A stretch of DNA of 64,000 nt, from assembly GCA_010015585.1 (NCBI GenBank), contig ML975149.1; one strand, given 5' to 3'. Positions within the stretch are counted from its first letter, which is position 1, and the number at the start of each line of letters is the position of its first letter. Under the pieces are notes generated by a model. That model did no database searches and was not told the DNA's origin. It worked only from the letters and a program-made list of their open reading frames with translations. The stretch is from Eremomyces bilateralis CBS 781.70 (taxonomy: Eukaryota). Positions 1 to 64,000 of this stretch are shown here, in pieces. The translations under genes and the position numbers were made by a program.

Positions 1-494
1 ATCTGAAACTCTGCCTGGCACTCCAACACCAAGGCATGGTGTCATCAGTCGACGTCGCCGGCACCAATCCCCCCGTCTCCCCCCAGTGGATGAACCCCGA
101 CCACGACGTCCTGGGCCACCAGACCGCCAACCCGACCACTCTGCAACTCCAGCCCTGGCGAGCGTATCCCGACCCCGCGGCGGCAAGCGAGCCGGCGCAG
201 TTTAAGTATGAGGTGCCGGAGAATCCGGCGCAGCGGAGGATATGGCTAGGGTTGAAGTACTGGAGTAACCGGCCGGTACTGTCACAGATGCACCTGATCA
301 GCAAACCATCGCGGCGGTTGTCGATGGGGTGGAAGGAGATTGGGATCTTGACGAGAGGGTTGCGGCAGGGGTATGTGAAGGGCGTGCAGACGCCGGGGGA
401 GCTGATATTCGTGGGGACGGATATTGGGATTATGGAGGCGAGGGAATGTGTGGAGCGGAAGGTGGGAGGATTGCTGCTCTGTAGGGCATCATGA
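1..494 (+). CDS. MRPS8: Mitochondrial small-subunit ribosomal protein S8 (uS8m), 5' end outside the window
   Basis: Frame is open from position 3 (LKLCLALQHQGMVSSV...). The C-terminus RRIWLGLKYW...LISKPSRR...GELIFVGTDIGIMEARECVERKVGGLLLCR matches the S8 pattern. Confidence 0.85.
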   Translation, partial: LKLCLALQHQGMVSSVDVAGTNPPVSPQWMNPDHDVLGHQTANPTTLQLQPWRAYPDPAAASEPAQFKYEVPENPAQRRIWLGLKYWSNRPVLSQMHLISKPSRRLSMGWKEIGILTRGLRQGYVKGVQTPGELIFVGTDIGIMEARECVERKVGGLLLCRAS

Positions 495-673
495 TCCGTT
501 TGCTTGCGGAATGCATTGCGGGGATGCGAACGTCCCTCTGTATCATATAATTGTATACTTTGCACCTTGCGGAGCTTGGGCAGATTGAAGGGTTGGTACA
601 TCAGGCCAGACGATGGCGCAGAGCAGTCCGTCTGGTGTCACTCACCTCGATCCGATCTCAAATCAACAAGATC

Positions 674-2380
674 TTATGAAACTTTATTCCTGCCTTCTAC
701 GTCCGCTTGCCGCTTTTGTTCCTCTTTCTCTCCATTCCTCTTCGCTTCTCTATCTAACTCCTTCCGTCTCCATGATCCGCCCCATGTCTTGACAATCAAT
801 AGCGCCGGCACGCACGCGAACCAAATCACCCCAAGGACCGTGCTCGTCCACCCGATTCCCATCGCCTGGTGCATCGGCACGACCACCGCCGACGCAACAG
901 CGCCCAAGCTGCATCGGACGAGGTTATTCGCCGCGGTGGCCGTGGCCGGCTTCTTCGGGAAGAGGTCCACCGTGAGGATATTGATGCAGTTAGCGCCAGC
1001 CGAGATGCAGTACCCCAAAATAAACAAAATCACAATCGTGGCGGCGACGTGGACTTCCTGATCAAGAACCCAGCCCAGGGCAATGACGCTGATGGAGCCC
1101 ATGCAAAACGCGGGAATAGCGACCTCCAGCCTCACGGCTTCTAAGGGGAAGTCGCGCGTGTTCTGATGGCGGTTCTTCGCGAGCGGCACGCCGAGTTGGC
1201 GGGCGTGACGGCGGTAATTCCAGTCGAGAATACGGCCGTTGGTGGCGGCACAGATGATTCCGGCGGCACCTACTGGGATATACAGTAGGGACACTTGGAT
1301 GGTGTTGAAGCCATACGCAGCGTGGGCGACGGATGGCAGGAAGCTAGCCACACCGTAGTAGCACGCCATGAGCAATCCGTTGGCAATGAGGAGGATGGAG
1401 GCTTCTTTGTTGCGGAGGACCATGAGGGTCTTCAGAGGGTTGGGGAAGCGCATCTTGCGGGCAGGCGGCTGATAGTGCTGTTGCTCGTCCTGATCATCTC
1501 CTTTCCGACGAAGCCTCCTTTGCTTCCACCAGGCATAGAGGGATACATTCAACGCCGGCGGCGGTATCGATCCGTTTCCAACGAGTTTCCGGTTGGTTTC
1601 AGGGAAGAAGAAAAGCAGCGGCACCGCAACGATGGCTGCCGTGATGAACAAGAACCAGAAAACCGAGTGCCACCCAAGATATTGTGACAGGAGGCCACCG
1701 ATGACAGGACCCAGAGTTGGTCCAACCATTGGACCAATGGTCGAATAGGCAACATAAGACCCTCGTTCTGCCGACGTGACTATGTCCGCGGCGACCGCAT
1801 ATGACAACGCGATGGTGCCGCTGCTTCCCGCGCTCTGGAGACAGCGGAGAACCAACAGTGCAGCATAGTTGTTTTGGAGCGCCAGTGCTATATTAGCTGT
1901 CATAAACACGATAAAGCAGATCATATACGCGGGTCTACGGCCCGCATCGTCAGAAAACGTGCCCACGAAGGTCGGCGCTAACCCTTGGAGGATCTGCCAT
2001 ATTCCAAGTCAGTCATTGTTCCTAGCGGATCATATAGGAACTACAAGGCTTACAAGATATGTCGTGACGGTAAGGTTGACCAAGCTCTCCGATACGCCTA
2101 GATCCTTCGCGATGTCGTTCAACGCAGGGAAATAGATCGATCCTGATGTCGGGGAGAAGAATGCCACGATTGAAGCCGTGACAATGATCAGCCGTCTCTC
2201 GGTAACTGTGAAGGACGAGTACGGTTCAGACGCGACGAGATTGAGGTCCGGAGCATCGTACGCTTGGACAGAGTCTTGTGGCGACTTCTCACCCGACTTC
2301 TCACCCGACTTCTCACCCGAATTCTCACCAGCGCAATTGTCGATAGCATTGCTATCGTCGTTGCTCCCAGATTCTGCCAT
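674..2380 (-). CDS. MFS drug:H+ antiporter (DHA1/QDR-like), 2 exons (2380-2054, 1993-674)
   Basis: Motifs IYFPAL, SDDAGRRP, LRCLQSAGSS, DIVTSAERG, FFPET and many hydrophobic helices. Intron 1994-2053 (GTAAGC..CTGAC..CAG) joins TTYL|ILQG in frame. Confidence 0.9.
2283..2330. repeat. 12-bp coding tandem repeat (GACTTCTCACCC, about 4 copies) encoding (SGEK)n in the MFS N-terminus
   Basis: gacttctcaccc gacttctcaccc gacttctcaccc gaattctcacca is directly visible. Confidence 0.85.
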
Positions 2381-2924
2381 TGAACACAATGGAATAAAAG
2401 ACGTTGGCTCACATCCATCATAAAAGATAGCGCTTGGCGATGCTTATTATACTTACTTACCTATTCGAGCTTACAACGCGATCGGCACCATTTTGCCGAC
2501 GCCTGCATTGGATCCGCTTTTATGGCTCGGTACACATGTTCAATCCTGCGTTCGTATAGGCTGGTATCCTGCCTTTCGGCTTAAATGACCCTTCGATCAT
2601 TCTTCTGGCGTTCGGGTACGGTACATCGGCGATGAGAATGCGGAGAGGCGGCGATTCAATTGCAGAAGATAGTGCGCGTAGTTCTGAGGAGAGTCCGCAA
2701 GTGCCTCTCAGGGGGTCTTCACGTGTCTAATAATGCCGCAAAGCCGCGACGCCCGCGGCGCACAAAAGGGACTAGTAGTCATGATAGGCTCAGCAGTTCA
2801 AACCACGAAGCAACGTTAGCCGCAATGGACGGTCCCATAGGTGCGGTGGAATTACTCGAAAGTCAAACCTGGACATTCAGAATGATGCATCAGAGTAAAT
2901 TACAACCAAATTAAATACGGAGTA

Positions 2925-3204
2925 CGGAGGTCCATTTCAAAAGTTATTGCTCGCCAAGAAAAGGGTTTGATTATATAAGCCGTTCGAAAGCCGATAGCAC
3001 GGGCAGTAGGGTGCCTAGCCAACGGGCGGGTACTACCCGCGGTAAATCGAATGCTCGGCGCCCTTGCCTCGAATTAGGCTCTATAAGACCTGAATTAAAT
3101 GCTCAGTTGATAGGCAGTCCAGTGCCCGTGGCATAGGCTCTCGAAACTGCTTATATAATCACGCCACTTCCTTGGCGGGCAATAACTTTTGAAATGGACC
3201 TCCG
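2925..3204. mobile_element. 280-bp MITE-like element with ~80-bp terminal inverted repeats and TA flanks (Tc1/mariner type)
   Basis: Left end TA|CGGAGGTCCATTTCAAAAGTTATTGCTCGCCAAG...TGATTATATAAGC...CACGGGCA. Reverse complement of right end TA|CGGAGGTCCATTTCAAAAGTTATTGCCCGCCAAG...TGATTATATAAGC...CACGGGCA. No coding capacity. Confidence 0.85.
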
Positions 3205-3617
3205 TATGTAGTACGGAATATGGAATATTTTATTGGTTGAACGCCAAAATATTTGAAACATTTCGCTGGACAACTATTCCACAAGAACATGACATTCGTC
3301 AGCATGACGCGGCTGATGGAAACCATATTTACACTCTGATGGAGACGGGAGAAAGAAGAGGTGGACAGAGGAAACAAGAGCTACCGGCATTGGTGTTAGT
3401 CGACAGTTATACATCCACTGGTCTCCGTGCAATGTGGCGTTAAAGGAAATGTAATCCCAAAAGCAGGGTACTATTAAAATCGGGAATCAATCATCAATGA
3501 AAGCAAGTCGAGTAAGAGATAGGATGTGGAAGCCGCTTCAATAGACATGCGATTTGTCATTATGGTATCTCTATGGCAGGTCCAGTGTTCCACCCATCGA
3601 ACTCCAGGCTTGTTCCC

Positions 3618-4794
3618 TCAAGCAGTCACCATGGACTTCATGTATTGGTTTCGTGACTGATGGCAGCCTCCACACTCTGCAGTAGAGATGTCCGATTTTG
3701 CCGTTCCCCGCTTGCCTGACGCCCTCTGCATATTTTTCCCGTTCGCAGAACTACCGTCCGGCTGATTGTCATCGTGAGTCGACTCCGTGACAACCGAGCT
3801 CTCGGTTCCGGGAACTGAATCATTGTGGGATGCGTTGACGTAGGGGGTTATCGCAGTAGTTTGGTCCTCAGTACTACGACCACACAGTTTCATGAAATAA
3901 TTCCACGCATCCTGGAGATTAGTTAAAGATTTGATGTTCAAGGTATGCCACTTCCGGAAAAGAAGATGAGCGTTCGCAGTGTAGGTATTGGCTTTCGCGA
4001 GGCTAGTAGATAGTTTCGAGACATCAGCATTCCCGTTTGAGGAACCGGCGTACACTTTCGATAGAGCGGCATATGCTTTCAAGACTCTTGCACACCGTTT
4101 TGAGATTTCAGCATGCGATTTCGAGACTCCCACACACAGTTTCGAGATCTCAACACACACATCTGCGACGATTACAGTGTCCCAGTCGTCGACCCCACAA
4201 ACGATTTTGAGTAGCTAGCCGGCGCCTTCGAAGCATCCATATAGGCTTTCGAGTCATTGGCAGCAGCATTCGAGGCTTCAGCATACGCTTCTGAGACACG
4301 CGCAGCTGCTTCGGCCACAGTGGCAGCTTTCGAGGTATCATGGGCGAGGATAGTAGCTGTAACTTCGGCGGTGGGTGAGTCTAGACATTTACATGCGGCC
4401 TTGAGCCTAGACTCTACAGATCTGGAGGCAAGGCTAGGACCATGGGGTGCAGGCTTCTGAATTCGTGATGTCAGACAATGAAGCAGGTATGAGATGAAAA
4501 TGTGGCCAACTATATACTTCTAGGAAATATAAGGCTCACCTGTGCAGATTGGGCATCCCCCGTGACATTGGCTAAACGCTCATTATTGCCTTTGACCAGA
4601 TTCACCATGCCGTTCAGCTTTGTGAAGAGGCTCTGAATAACGGCAGCAGGACTGACTGGGGTAAATTTCACTTGAGCTCCACGTTCCACATAACCGGACT
4701 CTCCAACCCCGTCTCGGGAGGTGGGAATGCACGCGATGGTCGGAGGTTTGATCTCGCTCAATGTAGGAGGCTTATCAGCCCTGTCCGATAGCAA
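3618..4794 (-). pseudogene. Hypothetical heptad-repeat protein gene with a single frameshift (pseudogene or sequencing error); start uncertain
   Basis: Intron 4457-4549 (GTGAGC..CTGAC..CAG) joins AQ|KPAPHG in frame. 21-bp periodic TTTCGAG units run over ~3995-4335. The frame changes at a G4 run (4193-4196). Confidence 0.45.
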
Positions 4795-7512
4795 ACTGTC
4801 AACTCAAATGGTGTTGTTTCAGTATGAAAGCAGAACCGGGAAGCTGGAACTTGACTGAGAATTGACGGAGACTGAGAAGATTAGCAAATCAGACTTGTAT
4901 GGAACTGACGTGAAACGAAAACGCCGAGAAAGCGGCCACAATAAAGCGACCACGAGAATATGATCACTTCATTCTTTCTCTAAGTCAACATCACTGATTT
5001 GGACTGAGGAATGAATTCATGAGGTTCAAGGCATTTCAACTGCGGACCGAATACCGGATAGGAGACTCATGACAATCTTATTCGGCACGAATTCCATATG
5101 CGTCCGCGCATGTTGGCATATATCGAAATTTGACGGCCTAGAAGTGCGCCATCTGCTCGAGTGCAACAAAAGGCAACACTTGTCTGCTGTGCACGCGATC
5201 TAGTCATTCAGTCTCATCTCCCAAGAACTTTAGCAAAAGCAAGGATGCAGATTTGGTCGCCTGGATCTTGGTCTAATCTAAGATAGCTTGGTTACTAGCC
5301 AAAGAAAACTTCTTCCGTGGTGCAATGGAACCAGGCCATCGAATCAGGCCCTCCGGAACAGACATTCGCGCACGTGTGGCCTCTGCCGAGGAGTAAAGGA
5401 TATCTCAGCACAGTAGCCCGACCAGAATGACATGATGTTCTTATGCTGTGCTGTGTACGGTGCAACCAGCCAGGACTAATCACTGGGCCCGGATCTCTCC
5501 AGGAGCTTTCTGCATGGAGAGAAGGGTACAGTGAGCAGGCCAATCTGACACGATGCAACAACGCAAGTTAGCTGCAAGCAGCCTGCAAGTGCTCGTATAC
5601 GGTATGTATGGACGATTGAGGATTTCCGTAGCCAATGAAGGGGGTTGGGAGCGAACACCTGGACGCATCATATCGATCACCTGGAAGCAGCCTTGCATTA
5701 TCTGGTCTCCGTGGCCTTGTGTCACGGAACGATCTTGACTGGAATGCAGGAACTAAGAAAGAGCTGGATGCGACTTCCAGGGTCATGAAATCACACGATA
5801 TGAAGACCGCTAAAAATGCACGACGGATCCCCATCCGGCGATGATCCGGCGATGATGGTCCTAGTGAGGATATACAGATATATCACCTGACGATGCCTCC
5901 GTAGCTGAGAGAATATCTTCACCGCTGCTCGACACTCCGGTCACATCGATTCGCTATCTCAAGCGGAACCTGCTCTGAGACAGTGACGCAATGTAACCGT
6001 GGCTTCGAATATTTCGAGGAAGTAGAATATACTGAAAGGCCGGACTGGACCGGCGCTCAGAAGCGGCATATCAGGACGACACACGACAGAGTTTAGGTAC
6101 TTGGCTCCTTGCCTACTTCGACCTAAGGAGGGAAGTTTGTCGGAGATTTGCGGTTCTGGCCTGGAGCTCCCCCCTATCGCGTAGCACGGGTTCAACTCCG
6201 CGCGAGAAGATTGAGATGCAACGTCCATTGCATTAATTACGCATTGAAACTGAGCGAAGAAACACAAGCAGTCAATTGGACATGGCGTTTGATGAATTGA
6301 AAGGAGGTAAGTTGGAAGAGTGATGCTCGGACGCATCATCAGACGCATCGGATCGGGCGCGTAGGAACTATCTCCGGCTAACCACAATCCCTTATTGGTG
6401 CCTCGATATCAAGGCCTCCAACCAGCCTGGTGGATAATACTTTTGTTATTTTCGGTATTGAATATATGTCATCGATTTTCAGTTGGTAAGTATTATACTT
6501 TGTGTTCTAAATTGTCCTTGATAGCACTATTATCACAATTGCGGATTGGCGATACTACTTTAATCCTAAAGGGGACCCCGCCAATCCCTTTCCAAGTTTA
6601 GCATCGTACGTAGCTAATATGCAATATAATCCCTTTCGTCTGTAATCCATTTACAGTTCACACCGCTTTCTTTACCATTCGATGGTATCATTTAACCTCA
6701 TTCGGATCAACCCCATTTCTCATCCGAACGGGGCGCTGGGACCCTACTAAATCCCAACTAAATAAGCATCTCCTAACTTTCGCATCCCTTCCGCCATGCG
6801 AAACCTTCCCTTGATGCAAGTCATCCGTGCTAAAAAAGTAGCAGACGGAAGGACTTTCCATCATACGGCTAGAATTATGGGATCAACAGCTATGGTCTTT
6901 GTAGATTTCGGCGTCTGGAAAGTCCGCATCACTCCATAAAAGTCGTCGGACTCCTTGAATCAGACCTGAGCCGTGTGCCAAACCGAAACTAAGAGCATCT
7001 ATGGAGTACTGGAGCCCTTACTCACTGACTTTTTCTTGAATTCATCGACGCGATTCGATATCACCTTGTCTTTACACTCAACACGGTCCCTATCGATCTA
7101 ACTGTCGGACAGTAGTGATAACGTGTGGAGTCGCTTATTTCGGTTTCTCTTTGTCTGCTGAAAACCAAACTACGAGGCGTCTTGTGTGTAATTCGGTCAT
7201 CATTGCATAACGCCTTATAAACCGCTAGGAATTACCTCCGGATTTCCACATGAAGACGAGCAAGCATATTTGTTTCCTATCAGATGTTGCATACCATCCT
7301 GAACTTCATCGGCCCTGGTCCGCTAGATGCGAGCCGGAAGCCAATCATAAAGTTTCGGACGAAAATTCCATCTCCGTCTGTCGGACATGAACAGCTCCTT
7401 GGAGTGAAATAGACGTTCTGATCCTCTTTGCATCGTCCAAGTCTCTTCGCCTTCTATTTTCCCCTGCCAACTTCTTACTATCCGGCGTTGCTCCCTTCAT
7501 TCTGTGCTGCCC

Positions 7513-8122
7513 ATGTCAGCCTTCGCGCCAGGGCTAGCGATATCGGTTCGCACCCTCCCACCACTGCGTCCGGCCGGTCCAAGGGAGACCCCTAGTCCCT
7601 CTGCGGCGGTGTATAGGTACCTCCCGGTCTCGAACAATATCATCCGGCGGAAAAGAGAGACGACGACATCCGCCTGTGAAGCATGTCGAAAGCGAAAATC
7701 CAAGGTTCGGCACTCTAGACGCCGGTCCGATCGGCTCCGTAACATCTAACGTCCTCTTGCAGTGTAATGCGCAAAGACCACGATGTACGCGCTGCACGGC
7801 GCTCGATACCACTTGCGAGTATCAGGCAAATGCAGCTGAGACGCATGCGCAGGCATTGCGGCGAAAGTTCAGCGACTTGAAGGAGACGAAGACGGCATAC
7901 GAGGAGATCTACGAACTGCTGCAGAATCGGCCACCATCCGAAGCGCAGAACATCTACCTGCGGATTCGGCAGGGCTCCAAGGCGGAAGAGATCTTACACG
8001 ATATTCATAACAGCGACCTCTTGCTCCGACTCTCCTCGAATGCCCGAGGCGGAGATGTGACGACTAGCACCGGCTCGAACTGTATGCTACCGGCGCATGT
8101 TTCTTTCCTGTCACAGCAATGA
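7513..8122 (+). CDS. Short Zn(II)2Cys6 transcription factor (exons 7513-7704, 7763-8122)
   Basis: Spliced product gives ACEACRKRKSK|CNAQRPRCTRCTALDTTCEY, a complete six-Cys binuclear cluster. Intron GTTCGG..CTAAC..CAG. Confidence 0.85.
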
Positions 8123-8870
8123 ACTGATCTTCCTAGTGATGAGAACTCCAAAGCAGTGGGATAGGCTAGCTCGAGAACCCACCCCAAGCTTCGACCATGA
8201 GTCAACCTCTCCGTCGCCAGATTCTCCGTAAGGTTCCGCGGGCAGAGACAGTTTCTCTTTAGGACCGATATGTGAGTAGGAGAGCGATGAGAGGAGGTTT
8301 CACGGCGTTTTAGGATTATTTCACGCAAGAGTATTAGAATATTATATTCTAGGAAATCAGGATATCGAACATTCCTCAGCGGATATCGTTTCGAATGGCA
8401 GAGTATTTAGCTTCTGGCCAAAACAAAAGCCATCGACCAGCTCGACCACTCTAGGCGAAAGTAATTCAGATACCTGTAGATAGTGTATTTTGACTACGAC
8501 CCGATAATGTGACTTTTATCATGAATTGATATCGGCCTGGACTTGCTGGACCCTTCTTCACCCGACTCGCCAAACCATCCGAAGTGGGGTACTTCCGTGG
8601 AATGGCGACGTCGTATTGGCGCATCACCAACGGCAAGCATCAAATCTGCTTCATCTGAATCACCTCCGATCTCCGACCTGGAGTACGGAATTCTAACAAT
8701 TTACTTGCCTTGCTGCTCCTCCGATAAATTATAAACCGTTGGCACTTTTGTGTTTCTCGTCTCATTTCCCTGAAACCTACTCCCTGCGAGGATATAACTT
8801 TGCGGTTCTCAGCCTGCCGTCAACGGTCCCGCAACGACTCATTAGAGAAGACCTTTGGGCGGCCTTGCAG

Positions 8871-10227
8871 ATGTCCACCGAGAAACCAAAAGGGCCCTGT
8901 AGTGGCAATGACTGCGATAAAGAAGCCGAGGACCTTCAGTGTCCGAAATGCCAGAGCCTAGGAATCGAAAGCTATTTCTGCACCCAGGAATGTTTCAAAA
9001 GAAACTGGGTACGTTCGCCACCACGATGCAGAGCGGATCAAGACTGATATCAGTGTTAGGGCACACACAAGGCGGTCCATAAGAGCAAAAGTCTGTCGTT
9101 CAAAGATATCTTCGCCCCTAAAGTCGTGTCTAAACCCGACCCAATCACAGGCTTCTACAACCCCTTCCCGACCTTCCCGTTTACCGGCAGTCTGCGACCG
9201 GTCTATCCACTGTCGGCCACCAGGCAGTTGCCAGACAGCATACGGAGACCGGATTATGCCAAAGATGGCATTCCGCGATCGGAACAGAGCCCCGTCACGC
9301 GAAACAAGCTGAAGATCCTGAGCAAGGAGGAGCAGGAGGGCATGCGAAAGGTTTGCCGGTTGGCAAGAGAGGTCCTGGATATCGCAGCCGCCGCCGCCAA
9401 ACCAGGGGTGACTACCGATTACATAGATGAGATCGTTCACAAGGCATGCATTGAGAGAAATGTAGGTGTTCCCCGGTTGCCAGTTGGACATCACTAACAC
9501 GACCAGTCCTATCCATCTCCCCTGAACTACTGCCATTTCCCGAAATCCGTCTGCACCTCCCCCAATGAGATCATCTGCCACGGCATCCCCGACAACCGCG
9601 TCCTCGTTGATGGTGACATCCTCAACATCGACGTCACCCTCTACCATGGCGGCTTCCACGGCGACCTCAACGAAACTTATTACATCGGCTCCCGCGCCCG
9701 CGCCGACCCGGACTCTGTGCGCGTCGTCGAAACCGCGCGCGAATGCCTCGACAAATCTATCGAGCTCGTCAAGCCCGGGATGCTGTTCCGCGACCCCGGC
9801 AACGTGATCGAGAAGCACGCGAAGAGCCGGAACTGTGGCGTCATCCGCACGTACTGCGGACACGGGATCAATCAGTTGTTCCACTGCGCACCAAACGTGC
9901 CGCATTATGCGAAGAGCAAGGCGGTGGGGACGGCGAAGCCGGGGATGTGTTTTACGATTGAGCCGATGATTAGCTTGGGGTCGTATCGGGATAAGACGTG
10001 GCCGGATGATTGGACTAGTGCGACGGTGGATGGATCGCGGACGGCGCAGTTCGGTAAGCAGTACTCAGGGTATATTGTATACTAGATGCTAACAGTGCTT
10101 AGAACATACTCTCCTTGTGACGGAGACCGGAGTGGAAATCTTGACGGCGAGGTTTCCCAATTCCCCGGGTGGGTCGGTACCGATGCCAGAGGCCAAGATG
10201 GAGGAGAAAGGGGAGGGGAAAGATTGA
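8871..10227 (+). CDS. MAP1: Methionine aminopeptidase 1 (exons 8871-9008, 9060-9461, 9507-10053, 10103-10227)
   Basis: N-terminal zinc finger ([15 protein letters not shown]), [45 protein letters not shown]. Three canonical introns. Confidence 0.95.
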
Positions 10228-11057
10228 GGATTGGTGATGAGATAATGAGGATCTGAACGGGATAAATGCTATTTTATTATTCAACGAGAATTCTCGACGG
10301 CCGTGATCCAGCAAGGCGTTGGATGACTGATGGAGAATGGTCACGCCATACATGGAGGGACAGCTACGTATTCCGTTCACTGCCTACACAACATTACTCC
10401 ATGATGCAGCCATTATAGTATAAACACCGTGGCATTTACGTATCTGTAGTCTGCTGCCTAGTTTCTTTTCGAGCCAAAAGAGCATTATCAGAATCATGCA
10501 GCCTTGCCGATATTGCGGCAGCCCACCAGACACTCCCCTGTGCAAGCAGATCCCAGGCATTCAGGCAACAAGGCGTCAATCCAGGATGGAGGGATTCTCA
10601 ACGCCTCGCCAACCTCATCAACTTCGCCTGTGATCCGTGAGGTCATCCCAACCTCAATCCTGATAGCTTTTCCTACCTTCTCCAACATTCCCCTCTACCG
10701 TCAAAATCCTATAACCATACCCTCTTCGTCCGACTGGTGTCCGCCTCCGCCGAAACCTCCTGAACACCCGACCAACACGGCTCTTACCCGTCCAAACGGT
10801 TAACTCCGCTCGCCCCACGCTCCATCGTCGCATTGCTGATTGCCTGCTACCGACTCATTGCTAGACGCGATCGACCAACAGGGACCTCTGGATACCGGAG
10901 ATCAGTGACAAGCGCAAGACCGAGCAACCGTTCGAGATCTGTGAGCTGCAAAAGGTCGCGGGGATACCGTATAGGAGGAGGAACGCAAAATCAGCAAACT
11001 CGGGATTCCCAGCACCAGTCCCGCACACAACAACAACACCACACGCCGTAATCCACA

Positions 11058-11672
11058 ATGTCCGGAGAAGCATGGCTGTATCTCCTCGCCGTGCTGATCA
11101 ACGCGGTGAACCTGTTTTTGCAGGTCTTCTTCACGATCATGTACAGCGACTTGGAATGGTAGGTTCCCTCTCCGGTGATCGGACCCCGATGATAGTCGGG
11201 AACGATGGAGATAGCCAGAGCTAACCACGAACTGGATAGTGACTATATCAACCCGATCGACCTCTGCAACCGCTTGAACACGTACATCATCCCAGAGGCG
11301 GCCGTGCATGCGTTTTTGACGTTCTTGTTCGTGATCAATGGATACTGGCTTGCTATCATTCTGAACCTACCGCTACTAGCGTGGAACGCGAAGAAGTATG
11401 AATTCAGTGGAACGATCGATTGTCGGGGATGCACGACTGACTAGAAAATAGGATCTTTGAGAATTCGCACCTCCTCGACGCGACGGAGATCTTCCGGAAG
11501 TTGAACGTGCATAAGAAGGTATGAATCCCCCCTCTGGGCACGCTTGATCCCGTTGGAGCAGTGCTAACCTCGCCGCTAGGAATCGTTCATCAAACTGGGT
11601 TTCCACCTCGTCATGTTTTTCTTCTACCTCTACTCCATGATCGTGGCTCTAATCCGCGACGAGTCCCATTAA
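11058..11672 (+). CDS. ERV14: Cornichon-family ER cargo receptor (exons 11058-11158, 11240-11395, 11452-11518, 11580-11672)
   Basis: [47 protein letters not shown]...[11 protein letters not shown]...[10 protein letters not shown]. Canonical introns. Confidence 0.93.
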
Positions 11673-12139
11673 CCGTCTCGCCCACAATGAACATCTAGAA
11701 CCTAGAAACCCTCGAAAACCGTGGTCCATCGCGTGGGCGAACTCCGCAGCATGGCGCAGGTGGACGAGACGACGTGGTGGCGGAATGGATGGGAGCGAGA
11801 TAGAGGATTGGAGGACATGAGATGGGATGAATCCTGTATAGATGGGGAAGGGAAAGGGGACGGGCGGATTTCATCAGACTTTGATTTTTCTATAGCGGGC
11901 GATAAGCGACCGTGAGGATTTTGGTAACTCTCTACGTTTCCGTCGCGGATGTCCATAATGGCTTATCTGACCAACACCGTTTTTTGGTTCCATGCGGTCG
12001 TTCGTGTCGGATGTGTGGCTGATTTGTTTGGTGATGTTGAGTTACGGGACAAGGGAAGATCCAGAGATTTGTAACAGGTATGTTATCTTGATGAAGAGCT
12101 GGTTCCAGTGTCTCAACAAGCGATTCTACCGGTCTCAAC

Positions 12140-13976
12140 TTATAGAATCGTCCCCAGATTAACATGCACCGCCTTCTTATTCGTATACGCATCCAACCCC
12201 GCCTCCCCCAGTTCCCTCCCCACCCCGCTCATCTTCACCCCCCCAAACGGCACATGAATATCCGAATCATTGCTCGAATTAATCCACACCATCCCCGCCT
12301 CGATCCTTCTCGCCACCCGATGCCCGCGCGTGATGTCCCGCGTGAACACCGCGCTCCCCAACCCGTACGTCGTATCGTTCGCCCGCTCCAACGCCTCCTC
12401 CTCCGTCTTAAACGACGAAATCACCACGAACGGCCCGAATATCTCGTCGCGGTAGATCTTCATGTCGTCCGTGACGTTGGTGAAGACGGTCGGTTCGATA
12501 AAGAACCCCTTGCCCGCGCCCACGTTCTTGTGTGCCGTGCCACCCGCCACAAGCGTCGCGCCCTCGGACTTGCCCGTCTCGATGTACGAGAGGATGCGGT
12601 CGTATTGCGCCCGGGTGACCTGCGGCCCCTGGAACGTGTCGTCGGCGAAAGGATCGCCCACCTTGCTCGTTGTCTTCACTTGCGCCTTGAATGTCTCGAC
12701 GAATTTCTCATACACGCCCTCCTGCACGAGCACGCGCGACGTGGCGGTGCAGATCTGCCCCATGTTGCTCATGATGCCGATGTGGGCCCACTTGACGGCC
12801 TGGTCGAGGTCGGCGTCGTCAAAGACGAGGAGGGGGGATTTGCCGCCGGTTTCGAGGGTGATGTTCTTGAGGTTGATGGCGGCAGTTTTCATGATTTCGC
12901 GGCCCGTGGCAGTCGAGCCGGTGAAGGCGATCTTGTCAATGCCGAGATGGGAGGCGATTGCGTGGCCGGCGACGCGGCCGTGGCCGTTGAGGATGTTGAC
13001 GACGCCTGGGGGGAATCCAGCTTCTTTGACAAGGTTGGCGAAGTAGAGGATGGACAAAGGAGTCTGTTCGGCGGCCTTCAGGACCACCGTGTTTCCGCAA
13101 CATAAGGCAGGGCCAAGTTTCCACGCTGCCATGGCCAAAGGATAGTTCCATCTGCACTGAGGTCAGTATTCGACAAGGCATATAGAGGTAGAGTTCTATA
13201 CGGGATGATCTGTCCACACACGCCCAGCGGCTCCCTTATCGTATATGCCAGCTTCGCCGGAGAAGTGTCAATCACCTGGCCATGCACCTTATCCGCCCAT
13301 CCAGCATAGTACTTGAAGCACCCAATCACCTCACCCAGATCCTCATCTCTCGCAACAGTGTACGGTTTGCCTATCCAGCGTCAGCATCACGGCCCATTCT
13401 CACCCATCAATCCAGTAAACGAGAAGCATGTACCATTATCCCACGTCTCAATCGTGGCCAGCGTCTCCTTATGCTCTTCAATCAAGCTCGCCAGCTTAAA
13501 CATCAGGTCTGCCCGATCCGTCGTCGACATATCCCGCCATGACGGATCCTTGAACGCCTTCCTTGCCGCGGCGACCGCATCATCGACGTCTTCCGGGTCG
13601 GCAGCATAGACCGAGACGATCTCACTCTCGTCGCTAAGGAACGCGTCAGTAATGAATCTCGAACGTAGTTTGCATGCTGAAGCATCGCTTCGAGTGAGAT
13701 CGCGGCTGCATGCCCGGATGGTGCTTACGTTGGGTTGATGGACGCGAACTTCTCGCCTTTCTTCGACCTGACCCATTCGTTGTTGATGAACAGGCCGATT
13801 GGCTGGGTGTATTTGACGCCGTTCGGCGCCGTCAGCTCGACTGCGAGATCTGACATTCTGGTAGAGGCGAAGGTTCGGAAAGCGGGGGGATAAATAATTA
13901 CAGAAGGGACACGGAAGGATGGTAGCTTGAGCGGTCGCAATGGCGTTCGGAAGAGAGACGAGACAACGCGGTTCAT
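12140..13976 (-). CDS. Aldehyde dehydrogenase (ALDH1/2 type) with N-terminal presequence (exons 13976-13729, 13633-13434, 13370-13202, 13151-12140)
   Basis: GQIIP|WNYP, AFTGST, LETGGKSP, GQICTA (catalytic Cys), EIFGP, PFGGVKMSGVGRELG. Three in-frame canonical introns. Confidence 0.95.
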
Positions 13977-15570
13977 TTCATGGATGGAGGGGAAGGAATA
14001 CCGGACGTTCTGTGGCTCTTATAATTACGGTAGTTATCAGAGTCTTGCTCTACTGCTATCCTACCCCACAATCCGGTCGTGGCGATTGCTACCTCTGCTA
14101 CGCTGCCTGCGCTACCTACCGTAGAGGATAAGAGAGGAGAAGATAGCGCGATTGAGTTAGGTGTGTGGATGGATGTAATAGCAGGAGTGGTGATCCGATG
14201 GTGGGAGAGCTCCAGGCTGGGATAGACTTACCTGTTTGGTGGTAGTTTTACTTGGGATCTGGCAGGAGTTTGGCACGAGGAGGGGCCGGTGCAATCCACG
14301 ATAAGGCGGCGCCATCGAAATCCATTGAAGTTTATCTAGTTATGGAATTTGACTATGGAATTCAATGGTAATGGTCATCCATATACGATGAACTGAACGT
14401 GCAGCCAGCATTTTGGCCATCCTATTCACAACAGCTCTTCATGACTACCACGATCTAGGTCGTCTGAAACTTGCCTTATTAGAAACAATAGCCCATGATC
14501 CACGCACGCTACTCGACCAGAATGTATGTGTCATCATCCCGACCCAAGTCCAATCCCAAAGACCTGGTACATGATGCATTTCCAGAAGACCCCTCATTCC
14601 GTCTCCCTCAACCCAGTCCAGTCTCGACTCTTGAGTCCTGCAGCAGGTGGGTGACATGGGAGAGCAGACAAGGGCCACTCCTCCAAGTCTCTAATACTAT
14701 CTGGGGGTCATAGAGGCTATCGTATGTAGCCTTTAAGTTACTGAGCCAGCTGAGATGGCAATGCCGAATACATTATGAACGTAGCTTATCCTCGGAGGGT
14801 TCTTGCGAAAGTATCGTCTCTCGGACACATTTCGTTTGTCTGGGCAGGCATTGGCAGCAGAGCAGCAGAGTAGCAGCACACTCACTGTTCAATCAACTCG
14901 CCTGAAAGGACATTCCTTGTCGTCGCGACGATCTGATGAACTGTCCATCCAAACTCCGATACAGGCATGGAAAGGCATGATTCCCTTGACAAATTCGATA
15001 GGATTCTGCGTCTGATGTTGAGGATGGTGGGGGTTTCTGACCGATGGCGGGGCAGAATTTCTCATCTGATGGGAGGGGTGTCATAGCGCATGGAATTCTT
15101 GCGCGGGATCGCACCACCACAGTGAGGGCTAAGGTAGACAGTAGACACCACCAGACTGCTCTGAAAGCCAATTCTCTCACCATAAACAACCGGATCGCAT
15201 TCGGAAAAAACCACTAAACGAGCAAAGTTGAGCACGCCATCGCACGTCCATCCAAAGAGCTCAAGTTGAATGTAAGTTGTCCACTATATAGACGCTCTTT
15301 TCCTTCCCAGTCCTTTCAGTTCCCTTCTGTCCTCTTTCAACTCCCTTGTCACTTTTAATTGAACTTTCATTGGGTTTCCTGCCTTACTTACCTGTAACCA
15401 TTGTGCATTCCAGCCAGCTCTTTGATACCCCACCACCCATTTAGTCTCTAGGTGTGTTCCCACCCTCTTTCCGGATCCTTCCACCCACCAACTTCCCGCC
15501 AGTAACCTTTACTTGAAAAACCATTCTCTGACTTGAAATCCGTCCGTCCAGATCATCTCCATCCATCATC

Positions 15571-16416
15571 ATGTCCACCGAATCCCGCGCCACTCCCCTC
15601 CGCCTGGGCAGCATCGCCCCCAACTTCCAAGCCGAGACTACCACCGGCCCAATCGATTTCCATGAATTCATCGGTGACAACTGGGTGGTGCTGTTCTCGC
15701 ATCCGGAGGACTACACACCCGTCTGCACGACGGAGCTGGGCGCGTTCGCCAAGCTGGAGCCGGAGTTCACCAAGCGCGGCGTCAAGATGATCGGGCTGTC
15801 GGCGAACACCGTCGAGAGCCACGGGGGGTGGATCAAGGATATCGATGAGGTGACGGGGAGCAAGGTGGCGTTCCCGATCATTGGGGATAAGCAGAGGCAG
15901 GTGGCGTTCCTCTATGATATGTAAGTGATTTCCTCGAGACTGTTTGCATCACCAATCCCGACCACCTGGCTCTTGGAAGCGCATCGAACCCGGTTCAATT
16001 TCTTTGAATCGGTCGTTCAGCCGTCTCACTACAAACCCACCCAACACCAGCTGACCCAACACTCCCCCCCAACCAGGCTGGACCACCAAGACGCTACCAA
16101 CGTCGACAGCAAAGGCATTGCTTTCACCATCCGCAGCGTCTTCATCATCGACCCTAAGAAGACGATCCGCCTGATCCTCTCGTACCCGGCCTCCACCGGC
16201 CGCAACTCCGCCGAGGTGCTCCGCGTCATCGACTCGCTGCAGACCGGCGACAAGAACAAGATCACCACTCCGATCAACTGGATCCCCGGCGACGACGTCA
16301 TCGTCCACCCGGCCGTCAAGACCGAGGACGCGAAGCAGATCTGGCCCGAGATTCGCATCGTGAAGCCGTATTTGCGGTTCACCCCGTTGCCGAAGGATAA
16401 GACTAGCGCGGCTTAA
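15571..16416 (+). CDS. PRX1: 1-Cys peroxiredoxin (Prx6 class; exons 15571-15920, 16077-16416)
   Basis: FSHPEDYTPVCTTELG, TIRSVFIIDP, YPASTGRN, TPINW. Intron GTAAGT..CTGAC..CAG. Confidence 0.95.
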
Positions 16417-17821
16417 AGGGTTGATGCGCGGGTGTGGACGAGCTGGGACAGTTCAGTCGACAGATGTGAGGAGAGACGGAGCTAGTGGTAGCTCGAGGTC
16501 GATGAGCGGCATCCGGTGCGTGATAGCATAGACCGGATGAAGCATAGGACGAGGGTGATGTTTTGGCTCGCGTCGGGCTCTTATATGGTGATTTGGCATC
16601 AGCTGCCAGTTTCAAACCCAATAAACCACAGAATTCAGAAGTTCCAATACTCTACCGTGTCACTGGGCCCTGTAGTGATGTGCTTCATCCGAGACCGCTT
16701 ACAGGATTCGATTTGAATTCTTCTGGTGTTTCCAGTCTTTCATTTGGTGGTTGCATGAGTGGCCAGACAACCGCCGTTAAGACAGTGTTTGGGGATATAA
16801 GTCAATGCTCCTATTACTATTCCATATTTCTTACCACTTACCCATCACGGCTAGCGTTCCCAGCACACACACTTCGCTGTCGTTTTACACGTGCCATCAA
16901 CCTGGCCGCCTCGCCAATCACCTCCCAATTGACAAATTCCCTCGAACAACATCCACATCCGGCTCCCGGCTCCGTCAGTCACGCATTTCTCCACGACCGC
17001 TTCACACGTCCAACCACCCCGTACCCCAACGATCTCCCATCCCCGACCCTCGCACGCCCATGGCGGAACCCGACATCGGACGGCTGCGTGCAAAGATACC
17101 GAGGATGCGGCACAGGCGTAGGGGTGCCGGGAAGGGTGTAATCAAGCGCATAGTCGGACGGACGTCATGACAATATCGGATTCTATATACTCCGTACTAT
17201 GGTATGGGTGAGGATGCATACTCGGGATGATCAGGATGGGATAGAGTTGGGGTGGAAGTCACGGGCTTGCGGGTTCATGTGAGAGGGGGAGGGATGGGGG
17301 GCGATTCGGGGCTTGGGGAGGTAATTTAAATGCAATTCTGGTCAACCAATTGAAGGGAATTCAAAGGTTTTTCAGTAATTCGGGCGAGTGGGAGGAGATG
17401 TTCTGCGGACAGGCCAATCACTGCAGACATTAATATTGATACTCTATTTCTTCCATATAGTCTGCGTCGTGGTGTCAGCGATTGACCGCCGATTTGGTGA
17501 GTGAGCAGAATCCAATGCCTAATGTGGCTGTGTGGCGCCGATCCAGGCCTCAGGCAACTAGGCCCCAACGCCCACTACGCGCCAGCCCGTGCCTGACATC
17601 CGCAGACCGCAACCCTTCAAGCATGTCTGTCGTTCACCTCGCCGAAACTAAAGCACCTCACCTCACGCTTCCAATATTCATCCCATCATCCACATCATCC
17701 ATCGACCTCCTCTCCCAATCCATCATCAACCACCATCCATTCCACCCTCCCATCCACTCTAATCGCCGCCTCTCCGCCCGTCGCACGCCCTCCCGTTTCT
17801 AAGGTCCTTGATCTGCGTTCG

Positions 17822-18464
17822 GTAAGTCACGTCTTCAATTCGTCGGGCTGGCGGGAGCTCGACCCCCGTTCCCCGCGCCCTGGGAAACATCTGAGGTGTG
17901 GTGTGCTCTTTGCTATTGTGACCTATGTGTGCTCTCGTCGGCGGAGGTGCCGCCGGGCTTCCCGATTCTTTGTTCCACATGAGTTATATCCCCCTTCCCC
18001 TGGTCTTGTTGCGTGTCTGTATTCGGGGTATTTGCATTTGCCATTGAGACACTCGTCAGGCCTCATCCCTGGTTTTTCGCGGACGAGGGTTTTTGTTTTT
18101 TAATGGTTTCAAGTCTTGCTTTTCATGTCCCTACGCGCGAGTTGGTTCCGGCGAACTGCTACATCGGCGGTTGGTGGACGGTGATTCGATGCCGTTTGTC
18201 GACACCGTACGGACGGTTCCTTTATGGTCGAGATTGCAGACGAAGCTGAAGATCTGCGCTTGTTCCTGACGGTGCGGAGTTGAAGGGGGACGCGACATTG
18301 GGTTTGCCTGTGAATATTTCTTGTCTCTTGGAGATATCCTTTTCCGAGTCACCACTTTCATATTTCAATCGTGCGATTTCTCCGCTTCATATAGGGTCAC
18401 CGTACAACCACATGCTTTTTCTTGTGTCCGTCAATTCCTGTGCTGACAGACATTGCTCCTCCAG
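17822..18464 (+). other. Probable 5'-UTR intron of the kelch gene
   Basis: GTAAGT donor after a C/T-rich leader. GCTGAC branch site and CTCCAG acceptor lie ~600 nt upstream of the ATG. Confidence 0.45.
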
Positions 18465-19068
18465 GCGCTCTCGTTTCTCCGCCGCTCGGTACATCTGCTG
18501 TGCTCTTCAGGGATCCATTCGCTCCAAATCCCTCCGTACCTGTGAAGCGTCCTTGAGCCTTCACAGACAAACCTCGACAGAACCCTCGCTGTGACCCGGG
18601 GAAGTCTCCTGACTGATTGTATTCCCTCGCACCACCAAGGCGCTCTTCCCTTCTTTTTGGAACTTTCGGAATACCTTTTAATCTTAAACCTATTCCCACC
18701 TCACCGACCCTAGCAACTTCTTGTCCATCTCCGACCAGCTGCACGAGGCACGTTCCGATCGTTATTCCGCAGTATGTGCCGTCCTTAGCCGGTGAACATA
18801 TCTCCACTCACGCATCTACCGATACGACTCCGCGACGCTTTTCTGAATTTCTGGTTATCCCATGTTCTAGCTTTTCCAACCCTTCCGACTCCGCACCCCG
18901 CAACGCATCATTCCCTTACGACTCCGCTAGACGGTCCCGGCATGTTGAGATAGTTATTCAGTCCTGGGCTCAACCTGCGTGCGTGCTACGCGAACGTCTG
19001 CACCGTCGTCTTGCGTATCCATTCGCGAGCCGGCTTCACGAGTCGAGGAGGCCCGCAGATCGAAGGAG

Positions 19069-21834
19069 ATGAGGATGTCGCGCCAGACTCCAGGTGGGAG
19101 CCGGTCCAACACGATGGATTCCGAGGTCTCGGCTCCTTCTCCTGCACAACTGTATTCCGATCAGTTCCGTAGTGGATCCACCGCCTTTATATCCAGCCAG
19201 AATAGCAGCCAGACCAGTTTGCCGCGGAATGCGCAAGATGAGCCACCCTACCCATTGTCACGCCAGCAGTCGGCAGCATCTCAGACTGGTCCGTCTCCGG
19301 CATTGCCACCGACAGCAGGGCTAGGAACCACCACTAATACGGGGCTGACGGGATTGGTGTGTAATGTTTACCGAACGACTGGCAAGGAACCTCGACCGTT
19401 GGTTGGCGCAACCACCACGGTATTAGGGGATAAGCTATATGTGTTTGGAGGACGACGACTTTCTCGGACACGACCGCATCTTACGAACGACATGTACGAA
19501 CTGGATTTGATCAAGAGACATTGGACGAGATTGGACTGCCAAGGCGATATCCCGCCTCCACGATATTTTCATAGCATTTGTCCGTTGGGCGACACGAAGC
19601 TTGTTTGTTATGGCGGCATGTCCCCTTCTGTTTTGCCCTCGGGGCAGCCGACCATACCCAACCAACCTCCTACGCCGGGTGAGCCGCAGCCCGAAGTGGT
19701 GGTCATGTCCGACATTCACATCTTCGACGTCACGACAAGATCCTGGATGCAGATCCCTGCCACGGACGCGCCACAGGGCCGATACGCTCATTGCGCCTCG
19801 ATCTTGCCGTCCTCTGCGGCTTTTACGTCCGCGAATGCACCGTTGTCAGCGATTCACCACAACCCGTCGTCGAATAGCCCCAATCAAGGGCAGATCGGGG
19901 TGGCGCTAGACGGAACGGGTGGGGCGGAGATGATCGTCGTAGGGGGACAAGACAGTGCGAATCATTATATCGAGCAAATCAGCGTGTTTAATCTTCGAAG
20001 TTTGAAGTGGACGTCGACGATGGGCATTGAGAAGAGTTGGGGCTCATATCGGAGTGTCGTGGCTCCTGTTAATGGAGAGCTGGCGGGGAAGATTGGTGTC
20101 AAAATGAGGAAAGATAGCGAGCCGTTACCTGCGGAGAACTCGAAGCTGTCGGATGCGGTGGGCACCAGCGGATCGGCGATGCTGATCTATTCTAACTACA
20201 ATTTCCTGGATGTCAGATTGGAACTGCAGCTCCGATTGCCCGATGGAAGTCTCGTTGAACGACCGATGCAAGGGGCCTATTCCCCTCCCGGACTTCGATT
20301 CCCGAACGGCGGGGTCATCGATAACTACTTCGTGGTTAGCGGCACCTTCTTGACGTCCTCGAAGCAGGAATATGCTTTATGGGCATTGGATCTTCTCACG
20401 CTGCAATGGAGCCGAATCGACGCCGGAGGGAGCATTTTCTCGAACGGAAGCTGGAACCGTGGCGTGCTATGGAATCGACGGAATACCTTCGTGATCCTTG
20501 GCAATCGCAAACGAAACATGGTCGAGGATTATAACCACCGGCGAATGAACTTCAGCAACTTGTGTATGGTGGAACTCGAAGCATTTGGGTTGTACGATAA
20601 CCCTCGGAGGACGAAGCCGACATCGGAATATGTGTCGGTGAGCTCTCCTTCGAGGTCGCTGAAGTTGGGGCCGAATACCGCAGGAGGACGGCAGCTGTCG
20701 AAGGAGGCGGAGAGGTTGGGACAGATGGCACTCGGCATGGGCGAGCTTGCAGACATGGACTTCCTTGCCATCAATGGTGAACGGATACCGGCCAACTCCC
20801 ACCTTGTCGCTCGACGGTGGGGCAATTACTTCAACCATCTGCTACGAGACGGCATCAACGTCGACGACAAAAACGACACGGCCACACTCCGCGCCAATTC
20901 CATCACCAATCCGTCCCGCAACTCCTCCATCACCATAACCCCCTCCGTCCGAACCGTCTATTCCTCTGCCACCACCCTCACCAACAACGACGGCGCCTCC
21001 ATAACCACCACCCTCGGCCCGCATTCCCCCCCCTCCCACTCCGACCGCACCCCCCACCTCACCGACCCCCCGGATCCCCGACACCCCAACCCCTCCCTCC
21101 GCCCCCGCGCCCTCTACCTCCCCCACACCGTCCCCACCGTCCACGCCCTCCTCCACTACCTCTACACCTCCTCCCTCCCGCCCCCCAACTCCCCCCTCTG
21201 CACTCCTCAAATCCTCTGCTCCCTCCTCCAGCTCGCCCGCCCCTACCGTGTCGACGGCCTCCTCGAAACTGTCGTCCATCGCCTCCACGCCGTCCTCGAC
21301 GCCCGCAACACCGCCGCCATCTTCAACGCCGCCGCCATGGCCGCGGGGGGTGGCGACGGAGTTGCGTTCCTTGCGCCGAACGGAGGCGTCGTTGGTGGAC
21401 CCGGCGCGATCTCGAGGTCCGGCAGCTTGGATCCGACCGCGGAGGTGTTGGAGACAGGGGCGGACAAGCGCGAGCGCGCGGCGCCGGGTAACGGGCTCGG
21501 ACAGCGGAGTCGCAGCGGCAGCGCGAGCGCGAGCGTAACGGCGAACCGGCTGGCGAGCCTACGATTGGATGCGGAAGGCCGGGAGCGGGAGCGTGATGGG
21601 AACGTGAACGGACGGGCGGACGACGAGGGGAGCAGCGCGGGGGCGAGCACGGCGAGCGCGAGCGAGGTCGGGAGTTTGAGCGGGGTGGAGGAGGGGGAAG
21701 CGGGGGAGGTGTGGCGGGGGGAGTTCAGTGCGGTGGTGGGGTTGCAGAAAAGGGGATTGAGGGGGTTGTTGGAGGGGAAGAGGATTCGGGAGCACGGTGG
21801 GGGGAGGAGGGAGATGGGGTTGGGGATTGCGTAA
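19069..21834 (+). CDS. ral2: Kelch-repeat plus BTB-like regulatory protein (Ral2/Mds3-like)
   Basis: Kelch blades (LYVFGG, PPPRYFHS, CYGG, GRYAHCA, VVGG), PPGLRFP, and a BTB-like segment (ADMDF..RIPANSHLVARRWGNYF, ALLHYLYT, LCSLLQLARPY). Frame is open from 18949, so the start is uncertain. Confidence 0.8.
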   Translation: MRMSRQTPGGSRSNTMDSEVSAPSPAQLYSDQFRSGSTAFISSQNSSQTSLPRNAQDEPPYPLSRQQSAASQTGPSPALPPTAGLGTTTNTGLTGLVCNVYRTTGKEPRPLVGATTTVLGDKLYVFGGRRLSRTRPHLTNDMYELDLIKRHWTRLDCQGDIPPPRYFHSICPLGDTKLVCYGGMSPSVLPSGQPTIPNQPPTPGEPQPEVVVMSDIHIFDVTTRSWMQIPATDAPQGRYAHCASILPSSAAFTSANAPLSAIHHNPSSNSPNQGQIGVALDGTGGAEMIVVGGQDSANHYIEQISVFNLRSLKWTSTMGIEKSWGSYRSVVAPVNGELAGKIGVKMRKDSEPLPAENSKLSDAVGTSGSAMLIYSNYNFLDVRLELQLRLPDGSLVERPMQGAYSPPGLRFPNGGVIDNYFVVSGTFLTSSKQEYALWALDLLTLQWSRIDAGGSIFSNGSWNRGVLWNRRNTFVILGNRKRNMVEDYNHRRMNFSNLCMVELEAFGLYDNPRRTKPTSEYVSVSSPSRSLKLGPNTAGGRQLSKEAERLGQMALGMGELADMDFLAINGERIPANSHLVARRWGNYFNHLLRDGINVDDKNDTATLRANSITNPSRNSSITITPSVRTVYSSATTLTNNDGASITTTLGPHSPPSHSDRTPHLTDPPDPRHPNPSLRPRALYLPHTVPTVHALLHYLYTSSLPPPNSPLCTPQILCSLLQLARPYRVDGLLETVVHRLHAVLDARNTAAIFNAAAMAAGGGDGVAFLAPNGGVVGGPGAISRSGSLDPTAEVLETGADKRERAAPGNGLGQRSRSGSASASVTANRLASLRLDAEGRERERDGNVNGRADDEGSSAGASTASASEVGSLSGVEEGEAGEVWRGEFSAVVGLQKRGLRGLLEGKRIREHGGGRREMGLGIA

Positions 21835-23120
21835 GGAGGTAATCGACGGTTGTTTTGTGGTGGTATCATAGGTAGTGTTTAGTGAATGATGCGATGCGAT
21901 GGGTCGGTATGGAAAAGGACGGAAACAGTACAGTATGGTATATGCTATGGACTATGTTTATAAAAATTGCTGCTCGGCTGGTCATGCATGGATGGTTTAA
22001 AAATTGTCTATTTCGCGCTCGTTACCGCTCGCCCGGTACAGAAGCCATATCCTTCTCAGCACTAGACGAATCAAAACGGCATTTTGGGTAAATTGGTCCT
22101 CTTCTCTCCAATTGCTCACCCTCTCGCATTCATCCTTGATACTGGTATGCGGACTCCCCATGATCCATGGTTCCGGCTTCCACGCGGATGGGTAAGGTAC
22201 GCCACCGATCCAGGCCCGCGGAACGGCGATGGTGGTTGTCAGGGTTGGACCGAAGAATTTGGAGATCCCGTCGGGGCTGATTGATGGATTCTGGGTCTCG
22301 CGGACTTTCAGGAAAGGATGACATCTCCTCTACACTGCAGCCATCAATATTAATGCTCTTGTAATTACATCTGCCGGATCTGGATGCATAGCACGTGTAG
22401 TAGGAACGGAGGAACCAAGGCAATCAGGCAGCAAGGCGGTGAGGCAGCCATGTAGTGGCAGTTCAATGGTGCCGGGGCCATGTTTACTCATTTCCCCTTT
22501 TGACGCTTTCTCCATAGCTCTTTCCTTGCCGGCTCTGCCACCAGATCAACCAACATTGTCCTTCGACTGTCTCTCTCCTCTACATCTTTATTCTGCTTCT
22601 CTTTGGAGTGTCTCTACTCCAAGTCGTCCTGCAAGACCACTGTCTGTCCACCGTTTTACCATTGTGAGTACCGATTCCATCCACTGCAACCCTCTGCCCA
22701 ATCGTCGTGTGTCGTGCCCCCATGTCTTGGTCAAACGTCCGCCGCAAGCGAGCCAGTCATCGTCCACCTCGGCCACCTGCATTCGCGTCGTTTAACACCT
22801 TGTCCACTGTCCAGGCCCTGGACTGGACCCCCTGGAGACGCCTTCAATATCAATAAACCGTTCCTGTAATACAACTCAGAATCCGTGGACCCTCACTCTG
22901 TCACTCCCCTTTTAGATCCGCTGGTGTTGCTGCGTTTCCCAAACACGACACGTTGCTCTCTTGCAATTGGAGTTTCCCACCCATCCTGAGCGAGCCATCT
23001 TTCTCACTCGTCGTCGGTGTCTCTATCCCTTTTCGTCGTTTCCTACCACCGTCCCGGCTATCCCTCTCATCCTCCATCCACAGCACCCGGACGCTAACCC
23101 CCTTCTCAACCACCGCAGCC

Positions 23121-25031
23121 ATGTCCAACCCTCGAACCAACCCCTCCGCCGGCGTCAAATCCCTCCGCGCCATGTTCGAAAACGCCGATCCCAGCCCGTC
23201 GTCGCCCGCCGCCGAGCCCCGCGGCCGCTCGCCCGCCGCCAGCAGCGTGACCAGCGACCGCAGCTCGCGCCCGATTTCGAAAGTGCGCACGTCATTCGTC
23301 AGCGTGCAGCCGAGCGGGCAGCAGGTGCGGACCCCGAGCGCGTCGAATATGGAGAGTTCACTGTCGCGGCGTCGGGAGAGCTTCAGTGCCGATGGTCAGG
23401 AGGTGAAGGAGGAGGTGAAGAAGGTGGTGAGCGGGGAGTTAAGGACGAGTGTGGGAAGTGCAGGGATTCAGGAGGCGATACCGGAGCAGCCGCTGGAGAC
23501 GCCAGGGGAAGGGGAGGAGAAAGTGTTTGGGGGGAGGGTGGAGGGCAAGGCGTTGGTTGGGGAATTAAGTGAGAAGCTGCAGGGGTTTCATATATCGGGC
23601 AAGAAGGAGGAGAAGCCGAAGGCGGCGGTGGAAGACGAGATGGCGGACAAGCCCGAGGATCCGAAAAAGGAGAATCTTGCCTCTGGTAGTGCAGCGCCTT
23701 CGCCGTCGAAAGAACTGACACCACTGTCGGACACGACGAACACTGGAAAATCTATGGTGCCGGAGAGTCCGCTTCAGGAGAATCCAGTACAAAAGTCTAT
23801 AGTGCAAGTTCCTGCCGTCCACGAGCAGAGAGTGCAAGAGCCTACTGTCCAACAACAGATGGTGAAAGAGCCGACCGTCCAAGAGCGGACTGTGCAAGAG
23901 CCTAAAGGGCAGGATGCCATACCAACGGATATCAGTCAATCCGAACCCGTCGAGGCCTCGAAACCAGCGACCAACGGTACACCAGAACCTACGGATGCGC
24001 CAAAGACACCAGTCTCTAAGAAGACGAATGGAACACCTTCCACGAAACCGGTCGCTAAACCTCAGGAATCGAAACGGCAACCTCGTGTGGAGCCGAAACC
24101 CGTCGCGAAGCCCCTTGTAAAACCCAATGGACAAGCAAAGGGGCCGATGTCAAAAGCTTCGGCGACTGCATCCGTGCACCCACCAGCCCCAACAAAGTCA
24201 ATCACCAAGCCGTCCAAGCCCAGCGCTTCCACTTCCACTCCCAATCCTACAAAACCAACATCCACCTCCGGCCCATCCAACCCCATCCAGCCCCCACGCT
24301 CCCCCGCCCCAAAATCCTCCCGCGCCTCCCTCCGCGCTTCCACCACATCCACCTCCACCACCAGCACCCTCCACCCCCCATCCACCGGCTTCGTCAAACC
24401 TCGCCCCAAGTCCCCCACCCGACCCATCACCCTCCCCGCACACCTAGTCGCCCCAACCACCAGCTCCTCCGCCAAGCTCCGCGACTCCACCGCCTCCGCC
24501 ACTACTACCGCCACCAGCAAACCCCTCTCTCGCAAACCCTCCACCCTCACCCGCGACCGCGTCGCCGCCCTTCCCAAACAACAACCCCACAGCAGCTTTG
24601 GCCCCGCCCCCCGCCGGGTCTCCTCCCGCGCCAGCCTCGGCGGCGCATCGACTGCGGGCAGCGTTAGCGGCGATCGGCATACGAAGACGGCGCCGGACGA
24701 GGGGTTCTTGGCGCGGATGATGCGGCCGACGCAGAGTAGTTCGTCGAAGGCGAGGGAGGAGCTTGGGGGTGCGAGCGCCGGGGCGGGAGCCGGTGGGAGA
24801 AGGGGTGGGAGGGCCGGGGCGAGTGGGAGGGAGGGGAAGGTGAATGGGGTGAAGGGGGTTGGGGCGAGGAAACCGGTGGAGAGTGCGGAGGGGCAGAGTG
24901 TGGTTGAGGAGACGGTGGGGGAGGTGCCGGAGAGTGCGGTGGGAGATGTATCGATGGAATCCGGGGTGACGACAGATGAGGTGCCAGTCGAAGAAGTGGA
25001 AGAGGTTCTCGTGGCACCATCGGCTCAGTGA
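23121..25031 (+). CDS. Low-complexity, probably disordered hypothetical protein (P/S/T/K/E-rich)
   Basis: Uninterrupted 636-codon ORF with motif-like islands VKSLRAMFE, PISKVRTSFVSV, GFVKPRPKSPTRP and FLARMMRPTQSSSSK. Confidence 0.8.
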   Translation: MSNPRTNPSAGVKSLRAMFENADPSPSSPAAEPRGRSPAASSVTSDRSSRPISKVRTSFVSVQPSGQQVRTPSASNMESSLSRRRESFSADGQEVKEEVKKVVSGELRTSVGSAGIQEAIPEQPLETPGEGEEKVFGGRVEGKALVGELSEKLQGFHISGKKEEKPKAAVEDEMADKPEDPKKENLASGSAAPSPSKELTPLSDTTNTGKSMVPESPLQENPVQKSIVQVPAVHEQRVQEPTVQQQMVKEPTVQERTVQEPKGQDAIPTDISQSEPVEASKPATNGTPEPTDAPKTPVSKKTNGTPSTKPVAKPQESKRQPRVEPKPVAKPLVKPNGQAKGPMSKASATASVHPPAPTKSITKPSKPSASTSTPNPTKPTSTSGPSNPIQPPRSPAPKSSRASLRASTTSTSTTSTLHPPSTGFVKPRPKSPTRPITLPAHLVAPTTSSSAKLRDSTASATTTATSKPLSRKPSTLTRDRVAALPKQQPHSSFGPAPRRVSSRASLGGASTAGSVSGDRHTKTAPDEGFLARMMRPTQSSSSKAREELGGASAGAGAGGRRGGRAGASGREGKVNGVKGVGARKPVESAEGQSVVEETVGEVPESAVGDVSMESGVTTDEVPVEEVEEVLVAPSAQ

Positions 25032-25867
25032 ATTGATCTCAGCCTGAATATCGACAATATCAGAATAGCATAGCACGGCGTTGCCAACATCCGATTTTTG
25101 ATATTTCGGCATCACAGCGTCCCTCCTCCCTAGTTAGTTCAATTACCGATTTTATGTAGGCTATGTATACCCATGATATCTTCGGGTCGAAAGAATTCCG
25201 CTCCGGCCTAATTACTCACGAACCGTGAATAGTTGTTGTACGCGGTGAGATTGGTATGACTCCTATCCTGCAACTTGTCGACGTCTCGTGGAGATATCCT
25301 GGGATAAATTCGGAGGATCGTTCCGTTACTCAGCATTCCCCTACATCTCACCCCCGAAATCAAGCTCGCCAACCTTTCGGTAGGGCGTGCATGACTGCGT
25401 CCTGCAGATCGCCAACACCACCTTTCCCAATCCCATCTCCATCACGAAAATGCCCCTCTGCCGCAATTCAATCCAGCAGTCACGGCATCACCGATCGCCC
25501 ACCGCCATCCGGCTTCCCGTTCCCCCTCCCCGCGGTCCGTTTCGCCGTGCTATCTCCAGTTTCTCCACCGTGAAAGAGTAGTGTCGGCGCGGGTCCGCTC
25601 GACACCCAATCAGCACGACGGATGGGGATCGAGACGTTTCGGTGCCGACGATCGGCAGTGGGGACTCCACTTGGGTGACTGGTCAGTTGCTTGATAAAAT
25701 CGAGGTCGGTCGTGTTCTTGCACATTGCATCTAGCTACGGTTTTACTCGTTTCTGGTCTTTGCGGAATTGTTGGGGGAGAGTATTAATTAGTCGCTGTTG
25801 TCGTTCAATGCGGGTTGATTGATTGCTGTGCGATACCTTGGTCGATCGCCTTGCTGCTCTCGAAGCC

Positions 25868-27577
25868 ATGATCGAGCCGACGGAGAAATTCGGTCGAGGA
25901 TCCGGGGATAATGCGGGAATAAACCCCCCTGGTTCGGCCATCAAAGATGTTGGCATGTCGGACGAGAAGAAGTTGGACGATGGCATCGCGTCAATCAAAG
26001 AAGAGCAAGGCACCCAAGACAACGGATCGGAGCAACCGATCGTATACCACTACCTCACCTTCGAGACCGATCTCCCCTTTCCACATCAACCCACCCCATC
26101 TCACGATGCACCCCCTCCCCCCAACCTCGCCCCCTTCGTCTCCCCCTTCCTATGGTCCCCCTCCCGCAAATACATCATCCTCACCATGTCCTGCCTCGCC
26201 ACCGGCCTCGCCGCCTTCAACGCCTCCTCCTATAGCCCCGCCCTGACCCAACTGACCGCCGAGTGGTCCATCAGCCCGGTCGCCGCCTACGTCGGGCTGA
26301 CCGTCTTCACCGCGGGCTTCGGCATCGCGCCGATGGTGCTCGCGCCCTTCTCGGAGATCAACGGGCGCAAACCCGTGTTCGTCGCGTCGGGTGTGCTGTT
26401 TGTTGCGAGTCAGATCTGGTGCGGGCGAACGGGGTCATTCGGGGGGATGTTAGCTGCGCGGTTCCTGGCGGGGGTGGGGGGGTCGACGTTCTCGACGATG
26501 GTGGGGGGAGTGGTGAGTGATATCTATCATGCAGAGGAGCGGAATACGGGGATGTCGTTGTTTTCGGGGGCGGCGTTGTTTGGGACAGGGTTCGGGCCGG
26601 TGGTGGGCGGTTGGATTGCGGAGAATACGACCTGGAGGTGGATTTTCTATGTACAGGCGATTGTGGATGGGGCGGTGATTATCGGGGTTATCATTGTGTT
26701 TAAGGAGACGAGGGGGAGTGTGTTGTTGAGCCGGAAGGCGGCGGCGTTGAATAAGTGGTATGCTGCGAGAGAAGGCGTTGGGCTCTACTACGTTTCGATG
26801 CCGTCCAACTCCGAACCTTCGATACGAATCCCACAGCGCATTCGATGGAAGGTCAAATCTGACGAAGAGCGCACCTCTATCCTCAAGATGATCTCCATCT
26901 CCCTCTACCGCCCCTTCCACCTCCTCACCACCGAACCAGTCGTCTTCTTCTTCGCCCTCTGGGTCGCCTTCGCCTGGGCGGTCCTCTACCTCACGCTCGC
27001 CGCCATCCCCCTCGTCTTCGCCACGAACCACGGCTTCTCCGTCGCCCAATGTGGCGCCGTCTTTACTTCCATGTGCGTCGGCTCTATCCTCTGCACGGTC
27101 CTTAGCATATATCAAGAAAAGCTCGCCAAGCGCTACGGGAAGATGCTCAACACACCCGAAGGCCGCCTCTATTTCAGCTGCGTCGAGTCAGCCCTCCTCC
27201 CCATCGGTCTGTTCATGTTTGGCTGGACCTCCTTCGCCTCCATCCACTGGATTGTCCCCACCATTGCCATCGGCCTCGCCACCATGGGCATCTTCTCGAT
27301 CTACCTCGCCGTGTTCAACTACCTCGCTGACACGTATCATCGGTACGCCAGCTCGGCGATCGCGGCGCAGAGTTTCTGTCGGAATATGCTAGGCGGCGCG
27401 TTCCCACTGATCACGGCGCAGATGTATAAGAAGCTGACGTACGGCGGCGCGTCGAGCTTCCTGGGCGGGTTCGCGGCGTTGTTGACGATCGTGCCATGGG
27501 TGCTCGTGTTTTGGGGTCCGAACATCCGAGCGAGGAGTAAGTTTGCGAGCGAGATTATGGAACATGCTTCGGCTTGA
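25868..27577 (+). CDS. MFS transporter, DHA1 family
   Basis: APFSEINGRKP, ARFLAGVGGS, DIYHAEERN, WRWIF, KETRG, PEGRL, NYLADTY; about 12 TM segments. Start may be the ATG at 25955. Confidence 0.9.
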   Translation: MIEPTEKFGRGSGDNAGINPPGSAIKDVGMSDEKKLDDGIASIKEEQGTQDNGSEQPIVYHYLTFETDLPFPHQPTPSHDAPPPPNLAPFVSPFLWSPSRKYIILTMSCLATGLAAFNASSYSPALTQLTAEWSISPVAAYVGLTVFTAGFGIAPMVLAPFSEINGRKPVFVASGVLFVASQIWCGRTGSFGGMLAARFLAGVGGSTFSTMVGGVVSDIYHAEERNTGMSLFSGAALFGTGFGPVVGGWIAENTTWRWIFYVQAIVDGAVIIGVIIVFKETRGSVLLSRKAAALNKWYAAREGVGLYYVSMPSNSEPSIRIPQRIRWKVKSDEERTSILKMISISLYRPFHLLTTEPVVFFFALWVAFAWAVLYLTLAAIPLVFATNHGFSVAQCGAVFTSMCVGSILCTVLSIYQEKLAKRYGKMLNTPEGRLYFSCVESALLPIGLFMFGWTSFASIHWIVPTIAIGLATMGIFSIYLAVFNYLADTYHRYASSAIAAQSFCRNMLGGAFPLITAQMYKKLTYGGASSFLGGFAALLTIVPWVLVFWGPNIRARSKFASEIMEHASA

Positions 27578-28179
27578 GATCTGCATAAAGAGGTTGGATT
27601 AGTTGAATACATCATATTTTTAATATATTTATTTTGATCGTTCCCTTGGTCCATCATCTTCCGTCATACACCGGGTTAGGCTTTTGCTTCTTTGATCTTG
27701 ACTGTCAGCAACCCCACTTTGATACATGAAGGGCGCATATATGGGAAGGTCTGGGGTGTCGCACCGATTTGTCCCCGTTGTTGACCGACCAACTTTTCTT
27801 GCCTTGCCTTTTCTGCCTAGTCCCAATACAGTTAGTGCCACTATTCCCACACTTCAATATGGACCATGACATATATCTCGATGCGTCCTTGCTTTTCTTC
27901 TCCTTCCACAACCACTGACCAGTGTGCCCAAAGCAGGCTTTGAGCTACGCTGGTCCTTAGGCAAGATCTCATGCCAACTTCAACGTTACCGCTCTAAAAT
28001 CCATTGCCAGTGCTCAACCTGCTATACCAGATGGAGTACTGATCTCTTGTCTACTGATCGTGTGAAGCTCAAACTTTGGGACCACGCCTAGTCCTTTCAA
28101 CCCCTCTCATCGTGCCCCTGGCACTCCACTGTCCTCTGGTGAAGGGAACTACCCTCATCTCATCTTTTTTATTTGTCGT

Positions 28180-31100
28180 TCCGTCTTGTGTCCAATCCTT
28201 ACATAGAAGGGCCCTTTGGCAGCCAAAAACTGCAATGGTAATGATATTTTTTAAACCTGCCGGCATGACACCCGCATTGCCTTCAGTCTATCATGCCTAT
28301 CCGCTATCTTCTTAGCCTACAGCCTGCCTCATGCGATCTCTGGAGGAAGAGAGCGTGCTTCATCGATGTGGCTGTCAGGAACTGAACTTGAACCACGGCA
28401 GGCAAACGACTCCCTGCTCAAGCATATAAATACTTCTCCCTACGTCTATGCCTCTACTTTCTTTCCTTCTTCTACGTCCAGTGCTTCAGAAGACAGCCGT
28501 GCCTGACAACACGAGTGGAACCTCGTGCTATCGCCAGCGAGGAAGTTCGCTTAGGAATCGTATTCCGCAATACCCGTGTCCAAAGCCTTCTGAAGCGAAC
28601 TACTCGCAGTGCAACTGCAAATGGCAAGGAAACCTTTGGAAACATCGGCTTGACACTAATATCTCACTACCTTCGGTCCATTATGCTTATGCTACACCTT
28701 TTCATTCATTGGCCCACCTTCCGCGGGCATTGAAGGGAGCTGGATTTCTGCTATGTTCTATCTATTATACTGCCTGTTTGCTACTTGAAAACAGGAATGT
28801 GGGAGACTCGAGTCGCAGCACACGCTTAAAGAAACCCCTTGCCGTGCCCCTATCTCTAGATCTTGTCATTGTTCTCGATCTTTCCTGTGAGCTATCTTCA
28901 GGGAGGCAGCTTGCAGCAGGCACCCTCGTCATACCACCACAAAAGTAGTCATTAGAATCCATGATAGCCTCGTCCAAGGGCTTTACTGCCAAACCTGTTG
29001 TGATCTGGCTGCTATGATGATACATGTTTGAAACCACATGCCACTGATATCTCGCTACATTGAGTCCGTTCTACACATGTTTTCATTCACTGCTTCAACT
29101 TTGTGTGGGTAGTGAAGGAATAGGGTGCCCTCTATGGATACGGGTCAGTTAACGCATTCCCATTTCATTCCCTGACATAATTACTTAGATTTCACTCTGT
29201 GTGGAAAGAGGCCCGAGCACTTGCGCGCATCCTCGCGCGAGCATAAATCGCACTTCTTCCCACTCATTATCTCTTCTCTCTTTCCTTCTTCTTCATCCCA
29301 CGAGAAAGGAACCACGACATACGGTGGGGTGGAGAGTCATGTTTGAACCACTGCCGTCCCTGTGTGAATACTCGTACTATCACCAGCTCGGAAGCAAGTC
29401 ATGGCGATTCTATTTCGAACCAAAACTTCCACTGAGGGGGGACTCTGTGGCGTCAAATGAGAACGTTCAATCGCTTAACCGGGTATTTGAGCAGCAAATC
29501 TGCGAATATAATCCCTTGACGGGGTTTTTTGGGCTACAAATCTCCAGCTGCAAAGAGGTGGTGAAGTTTTTGAGAAGAAGGGGATGGCACCGATATATTC
29601 ACTGTGTTTGATCTGTCGTCCTTACTGTTTCTTTTCTTTTCCTGCTTACACCTTGTGTGGGCGTTGAGGGAAGAGATCGTTGGCTACCTGTTATCACATC
29701 CCTAGATTCCCGTTGTACTTGCTACACACTACATTTTTCCTAGCGTGGAAATGAATCACACGTGAAATGAATCATGGCGTCTACTTAAAGCACTTTTTTC
29801 CACTTCTTCCCTCTCTCCTCTTTCTTTCTTCATATTCCCGCAGGCTAGGACGCGATCCTCAGCTCGGGGAGCCGGCCAGTTGGAACCACAGAGGGACCCC
29901 GGCCCGAATGTCCTCGTGGTTATCACCAGCTAGGAATTTCATAGCCGGGGAAAACCAATCGTCCAATTTCTGAACAGGGAGTCTTGTGGCTTCTAGTGCC
30001 CCCGAGGGCGAAATGTCTTCCTCGCGGTATGGAACCTCCGACGGTGATAAAAATCTTTGAAGCCAAGGACATGACACATATACTCTCACTATCTTCAGTC
30101 GTTGTCCCTACAATATCTTTTCACTCTCTGGTCTGCCTTGTATGGGCATCGAGGGAAGAGAGTCTCACTACCACCATCGGCTGCTAGACACCGTTCCGTT
30201 GACTGACTGATTGTAGCTTTAGTGGTCTCAAACATCCACAGCCCGTGATTGTCTCCCAAGCTTGCAAAGTTGTTCTTCTCGCCCTATCCTCCACTTTGTT
30301 GTCTTCTTCTACCTCACGAGAAGTCTGGCCCTTGTTGGATATCAACCATCCTCTCTAGAGGTTGGGAGTCAGGCGACATCCCAATACGGCTAGTATCGTA
30401 TGAAGTCACCTCCTATTCCTCCGGTTCTCCCATACTCCTAGATAGATCAATCACGTATTCATACTTCTACAGCCCTCAGCTTCATTGTCGATGAGCTACA
30501 CAACATGGATGCTCTCATCCGTAGTACAAGCGAGGACCCCCCTGACCGTGGTAGCTTTATCCACTTTCTAAGGTCATTTTGGCAGCCAAACCAAGAGCGA
30601 GCACATTCAGTTCCTGAGCCAGGTATTTTGGAAGGCAATAGAAACCTTGCAAGCGGTGATCAAATTTTGAAACCCACGGCATGACACTGATATCTTCCCT
30701 GACTTCAGTCGGCCGTCCTTACAATCTATACTTTTCAGTCTATAGTCCGCCTTGTGTGAGCTTCGGAGGAAGGGAGCAGTACCGAGATAGCGGGAATCGG
30801 TTCGCTGATGCCAGTTGTTTTGATTGAGTGCAGTGCCTACGTGCTTGTTGTCACAGAATATCTGTATTTCTTGGCGTTTCCCCACGGCTTCATTCCGTAT
30901 TCAATTCTATACCCCTATTCTTTCCCTTTATAGGGAATAGATCACCATTGTAAACCATATAAAGTAGCTGCAGGAACAGCCTGTTTTCGTACGGTTCCTG
31001 TTGGAAAGGCCTGGCGGAAGTTTGTGTTTCCAGAATAGTCTGGCATACCTTTGTACTAAGAAGAAAGAACACGGCAGTGTTAGGAACGCCTTTAAGACCG

Positions 31101-32090
31101 TGGTTACTCTGTATTCTAATCTTGCTTTTCTATAGCTATCTCAATCTAAATGAGTTTGGTTCGGAGAAGCTTATGGTCCGTTAGTTCAACAGTTCCTGCT
31201 CTTCAGGATCAAGATCAATCTATCTACGCTCTTTTGGAATCTAACGGTGTTTTCCCACTGTGTCGCTGCATTAATCACCTGATTGAGCGAAACCGCTATT
31301 TATCTCACACTTGTCTGCGTAGAGAAAGTCATATCACGTGAGTGTTGCCCATCTTGCGCACACATCCACTTTTCTCAATGTCTACAGCTCTGCTTCTTCT
31401 CCTTCTCCTTCTTCTCCATCTACATCTACCCCAAGGAAGTTGGCCCGGGTGCCTATCCCTAATACCAGAGGGACACTCTCATGGAGTATCACCAGCGAGC
31501 AAGCCCTGACCAGATGTAACCTTGTCCAACCCCTGAGAATGGGCTTTGAGCCACCAGAAGCGCTCTGGAACGGTGACGAAAAATTTTGTAACCAGCGGCA
31601 TGACACTGATCCCTTCAATGCCTTCACTCCGTCGTGCCCACTATTTATTTTCAGCCTACAGCCAGCCTTGTGTAGGATTTGGAAGGGAGTGCCCCCTTCC
31701 GCATGCCTATCATCAGTGGATGGGTATCCCGTTCTTTGAGCGCGTTGTCGTAGAACTGTGGGAAACAATTATCATGGTGTATGTGTGGAAGCGCTCAGCA
31801 TCAAACCCATCTTCCATTTTCTCTTCGCTTCTTTTCCTCTTCCTGTATCATCATAACCGGTCCGTCGTTTGGCGACCATGTGGGACACCCTCGTTTTGAC
31901 ACCAACTAGGAAGCCTCGTTTGGATGCACTGTCCAATGCCTCGATTGGAATTCTGCAATTGAAACAATGTGCAAATGGTGGCACAACTTTGGCATGGCAT
32001 GACGGTGATACTGCACTATTTTCAGTTCGTCGTGCCCAAATCTTTTCATTCACAGTTCACCTTGTGTGGGCATTGGAGGAAGAGATTATC
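28180..32090. repeat. Degenerate direct-repeat array, about 8 units of 385-900 bp
   Basis: Blocks GTCCAA...GGTGA-A/T-TTTGAA...GGCATGACACTGATATC...TTTTCA...CCTTGTGTGGGCATTG(A/G)AGGAAGAG recur in the same order eight times. Confidence 0.75.
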
Positions 32091-32369
32091 TCTGGAAAGT
32101 TTGAGGTTGGTCCTTTACGGGAAGATTGATTGCCGTTCACTTTTGACCGTTAAAAGTCATCTTTCCCTCCATCCAGCTTCGCCACGAAATCACCAATATC
32201 GATGGCTCTACCGGTGTGAGTTCCATGTTCCATCCCACACTGGATGTTACATAGCCATTCCTTTGTCCTACCACCACCTGTGGACATTCCTTCACTTCAA
32301 CAAAACTCTCCACCGCGCCCATCACTCTTTCTGGGACAGGAATGAGCACTATCTACTTATCCCCTATCA

Positions 32370-32855
32370 ATGGCTGGTTTTCCAATGGAACGGCTTCCTC
32401 AGGAGTGAGTACGGCCTTGGTTATCGTTCGTGCCATTTGTCATCGTACTGATATTCCATAGAGTCGCTGACCCTCTCACATTCAAGCGCCTCTCCAGGGT
32501 CATATTTGGAGAAACTCAATGTTTCCTCTGGGATTTCGAACGTTATGTGGACACAGCATTCCGACTGAACACCGACCAGTCGCTGAACGAGATGCTCGTT
32601 ATCTCATCTCCTACCATCGATCCTATCGAGCGCTCTCCTACCCCCCTGACTGTGACATCTCCTCGTTCACTGCCAATTACATCCCCCGTTCCCCCGTCGA
32701 TCACGCCTCCACGAACGATCACTCCTTCGATCATAGATCCGGCCGAGCACATGCCCGAGCGACGAGACCGAAAACATCCGAGTCTTCGAAAGTCGATCAA
32801 GAAACTGTTTAGCTTTCGAAGGAAAGATCGTCGACTCTCCAACCCTTTCTTCTAG
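32370..32855 (+). CDS. Small hypothetical protein with F-box-like N-terminus (exons 32370-32404, 32462-32855)
   Basis: Intron GTGAGT..CTGAT..TAG gives MAGFPMERLPQE|VADPLTFKRLSRV..., then a P/S/T-rich middle and a basic tail SLRKSIKKLFSFRRK. Confidence 0.4.
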
Positions 32856-34443
32856 TCCGAAGATCCATGTTCTTGCTGCGAATGTTGGGCATCCGTAGCA
32901 GGAACGTTGGGTCGAGTCTCGGCAGGAAGATGGACACGGCCCAGGAAATCTTTATCTCAAGCTGAAAGATTTTATGGCGCCGTTCGTCATCATGTTGGTA
33001 TGGCCCAGCATCATATGCAGGTTCCGCAGTACTGATGATTCGAAATTAGGTGAAGAGGGAGGTGGTTTCTGCGACGGCGTCTGGGCTCTTGATTCACTAC
33101 CATCCTTTGAACTGCAGAGCTCTCTGTGATGGGCAACTGAACATCAATTTCACTAAGGGGATGTTCGCTTTGACGCTCGATTGAAGCGCTTTCGTGTATA
33201 TATCATTCGGAAGAATAAAGATCCCTCAACCCATTGCATCAACTATAACGTTTCTAATTGATTCAATGTCAGCATCCGTAGTAGAATTGCTAAATTTTCT
33301 TTATTAGTTAGTTCATGCCGTTAAACTCTGCCACTTGGCCATCATTCCGTAATCCAATTCATACATTCTGGTCTTCATTGCCCATCTCTCTCGTATATAG
33401 CTGTTTTGAAAGCAACCGCATATCGTAACCTTATATAGCCAAGAATATTCCGTTTAATAGATGTCGAATAGGGAAACCAGTGTTGAATTCCAGAACTCTA
33501 CTGTCTCTCTACCAGCATCATTCATTTAAGGAGTTGAGGGCTCGCGGAGGAATCGATCCACAATTGGCCACAATTCACACTTTCAGAAGACATAGGAGGT
33601 CATGTGAAAGGTATCTCTAGTGTTATGTCTGCATGTGTGGCTGCAATAGAATTCACCATCACTTGTTGACCTTCCAGTTTGTTCACACCCCCTTTTCTTC
33701 CTCTCCTCAACTTCTTCTCATAAACAACACACATCAAACTAGAATGTCTTCATCAAGCATCACCAACACTACCACCCTTGCTGAAGAAGACTCGTTTGCC
33801 TTCGGACAACCTCAATCATGGGCCGAGAAAACCCAGAAACGCGCTTACAGACTCATAAGGGGATGAGGAGGATGAGGGGGAGATGCTCATCGAGGAGGAG
33901 TGGGAGAAGGAGTTGGTAGAGGAGGAAGAGGAAGGGGAAGAGGAAGAAGAACCTGGGGCTGGCCACCCTTTCGAATCATATCCTCAGGGCCAAGGTAAGC
34001 AGCAGCCCATTATCAAATAGACAGGATAACAGTCTTGCTTGTCGATTGGCAGGCCTCGAGGAGCAGGTTGATGCCTTCGCGGTGGAGCTGGATACTGCGT
34101 TCCAGGGGCCATTTACCGGAGTGGAAGGTTTCTCCGCGGCGTGTCAAAGCCAGGGAGAGGGGGTGTCAGAGATTGTTCAAATCGGCAAGCGCCGATCCAC
34201 GCGGTTCTCCGGTCTGTGAAAACTGAGAGCCACCATCAAGCAGGTCTTTACGATCCGCCGTGGTTCCTAAATACGCTGATAGTCTTGCCTGGTACTCTGA
34301 TATGGGTGAGTAGTGGTGGGGGGGGAAGAAGGGAAAGGAACATAGTTGTTTGTCGAAGTCGAAACACATTGCGGATGCTGAGAGGCGGATCATCTGTTGT
34401 AGTTGCTCGTGAGCTAGCTTCAAACCGGGGGGGGGGGGGGGGG

Positions 34444-34678
34444 NNNNNNNNNNNNNNNNNNNNNNNNNNNNNNNNNNNNNNNNNNNNNNNNNNNNNNNNN
34501 NNNNNNNNNNNNNNNNNNNNNNNNNNNNNNNNNNNNNNNNNNNNNNNNNNNNNNNNNNNNNNNNNNNNNNNNNNNNNNNNNNNNNNNNNNNNNNNNNNNN
34601 NNNNNNNNNNNNNNNNNNNNNNNNNNNNNNNNNNNNNNNNNNNNNNNNNNNNNNNNNNNNNNNNNNNNNNNNNNNNNN
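34444..34678. other. Assembly gap (N run) preceded by poly-G
   Basis: 235 N characters; G homopolymer at 34427-34443. Confidence 1.
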
Positions 34679-34680
34679 AG

Positions 34681-34773
34681 GAGAAGGAGCAGAGAAGGAG
34701 AAGGAGCAGAGAAGGAGAAGGAGCAGAGAAGGAGAAGGAGCAGAGAAGGAGAAGGAGCAGAGAAGGAGAAGGA
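34681..34773. repeat. 17-bp purine-rich minisatellite (GAGAAGGAGCAGAGAAG), more than 5 copies, running into the gap
   Basis: Perfect tandem copies are directly visible. Confidence 0.95.
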
Positions 34774-36196
34774 ACACGATGCATCAAACCGTGGCGAGGA
34801 TCACAGGCAGCATTGGTCTTCGCAAGCTAGCTTCAATCCGGAGGATCTGTGACCTCAGCACCGCTCTAGGGAATGGGCAGGTTCATTCAGGGCGGGCGAA
34901 ACTTGCAATTCATGCCGCTGTGGGAGTCTAGTAGGAGAGGAGTGGGATCCCCCCGCGCGTCGTCGCTGAGATGATACTGGTGGACGGCGGGAAAAGGCGT
35001 GTCTCCTGGACAAAGGAGTTTGTGTCTCCTGGACAGCGGAGCTAATATCTCTGGATTTAAGATGAAGCTAGATATTCGAAACCAAACCCTCGAGTCTTGC
35101 ATTGGAACGACACCCATCACTGGCTTCAGAGCACTCCCAAAGTTCGTTGACAACACCTTTTCAAAACTGCCTTTGTTGGCACCACCCGCCTTTGCAAATT
35201 ACCTTTCGACAGACAGCATCACCCATCGGTGCATTTGGATGAGGTTGAAATGAGGTTTGACAGGGATTGGCCTTGGCTCAGGGGTTGTCCCCATGTTTTC
35301 CTTGCAGCCTCAGGCGCCAACACTTGAACATCACCAGCAATCCCCAGCCTTCCTGGAGCACTACGCTCTACACGATCAATTACTGGAGCTAGATATGAGA
35401 ATATGAATGATTAGGCCATTGAAAATCTCGGTCACTCCAGCGGAAAATTGAAAAATAAGCATTAGTGCGTCGATTCCGGTGAGTGACAGGGCCACATATT
35501 TGTACGAATCGGATCGACGGGCTTGTTGTGCTGCGCTGACCGCCTTCGAGACCGGCAGACCGAACATTCTCCTAACATTACCCCGACTACAGCCTGAGTG
35601 CTCCCTGATAGGGTAGCTATGTCCAGCTTATGCCTAGAATTCATGCATGAGAACAAGAACACCAACTTTGTGGAATGTGGCCTTACTCCCGGATTTATCA
35701 TGATCGCGAATTCATCGCGATTCTTGCCTTGTTTGGATGCCTGTGACTGTTTGAGGCCTGGGTAGATGTCTGGCACTAGTGAGCATTGCCGCTCAATATC
35801 ATTGAGAGAATCGGCATTAAGCGATTCCCCGTCTCATCCGCAAAGCTGCAAACAGACCAGGCATTCTAGATCACCTTTTGGCCCCCATTTAACCGGCTTA
35901 CAGCTGACAGCTGCAATACCTTCCATGTTACTCCGTACAGAGCTTCGATACCTATCATTCGTCCGCCCTCACACCATGATATCTACGATGTTTCATTTGG
36001 CAATTCCAGCAAACAAGGATGGGAAGGTCCTTCGAACAACTCGGACCAGGGAGCAGACTAGTGGGGAACATCTCGAATTCCCCATACATATGGCAAATCC
36101 ACATCTGCAGGATCCAATTTATTTAAATGGTCAGCATGTCCCCTTCTGCAGGTCGCATTTTTCGCCACCTTTTCACCTGGTTCATCTGAGTCCACA

Positions 36197-37906
36197 ATGG
36201 TGAAAGTACAGCCTTTGCTGGTTTGGTGCGCCCTAGCGATCGGTTCTTCTGCCGAGATCCAATCGGTATCGACCCCTCCAGAGGCTGTGGAATCCGAAGC
36301 TCAGAAGGTGCTACAACAGGATGGAGCCGCGCCTTGTGCTCATGCTGTACGTTCATGGAACTCCATATCATGCTTCGATTATTGCTAACATCAAATTAAG
36401 TGTTCAAGCTTGACCCTTGACCTTCCTCAAAAGGTCTTTTTGGGCCATGACGGAGGCTTTGCTATGTGGGATGCGAAGCAACATGAACTCGTACCCGCAT
36501 GTCGGGTCGTACCAACCTCGGCCGAAGACATCGTCGCAATCATCGAGGCTGCGAAGAGCAATCAATGTCACTTTGCCATCAAGAGTGGTGGGCACAGCCG
36601 CATGGCCGGTGCAAGTAATGCGGAGGGTGGCATCACTATTGATTTAGAAAAGCTGACCAGCATCGAGCTTGCTAAAGATCAGAAGAGCGTGACCATTGGC
36701 GCGGGAGCTCGATGGGGTGAGATATATACGACTCTTGAAAAAGAATCGCTCACTGTCATCGGAGGACGGGTGGCAGATGTTGGAATTGGCGGCCTGGTTC
36801 TTGGAGGTGAGAAATTGTCAAATCATCACCTGAATGGTTTCTAATCAGCTTCAGGTGGGATATCGTTCTTCTCCGGCGTCCATGGCCTGGCTTGCGACAA
36901 TGTCATCTCTTATGAGATCGTGCTTCCGACAGGCAAGATTGTCAAAGTTAGCGAAAACGAAAATTCCGACCTGTTTTGGGCGCTTCGAGGCGGCGGATCG
37001 TCAAACTTCGGCGTTGTGACATCTTTTGTCCTAGAGACCAAGGAGCTACTAAATCCGAATGGCTTATGGTACTCAAACCGCATGCACACTCCTGACAAGC
37101 TACCCGACCTCACCGCCGCTCGTCATCAGTGGATGGAAGGCCTTGGGGAGGATCAAAGGGTTGGAGGCTACGACGTGTACGCCTACAGTGGCATGCACGG
37201 CATGAGCCTCATGGCTTCGCAGCACATTCATCTTGATCACGCTGATCCGACAACGTCTCCGCCGCTATTCAACGCCTATGATCCGATCGAAGCTTTGCAA
37301 GAGGTTGATATCACGCGAGTGATGCCAATGTCCAACATCACAAAGGAGGTTTCCGACATGAGCCCTTACAACATGCGCTACTCGTACTCCACTTTCACGC
37401 GGAAGCCAGACATGGCGCTCGACGAAAAGATCATGGGTTATTTGGACGAGGTGGCCGAGGAAATCAAGCATATCCCTGGGGTCGTGGCCACGTTTATCAT
37501 GCAGGCGCTTTCCAAGGATGCTCTATCGCACACAAAAAGGCGCGGAGGCAACAGTTTGGGGCTTCGGGAATCAGATGGCCCGCTTGCAATCAACAGCATT
37601 TCTTGGATGTGGGCCAGCGCCGAATTCGACGAGCTCATGCAATCACAGGTGCAGTCATTCGTCAGGAAGAGCGAGCAAGCGGCCAAAGACGCCGGCCTCT
37701 GGCATCCTTTCAAGTACATCAACTACGCCGAGAAGTGGCAAGAGGCCGATGTCCTAGCAGGGTTTGGCGAGACGAATCTCAAGAAGCTGCGGGGGATTCA
37801 GAGGAAGTACGACCCGGAGGGTGTGTTTACGAAAGGTGGACTCTGTGGAGGCTATTTCATGTTCAATGAGAAATTGGGCAGGCAGGAAGTCAGGGATGAG
37901 TTGTAG
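36197..37906 (+). CDS. FAD-linked oxidoreductase (FAD_binding_4, berberine-bridge/VAO-like) with signal peptide (exons 36197-36346, 36401-36806, 36855-37906)
   Basis: [67 protein letters not shown]; ends in RDEL. Confidence 0.92.
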
Positions 37907-38595
37907 ATGTGATATATGGCGAGCAATTACGGTTCATCAATGGGGCCTCTTGAGTAGAGGTGGATGGATGGATGGATTGGTTAGCATTATGACTGGAAAC
38001 CTTAGAGATCAGGGGACGCAATTTGGATATGAGAAAATGACGGAGCCAATTGGGCATTGATGAAAGTACTGGAAAGATCTTATGGTTGGACTGACGGTGT
38101 CGATCAATTTCATGGACATAGCTGTTTGTGGGCATTGATGCTCCCTGCTCAAAACGCAGTCTAATACAAGCCCCGGTCCTCTTTCACACAATGTGCAGCT
38201 TCTCGACAGAAGAATCATAGCTCCTCCGTCCCCCTTAGTCCTGCATCAGACGCCCTCTTCCAGTCCAGCCCTTCCGACTGCGCTGTCTTTTGATCCTTCG
38301 AATTCGCTGCTCTAATGACATCGTCTTGTGGCTTGGATAGTGCAGACCGTCCATCAATATATAATGCGAGGCAACTATATTCGAAGCTACGAAGGCAGAG
38401 ATCCAGAGTCTCCTTCATCACACAGGTTCCGATTGGGTATCTTCTCCACTGGTGAGGCCAACCAAACGATTTCTGCTAGCGGATCGAGTTCTGGAAGGAC
38501 GGGATCCTAGTGGATATCGCTCTTGACCATTAAGAACCACTTAGTCGTTCGGGTAGTAGCACGGGTCCATGTCTAGTCGATGCATACCGGTCGAC

Positions 38596-39352
38596 CTAAT
38601 ATCTCTTCGCAGGCAACTCTGCCGCATATGGAGAATTATACGTGGTTATAGGAAGTTCGGCCGTCTGTGCATGAAATCTAGGCTGCGCCTTCTTTTGCAT
38701 ATCCGTGCCAGCAGGGATCGTTGGTTGCATCTTCTTTGCTCGTCGTGCACTGAGACGTCCAAAGACGAACGCAGAGAGGACGATAGTGGCGAGGAATATT
38801 ACCCCAAGGCCCACACCTACTCCGATACCGACTTTCTGTTCCGTTGTGAGGCCGCCTTTCGTTTGGGCTAGCTGGTTGGCTCCAGTGGTAGCGGTAGACA
38901 GGCTCATAGAATTTTCGTCAATACCGGTTCGGGTAGTGTGGTGTGTACTGGTTGAGACTGCGGAGGTGGTCAGGTTAGTGCCTGGTTAAATTTGCAGTGC
39001 GGTTCGAGCTGACGAAGTTGCAGTAGAGTAGGGACAGGAGGAAGGGCCGGGGTTATATTTTCTCACTTCTTGTTAATCTGGATGGGATAATTGGTATCCC
39101 ACTCCCTACGAGGTTCGTTGGCACATTTGTCGGCAATCCGGAAAGCAGCTCGGAGATGAGTCCGGCTCCAAGGTCGGTTGGGGCAGGATTCGACAGCGTT
39201 CCTGTACTCAATATACCTCCAACAAGGGCGAGCACGGAGGACTCGAGGCTTGATATATCCGCCTCTATGGCCCTAGGATGCCATTAGCCAAAGCTGGATT
39301 TCATATTGATCGTTAGGCCATACCCAAGAGTCGGTGTTGCAGCCAGGGCCAT
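38596..39352 (-). CDS. Small single-pass membrane protein with S/T-rich stalk (Mid2-like TM motif), 3 probable exons
   Basis: LTTEQKVGIGVGVGLGVIFLATIVLSAFVF followed by basic residues and AELP repeats. Introns near 39273-39323 and 38960-39066 keep the frame. Confidence 0.55.
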
Positions 39353-40403
39353 ACTGACAATGTATATTTGCTCCGCTCTGAAGTGACGAAGGGGCAAAAG
39401 CACACTTTGCCAAGCTGGGATTGTGGGACAGTTATAAGTACATACATAGCTCGTGGCTTCACGAAATATCGTCCGAATCCGGAGTCTGGATTCAATGTGG
39501 CGTTCATCACGATGCAGCACTATGCATGAAAATATTGACGCCACATGGCATCTATTGGTCGTCCTGATACGTAAGGCTGTGGATTTTGCTCAGATCTGTC
39601 AATCGTCACACGCTGTTCACAATTATTGGCCTAGACTGCTTTAAAACGCCAAAATAGGGTCTTGAGTCAGCGAACAAGTACATAGACGTAGCTGAGAGAT
39701 GTTGGAACAGATGCTGTTGGGCTCATGTGCAGTTCTTGATCATTCGGCATCGCAGCACCAATGGCTTGCGCCCAAGGGTGCCATTTCGTAGGGGAGACCC
39801 GTACGGAATAATCCCCGTGCATAGTAGACTTGAACCAGCAGTACGGAACGAAAGACTTTGAGGAAGCACAGGACGTTGGGGGACCCATTAGCCAGTGCTT
39901 AAAAAAACCGTTACTTCACTGATCATATTCAGTGGTGAAGTAGGCCTCACAAGTCAGTACTTGATGACAATAGAATGGGTGGATCAGAAGCCAGGTGGCT
40001 GGAGGGTTAGGATCACCTCGTTCTACGACGACCACGGTCAGATGTAGTCATCGAATCTGACCTGGAGCCTCGTTGAAGCGACTCGGCGTTGTCGCCAACT
40101 GACGTCCACGACAGGCATACTAATGCCCTAGTGATGCTCCCCCATCGAAATTGAGGCCAAAATCCGCCTTATTATGTAGTAAAGTTAATGCCGAAAAGAA
40201 AATTGATGAGCAAAATGCGAACAAGGGCGCAATGCTTACTGATGTGGGCGTGGCCGCGTGGACACCACTAGACACGATGGGAAAAAGATGAAGCTCCCAA
40301 GGAGCCCCTTGTCCCATGGTTCATAGGATCAGATCGGCTCAGGGTAATCGGAGAAGGGGCTTGGAGCGATCCACAGAAGGAAAAGAAGATATATGCCTTC
40401 GAT

Positions 40404-40417
40404 AAAAAACGCAAAAA
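40404..40417 (-). terminator. RNA polymerase III terminator (T5 and T6 runs)
   Basis: TTTTTGCGTTTTTT begins 6 nt downstream of the tRNA discriminator on the minus strand. Confidence 0.75.
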
Positions 40418-40422
40418 TATAA

Positions 40423-40558
40423 TGCCTCAACACGGAGTTGAACCGTGGACCTCCGCATGTCTAGTCGTACTAGTGCTGTTATGATTGTTAGAGGGTGATT
40501 TGATTGGCTAATGAGTTGTGTGACATACCGACGCTCTAGCCAACTGAGCTATTAAGGC
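40423..40558 (-). tRNA. tRNA-Thr(AGT) with two introns (53 nt at 29/30: 40476-40528; 9 nt at 37/38: 40459-40467)
   Basis: Removing both introns gives a 74-nt cloverleaf GCCTTAA TA GCTC AGTTGGCTA GAGC G TCGCA CTAGTAA TGCGG AGGTC CACGG TTCAACT CCGTG TTGAGGC A with all four stems paired. Anticodon at 40471-40469. Confidence 0.9.
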
Positions 40559-41337
40559 TGCTAGTTGATATGAGGGAATTCAACTTCTGAATATTTAATC
40601 CTATTTTAAAACTCAATTCTAGCGTCGTACATGATCAGGACTCACGGCATTATTTTCAGGTTCTATCCACCCTCCCAGTTCATATCCGGTACGGTAATGG
40701 TGCCTTCAATTCTTCCTTCTTAGTCTTGTGTGCTTGGCAGTGTATGGAGCATGTTAAGCTGGCTGTTGACCCGCAATTTCATTGGTCAATTCCATAATAT
40801 CCGTCCTTGACTAGAACCTTCACTAGAGCTATAGCCGTTCAATACCAACAGCTACCTATTCGCACGCTATGTTAATTATGCCGATATTAAGAGGCACGTT
40901 ACAGTATTGTCTTTCTGGAAGTCCGATATGTTGTCGTTTCCGTTGATTGTTGAATTCCCTTTCATCCGCAAATCGATCACCAGAACTCGATGGCGACTTC
41001 TGGGCATCCTATCGTATTCCTTTCCTTTTGACTCGCACGATACGAACTCCGGGAGTCGTTTCATGATTAACCGGTCCTATTCAGGAGCACCAGTGCTCTC
41101 GAATCTCAATGTTAGGTCCTATTTCGGAGCTTTCAGCTCCTGCAAGTGGAGTTCGATGCCGTAGATGCGGAGAACCTTGCCTAGGTACCTTAAGTTCTAA
41201 ATGATTGACATAAATTGACAGATAAAGAGGGGTGAGGCCAGCCGAAATCTCAAATCATAACGTCCCAAGTCCAGCAAGTTTCGCATTTCCAAGTCACCAT
41301 TTCCTTCATATCCACAAGTTTTGAGAGTAGCATATCA

Positions 41338-42174
41338 ATGTCTTCTTCCGCTGCACCTCTCACCCCCGGCGTCGCCTTCATCACCGGCGGCGCTCGCGGC
41401 CTCGGCCACGCCACCGCCCTCGCCTTCGCCCAACACGGCGCCCGCGCCATCGTCCTCGCCGACATCCACGACGACGCCACTATGACCGCCGCCGCACAAG
41501 CCGTCACCTCCCTCGGCGCGGCCTGCCTCCCCCTCCGCTGCGACGTCAGCCAAGAAAGCGAGGTGGCGGCCGCGATCGCCACGACGGTCGCAACGTATGG
41601 ACGCATCGACTACGCGGCGAACTTCGCGGCGATAATGGGGCCTGTCGATGGGATTGGAGGGTTGAAGTTGGAGCATTGGGAGCGGGTCATGCGGGTGAAT
41701 TCGACGGGGCTGATGCTGTGCGTGAAGCATGAGTTGGCGCAACTGATGAAGCAGGTGGAGGCGGAACAAGTGGAGGGGAAGGTGCCCGGGCGGCAGGTGG
41801 GGAGTATTGTGAATTGCGGGTCGATTAATTCAATTCTTGGGGGGGCGAGGGCGGGGACGTATACGGTGGCGAAGCATGCGGTGTTAGGGATCACGAGGGT
41901 CGCGGCGGGAGAGGGGCGGAAACATGGGATCCGGGTCAATGCGATTGGGCCCGGGGTGGTGCATACGCAGTTCAGTGAGACGGCGATCATTGGGGGGGAG
42001 CAAGTAGCGGGACCGACGAACCAGGGATTAACTAAGTTGCTCGAGAAGCAGGGGAGGGAGATTTTACCGGAGGAGATTGGGGAAGCGACGGTGCTTTTGT
42101 CGAGCAGTGCAATGAGTGCGGTGAATGGGCATTTGTTGCCGTTGGATGCGGGCTTGACATCGCAAGCGGCTTGA
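41338..42174 (+). CDS. Classical short-chain dehydrogenase/reductase
   Basis: TGGARGLG, GRIDYAANFA, catalytic YTVAK, GIRVNAIGPG. Confidence 0.93.
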   Translation: MSSSAAPLTPGVAFITGGARGLGHATALAFAQHGARAIVLADIHDDATMTAAAQAVTSLGAACLPLRCDVSQESEVAAAIATTVATYGRIDYAANFAAIMGPVDGIGGLKLEHWERVMRVNSTGLMLCVKHELAQLMKQVEAEQVEGKVPGRQVGSIVNCGSINSILGGARAGTYTVAKHAVLGITRVAAGEGRKHGIRVNAIGPGVVHTQFSETAIIGGEQVAGPTNQGLTKLLEKQGREILPEEIGEATVLLSSSAMSAVNGHLLPLDAGLTSQAA

Positions 42175-42476
42175 GGGGTATGGATTGCAATACCCGTTAT
42201 ATATCCAAGTTTCCTCGTAGCCCATCGAGTCTATCAAACAATGTACATCTGGAACGGCGAGTCGTTTCGTGCATCCCTTCATTCAATCCCATGGAATAGT
42301 GCGAAAGCTCCATATCAATGCGCCTCTAACACCGTAAAGGAGAGGATAGAAACGGATATCATGAAAGCATACTGTGCTAGACAAGAAGAACCCTCTGATC
42401 AAGATTGTCGATGCCCTGAAGAGAGAAAGACAGAAGAAGCGCTCCAATACTCGAGTAGGTCGACTGTGAAGGAGAC

Positions 42477-45400
42477 TTATAGGATACTCATCATCCCTTT
42501 AAATCCGGCTGACTTGGCACTCGCACTGGTTGTTTTGTCCTTGTCCTTGTCCTTGTCCTTACCCTTCTTGCCCACATTTTGCGCACCGCCTAGTTGCAAG
42601 TCAGAGTCGATCCTAATGGCGCTAGAAAGCGAATCACTCACCTCTGCCGTATATCCTCGCCTTACTGCCCGTCGTCACCTTCGGCTTCTCCCCTCCATCG
42701 CCTCCACTCTTCTTACTCCCACCGCTCTCAACGCTGATCGCGCTATTGCCGCTCGCCAAAACTCCCGACTCGTTCTCCCGACCCATCCCACCTCTCTCCC
42801 GTATCGGCGAACCCATCCCGCCTGAAAACATAAATGCTCCTTCTCCAGGATACATCGGGATATGCGATCGATCGGGACTGGCCATACTTCCTCGGTACTC
42901 CGAACCAGGCCGAACCCTTTCTTTTCCAAGGCCCTCCAACCTGCTCGACCGAATTGAATCCACGCCATCATTGCCCAACCGGGTTCTCCCCTCCTCGTAC
43001 GCCGCATCGGGCGTGTTGAACGCATGATGCCTGCTCCCCCTTGGCGCAGCCGGCGCATATGTGCGGTTCGGCATCGCACGTGTCGATGAGGTGCTATACG
43101 CCGTACCCACGCCGCTTACCACCCGGCTCACCCCCTGGCCACCCCCATGCATAGGCGGCAGCGCGGCCGTCATGTTTGCCATGACCGGTGAATAATGCCC
43201 AGGGCTCACCGACGGCTCCTCCGCGTCGCCAAAATGGAACTCCGCGAACGCGGGGCTCTTCCCGAGACCGACGGGAGAATACCCAGCCTCAAGCTCTTGG
43301 TTCCGCAGTTCCAGATCCACGCACCGGTCGTGCAGCTTCCGGTACGCTTTCTGCAACTGCGCCATGTTCGCCTGCTTCGCCGCCAGCGCGCTTTCCACGA
43401 TCTGTTGCACCGCGCCTTGCCCCGCGCCGTGCGCGTTGACGTGCAGGCTCGCGTTCTGCGTTTCGGCGAGCCGCATTTCGAGGTCCGCGACAGCCCGTTC
43501 GGCGGCGTTGCGGATCTGCTCGATTTCGCGGTCGCGGGCGAGGGCGCGGCGGGCGGCGGATTCGAGCTCGCCGCGGAGGAAGTCACGCTCGGAGCGCATG
43601 CGCTCGAAGTCGAGCTCACGGTCTTCATAGGAGGAGACGCGCTCGCGGAGCTTCTCGAGCTCTTGCTCGAGAGTGTGGAGTTGGTCGACTTCGGATTGCA
43701 GGGCGCGGACAGACTCGTTGGCGAGCGTGCTGCGCGCCTCGGATTCTTCGAGGCGGTTCCGGAGATGGTCGCACTCGCCCTGGGCTTGTTGGCAAGTGAC
43801 GCGGAGGTCCTCAAGGGCGGCGGCATCGCGGCGGTCTTCGTCGCGTTTGGCACGCACGAGGCGGACTTTGCCTTCAACTTCTTTATCCCAGGCACGGGAT
43901 CCTTCGCGACGGAGGGCGACTTCTTTGCGGAGTTGCTCGTAGCGCTCTTCTTGGCGTTTGAGGCGGGATTGCAGCGTGCGGTTGGTCGATAATAACTTCT
44001 GGGTATCGGCAGCGGCGGATTCTTGAGTTAGGTCGCGGCGTTTGGCGGCACCGAGGAACGTGGCGGTTTCGGATTTGAGGTATTGTTGAAAGTGAAGCTC
44101 GTTCCGGAGGCGAAGGTTTTCGAGTTGTAGAGAGGCGATGGGGTCGGTGGATGAGGGCGGAATTTGGGTGCTGCAGGAGAAGAGTGGTGGAGGAAGGGGT
44201 TCGGTTGCGGATGCGGGTTCGCCGGGTGTGGTGGTACCGGAGCGTGGAGCACGGCGGCCGCGTTTCCGCATGGTTTCGGCGCTCGGTTTCTTCTGGATAG
44301 GAACGCTGCCGTGGGGTGGAATAGTTGGTGAATCAAGGAGAGGATGTCGTGGACGCATTTCTGTCGAAGGAGAGGCATTCTCTGAGTTGCGATGGGAATC
44401 GGGTAGAGAGGATCCGCTGGCCGAATGAGACAGTTTTCGATCCGGTGGAGCGGTTAGGGTGGTGCTGCGGGTGTTCCGGCGAGATTCGGTCCATGAGTCG
44501 CCCGCGAATGTGGTTGAATCATCATCGTACGGCGGCTCTTGAAAGTCTGCTGGTCGAGGAGCGTTCCTGGGTAGTTCAGGTAAAGGGGATGCAGGAGGCG
44601 GTTTCAGATGGTGTAGAATCGGCCCGGAGTTGTATAGGTCTAGGCACTGAGTCACCAGCTCCGCTGGGTCAGATTTGATAAACCGAGTGTCTGACAATTC
44701 ATCTTCAGGGACGGATGAATAGAACGCCTTGTGCAGAATATGGGACCGACGGTAGGTTTCCGTTCTCGACGCAACAATGCTTTGGCGGAAGTCGATCTCC
44801 TGCGCGCCAGGGAAGTTGATATTCTTGAAGTAACGACGAGGTTTGCGGAGGTAGGACGTGAAGTTTAGCGGGAAAAGTCCATATAGGAAGGTGAAGAAGT
44901 AATCCACCTTGGGGATGATTGTCTCGTCGTTGTCATATGCCAGCGTTAATTTCTCCCATGATGGATCAGCCACGAATTCGAATTGCTCATGGATAGGCGA
45001 CTCATGCATGCCTAAATCATGGTCATCCTGACTTCGGCTCCGTATTTGTTCGGGATTGAGGTCCCAGCAGACGATTCTGTTGAAGATAAGGAAGAGACGT
45101 GGGAGGTAGGAAACGAGAGAGCTCGTGATGTGAGGGATGAACATGATGAGCACAGTTAGTGCTAGGTCGACGATCGTACCCGATGTGTCAACCAGCAAAC
45201 ATGTGAGTAGGTGATCGACGAGGGACGTCTCAAGGACCAGATACAGATGGGGAGGTTGGACATGTACGAAGGCACTGAGCAGACCAAGTGCTTGCGCACG
45301 ATGCTCGTTCTTGATGAACAAGTCGTCAACGGCTAGGAGTAGTTCCTGCAAACTTGTTAGTATCGAGTCCGGTAGACTCCAAGGGACGACAAACCTTCGG

Positions 45401-46055
45401 CCTCTTCCTCCCGAATGCAAGCAAGACCTTCTCCAACTCATGCGCCTTAAGTTCGTCCCCGGGGTTCTGCATCTCCATGGAATTTCTGCTTTGCACATTT
45501 GACCGCGCCATGTACGCATCTAACAGCCACGCCGTGAAATCACGACTTAATCTAGCGTGTTGTCCATCTTCATCCGAGTCTTCGTCGTACACCAACACAC
45601 TCAGCATGAACTCCCGCGCGTTGTCAATCGTTGTGCGCTTGTGTCCGATTGAGCCGATGGTGGGGCGGATGACCTTGTTCCACCACTCGTAGAGTTGAGA
45701 ATCGGACGGGGTATAGGCGGGGCGAAGAGTGCGGATAAGCGAGATAAAGGCCGCATGTTTGTCAGGGTTCGGTTGGACGTATTTCTGGAAAACGGTGTGT
45801 AACTCCTCCGCCAGCCGCTGGGAGTCGGCCGGCTCGATAGAGTCATTTGCGTCAAGAAAGGCGTTGATAGTCTCTTGGAGTTCGTCGGGAAGTGGGGGGA
45901 AGATCGAAGGGGACGAGAAACAGGCGTCCAAGGTACGGACAACATCTTTTAAGGTTCTAACCAAGTCTGTTAGCTGAGGTTGTACCGGTGTTGCGACAAT
46001 AGTTGGCTTGCGCATTTCAAACCATTGTTTGCGATTTGACGTACCCAAAAGCCAT
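42477..46055 (-). CDS. TSC1: Hamartin / TSC1 homologue (exons 46055-46045, 45956-45395, 45345-42642, 42589-42477)
   Basis: FVHVQPPHLYLV, LIMFIPHI, FTFLYGLFPLNF and a long C-terminal coiled coil (LRNELHFQQYLK). Introns join MAFG|TLKD, RPK|ELLL and YGR|GGAQNVG in frame. Confidence 0.88.
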
Positions 46056-49000
46056 GATAGGAAATAACCTGTCGAAACGACCCAGGCCATGCCCATGCGA
46101 ATACTGACAATCCTATAGCGATTTCCCAGTCGTCCTCGAATGCGCGAGTTGGGGAGGAAGGGAGAAAAATGCCCAGGAATTGGGTATTAGTGGTTCAATG
46201 GGACGATATTCGGTCTATGTCCATCAGGCAGATAGAACCAAACCACAGGTGAGTCTTAACAAAGGATTGTAAAGTCCAGGTTCTGACCGAGGGAGATGCG
46301 AAGGCAGGTACCATCGATGTTTGGGATAGTTGTTATGTTAGTACGGAATAGAACGAGCGGAAGCATATCGATGCATCGTACATGATCTGATCCGTTTGGG
46401 TGGGAGCGTGGGATGCGATTTTGGGAGACGTTGCTTGGCCATGGAGGGTCCAAGACTCGCAGAATCCCAGTCCCTGGCTCACACAGTAGATCAGTCTATG
46501 AAACGAACAATTCCTGGAAGAGGGGCAAATCCGTCTTAGATCCGATCATCCTCCCTTATCAGCTCCAGGAGTGGCTAACTCGCTAGGGTGTAGGCCGTAG
46601 GGACGAGTGGACGAGAAATGAATCCCGTTGGATGCCTGCCCTTGCGCACTTGGTTCCTCTGCGGCAGGGTGTCATGGACGATGGATTTTCATCACTGCCC
46701 AATCTCATCCTGTCAAAGGCTCTTGAATGCCAGCCACGGTCTCATAATCAGCATAGTACAGAGTACATAACGCCATTGTCAGCCTGGCTGTCGTTGATCT
46801 TGGAACTACCGTAAGATTGGCCCTCTTCCTTCGGGGCATCTATCACCACTCGAAAGTTATAGTTATCAGAAAATGCTTTGAAGTATAGTACGGGAAACGC
46901 GCATCAAACAGATATCGATCCAGTGAGGCGCTACTGCAAGGACAAGAACGTTCCGCATACGTATCCCCATCGTGCATCTATAGCACTGCTTCCGCCTTCG
47001 GTCTTTTGTCGATATCAATCGCATCTGATGTTGAGCATCCAGACGAGATAAAGGAGCACTATATTGCCCCTCCGTTCAAAGTTCCAAGAAATGACTGATC
47101 AGTCGGTGGCTTGCAGTTTTTCGTCAACTCACAGCCGGCATATGACGCTTATCTGTGGCGGCTTTCTTTTTGGCCGGTGGAGATTATCTCCTTACGCTTC
47201 CCTATTTGCATCCCCCTTGTTACCCAGCCCTACCGCCGCCTCCGGCCCAAGATCGACCTGGGCGCTCTATCATTTGGGACTTCTGTCCCTCTCCTGGGTC
47301 CAGATTGCCATTGAAGTATTGGAGATATCGGGAAAAATTGAAAGAAGCAAGGCAGGAATATCGACGATGTTCGAAAACATATTCACCAAAAGACCTGTGG
47401 GGGAAGAGAATTACCTGTCATACCTCTTATTACATCGCATCATTGATCACATCATCCAGGCTCAGGTGGCTCGTCATTCGTTCGGTTCAACCCATGAGGC
47501 TTGAGAGGCGCAACGGTTCAGCATCCAAGTCCAGCGACCTGCTTTATCACAAAGAAGGTGGTGATGAAGTATGAACAAGACGAAATAATAAGCTCTGGTC
47601 CGTCCTATTGGCTTCCCTAATCCTGTTGACCAGACTGCGACCTCTCCATAGGAATCATTTCCTGGAGATGTCGCCCAATTCGCTTCATACCACATGTGAC
47701 ATGCGCTCCCCATCATCCATGATATGATGCGCACGAATCTCGTTGTGCAACGCCCAACGGTCATGGCCCGGCGCGGGCATACAGTACCCCCCCGCCCACG
47801 GCCCACGGCCCACCAGCCACCCTTCATCGCTTCCCCTGACTAGTCCCCTTCCATCGTGTGACTAGCGTGGAGTTCGAGCGGATCGGTCGCCCCATTAATG
47901 TGCTCCACTAGTAAGCCGATCTGATAGCGAGGGATTCCTTCTGCAGAAGTGCAGGTCGGGTGTCTAGTGCTCGACCCATCATGGCCCCCACGAGGTTTTG
48001 TGATAGATTCGCGAAGGAAATTCACGGATTTGGAGATACACAACCTGATTGATATGGACGGACGGACTCGCTTGGAAAATCTAATAGTTAGAAACTATTG
48101 AATTGATAATTATTCGGAATATCGGTTCTTCGTATGAACGATCAGTGTGATCAATGGGAATCCTATCAATTTTCATTGATCATACTATTAATGCTGACGC
48201 GACATGACTATCCAGATAACAGAATCCTGGTTTTCTTCAATTTCCCACGCTCCTCGGGAGGCAGGAGTACCCATCTGAACGGGGTTTCCCATCTGTCGTC
48301 ATGTCGGGAGCACCGCTCTAATGGTATTCGGTTTTATCTATTAGGATTGCGCCGTCTCTTTTGCATGAGAACTTGCACTTTGCATGGCCTTCGTCCCTGG
48401 TTCGCGCAGACCTGTTCATGAAACCCAACGCGGAGGATGCTACTCCAGTTGGCAGTTGGCAGTCTCGAAACCGGGGAATGCGGCATATTTGGTCGCTGAC
48501 GAGGTTCACCGTTTAACATTCCCGGGGACGCTCCAGTTCAATCGTGGAGTCTCATGGCAAATTCCCAGGTTTTGCTAACCATCCTGGCTATTTCTTCAGC
48601 ATCGGTACCATGGCCTCGGACTCGATCCATGTGTCGACGGCATAATGCATTGTTCCTCTCATTTGAAGTTCTAGTGTACTCCCGTCAGCACGAGTGACCT
48701 ACCTAGATGGGGATGAAATCTTCGGTTAGAACACTATCTGTACATTAGTAGGTACGTACAGTAGTACCAGGTCCTCAACCATGTGGGCTGTGTCCCGGTC
48801 GTTGCATGTGCGGACCTGATCAGGAACAGCATGTACGTGGAGAGTTAAGGTGATGGTTAGAAAATGGAAATGGATCTGATTCTAGGGTTACAACGAGAGG
48901 GGTTCCTAACTAAGGGTGGAACACGCGGCGACAAGGATCGTTCGCTTTGAGAAGGTGGATATAAAACGGAATCGCCAATTCGATTGAAACGTTCCATCTA

Positions 49001-49302
49001 GAGCTCTTCGCTTGAAACCTAACGTAGCACCGCCAGCACGTGAAGATGCATCACAGCAGCTGGTGTTCCGGCATCCTATATCCTACCCGAGGAAGCGCAA
49101 GACCGCTTGGTCGGATGCGACCGATCAATTCAGTATCTTAACTTGAAACACGCGGACAACCGGATTTTCGGTTGGATTCCGGTTGAATTGATTGATTCAT
49201 GATTTGAGGCATCCTGTTGATAAGGATGGGGATGCGTTTGGTGGTTGGAGAGGGACACTCGAAAAACACCCCAAAGCTCACTCATGCCGTAACTGGTACA
49301 TA

Positions 49303-50482
49303 CTATTGACCCTGATTTATTTCTGCAACCCTCTCAAATATACCCATCGTATGCTCCCAAATCGTCGCTCCGACATTTTTCTCACGGTACTCCTGTAGCA
49401 ACTTCTGTTTGCCCGTTGGTTCATCGTTCCAATTGACGAGATACGCCCCGCTGCCCGCGACCACATTGGCACCTAACATAGGCGCATGCAGGCCTTTAGG
49501 AGCAGGAACACCAGATGCCAGCGGAGAGTTCTCGGAAGGCTTTGCGGGTGGGTAGACGCCACTGGTAGCAATATACAGCTGCCTCGCACCCGTCTCCTCA
49601 TTACTGACAGCAAGGTTCGACAGCGACAACAGCGGAGAGAGAACATTCATAGCCACACGAGCCCAAGCAGGTAGTTCTCTCGCGAGGCCGGTAGTAACAA
49701 CCGTCGCCGGCCACGAGTGTGCGAACGTCGTCGCAGGCTGGCGCTTCGAGAATTCCTCGGTCATGAGACTGTTCATCGTCGTAGTATGTGTCGCGCACCT
49801 CGCTGCAGAGAATGTGTTCTTGAGCTCCAAGTCTTTGAAATTGAGCTTGCCTTCAAATCCTGCGTTGAATACACTTAGTGTCCGCGAGAAATGAGGCGGC
49901 TGAGTAGCGGCGGATTGGAGGAGGGGGAGGAGGTTCGAGATGAAGCGCATTCGGGAGTAGTAACTGAGCGTGAACTTGCGGTCGATGCCTTCGTGGGATT
50001 CTAGTTGGAGTCAGTAAAGAGGGATTCGCGAAGCCTTTCGTATCCTAACCATCGCGACCTCGTAATGACATGTTCCCCTGGCTCTGTACTATGAGATTGA
50101 TGTGCGACTCCTTCTTGGTAATCTCTGCGCATACTCGGTCGACCTCCCCGAGCTCCGACACGTCTGCTTTTAGAAACTCGATTTTCCCATCCTTGTTGAG
50201 GTCCTTGCATTCGTTGATGATGCGCTCTGCGGCCGATTCGCTGCGGCCTACGATATAGACTCGTGGGGAGAGAGCATTCTCGATGAAGGCTTTAGCTGTG
50301 TATTCCCCAATGCCCGACGTGGCACCAACTAGTATACGTTAGTTCAATAGAATGGTATTGTTAACATGCGAGGTAATATGAACTACCTTTTCGTGATAGT
50401 ACTGACCGAAAAGAGCTACCAAACCAGGACCCAACTGACGAAGCTGGGCATTGGAAGCGTGAACAAGGTCGAGTGCCACCAT
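49303..50482 (-). CDS. Atypical short-chain dehydrogenase/reductase (exons 50482-50407, 50328-50050, 50000-49303)
   Basis: MVALDLVHASNA..LVALF|VGATSGIG, VYIVGRS, LKADVS, EGIDRKFTLSYYSRMRF, ETGARQLY, IWEHT. Confidence 0.88.
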
Positions 50483-52302
50483 CTTGTGCTTTTCAGAGAG
50501 GAGCTGCTCCGTAGCTTGGATTGCGGGCTGTCTTGTTTTGCAGTGGGTTTCTGGTTGTATGACACAGCGTGAAATAATTCGACATTCTTCGGTTGAAAGA
50601 GTAGGAGCTCATTATTTTTTATGCTTACCTTCGCCGAATTGGTCGAGTCGATGTCGCGTCTGTGTCTGCCTAGGAACCAGGATATTTGCCATCTTTAATT
50701 CTCTATTGGCTCGGCCCGCCGCCCGCACGTCCGTGCCCGCACGTCCCGCGTGCGGGGCGCGGGCGGTGCGGCTTGCGGGCTAATACCATCCAAGCCCAAG
50801 ATATGTATGTACTTTGAGTATAATTAGTTAAGCATGATACACTAGGACAACTCTTGAACGAAGACCAATAACCAGATGTTATGGAGAGCTATAGCAGTGA
50901 TCAAAAGCGTCATAACGGAAATACTAAGAGACCAAAAGGGATTACCCGTCGGCGTATTTGGTATTCTATGGTTTTCTGACGCGTCGGGACTCAGGTCTTG
51001 AGACGGGGACAGCAGACGAGGTCTCGTGACTGCGCGACGATCATCATTCCTAGCCCTCCCTCGATTTGATTTCTCATTCTTCGATATGCGCCTGGCTGTG
51101 AGGAACATATAGCAAGAACAATAGAATGTGGTTTATAGGTTGCAGAACCCTTAGTTTGGCTGTGCGCCAACCTAGTCCTATCTTTTTGGTCGAGTGATTA
51201 GAGTAGGTAAGCTGGTGCGTTCTGAGTTCTGACCAAGCTTCTTACACTGACGTCCATTCATCGTTCCAATCCACAACCACGACCTTGTAGAAGTATTGAT
51301 ACGTAACTGATTGATCTATCTAGGAGTATGGGAGGCCTCGGAGGAATAGGAGGTAACCACACATGATACTAGCCGTATTGGGATGTCACCTGACTCCCAA
51401 CCTCTAGAGGATGGTTGATATCCAACAGACCTTTGTCCTGCTAATCTTCAACCAATGCACCAAGCCATCACCTGTCGAGTTATAGTTAATTATGCCAGGC
51501 GCACTCCCAATAGCCCAAGCACCCAAAGCAAGACCAGGGTGACTCGCGCCTCGTCCGATCTATTTAGGTTCTATTAACACAATCTTCAATAACCACCAGA
51601 AGTGATGCTTACGTTCACGGCAGTTAAGTCGCGCGGCTCTCCATTCTTCATATGGCTTGCTTAGATCTTATGAAATTGCTAACTTGGCAGTGAGATATCC
51701 AGCTACTCCCGTTCCCAAAGCGGTAGATGCTCTATGAAAGAGAATGACACTCTCAAACCAACAACCAAAGAACAATCAGTCACGACTTACAGGGACCCAT
51801 GTTGTGCGATTCAGGAATCTTGAATTGGTACCAAGCACCGTGCAAAGCGTCGCACTTGCGTGCCATTATGGACTGGGGCATATGCTAAGTACCAAGCTTT
51901 GGGAGCCTTAGGCCAGCTTGACCATAGTTCCAACTAACGCCAGCGCAAAAGAGACGGCAACGAAGTTAAGCTCCCCATAAAATTTCAGGGTTATGGAAAT
52001 CTCCCTAACCATATTCAAGGACCTCCGCTTCTCATCCCTCTTTGCGGAGATGCTCATCAGGAAAATGAGGGCGGGGTTCGGCTGAGATGCAGATCCCCCG
52101 AGGCCAGTGGTAATTATACGGTACTTCAGATACCCACTTTACCCCAGATCTCCACCTTTACCCAGGATCTCCACCTTACCCCAGATATCCTCCATTTGCC
52201 CGGATATTCTCTGTATTTCAGATATTCTTCATACCTCAGATCCTCTGTAGCACGGATATCACACTTCCCAAGCTTTTCAGATCACTCTCAGTCTATCCAG
52301 TC

Positions 52303-54204
52303 ATGGCCTCAGACAAGAAGATGTTGGACAGGCCGCCTAGTGAGGACCCTTTGCAGTGCGAGACGATTGAAGACATTGGGGCGATCGAAGATGAAGCCAC
52401 GGTCAAAAGAATCAACAGGAAGATTGACCGTAGAATCTGCATTGTCCTGGGCGTCCTGTACACGATTGCTGTCATAGATCGTGTTAATCTTCCAGTAGGC
52501 CATCTCTGTGTCCAGTGTTGCCTATAGATACAATTTGCTAACTTGATTATAGAATGCGTTCGTCGACCTAATCTCATTCAGTGATTTTTCCAAGATTGGA
52601 TAGGGGACTGCCTGCTGATGCATAAATTCGAATAGTTACGTGGCTGGTATGGGTAGGGACCTCAAGTTAGCCGAAGGAAACGCATACGTGAGTCAGTCCC
52701 AAGTCTAATTTGGATTTCGATGATCTAACTTCCAACCAGTCGCTTTTGATCCTTTGCTTTTTCCCGTTCTACATCGCCTTCCAGCCAGTGATGACCCCAA
52801 TTTCTCGGAAGCTCCGTCCTCGTCGATTCTTATCTGGCATTGTTATATCTTGGGGCCTTGTAATGGCTGGCCATGGCCTTGTGCACGACTGGCGTGCCAT
52901 GCTCGCCCTTCGCTGCTTGCTTGGAATTTTCGAAGCTGGGTTCTTTTCTACCAGTGTTTACCTCATTAGTACCTGGTACATTCGGAGTAAGCATTGCCTA
53001 CTCCTTTCTATTGCAAACAAGTATAACTGATTGTATCCTAGGCGAAGTGGCAACACGAAATGCCGCCTTTTACTTGGTGGGCGTTTTCTTTGCCGGATTT
53101 GGAGGTGTTCTTGCGTACGGAGTAAGTTTGCTCATATAGCCGTCTCCCAATCTTTGAACCTACTAATTCCGTAATCCAGCTCTCGAGGATGGATGGCGTG
53201 GGAGGCTATGCTGGTTGGAGATGTAAGTGAACCTAGAGTATCTTCAGTGGAATGTCCTGACCTAAACTTATCAAATCCAGGGATTTTCATAATCGAGGGG
53301 ATCATCACCATCGTCGGGGGATGCCTAGCATATATCCTTATCGTTGATTTCCCTGAACAGGCAGCTCACTCGTGGAAATTCCTCACCGAGGAAGAGGCCA
53401 GAATTATCATAGAACGAGTTGAGCGTGACCGCGGCGACACAATCATACCGCCCTTCGAATTGTGGCCGTACCTTGCAAATGCCCTGGATTGGAAAATATG
53501 GTTCTTTGCTGCAAACTTTGGCCTCACATCAACCGTTACATATGCGACGGCGTACTTTATGCCGATCATTCTCCGTGAAGATATGGGATTCAGCGAAGTC
53601 GCAACACAGTGTCTCTCGACCCCGGTAAGTCATCAGCGTCGCCAAACAATTTGAACTTAACCTTCATGAAATTCGTGGAATTCTATCAATATTTAGCTAA
53701 CTCGTTTCCGCGCTTCTTCAGGCAGTCGCCGTTGCAGCAATTCTCGGCCAGTTCGAAGCTTACCTCTCCGATCGTTTCCGTCTGCGAAGCCCGTTCATGA
53801 TCTTTAACGCAGCTCTGATAATAATTGGTATTATTCTCCTTGGCTTCGTGGAAGTCACGGGGGTGCGATTCTTTGGATGTTTCCTGATCGTGGGAGGTGC
53901 AAATGCCAATATTCCTCTGACTCTGACATACCAAGCCAACAATATTGTGGGCCAATGGAAACGAGCATTCTGCTCTGCAACCCTTATCGGTGCTGGTGCC
54001 GTCGGTGGAATCATTGGGTCTTTGACCTTCCGCAGTCAGGATGCTCCAGCTTATCGTCCAGGTCTTTATACTTGCCTAACTGCTGGAGCGCTGGTGATCC
54101 TCTCCGTTTTAATTACAACGGCATACTTTGCCGTCTCCAATAAGAGGCAACGACAAGGGAAATTGATAATTGAGAAAATGGATGGTTTCAGGTATACTCA
54201 CTAA
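52303..54204 (+). CDS. MFS transporter, anion:cation symporter (allantoate/nicotinate/phthalate) family, 8 exons
   Basis: RKIDRRI, DRVNLP|NA|YVAGM, LRCLLGIFEAGFF, STWY, GWR|WIFIIEG, DFPE, YQANNI, GFRYTH. Exons 52303-52494, 52553-52557, 52636-52687, 52740-52986, 53042-53121, 53180-53222, 53281-53624, 53722-54204. Confidence 0.9.
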
Positions 54205-54517
54205 ATGAGACGATATTGGATGGTGGAGAGTCTAGACTGGTGTGAAGCGAATAGGTTATAAATGTAAGGCTAGACTTGGTGATAGAAAAAAACCTTGGTG
54301 TTGGAAAACGAGTATATTCATGTTTCCGTGAAGCTGATGTGCCACCAAAACGGGATTCCAGATTGAACGGCTAGTAACTCATTATCCCCTTGATTGCTGC
54401 AGTGCTCAAAGACCGGTGACCAACCCCCGGGTGTCTTACCAGGGGTTCTAACCCCATGGCCGACCACTTTCTGCTTCGACCGCCGTTCGTTGTGTATTAA
54501 CTAACTTAACTTAGTTA

Positions 54518-54936
54518 ACGTAATCCACCAGCGAGTCGCCCATACCACCGACTCGCCCATCCCATTTCACACCAAAAATGGCAAAATCAGACATACAATA
54601 TCCCAACCCAGACATGATGAAATTATTTAGAAATCAATAGGTAGAATCTAGTAAGCATTTTATGCATTCTATATAGATTTCGGAGAGATATATAACGTCC
54701 TTGAAGAGATATTTAAGTCCCAATTATCTCCTCATACAAAAATCTAGCCATATTATACGATCTCTACTAATAATGGGTATAACTGGCCTGACTTAATATA
54801 TATCTTTAAGTACATGATAAAGACCTTGAGAACATACTTTTTGAATCATCCTACTCCGTTGTTGTTAAGATATTGTATGTATGATTTTGCCATTTTTGGT
54901 GTGAAATGGGATGGGCGACTCGCAGGTGGATTAACT
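54518..54936. mobile_element. 419-bp non-autonomous pogo/Fot1-like element (MITE) with TA flanks
   Basis: Left TA|ACGTAATCCACCAGCGAGTCGCCCAT; reverse complement of right end TA|AGTTAATCCACCTGCGAGTCGCCCAT. The inverted match continues ~50 bp (CCCATTTCACACCAAAAATGGCAAAATCA-ACATACAATATC). AT-rich interior with no ORF. Confidence 0.85.
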
Positions 54937-55668
54937 TAACTACGTTAAGTTAGTTAGTTGTACCTTGCGCATCCAGACCGTGTCAGTGGAAACTGGGTTT
55001 TGATGAGAAGTTGAGCACTGTAGCGACGGCCATCAAGGGGATAAGGTTTAAGCGCAGTGATCGTCCCGCCGCATGTTACGATTTCATTCGTCAGAAGCAT
55101 AGCTTACCCTACTAATTTGAACTAACCAGATTTGGTTGCGTACGAAGAGGTGCACCACAGTCATTTACTGCTACAGCTATAATTATTGTAACAGCATTGG
55201 GTCTGTTTAGGAACCGATGGCGATCTTGCGTTTTGCTGCTGAGCAGGTCGGACTTCAGACCGATTTGGACAGACCTAAATTCGGTCTCAGCTCGACATAG
55301 CTCTCTGACTAATACTAATACCTCTCGGAGCGCTCGGACAGTCTCGGTGAGTTTTAACACCGAGGCGAACCTATGAGTAAAGCAACCACTTTTTCTAGGA
55401 GTTTTAGACCCGATTCGAACGGCGAACCTAGGGGCGACCAATTTCCTCACCAGACGAATTTATAACGAGCGGAAAGGGCCAGATGAAATCACCAAATAAT
55501 GACGTCATGGAAGTTAGTCAACCTTGGTCGACGTCCCTTTCGGTCTTATATATTGTGTTTGACGTTCCCCTTTACTTCACTCACGACCTCAAATACCAAT
55601 ACGAGCATTGATACTATCGCAACGACTATCAGCAAGTCCAAGCGTGTAACCCCTCCAATTTTCCGACA

Positions 55669-56681
55669 ATGGTAAAATTTATCACCGTTTTCGGTGCTAC
55701 TGGCATCCAAGGAGGCTCAGTTATCAAAGCGATTCTGGGCGATGCAACTCTTGCGAAAGAGTACTCCATTCGAGGCGTGACTCGCGACACGTCCAAACCC
55801 AAGGCTCAAGCACTGGCTCAGAAAGGTGTTGAATTGGTGACGGTATAGACGAAGTTCCGAGGCTTGGAGACTCTCTGGCTGACTGCAACTGAAGGCGAAC
55901 ATGGACTCCAAGGACTCGATCGTCTCTGCGATCGAGGGTTCTGATATCATCTTCCTTGTGACCAACTACTGGGAGACTGGTGATCCTGAAGTTGAGAAAG
56001 CTCAAGGTAAAACCGTCGCTGATGCGTCCAAAGCGGCCGGAGTCAAGCATATCATCTTCTCCTCTTTGCTCAATGTGACGAAAATTTCCGGCGGCCGGCT
56101 CCCACACGTGAAACACTTCGATGGGAAGGCGGAAATCGAAGAATACATCCGTTCCTCAGGGATCCCGGCAACTTTTGTTCTGCCAGGTTACTATATGTCC
56201 AACTACCTGCAGATGCTTCAGAAGGGAGATGACGGCTCCTACAGCCTTGCGTATCCAGTCAGCAAGGAGGCAAAGTTCCCCCTTTTCGATGCGGCCGAGG
56301 ACATGGGTGAATATTACTATAAACGTTTCCGCAGGGCTGAAGCACTGACACGTCGTAGGCAAATTTGTGAAGCCCGCTCTGAAGAAGCCAGAAAAATTCA
56401 ATGGCAAACGGATTCTGGCAGCGACCGACTACTATCCTGTCGCGCGCATTCTCGCTGAGTTTGAGGAGGTGACTGGGAAAAAGATCAACTTCAATCAAAT
56501 TAGCGCGGATCAGTACAAGAGCTTCCTACCAGACTACATGGCGCAAGAGATGCTGGAGAACCACTTGCTGATCGAGGAGCCAGGATATTACAATGGCACG
56601 TCCTTGCAGGAGAGTCTGGATGCCTTGGAGGACAAACCAACGACTTGGAAGGAGTTTGTGAAGAAAAGTGGTTTTCGATAG
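55669..56681 (+). CDS. NmrA-like NAD(P)-binding family protein (exons 55669-55842, 55895-56306, 56359-56681)
   Basis: VFGATGIQGGSV, IRGVTRD, FLVTNYW, QGKTVADA, VKHFDGKA, DM|GKFV. Confidence 0.92.
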
Positions 56682-58038
56682 GGTAGAGACTTGCAATCCC
56701 ATTGTTTAATGATCTGACAGACTACTGTTTACGCATAAATGCTTGCTGTGTCTAGCTGTAGTATCCCACGGTCGGCAATAATAGATATAATAATAATAAT
56801 AATTCAATTCAACGTGCTATCCGGTTCCCGTTAGGGTCTATGAACACGGTCATTTGACTATTTAGTATGTCGCGGGTAAATTTGTATAACTAGTTTCTTA
56901 ATAAGACACGTTTCGATCCAACGTGGTGACACTCCGAGCAAACACAAACCACGTGACCCAACACACACTGAAGTCAGGTGACCTCCGTGTGACATCATCA
57001 ATGTCATAGCTTTTGACTGATTTGCGTGTTCTTACCCAAGAAGCCGTTACGTGAGGACTGGGTTCGGCTCTTGAAAGAAGTGCATCTGTCAATAGTTCAA
57101 TCTTCTTTTCCAATTCGGAACTGTTTGGAGTTTTATGTTTGGGAGGCCCTCCCATAACGTATTCCCTAGAGCCACTTTGACAGGTCTGACATGACTGACG
57201 AGCAACGGATACACACATCTATCTCTACTACCAACGCATGCGCGCATCCACTCCTGATTCCTTTGGATGGCTAATCTCCCAATTCTGGTATCATTGTTTC
57301 CTGGGTGACTATCAGGCGAGCTGTTGAGAGCCATGGAATCTCCTGTAGGTGGGCTGGCCTGGAATCAGGTCCAGCTGTATCCAAATGAAAACTCGAATGG
57401 AAGTCGCTGTTTAGTCGTCATCGCAGCAATTTTGTCATAAGATCAGCACGTTGGTCAATGATAATTGTAATCGATTGTTGAAGAATTGGGAGAGTGGTGA
57501 AAGTCGCTGGATGGTTCGTGAGGATGTAGCGTTTTGTACGGAATATAGACAGTGAGTTCGGGTTTCAAGTGAAAAAGTAAAGAAATGCGTGGTGGTTATG
57601 TCGCGGGATGCGTGGTGCGGGAATACTGTCGCAAGATGCCTGTTGGTTTCTACTGCCTCCTAACATTCCTTTCCCTACCCTCTACCCCTAGGCTAGGCCT
57701 AATCAGGACGCCTCAGCCTTCTCCTATGTATTTAAGTTATCTTTATCTAGCTTACTAGCTAGATCTCCTTTTCTAGACTATGGGAGTAATCAATAATTCA
57801 AAATCAATTTGCGTTATGACTAGTTATAGTAACTGAGCTTAAACAGCCACCGTGCTTAATCATCACCCCCGCGAAATGCGACAAATACGGTGTCTATCCC
57901 ACCCGGAACCAGCCATACACGGGGGTCACGTGTAGGAAACTGGCAAACGGCGTAAAACAGAGATATCCTGTAAAACTGATCTCTGAGAGTAGTTAGGTCC
58001 TTCCCTGAAGATTCACTTTCACCGCAAATCATTTCGCA

Positions 58039-59466
58039 ATGGACTCACCATTTGCTGTTCTCAAGTTTCTTATCCTTAAAACTCCGTTTATCCTGAGAAC
58101 GGTGCTGTACCATGCCCTCTCTCTGTCCCCAACTTCGTCCAAATGGGATCTCCGCACCACGCTTATAGTCAATATCGTCCGTGATATGCTAACCAACTCC
58201 CCTCCGTCCACAATATCCAAGCAGCAAAAGGACACGTTACGGGATCCCGGAATCAAAGGCAAGATGTGGGTGAGTAAAGTTACAATGCCAGCTCCGTCGG
58301 AAGACGCAGTACGGGATTTGCTGTTCGAAACAATCGACGCGCTCAAGCAGGAAAATGAGGAATACTCCAGGCCGGCTCTCGTACCAGTCGAGGCAGAGTG
58401 GACAGGTTATCGGGCAGGTGTCGCAGACAATGCACCCGAGCTATCAATTTCCGAGGCGGAGAAGTACGAGAACTTAATGAAGGAGGTTACAAGTGATGTA
58501 ACTTTGCTATATTTCCACGGCGGAGCATACTACCTGATGGACCCTTGCACTCAGAGATCAGCAACTTCAAAATACAGCAATCTCACCGGAGGTCGTGTGT
58601 TGTCGGTACGCTATCGCCTAGCACCACAGAACCCCTTCCCGGCCGCTCTACTCGACGCTCTCGTCTCCTATCTATCCCTCCTCTATCCACCAGCAGGTGC
58701 GCTTCACAAGCCAGTTCCTGCATCGCACATTGTCATTACTGGGGATTCCGCAGGCGGAAACCTCTCCCTTGTCCTTCTGCAAGCCCTGCTCCAAATCCAT
58801 CGCGCCGCGCCCGCCGGGAATGTCCCCACGGTCGTATTCCACGGCAAAGTGGTCGAGCTGCCCCTCCCCGCCGGAGTCGCACTGAGTCCCCCCTCCCTCG
58901 ATCTCACGCGCTGTATGCCATCGACGGAGAACAATGCACAGTACAACTACCTCCCACCGCCTTCAATTTCCCCGACCAAATCGCCTCCCTGCACAATTTG
59001 GCCAACCGACCCACCCCGCGCCGACCTCTTCTGCGAAGGCAGCGCGCTCTGTCATCCCCTCGTTTCTCCTCTCGCCGCAAAATCTTGGGAAGGTTCGCCG
59101 CCGATCTTCGTCGTCTGCGGCGAGGAAATGCTCACGGATGAGTGCAAAGCATTCGTACAGAAGGCCGCGAAGCAGAGGGTCAGGGCTGTCTGGGAGCAGT
59201 ACGAGGCGATGCCACACTGCTTCTCACTACTTCTTGAGGGGAACGCAGGGGGTGCAATGAGTTTCGATAGTTGGTCAGATTTTGTAAAGAGGGCGGTGCA
59301 GAGTCCGGAGGAGATTGTGACGAGAGGAGAGTTTATCACTGCGAAGAACTTGGTTAGACGGCCAGTGGAAGTCTACAAACTGATGGATATGAGCGATGAA
59401 GATATCTTGGTGCGGATGAGAAACGCGAGGCAGAAGATGATTGAGTGCGCTGCCACGGCTTGTTAA
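58039..59466 (+). CDS. Alpha/beta hydrolase (hormone-sensitive-lipase-like esterase/deacetylase)
   Basis: LYFHGGAY oxyanion motif, YRLAPQNPFPAAL, GDSAGG nucleophile elbow, PLVSP, AMPHCF. Confidence 0.92.
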   Translation: MDSPFAVLKFLILKTPFILRTVLYHALSLSPTSSKWDLRTTLIVNIVRDMLTNSPPSTISKQQKDTLRDPGIKGKMWVSKVTMPAPSEDAVRDLLFETIDALKQENEEYSRPALVPVEAEWTGYRAGVADNAPELSISEAEKYENLMKEVTSDVTLLYFHGGAYYLMDPCTQRSATSKYSNLTGGRVLSVRYRLAPQNPFPAALLDALVSYLSLLYPPAGALHKPVPASHIVITGDSAGGNLSLVLLQALLQIHRAAPAGNVPTVVFHGKVVELPLPAGVALSPPSLDLTRCMPSTENNAQYNYLPPPSISPTKSPPCTIWPTDPPRADLFCEGSALCHPLVSPLAAKSWEGSPPIFVVCGEEMLTDECKAFVQKAAKQRVRAVWEQYEAMPHCFSLLLEGNAGGAMSFDSWSDFVKRAVQSPEEIVTRGEFITAKNLVRRPVEVYKLMDMSDEDILVRMRNARQKMIECAATAC

Positions 59467-60765
59467 AGTAGCCCCCCTGCGCATTGGTGAGATCATGTTA
59501 ACACTTCTCTTATAGAGCTTGATAATATCGTTTATCGTTAGGCACATCGGCCGGATCAACTTCTGTGAAAAACCTGGGAAAGGAAACTAAGACTAGTTGT
59601 TATGATTGTTATCAGTGCATGCATCAAGGATTGATGCTACTGTAGTTAAGGCTTCAGGTTAGTGCCCGAGACACCCACAGTCATCTGTGCTTCCCTACGA
59701 CCTGCGTAATAACATAGCCTATAACATCAATCTTCCTTCATTTTCAAACAGTTCTTGCGAAACCATAACAAATCCGGTGTCTGATCATAGACGAAAAATC
59801 TATAATCCGCCTTCGTCAGCTTTCTTATATTAATCATCATTGCCGCGAGATCTTTCCTGATCTAGAGATGCCTTTTGGTGGTCTTAGTATCCTCCTCTGT
59901 GACGATTTTCTTTCAGCTTCTGCCAGTCCTCGTAGTTGCGCTTTACAACCAAAAGAATCTTAAGTTGGATAAGATGCAGGGGCAAAATACACACTACGGA
60001 TTCAATCTAACCCTCAAGCTTGACGAAGCCCTTCGGTAGCAGGGTAACGATGTCGAGTCTATTCGGTTCGTCAGGCTCTTGATCACGGCCGGATAAGCTC
60101 TGCAACACGTGGTGATTGGACACTCCTTAGTACACGAACCCAGGCTACTCTTCCGCATGAGGAGGTAGAATCATTCCGGGGCGCCCTTCGTATCTTTGGT
60201 AATAAGGCACTAGTCGCTAGGTTCAATTGCCTTCGTTTACGCGATCTCGGTTCTCCTGTTAACGTCTGTCAGGCAAATTATGGAGGAAAGAAGGCAGAGA
60301 ATGTTCCTTCTGGTGAAGCAGGAGACCTCCATCGTAAGATTCCTAATATCATCAACTTCAGATCTTCCAATCTCAACAGTATACGAGGACAGTGCTCCAG
60401 GTGGTCACTTTGTGGCAGTAGAGATACAAAAAAGCCAATCTCAGTCTCTGAGAAGCTTTTCGGGGTCTGAAGAGTTTGGAAGATGCTGTGGTAGGAATAG
60501 CATTAACACAGCCGTTATCAGGTTTGTTCGCAAGGATTGAGCCCCTATTAGATAATGGTCACAATCATTCATGTTGTATCCCCATGGCCTCAGCTGGTAG
60601 CTATGCTCCAGAAATTAGAACGGTCAACCTATTATGAAGACGTAGACAGGCCGTAGACCCTTTAAGTTAATTAGTTAACGTCAGCAAGACCCAGTTGGTT
60701 AGTTGTTCACCTTCCTTCTCCTCATCATTCCCTACGGTTTTCGTTGTTGAGAAATAGATTTCATT

Positions 60766-61516
60766 ATGATCTTTCTTGTATCTCTCCTTGTAGTTGCTAG
60801 CGCTTAATGTCAGTAACTAGAGCAGACCTTACTAGTTAAGAGCGAGTTAACACGAAGGCTACCTAGTATTCAATAATGAATCAATGACAACAACACCTCG
60901 CCCAGAACCATCATGTACACCTAACTGTATACAGAGCGCTCTCTACCTTGCCACTTGGGAGTGTGTGGGGTATACTATCAGTTCCATCTGTGATGGAGCG
61001 GCGCCAACTGGTATCCCGTCGGATTGTGCAGTACCTGGTCCTGTCCTTGAATCGTGCTCTGTCCCTAGCTCTGCCCTTATCTCTGTCCCTAGTTCTGTCC
61101 TTGGATCAGGGCCAGGATCAGGCTCGGGATCAGGCTCGGCATTAGGCCCGGGAGCTGGGCAAGAGACACCGGGTATCCCAGCGAGCAGTGATAGTGGCAC
61201 CAGCTGTGGGAATCTAGGTGAAGATTCAGGAAGCAGAAGCGGGAGCGGGAGTGTAACCGGTGCAAGTAGTCCCGTGAGCGGTAGCGGCACTCAACCAGGT
61301 GGCGCGGGGCCGACTCCGAGCACATCACACTCTGTCCTGAACGCGATCCAGTCCAGCGGAGACGGCGCGGCAACGGGAGGACTTGGTGCCCCTTCGCAAT
61401 CGACCATGGCGTCAGGGACGAACCAGTCCGGTGGTGCGTCGCTGGGGGCTAGGGGGGGATACAGGGGATTTGCGTTCTCGGCTGTCATGGTGGTGTTTGG
61501 AGCCTGGCTAACTTGA
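60766..61516 (+). pseudogene. Ser/Gly-rich GPI-anchored cell-surface protein gene with an apparently disrupted signal-peptide exon
   Basis: ORF 60884-61516 has a Cys-containing head, an SG-rich stalk and a hydrophobic tail (SGGAS...FAFSAVMVVFGAWLT). Upstream MIFLVSLLVVASA is followed by TAA at 60805 and 60814. Confidence 0.5.
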
Positions 61517-61749
61517 GCCAGGTGAGATGCAAAGGAGGATTATGATAAGCTGGTTTAGTATTTCCGTTGTGAACTCAGATATTAAATAGATGGTGATTAA
61601 GGGGGCGTATTGAAGGAGTGGTTATAGATCAAGTGGCTTCCCAGGTAGGATTAGCTTGATGTAAACAGTTCTACCATTTCTATCAATTCTCTGATAAAAT
61701 CAATCAACCTATCGTCGCCACCAAGACCAAAATGGATCGCACAAGAGGA

Positions 61750-63276
61750 TTAGGAAGAGTTGCTGTTGTCAGCGCAAGAGAATGCTGAACTGATCTTGCC
61801 AGTTTGATACGCGAGTATGATCTGCTGGACGACTCCATATGTGCCACCGACAGTGAGGAATAGGGCACATGTCGCCATCAAAATGTGCATTCCAAATTGC
61901 ATCTTGTGGATAATGGTGCCTTTGCGATAATCGCCGTGATCATAAAGCCAAAGCAGCGGCGGCAAGCCCATTGTCAGGGGCGCAAGGCACAAGCTGCCAG
62001 AAAGACCGACAATATAGTCGAAGATTGGGATGCCCGAGGCGATTAGGAAGCTGATGATGGAGAGCCCCAATGTACAGGCCACCCAAACTCCCCAATGAAC
62101 GAAGGTGCCCCTCTGTAGATGGTCTGTGTTTCGGAGAAACCGAACGAACATGTACTTCGCAGCAACGTGGACGTACAACGACGCACTGATTAAAAGTCCG
62201 AACAAACCGACACCGAAAGCCACCTTTTTCAGAACAGGTCCGGCACTGCCCAGAGACGGCGACGCGACCCATTTGCCACACCACCGATATACGACCAGGC
62301 TAAAAGCCAGGTATGAGGATGCGATGAAGCTCATACATACCGCCAAAGCCTTGTTGAAGTCCTTAGGCCGCTTCATTTCCGAAACGACCGGAAGGAAAGC
62401 CGGTGCCGCTGCGCTGGTGCTGAAGATCGTAGCCGCTGCGGTGATGCCGGCAGCGAAGGTAGGATGTGCGACGGTGTAGTACCCTAACTCAAAGTCTCCC
62501 GTCTCTGGTGCAGCTGCAGGGCGGTCCAGAGTCGTCACTCCAACACTATTGATTCGTTAGGACCAGTGGTCATCTCTCCATATTGCTTGAGCCGTTCACT
62601 TACACAACGATGAAGATCGCAATGAATATAGAGATGAATCCGGCCCAGGTAAGCCATGCAAACTTCTCGAACTTGCGCACACTCGCAAAGGCTGCGATAG
62701 CAATTGTAGCAACGACTGAAAAGTAGTTGGTACAGATGGCATGGTTCGAAAGTGCGTTGAGTGCGACGGACACACCCAAGACTCCGGTGGAAGCGGAGAT
62801 AACGAACGACAGGAGGAAGATAGCCCCGATGATCTCTCTGAAAACTTTACCGCCGATGAGCTGAGCCATGTCTGCAACGCTGTGGCATCCAGGATGACTG
62901 TTTCTAAACCGACCCAGCAAGAATCCACTGTAGGAATTCAATGACACAAATCCTAGGATACAAATGGCACCGGGAGCTGCACCGAGAGTGTACAGGGCAG
63001 CCGGAATGCTCAAGACACCAGTTGCGAAGATTACTGCGAGAAGACGTTAGCACCTATTTCCTTGTAGCGGCAGCATAGGAATCCACTCGACGTCTATCAC
63101 TCACGCTTTATAAATATCATTGCTGTGTGAATCCATGAGACCGTCCGAAAATCGACGACTCCCTCGACCTTCTTGAACACTTCGAAATTGTCTGTAGAGG
63201 CCTCATCTTTGTCGACTCCCTCACGACTTTCCATCATATCAGGCCTCATAACGATGGAATGCTTCTCATCTGACAT
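61750..63276 (-). CDS. Neutral amino-acid permease (Mtr/Aa_trans family; exons 63276-63105, 63033-62604, 62545-61750)
   Basis: VDFRTVSW, FATGVLSIPAA, HSVADMA, FLPVVSEMKRPKDF, VASPSLGSAG, FSCADNS; canonical introns. Confidence 0.92.
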
Positions 63277-64000
63277 ATTGGTAGGAAACAGATGGAAATA
63301 CAAGTAGCAATACTGATAAACGAACCGCTCAGGGCAAGTGGGCCCACCCCATGCGCTTTATACTTCTGGGCCTAATTAACCAGACTAGATGCATGTTGCT
63401 GGGAGGCGCTGTGCCTGGTCGATCCCGATTCCGAGGATAGAGTATTCGAGGGTGGGTGGAGTTTGGAGGCGCTTGGAGGCTCCCTTGGGCCAATTTGGGG
63501 TATGTTGGAGTCGGTTGCTCGGTTTGGAGTAGGTCTGGGGTAGGTCAAGGGTATGATACCGGCAGGAGGGCTCTCTATATTACCGAGCACCGTGATCGCG
63601 GAAATGCGGAGTCCCCACACTCTATGTTCAATCTCGGCGCAAGCGCACCGTTTAGCGCGGACATACTGACAAGTGAGAACTGAGTACTCCGTACTGAACC
63701 CCGTAACTTCGGGGTCCCCACACTCTGTTGACGCAAGCGCGGACATAGATGTACTATGTACGGGGGTCCAAGGTCAGGCCTGGGCTATCTTAGCAGCACT
63801 GACTGGCGCTCACTAATTACCATAGTATGCGAACAACACATCTAGAATACCATATGCCAAACTCCACTCCTGTTGCACCCATACTGCAGCACCGCTACCA
63901 ATGTGACTAGACGCAGATTGAGTCCGGGAGAGGTTCAGCACCAAGATGTACAAATTACAATATGCATATGCCTATGCAATGCTATTTCGAGATCTCGTGA

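Follow-up and report, generated by a model that had tools for sequence, protein, structure and literature searches.

A tRNA gene lies on the minus strand at 40558..40423 of the window, by which we mean the whole 64-kb stretch of Eremomyces bilateralis DNA that was analysed. The locus scored 41.5 bits against Rfam family RF00005, for which the gathering score is 29. The alignment spanned model positions 1-71, end to end, with an unaligned gap of 73 nt in the anticodon arm. Rfam searches at E-values up to 1 revealed no second tRNA and no split tRNA in the 64-kb window. In default mode, ARAGORN reported 0 tRNA genes in the intact window.

The anticodon arm was evaluated by enumerating all single and paired deletions within the 79 nt from position 26 to the variable loop, the target being a 5-bp stem, a 7-nt loop, T33 and a purine at position 37. 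In this enumeration, no single deletion at 37/38 yielded a 5-bp stem. Among all single and double deletions, the only model that was canonical throughout and also matched by RNA was the removal of 53 nt together with 9 nt. This two-intron model has the stem TCGCA/TGCGG and the loop CTAGTAA, corresponding to tRNA-Thr(AGT). After the 53 nt were removed in silico, ARAGORN reported Thr(agt) and placed a 9-nt intron at 38-39 in its own numbering. After both segments were removed, even the default mode reported Thr(agt), now free of introns, with stems of 7/4/5/5 bp, a 7-nt loop, T33 and A37. The invariant nucleotides, inspected by eye, were undamaged.

The locus is thus a structurally intact nuclear tRNA-Thr(AGT) gene with two introns of different kinds and exons of 30, 8 and 36 nt, all on the minus strand. 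Exon 1 (40529..40558; Rfam, ARAGORN and the A-box match) comprises tRNA positions 1-29, that is, the 5' strand of the acceptor stem, the D arm and 3 nt of the anticodon stem. The 53-nt intron of spliceosomal type (40476..40528; sequence and an RNA contig of run X3, described below) interrupts the gene between positions 29 and 30. It is followed by an 8-nt micro-exon (40468..40475; deletion enumeration and ARAGORN) that comprises positions 30-37 and carries the anticodon AGT, at 40471..40469, between the two introns. The 9-nt canonical tRNA intron (40459..40467; enumeration, ARAGORN and a pairing test) lies at 37/38. Exon 3 (40423..40458; Rfam and ARAGORN) comprises positions 38-73: the 3' strand of the anticodon stem, the variable loop, the T arm, the 3' strand of the acceptor stem and the discriminator A.

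Two other models of the arm were rejected. In intron mode, ARAGORN proposed a tRNA-Ser(aga) with a 61-nt intron; this puts the intron at an unusual place in the loop and contains a G.G mismatch, as against the perfect stem and the RNA joint of the Thr model. A tRNA-Asp(GTC) with an intron at 40/41 was obtained through one 62-nt deletion and has a formally valid arm. It would skip 40517..40456, a segment skipped in no RNA contig; moreover, its ends are not GT-AG and it has 2/4 central pairs.

The A box, TAGCTCAGTTGG, is at 40551..40540 and the B box, GGTTCAACTCC, at 40444..40434. Their spacing is 95 nt versus 33, having been stretched 62 nt by the two inserts. No run of at least four T occurs within the gene. 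Two oligo-T runs in the 3' flank, T5 (40417..40413) and T6 (40409..40404), lie 6-19 nt beyond the 3' end of the tRNA and are the expected Pol III terminators (40404..40417, minus strand). An earlier note, made from the sequence alone, had placed the gene at these coordinates, which the Rfam match above the cut-off bears out, and had described the A and B boxes, the stems and an oligo-T terminator as intact; all were found in place. It had also claimed that excising the 53 nt restores the anticodon arm. The stem is indeed restored in the two-intron model. The 7-nt loop is not, since removing the 53 nt alone leaves a loop of 16 nt: the loop CTAGTAA requires a second excision, of the 9-nt intron 40467..40459, which that note had missed.

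The 53-nt insert, residues 31-83 of the pre-tRNA, has a G+C content of 38%, and its longest T run is 2. Read on the minus strand, it begins with the donor GTATGT (40528..40523), contains the branch site CTAAC (40491..40487), whose branch A stands 12 nt short of the insert's 3' end, and ends with the acceptor CAG (40478..40476). Because a G stands on both sides of the insert, the splice register can be set in two ways, 1 nt apart. For comparison, five RNA-verified mRNA introns nearby measure 48-109 nt; their donors read GTRNGN, their branch sites, of the form CTRAY, are located 10-12 nt before the end, and their acceptors are AG. The insert is inside their range in length, donor, branch distance and acceptor. 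It therefore combines the features of a U2-type GT-AG intron: a fungal GTRNGT-type donor, a CTRAY branch, a YAG acceptor and a length that lies inside the host's range. The extent and motifs given for the insert in the earlier note were all correct, and its remark that these signals and this size resemble those of the mRNA introns of the window holds against the five verified introns.

For an empirical null, every 53-nt window on either strand of the 64-kb window, 127,322 in total, was evaluated under a loose and a strict definition of an intron. The loose definition selected 10 of these windows; the strict definition selected 1, the tRNA insert itself, which argues that its signals are not due to chance. 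The best echo of the insert elsewhere in the window is an exact 14-nt match at 59611..59598, followed, after a 2-nt gap, by 6 nt identical to those that come after the insert in the tRNA. Together, the match and these 6 nt outscored 392/392 random pieces of the window, a borderline result given that the match had been chosen as the best of the whole window. On the strength of this similarity, the site may be a lead to a possible source intron.

The removal of the insert was evaluated using sequencing runs X1, X3, X4 and X5, aligned over 36000..43000 (7 kb). X1 and X2 are DNA runs and a possible source of this DNA. X3, RNA according to its guessed label, consists of assembled contigs and contains 87% of the sampled words of 39900..41200. 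X5 gave no alignment over 36000..43000. In X3, contig record 3 (4,627 nt) joins 40475 to 40529, skipping exactly the 53 nt 40476..40528. The joint reads CT..AC on the plus strand, equivalent to GT..AG on the strand of the tRNA, with one ambiguous letter. Its shorter side is 99 letters long, made up of the 30 nt of exon 1 and 69 nt of leader. Although the aligner marks the joint 'between: not known', record positions 1-99 are followed by positions 100-1252 with zero letters between the two sides.

The neighbouring mRNA introns behaved in the same way. Record 3 skips four of the five: 36347..36400 (GT..AG), about 36805..36854 (48 nt), 38958..39066 (CT..AC) and about 39272..39323 (51 nt, CT..AC). 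Record 5 skips the fifth, about 42589..42641 (52 nt, CT..AC). Overall, 6/6 of the GT-AG or CT-AC segments tested were skipped in X3, with the correct strand signs, versus 0/6 in DNA run X1. X3 thus behaves as RNA. Moreover, the binned depths of X3 equal the depth of record 3 multiplied by the non-intron fraction of the bin for all introns. For bin 40446-40679, records 3 and 4 explain all of the depth: (129 x 1117.9 + 34 x 225.1)/234 = 649. On this arithmetic, no aligned X3 contig carries the tested introns unspliced, the tRNA insert included. Indeed, no unspliced contig was found over the insert among those aligned, which represent a single run and in which k-mers of different molecules may be chained and rare forms dropped. 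Excision exactly at GT and AG, which the earlier note had predicted, is what this one set of contigs records, as opposed to a transcript that is only unspliced. That the 53-nt insert is a U2-type GT-AG spliceosomal intron, removed in vivo, is well supported.

The contig carrying this junction extends well beyond the tRNA on both sides. Upstream, it reaches 40627, giving a leader of 69 nt (40559..40627, minus strand) that runs past an AT-rich stretch at 40611..40590 (-32 to -53); a Pol III start would be expected downstream of that stretch. Downstream, it crosses both T5 and T6 unbroken and continues for more than 1.1 kb of trailer (piece 39323..40475: 0 other letters, 0 gaps). According to the pieces and joints of record 3, this stretch (39323..40422, minus strand) runs into a minus-strand gene of 198 aa that has its ATG at 39352, introns at 39273..39323 and 38958..39066, and its stop at 38598. 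The contig leader contains 21 ATGs upstream of ATG 39352. For a fungal mRNA, a leader of 1.2 kb carrying so many ATGs is unusual.

Since the contig runs past both ends of the tRNA and past the terminators, it most simply represents a long sense transcript as opposed to an ordinary Pol III pre-tRNA. Overlapping transcripts that were antisense or unspliced would be represented by contigs containing the insert, and none were seen; a transcript of the sense strand is therefore the simplest source. The spliced RNA is thus probably a long sense product of Pol II, with the proviso that contigs may join different molecules. The host transcript could be divergent, arising from a promoter region shared with a plus-strand dehydrogenase gene (ATG about 41338). 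Alternatively, it could be the long leader of the 198-aa gene; a normal 5' UTR of that gene is unlikely because of the 21 upstream ATGs. The earlier note had suggested that the spliceosome processes a Pol III pre-tRNA. The spliceosomal part of that suggestion stands, in that an intron of this type is removed at GT/AG in X3. The Pol III part does not fit a contig that spans the leader and more than 1.1 kb beyond the terminators.

Based on these data, our preferred reading is that a 53-nt GT-AG intron at 29/30 is spliced from a long Pol II sense transcript that runs across an intact two-intron tRNA-Thr(AGT) gene. We assign this explanation as a whole a probability of roughly 0.7. The tRNA gene would sit inside a spliced Pol II transcription unit, and would most likely have gained the 53-nt intron for that reason. 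When the long sense transcript crosses the tRNA gene, the spliceosome would treat the insert as it does an intron in any pre-mRNA, and efficiently so. Once the insert is gone, the transcript would contain a correctly foldable pre-tRNA with a 9-nt intron, and tRNA-Thr could be produced from it by RNase P and RNase Z together with the tRNA splicing endonuclease and tRNA ligase. Such a route, from Pol II through the spliceosome and RNase P/Z to the endonuclease and ligase, is plausible in mechanistic terms. We give about even odds to any mature tRNA being made from the locus. Otherwise, a recent intron gain in an overlapping Pol II transcript would have disabled this tRNA copy for expression by Pol III.

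The strongest competitor is a dead tRNA gene, in which one of several Thr(AGT) copies, lying by chance within a non-coding Pol II transcript or leader, recently gained an intron spliced from that RNA, no tRNA is made and the cloverleaf is intact merely through youth. We hold this to be a serious prospect, at somewhat under an even chance. Splicing restores the sequence that preceded any intron gain, so that a perfect tRNA after excision is no proof of function. In addition, the RNA seen in the X3 contigs is long RNA only, and copies with inserts, where many synonymous tRNA genes exist, are usually presumed to be pseudogenes, according to the accessible part of one report (PMC4090602). The locus is also not obviously conserved: the alignment of X4, from organism B, is confined to the flanking genes, with 6,635 other letters between 37779 and 41356 in place of 37780..41355. 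Against a dead gene, there is no damage to any of the four stems, to the invariant nucleotides, to either box, to the terminators or to the endonuclease geometry of the 9-nt intron. Moreover, RNase P and RNase Z are known to cut tRNA-shaped elements out of Pol II transcripts, and such parts of a long RNA are recognized substrates. The GUT15 RNA of Arabidopsis provides a case, as far as the consulted portion of the source describes it (PMC6152437).

The opposite reading is a working gene that requires both splicing systems in series. Its precursor, made by either Pol II or Pol III, would be processed by the spliceosome and RNase P/Z, and then by the endonuclease and ligase. We consider this rather unlikely, if well short of implausible.

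More doubtful is a reading in which the A and B boxes direct Pol III transcription of the gene, the spliceosome cuts the 53 nt from a short pre-tRNA and the endonuclease then removes the 9 nt. The intact boxes and oligo-T runs are consistent with this, as is an insert with no T run of at least four. The same junction would be predicted, and the flanks of the contig could stem from other overlapping molecules. Against it, the contig with the junction includes, unbroken, 69 nt of leader and more than 1.1 kb of trailer past two terminators, no unspliced contig of other overlapping transcripts was seen, and the spacing of the boxes has been lengthened by 62 nt, to 95 nt. Furthermore, the spliceosome is normally recruited through Pol II. 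A precedent for the splicing of a Pol III product is the U6 RNA of Schizosaccharomyces pombe, which is made by Pol III and spliced by the spliceosome (PMC5855946, in the part accessible). Overall, we judge a Pol III substrate to be improbable.

A further explanation dispenses with splicing: the DNA of the X3 strain might not have the 53 nt, through a presence/absence polymorphism, or the joint might be an assembly artefact. X3 derives from a sample (S2) that differs from that of the genome (S1), and an insert-free strain would yield the same joint. Two of the 11 aligned X3 pieces are just 95-99% alike, and there is the aligner's marking of the joint. By contrast, all six tested segments, each with the correct strand signs, are skipped in X3 and none in X1; the abutting record positions allow no intervening letters; and the skipped piece is exactly the segment bounded by consensus splice signals. 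This explanation is accordingly very improbable.

Finally, we compared the two introns as substrates of the tRNA splicing endonuclease. Like ordinary eukaryotic tRNA introns, the 9-nt intron shows complementarity to the anticodon loop, and it forms 4/4 central pairs, that is, a 4-bp helix flanked by two 3-nt bulges, which is the geometry of the endonuclease. For the 53-nt insert, the same test for a bulge-helix-bulge gave 1/4 and 0/4 central pairs in its two registers, and the minimum-energy fold of the unspliced precursor had no bulge-helix-bulge at the insert. Thus, the insert, at 29/30, has neither the 37/38 location nor the bulge-helix-bulge of an endonuclease-type intron; the 9-nt intron has both. 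In addition, the 9-nt intron is retained in X3 record 3, which has no gap at 40459..40467. From an endonuclease that cut an odd site one would expect cleavage of the canonical one too, so this retention argues against the tRNA endonuclease and, together with the missing bulge-helix-bulge, favours the spliceosome. The earlier note had named excision through such a motif as a result that would speak against it; the motif is absent from the insert and the 9-nt intron is kept. It would still be conceivable that the insert is a non-canonical tRNA intron which the endonuclease removes, in the manner known from Cyanidioschyzon merolae or nucleomorphs, with GT, CTAAC and AG there by coincidence: some eukaryotes do splice non-canonical tRNA introns, some of them in the anticodon stem (PMC4090602, in its accessible part), and the RNA joint alone fits any precise excision, but with 1/4 and 0/4 pairs against 4/4, a canonical intron still present in RNA from which the insert is gone and a complete set of spliceosomal signals that is very unlikely by chance, this is scarcely credible.

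Relatives of the locus were sought in metagenomes using two sequence patterns. A scan for the end of exon 1, GTNNGT, a gap and exon 2 yielded 0 loci, as did a scan for any 3' half of Thr(AGT) with an intron of 0-20 nt. The window is of ascomycete origin: in the neighbourhood of the tRNA, a 959-residue frame encodes a hamartin/TSC1-type protein whose nearest clusters are mostly from Ascomycota.

The locus extends the occurrence of spliceosomal introns in structural RNA genes to a tRNA gene, where the intron stands beside one of tRNA type. Reviews, in the portions available, treat these classes as separate: spliceosomal introns occur in Pol II transcripts and in a small number of snRNA, snoRNA and rRNA genes, and tRNA introns are spliced by proteins at 37/38 (PMC10275265, PMC12530127). 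In its accessible text, the former, a tRNA review from 2023, places introns between 37 and 38 and mentions the spliceosome only as a contrast; the latter, from 2025, presents spliceosomal and tRNA introns as unrelated classes. With both kinds 8 nt apart in one tRNA gene, and the spliceosomal one removed in RNA, that separation is broken. A full-text literature search, whose scope left most subscription journals outside, returned no report of a spliceosomal intron in any tRNA gene.

The case also bears on models of intron gain by reverse splicing and by insertion, as the intron was gained in a sequence that has neither a reading frame nor a connection with the spliceosome's active site. The locus provides a natural system in which to ask whether a spliced Pol II transcript can yield a tRNA, and how Pol II and Pol III share one locus. 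If the gene does work, its product would be the first known case of a spliceosome-dependent tRNA; if, in addition, its precursor is made by Pol II, it would represent a natural tRNA from a spliced Pol II transcript. Such genes escape standard tRNA finders, as the 0 found here by ARAGORN in default mode illustrates, so more cases may sit unnoticed in fungal genomes.

The closest known systems are the spliceosomal introns of other structural RNA genes. According to the part of PMC5855946 available, these occur in U6, U2, U5 and U1 snRNA genes and in some rRNA genes; the hosts include U6 of S. pombe and many fungi, U2, U5 and U1 of Rhodotorula hasegawae, and the rRNA genes of some ascomycetes. 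Fungal U3 snoRNA genes also carry spliceosomal introns (PMC5832005, likewise in its accessible part). The insert described here resembles these introns in that it is short, has a canonical 5' site, branch and 3' site, and lies within a conserved gene for a structured RNA. As in those genes, excision is needed for a functional fold, and the intron is thought to be a lineage-specific insertion. The host differs: tRNA is absent from the lists in the accessible parts of PMC5855946 and PMC5832005. A tRNA is no part of the spliceosome, so that proximity to the active site cannot explain insertion here. Further differences from the snRNA, U3 and rRNA cases are the protein-spliced tRNA intron 8 nt from the insert, and a spliced RNA that is long as opposed to a short precursor of nearly mature size.

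Non-canonical or multiple tRNA introns are found in Cyanidioschyzon merolae, in the nucleomorphs of cryptophytes and chlorarachniophytes, and in Archaea (PMC4090602, as covered in the accessible text). The gene described here shares with these red-algal, nucleomorph and archaeal tRNAs a non-canonical site in the anticodon stem, two introns per gene and excision confirmed at the RNA level. In that text, however, the introns are either 3-24 nt long (nucleomorph) or have a bulge-helix-bulge, and are cut by the endonuclease; the present insert has no such motif and has GT, CTAAC and AG in its stead. Also unlike the introns described there, it is removed while the canonical tRNA intron remains.

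A third group comprises tRNA-like units within Pol II transcripts, of which the mascRNA of MALAT1 is one. Others are the GUT15 lncRNA of Arabidopsis (PMC6152437) and the dicistronic tRNA-mRNA transcripts of plants (10.1101/2020.04.13.039131), as described in the available parts of these sources. The present locus is like all of these in placing a tRNA-shaped element, releasable by RNase P/Z, in a longer, spliced Pol II transcript. The tRNA units of these transcripts, as far as those sources describe them, are unsplit by a spliceosomal intron, whereas here the intron splits the anticodon stem.

The lowest-energy fold predicted for the unspliced tRNA-Thr(AGT) precursor pairs nine D-loop and D-stem nucleotides with the middle of the 53-nt spliceosomal-type intron (minus strand, 40503-40544; precursor positions 15-23 with 48-56). 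This predicted pairing comprises seven Watson-Crick and two G-U pairs, and would prevent the D arm from folding before the intron has been excised. By a simple arithmetic estimate, a 7-nt complement of this size would be expected by chance approximately once in five comparisons of this kind.

A partial copy of the same intron was found elsewhere in the window. Specifically, a minus-strand segment at 59598-59611 (context 59574-59640) matched the branch-to-acceptor portion of the 53-nt intron at 14 of 14 nucleotides. On its 3' side, a 2-nt gap was followed by six nucleotides identical to those after the intron in the tRNA. Because a pyrimidine-rich run ending in CAG lies directly downstream of the 14-nt copy, the latter may be situated in the 3' portion of another minus-strand intron. 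The segment may be related to the tRNA intron or may be the source from which it arose, but the match is statistically borderline.

Upstream of the tRNA, two contigs of X3, a run that behaves as RNA, were separated by a break within 40628-40646. Record 4 stops at 40646, directly before a minus-strand GTGAGT (40645..40640), and 18 nt without cover separate this end from the start of record 3 (40627), the contig that skips exactly the 53-nt intron. Here, upstream of the tRNA, the end of record 4 at GTGAGT could reflect a further 5' splice site, an alternative first exon or simply the start of a transcript. Downstream of the tRNA, a small minus-strand gene (38598-39352; ATG at 39352, stop at 38598) contains two RNA-verified introns, 39273..39323 and 38958..39066. 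Its 198-aa product has a hydrophobic segment and Ser/Thr-rich stretches. An RNA contig connects this gene with the tRNA region across 1.2 kb, within which there are 21 upstream ATGs.

A short stretch near the start of the plus-strand dehydrogenase gene (41387-41430) was also matched by a second contig of the DNA run, X1, with five differences and small insertions. The depth of this second contig was 427 versus 162, and the X3 contigs were broken at the same segment. Together, the deeper second match and the breaks suggest that 41387-41430 is a repeated or paralogous segment.

Finally, the locus was compared with that of organism B (run X4). The oxidoreductase and dehydrogenase genes flanking 37780-41355 aligned with 80-95% identity. 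Between them, the 3.6 kb containing the small gene and the tRNA were replaced by 6,635 other letters, so that the two organisms differ in their intergenic content.

Follow-up and report, generated by a model that had tools for sequence, protein, structure and literature searches.

In the textbook division of labor, introns are removed from polymerase II transcripts by the spliceosome and from tRNAs by a protein endonuclease and a ligase. In the multi-intron tRNA genes of archaea, the red alga Cyanidioschyzon and nucleomorphs, every intron is reported to have the bulge-helix-bulge form, one endonuclease cutting all of them; tRNAs and tRNA-like RNAs can also arise from polymerase II transcripts, as illustrated by mascRNA from MALAT1 and by the tRNA-Sec of Trypanosoma brucei. 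According to a review of the eukaryotic endonuclease, the enzyme measures the tRNA body with a molecular ruler and depends on a pair between position 32 and the intron; a typical human pre-tRNA is depicted there in a bulge-helix-loop form (PMC10485636). In both budding and fission yeast the endonuclease resides on the cytoplasmic face of mitochondria (PMC10275265), and introns of the mRNA type are recorded in Schizosaccharomyces pombe U6, in Rhodotorula U2, U5 and U1 and in some rRNA genes (PMC5855946). A literature search that lay largely outside the subscription journals turned up no account of a tRNA gene with a spliceosomal intron, and the accessible portion of the Kuraishia genome paper holds nothing on such introns (PMC3879985).

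The locus described here lies on the minus strand of the window (the whole 64-kb stretch of DNA that was analysed) and is interrupted twice, by a 53-nt intron with the ends and signals of an mRNA intron and by a 9-nt intron of the tRNA type (Table 1). What is new is an RNA that shows the exact excision of the 53 nt with the 9-nt intron kept. With a probability of about 0.6, we take the locus for a functional tRNA-Thr(AGU) gene, in a fungus that resembles ascomycetes, whose transcript has to pass through two unrelated splicing systems in a set order.

Table 1. Features of the tRNA-Thr(AGU) locus and its surroundings (positions in the window).
Feature	Position	Strand	Description	Evidence
Leader carried by the spliced RNA	40559..40627	-	69 nt upstream of the tRNA	Contig 7 of run X3
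tRNA-Thr(AGU) gene	40423..40558	-	136 nt with both introns, 74 nt mature	Rfam, ARAGORN, stem pairs
Exon 1	40529..40558	-	30 nt, positions 1-29: acceptor 5' strand, D arm with A box, first 3 nt of the anticodon stem	
53-nt GT-AG intron	40476..40528	-	Between positions 29 and 30; 5' site GTATGT 40528-40523, branch CTAAC 40491-40487, 3' CAG 40478-40476	
TTAGCCAAT inside the 53-nt intron	40503..40511	-	Pairs with D-arm GTTGGCTAG (40544-40536)	Predicted minimum-energy fold of the precursor
Middle exon CACTAGTA	40468..40475	-	8 nt, positions 30-37: last 2 nt of the stem, C32, U33, anticodon AGT, A37	
9-nt canonical tRNA intron CGACTAGAC	40459..40467	-	Between positions 37 and 38	ARAGORN, bulge-helix-loop test, retained in X3 contig
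Exon 3	40423..40458	-	36 nt, positions 38-73: anticodon stem 3' strand, variable loop, T arm with B box GGTTCAACTCC, acceptor 3' strand, discriminator A	
T5 and T6 runs (TTTTTGCGTTTTTT), polymerase III terminator-like	40404..40417	-	Begin 6 nt past the tRNA end	Direct reading
Downstream gene, 198-aa ORF	38596..39352	-	Membrane-span-like stretch; introns 39323-39273 and 39066-38958; tRNA lies 1.07 kb upstream of the ATG	Introns RNA-supported; RNA contig common with the tRNA

The locus matches the Rfam model RF00005 from end to end with 41.5 bits (gathering score 29) and a 73-nt insert in the anticodon arm, and it is the sole tRNA match within the window at either Rfam threshold. In its default mode ARAGORN reports 0 tRNA genes on the whole window, because the 53 nt must first be taken out; once these alone are deleted in silico, the program returns a tRNA-Thr(agt) with the 9-nt intron directly after A37, and deletion of both introns by their coordinates yields a 74-nt tRNA-Thr(agt). 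From 5' to 3' the parts of the gene measure 30, 53, 8, 9 and 36 nt and leave a 74-nt tRNA, in which all 21 stem pairs are standard and U8, A14, G18-G19, U33, A37 and the G53-T-T-C56 box can all be read directly. The features of a polymerase III gene are likewise evident on direct reading, with an A box, TAGCTCAGTTGG, and the B box, GGTTCAACTCC, and no run of three or more T interrupts the 136-nt precursor. The preliminary description of this DNA had placed an 8-nt middle exon, CACTAGTA, at 40475-40468 between the two introns, and these coordinates stand.

The evidence for splicing derives from contigs of four out of five runs (X1, X2, X3 and X4) that were compared with the window over 36500-46000 (9.5 kb). 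X1 and X2 (6 records) are a DNA control only and possibly the source of the window itself, and X4 supplies two short pieces only. X3 is typed as RNA only by guess in its record; it is treated as RNA here because its contigs skip six stretches of 48-109 nt, all of which (6/6) have GT..AG ends on one or other strand. None of these six skips is present in the 6 DNA records of X1 and X2. Contig 7 of X3 joins 40529 to 40475, with exactly 53 nt gone (CT..AC on the plus strand, GT..AG on the minus strand), and since the upstream side of the joint takes up letters 1-99 of the contig and 40475 is letter 100, nothing stands between. The joint is seen in one X3 RNA contig versus 0/6 DNA records. Furthermore, depth arithmetic over the 53 nt (264/317 x 1117.9 = 931.0) reproduces the table value exactly, so that no X3 contig covers the 53 nt and there is no room for an unspliced contig. 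Over 39323-40475 the contig piece shows neither a gap nor a differing letter, and the 9 nt are therefore kept. An intermediate from which the 53 nt have gone and in which the 9 nt remain had been predicted, and this is the sole RNA form assembled at the locus in X3.

Among the X3 contigs, which drop rare or short forms, none is without the 9 nt, none keeps the 53 nt and none is fully spliced; as contigs are blind to rare or very short RNAs, the missing forms, those without the 9 nt and the mature ones, are a matter of silence and not of contradiction. The sample behind X3 is not that of the DNA runs; 9 of the 11 X3 records are at least 99% alike to the window, with no other letter listed. It is unlikely that the X3 strain lacks the 53 nt in its DNA, given this likeness, the lack of any other letter and the fact that the five ordinary introns behave in the same way. 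A check for paralogues in the DNA contigs (6 records, X1 and X2) revealed no joined form, short paralogue matches having possibly been filtered out.

The joint also bears on a quite different interpretation of the locus, in which the whole region is removed as one piece and a different anticodon results, an outcome that the preliminary description had set against its own proposal. ARAGORN in intron mode does in fact give such a reading on the unspliced locus, namely a tRNA-Ser(aga) with a single non-canonical 61-nt intron inside the anticodon loop. The cut in the RNA contig is 53 nt long and falls at GT..AG, rather than being one of 61 nt, and the serine model itself has a mismatched G.G pair in the anticodon stem, puts a pyrimidine at position 37 and the intron at a non-canonical point of the loop, and is without the long variable arm typical of serine tRNAs. 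Contradicted by the RNA and by its own defects, it is regarded as extremely improbable.

That the 53 nt are a GT-AG intron, as had been proposed from the letters, is borne out by their excision from the RNA exactly at GT..AG. The intron has U2-type signals and size, with the branch A of CTAAC 12 nt before its last G, and fits the consensus of the 5 RNA-supported neighbor introns, which are 48-109 nt long and have the signals GTGAGA, GTATGG, GTGAGT or GTTTGT and CTAAC, CTAAT or CTGAC. These signals point to the spliceosome as the machine that probably removes the 53 nt. Two other readings of the 53 nt were considered and rejected. As a bulge-helix-bulge, the intron gives a central helix of only 1 and 2 of 4 pairs in the 29/30 register and of 0 and 1 of 4 in the 28/29 register for the two arrangements; as a member of a repeat family or an introner-like element, it has no other copy within the window, where blastn-short finds only a 14-nt match, at 59611-59598. 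Intron sizes and signals appear consistent with a filamentous ascomycete, and the Atlas clusters closest to a neighboring hamartin-like protein are mostly from Ascomycota.

The 9-nt intron is by itself ordinary. The first reading of the sequence had CGACTAGAC following A37 and had noted that the ACTAG within it is complementary to CTAGT of the anticodon loop. Both points are confirmed: by direct reading and by ARAGORN the intron comes directly after A37 (40468) of the loop C-T-A-G-T-A, and ACTAG (40465-40461) is the reverse complement of CTAGT (positions 32-36, 40473-40469); because CTAG is palindromic, this complementarity of intron and loop is at the same time a direct repeat of ACTAG nine bases apart. 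The further claim of a canonical tRNA intron is upheld by ARAGORN and by a register test in every sequence and structure feature of the 37/38 class. Intron bases C4-T5-A6-G7 pair with G35-A34-T33-C32 in a 4-bp central helix, such that bases -6 to -3 from the 3' splice site make 4/4 pairs with positions 35-32 (5/5 when U36 is included), in exactly the register that the tRNA endonuclease needs. By enumeration, a random intron has an in-register helix of 4 bp with P = 0.016 and one of 5 bp with P = 0.008, and the helix of the 9-nt intron exceeds chance.

The details of the cut sites agree with this assignment. The pair between position 32 and the intron is made by C32 with intron G7, the 3-nt bulge that holds the 3' cut site (A8, C9 and A38) is present in all folds and in the register test, and the 5' cut site is in the closing loop, at a distance of two bases from the helix. 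The register test gives 4/4 pairs in the central helix and 3/3 on the anticodon-stem (outer) side, with 0/3 in the inner helix, for which a 9-nt intron has no room, and the result is a bulge-helix-loop form; nine bases is about the smallest intron able to hold such a layout. Removal of this intron would thus fall to a second machinery, the endonuclease.

Short introns are a common feature of tRNA-Thr(AGT) genes on environmental contigs of eukaryotes. A strict anticodon-arm pattern gave 0 hits in metagenomes, and a looser scan returned at least 117 loci, mostly unrelated or bacterial; of the 117 listed, at least 19 are identified by ARAGORN as Thr(agt) with introns of 7-14 nt, and among these listed matches two (L009 and L093) have a 9-nt intron of the same layout. 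No GT-AG insert in the 5' half was found among the 117 matches listed, nor was an orthologous locus. Three loci (L026, L051 and L066), on AT-rich contigs, carry a further insert, some 27 nt long, that lacks GT-AG. A strict cloverleaf filter ahead of the register test passed 19 of the 117 listed loci, with 17 distinct introns, and dropped 98, the register being assumed; in these matches the pair between position 32 and the intron occurs in 7/17 distinct environmental introns and a run of at least 4 pairs in 1/17. The mean pair run of the environmental introns is 0.76 compared with 0.31 in 1000 shuffles, a weak excess given a largest shuffle mean of 1.24. The neat 4-bp helix of the 9-nt intron is not the rule in that environmental sample.

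The proposed pathway of the twice-interrupted precursor would begin in the nucleus, where the spliceosome would remove the 53-nt intron interrupting the anticodon stem on its 5' strand, an excision that is itself observed. Before this step the tRNA body would be strongly disfavored, with a 53-nt bulge in the stem and the intron paired to the D arm; afterwards the RNA would fold as a normal intron-containing pre-tRNA, in which the 9-nt intron is predicted to pair with C32-G35 over 4 bp. In a second step, the ends would probably be trimmed by RNase P and RNase Z and the pre-tRNA exported, and in a third the tRNA splicing endonuclease would excise the 9 nt and tRNA ligase would join the halves. 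In the fold calculations a forced cloverleaf lies +16.6 kcal/mol from the minimum energy with the 53 nt and +3.4 kcal/mol without them, the latter being the same as for the mature tRNA. The pairing with the D arm is a 9-bp helix of TTAGCCAAT with GTTGGCTAG in the predicted fold (7 Watson-Crick and 2 G-U pairs); a 7-nt match of this kind has a chance of roughly 1 in 5, and the helix is offered as a lead only.

Folding and compartment together would set the order of the two splicing events twice. Removal by the spliceosome first is favored by the folding calculations and by a cytoplasmic endonuclease, the place of which is taken from yeasts and not from this fungus. The preliminary description had held that the GT-AG intron must go first; this is supported in so far as the folding cost and the cytoplasmic yeast enzyme speak for it, as an argument from energetics and compartments rather than as a demonstration. 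It had also put forward the intermediate as a test of the order. Such a form exists, but it has long flanks on both sides and may be a polymerase II read-through product, and if that RNA lies off the maturation path it provides no test of the order. Coupling of tRNA-Thr supply to the spliceosome, a further consequence suggested earlier, depends on the number of other tRNA-Thr(AGU) genes.

The folds also allow a scheme in which both introns are real and the tRNA is made, with an order that is not fixed, in that a local hairpin lets the endonuclease cut the 9 nt first or independently. Such a hairpin is already part of the minimum-energy fold of the unspliced precursor even with the 53 nt in place (GCA-UGC, CUAGU-ACUAG and a 3-nt bulge), where the last G of the 53-nt intron is predicted to substitute for G29, and eukaryotic endonucleases can reportedly, from work in Xenopus, cut isolated bulge-helix-bulge substrates without a tRNA body. 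However, the motif here is a bulge-helix-loop in which the inner helix has 0/3 pairs, and as it is not a full bulge-helix-bulge, body-independent cutting should not apply. The cloverleaf lies 16.6 kcal/mol above the minimum as long as the 53 nt are present, the yeast endonuclease is cytoplasmic and the spliceosome nuclear, so that cutting the 9 nt first would mean the export and re-import of a misfolded RNA, and the sole assembled RNA form is without the 53 nt and with the 9 nt. A free order is accordingly judged improbable, and we prefer the fixed order, in which the spliceosome acts first.

Transcription of a tRNA gene by polymerase III normally yields a pre-tRNA whose leader is short and whose 3' end is at a T-run. 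In contig 7, letters 1-99 comprise the 30 nt of exon 1 and 69 nt of leader, and downstream the contig does not stop at the T5 and T6 runs but covers a further 1.07 kb, as far as the ATG at 39352. By virtue of this long leader and T-run read-through, the X3 RNA looks as if made by polymerase II, and it may be polymerase II, and not polymerase III, that synthesizes some or all of the precursor. One molecule is not proven by a k-mer contig that spans two genes, and the read-through contig bears on the RNA that was seen and says nothing on polymerase III transcripts. The main uncertainty is that the spliced RNA may be an intermediate of the tRNA pathway or, alternatively, an mRNA leader or read-through RNA.

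With regard to the surroundings, the last exon of the 198-aa ORF matches no Pfam family, and beyond this gene contig 7 merges with a convergent plus-strand gene. On the other side, a divergent short-chain dehydrogenase gene (Pfam) starts at 41338, and the 700-nt gap between it and the tRNA is also under an RNA contig.

If the spliced RNA belongs to an mRNA, the locus could be a tRNA relic in the leader of an mRNA or in a non-coding RNA, a polymerase II unit in which the 53 nt are an ordinary leader intron, the 9 nt stay and no tRNA is made; the host would be the long leader of the downstream 198-aa gene or a non-coding RNA, and the perfect cloverleaf would be that of a young insertion. We consider this possible, if rather unlikely. 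It is consistent with the continuity of the only RNA seen, which extends at least 69 nt upstream, passes the T-runs and continues past the ATG at 39352, with the lack of any sign of conservation in the metagenome scans and with the lack of any RNA without the 9 nt among the X3 contigs. Set against this is the nature of the RNA that remains when the 53 nt have gone, a complete pre-tRNA with A and B boxes, invariant bases, a terminator and an endonuclease-ready 9-nt intron, whose 136-nt gene, free of any run of three T, is suited to passage by polymerase III. Moreover, RNase P and RNase Z cut tRNA shapes out of long RNAs, as at the tRNA-like end of MALAT1, and because they cut any such shape, a tRNA is expected from the locus whatever the polymerase.

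The tRNA might, tentatively, come from a host transcript of polymerase II that begins at least 69 nt upstream, disregards the T-run terminator and loses its stem intron to the spliceosome co-transcriptionally before the tRNA endonuclease acts, which would place three systems in series; we see this as a conceivable arrangement and not as the expected one. The 53-nt intron would then serve as a folding lock: with the stem interrupted and TTAGCCAAT bound to the D arm, the tRNA would be hidden from RNase P, RNase Z, the export machinery and the endonuclease until splicing has taken place. After splicing, the pre-tRNA would be cut from the host RNA and exported, and would lose its 9-nt intron at the surface of the mitochondria. 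Were this polymerase II arrangement true, excision of the tRNA would decapitate the leader of the downstream mRNA.

The preferred reading, a working tRNA-Thr(AGU) gene spliced by two systems in a fixed order, has consequences beyond this locus. A tRNA gene with one intron of each kind would show that the spliceosome is able to act on a tRNA precursor, and that splicing of the mRNA type can gate the folding of a tRNA and hence its end-processing, export and second splicing. As standard tRNA finders miss such genes (ARAGORN reports none in the window), fungal tRNA gene counts may be too low. As a naturally occurring substrate, the locus also lends itself to the question of which features of the anticodon stem the eukaryotic endonuclease requires, and the RNA data raise the further question of which polymerase makes the tRNA-Thr precursor.

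Compared with the nuclear 37/38 introns that are removed by SEN/TSEN (with ligation by Trl1 in fungi), the 9-nt intron is alike in position, in its pair with position 32, in its bulge, in its 4-bp helix and in its 5' loop (PMC10485636). It differs from the canonical SEN/TSEN substrates in its surroundings, in that the anticodon stem, which is the recognition element, is split 8 nt upstream by an intron of another kind. The 53-nt intron resembles those of U6 and other snRNA genes in placing GT-AG ends and a branch site in the gene of a structured non-coding RNA of a polymerase III-transcribed kind, and in that the mRNA machinery would have to act before the RNA folds and works. However, the snRNA and rRNA hosts are spliceosome parts or rRNA, for which the usual explanation is reverse splicing at the active site, whereas a tRNA has no such proximity, and the tRNA-Thr gene, unlike those genes, has an adjoining intron of the endonuclease type.

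The presence of more than one intron, one of them in the anticodon stem, is shared with tRNA genes of archaea, Cyanidioschyzon and nucleomorphs. In contrast to those multi-intron tRNAs, the 53-nt intron here does not form a bulge-helix-bulge and has spliceosomal signals together with a matching RNA excision. As with mascRNA and tRNA-Sec, a tRNA shape lies within a long RNA, here the one assembled in the contig, that extends far on both sides; for the present locus no release products were seen. The locus is also reminiscent of fungal stwintrons, in which splicing is reported to be consecutive by necessity, with one intron interrupting the signal of the other (PMC5639578, PMC9024468 and others). 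Stwintrons, however, are nested and both of their introns are U2-type, whereas here the introns lie side by side with an 8-nt exon between them, the second is without GT-AG ends, two unrelated machineries would be needed, and the interrupted 'signal' is an RNA helix and not a splice-site motif. What sets this locus apart from each of these systems is the unusual placement of a 9-nt intron only 8 nt from an RNA-verified intron of the mRNA type that splits the endonuclease's own recognition helix.

In the minimum-energy fold of the tRNA-Thr(AGU) precursor, a 9-bp helix consisting of 7 Watson-Crick and 2 G-U pairs joins TTAGCCAAT within the 53-nt GT-AG intron (40503-40511, minus strand) to GTTGGCTAG of the D arm (40536-40544, minus strand). 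According to this folding model, the helix, whose chance occurrence is roughly estimated at 1 in 5, could serve as a lock on the tRNA body until splicing. A separate observation is that an exact 14-nt match to the 3' part of the same intron, starting in the branch region and stopping close to the 3' end, is found at 59598-59611 (minus strand; E = 0.008 in the window), and that its surroundings also resemble an intron end (…CTGATAACAATCATAACAACTAG).

ACTAG is present both in the second, 9-nt intron and in the 8-nt middle exon that precedes it, and the two copies are 9 nt apart (within 40459-40475, minus strand). Because CTAG is a palindrome, the pairing of the small intron with the anticodon loop doubles as a direct repeat, and this repeat may be a sign that the small intron arose through a local duplication.

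Contigs from X3, a sequencing run treated as RNA, span nearly all of the DNA separating the two genes that flank the tRNA (regions 40646-41361 and 39323-40422). The tRNA lies 1.07 kb from the ATG of the 198-aa gene, inside the covered interval, and in this 1.07 kb there are several upstream ORFs, all short (63-73 aa). The coverage reflects either an unusually long mRNA leader or a separate non-coding RNA.

Protein-coding features in the neighborhood of the tRNA gene
Feature	Position	Strand
Divergent dehydrogenase gene	41338-42174	+
198-aa gene	ATG at 39352	-
961-aa ORF with hamartin (TSC1) domain	42634-45519	-

The hamartin domain (Pfam E = 2.3e-10) is found in an ORF with RNA-supported introns at 42641-42590 and 45394-45346, and the true protein therefore continues past the ORF on either side. 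Afu_199, an Aspergillus C/D-box snoRNA family, is matched weakly at 59813-59889 (minus strand); at 24.7 bits (E = 3.4) the match is below the gathering score of 45.

Among the matches listed in a looser metagenome pattern scan, three loci (L026, L051 and L066) are tRNA-like genes on AT-rich contigs. Over a region that starts some 110 nt ahead of the pattern match and stops where the match ends, each carries an extra insert, ca. 27 nt long, after the D arm and ahead of CTAGTA, and another 12 nt beyond CTAGTA. These inserts lack GT-AG ends, and the anticodons assigned by ARAGORN are inconsistent; the three loci may represent a different kind of doubly interrupted tRNA.
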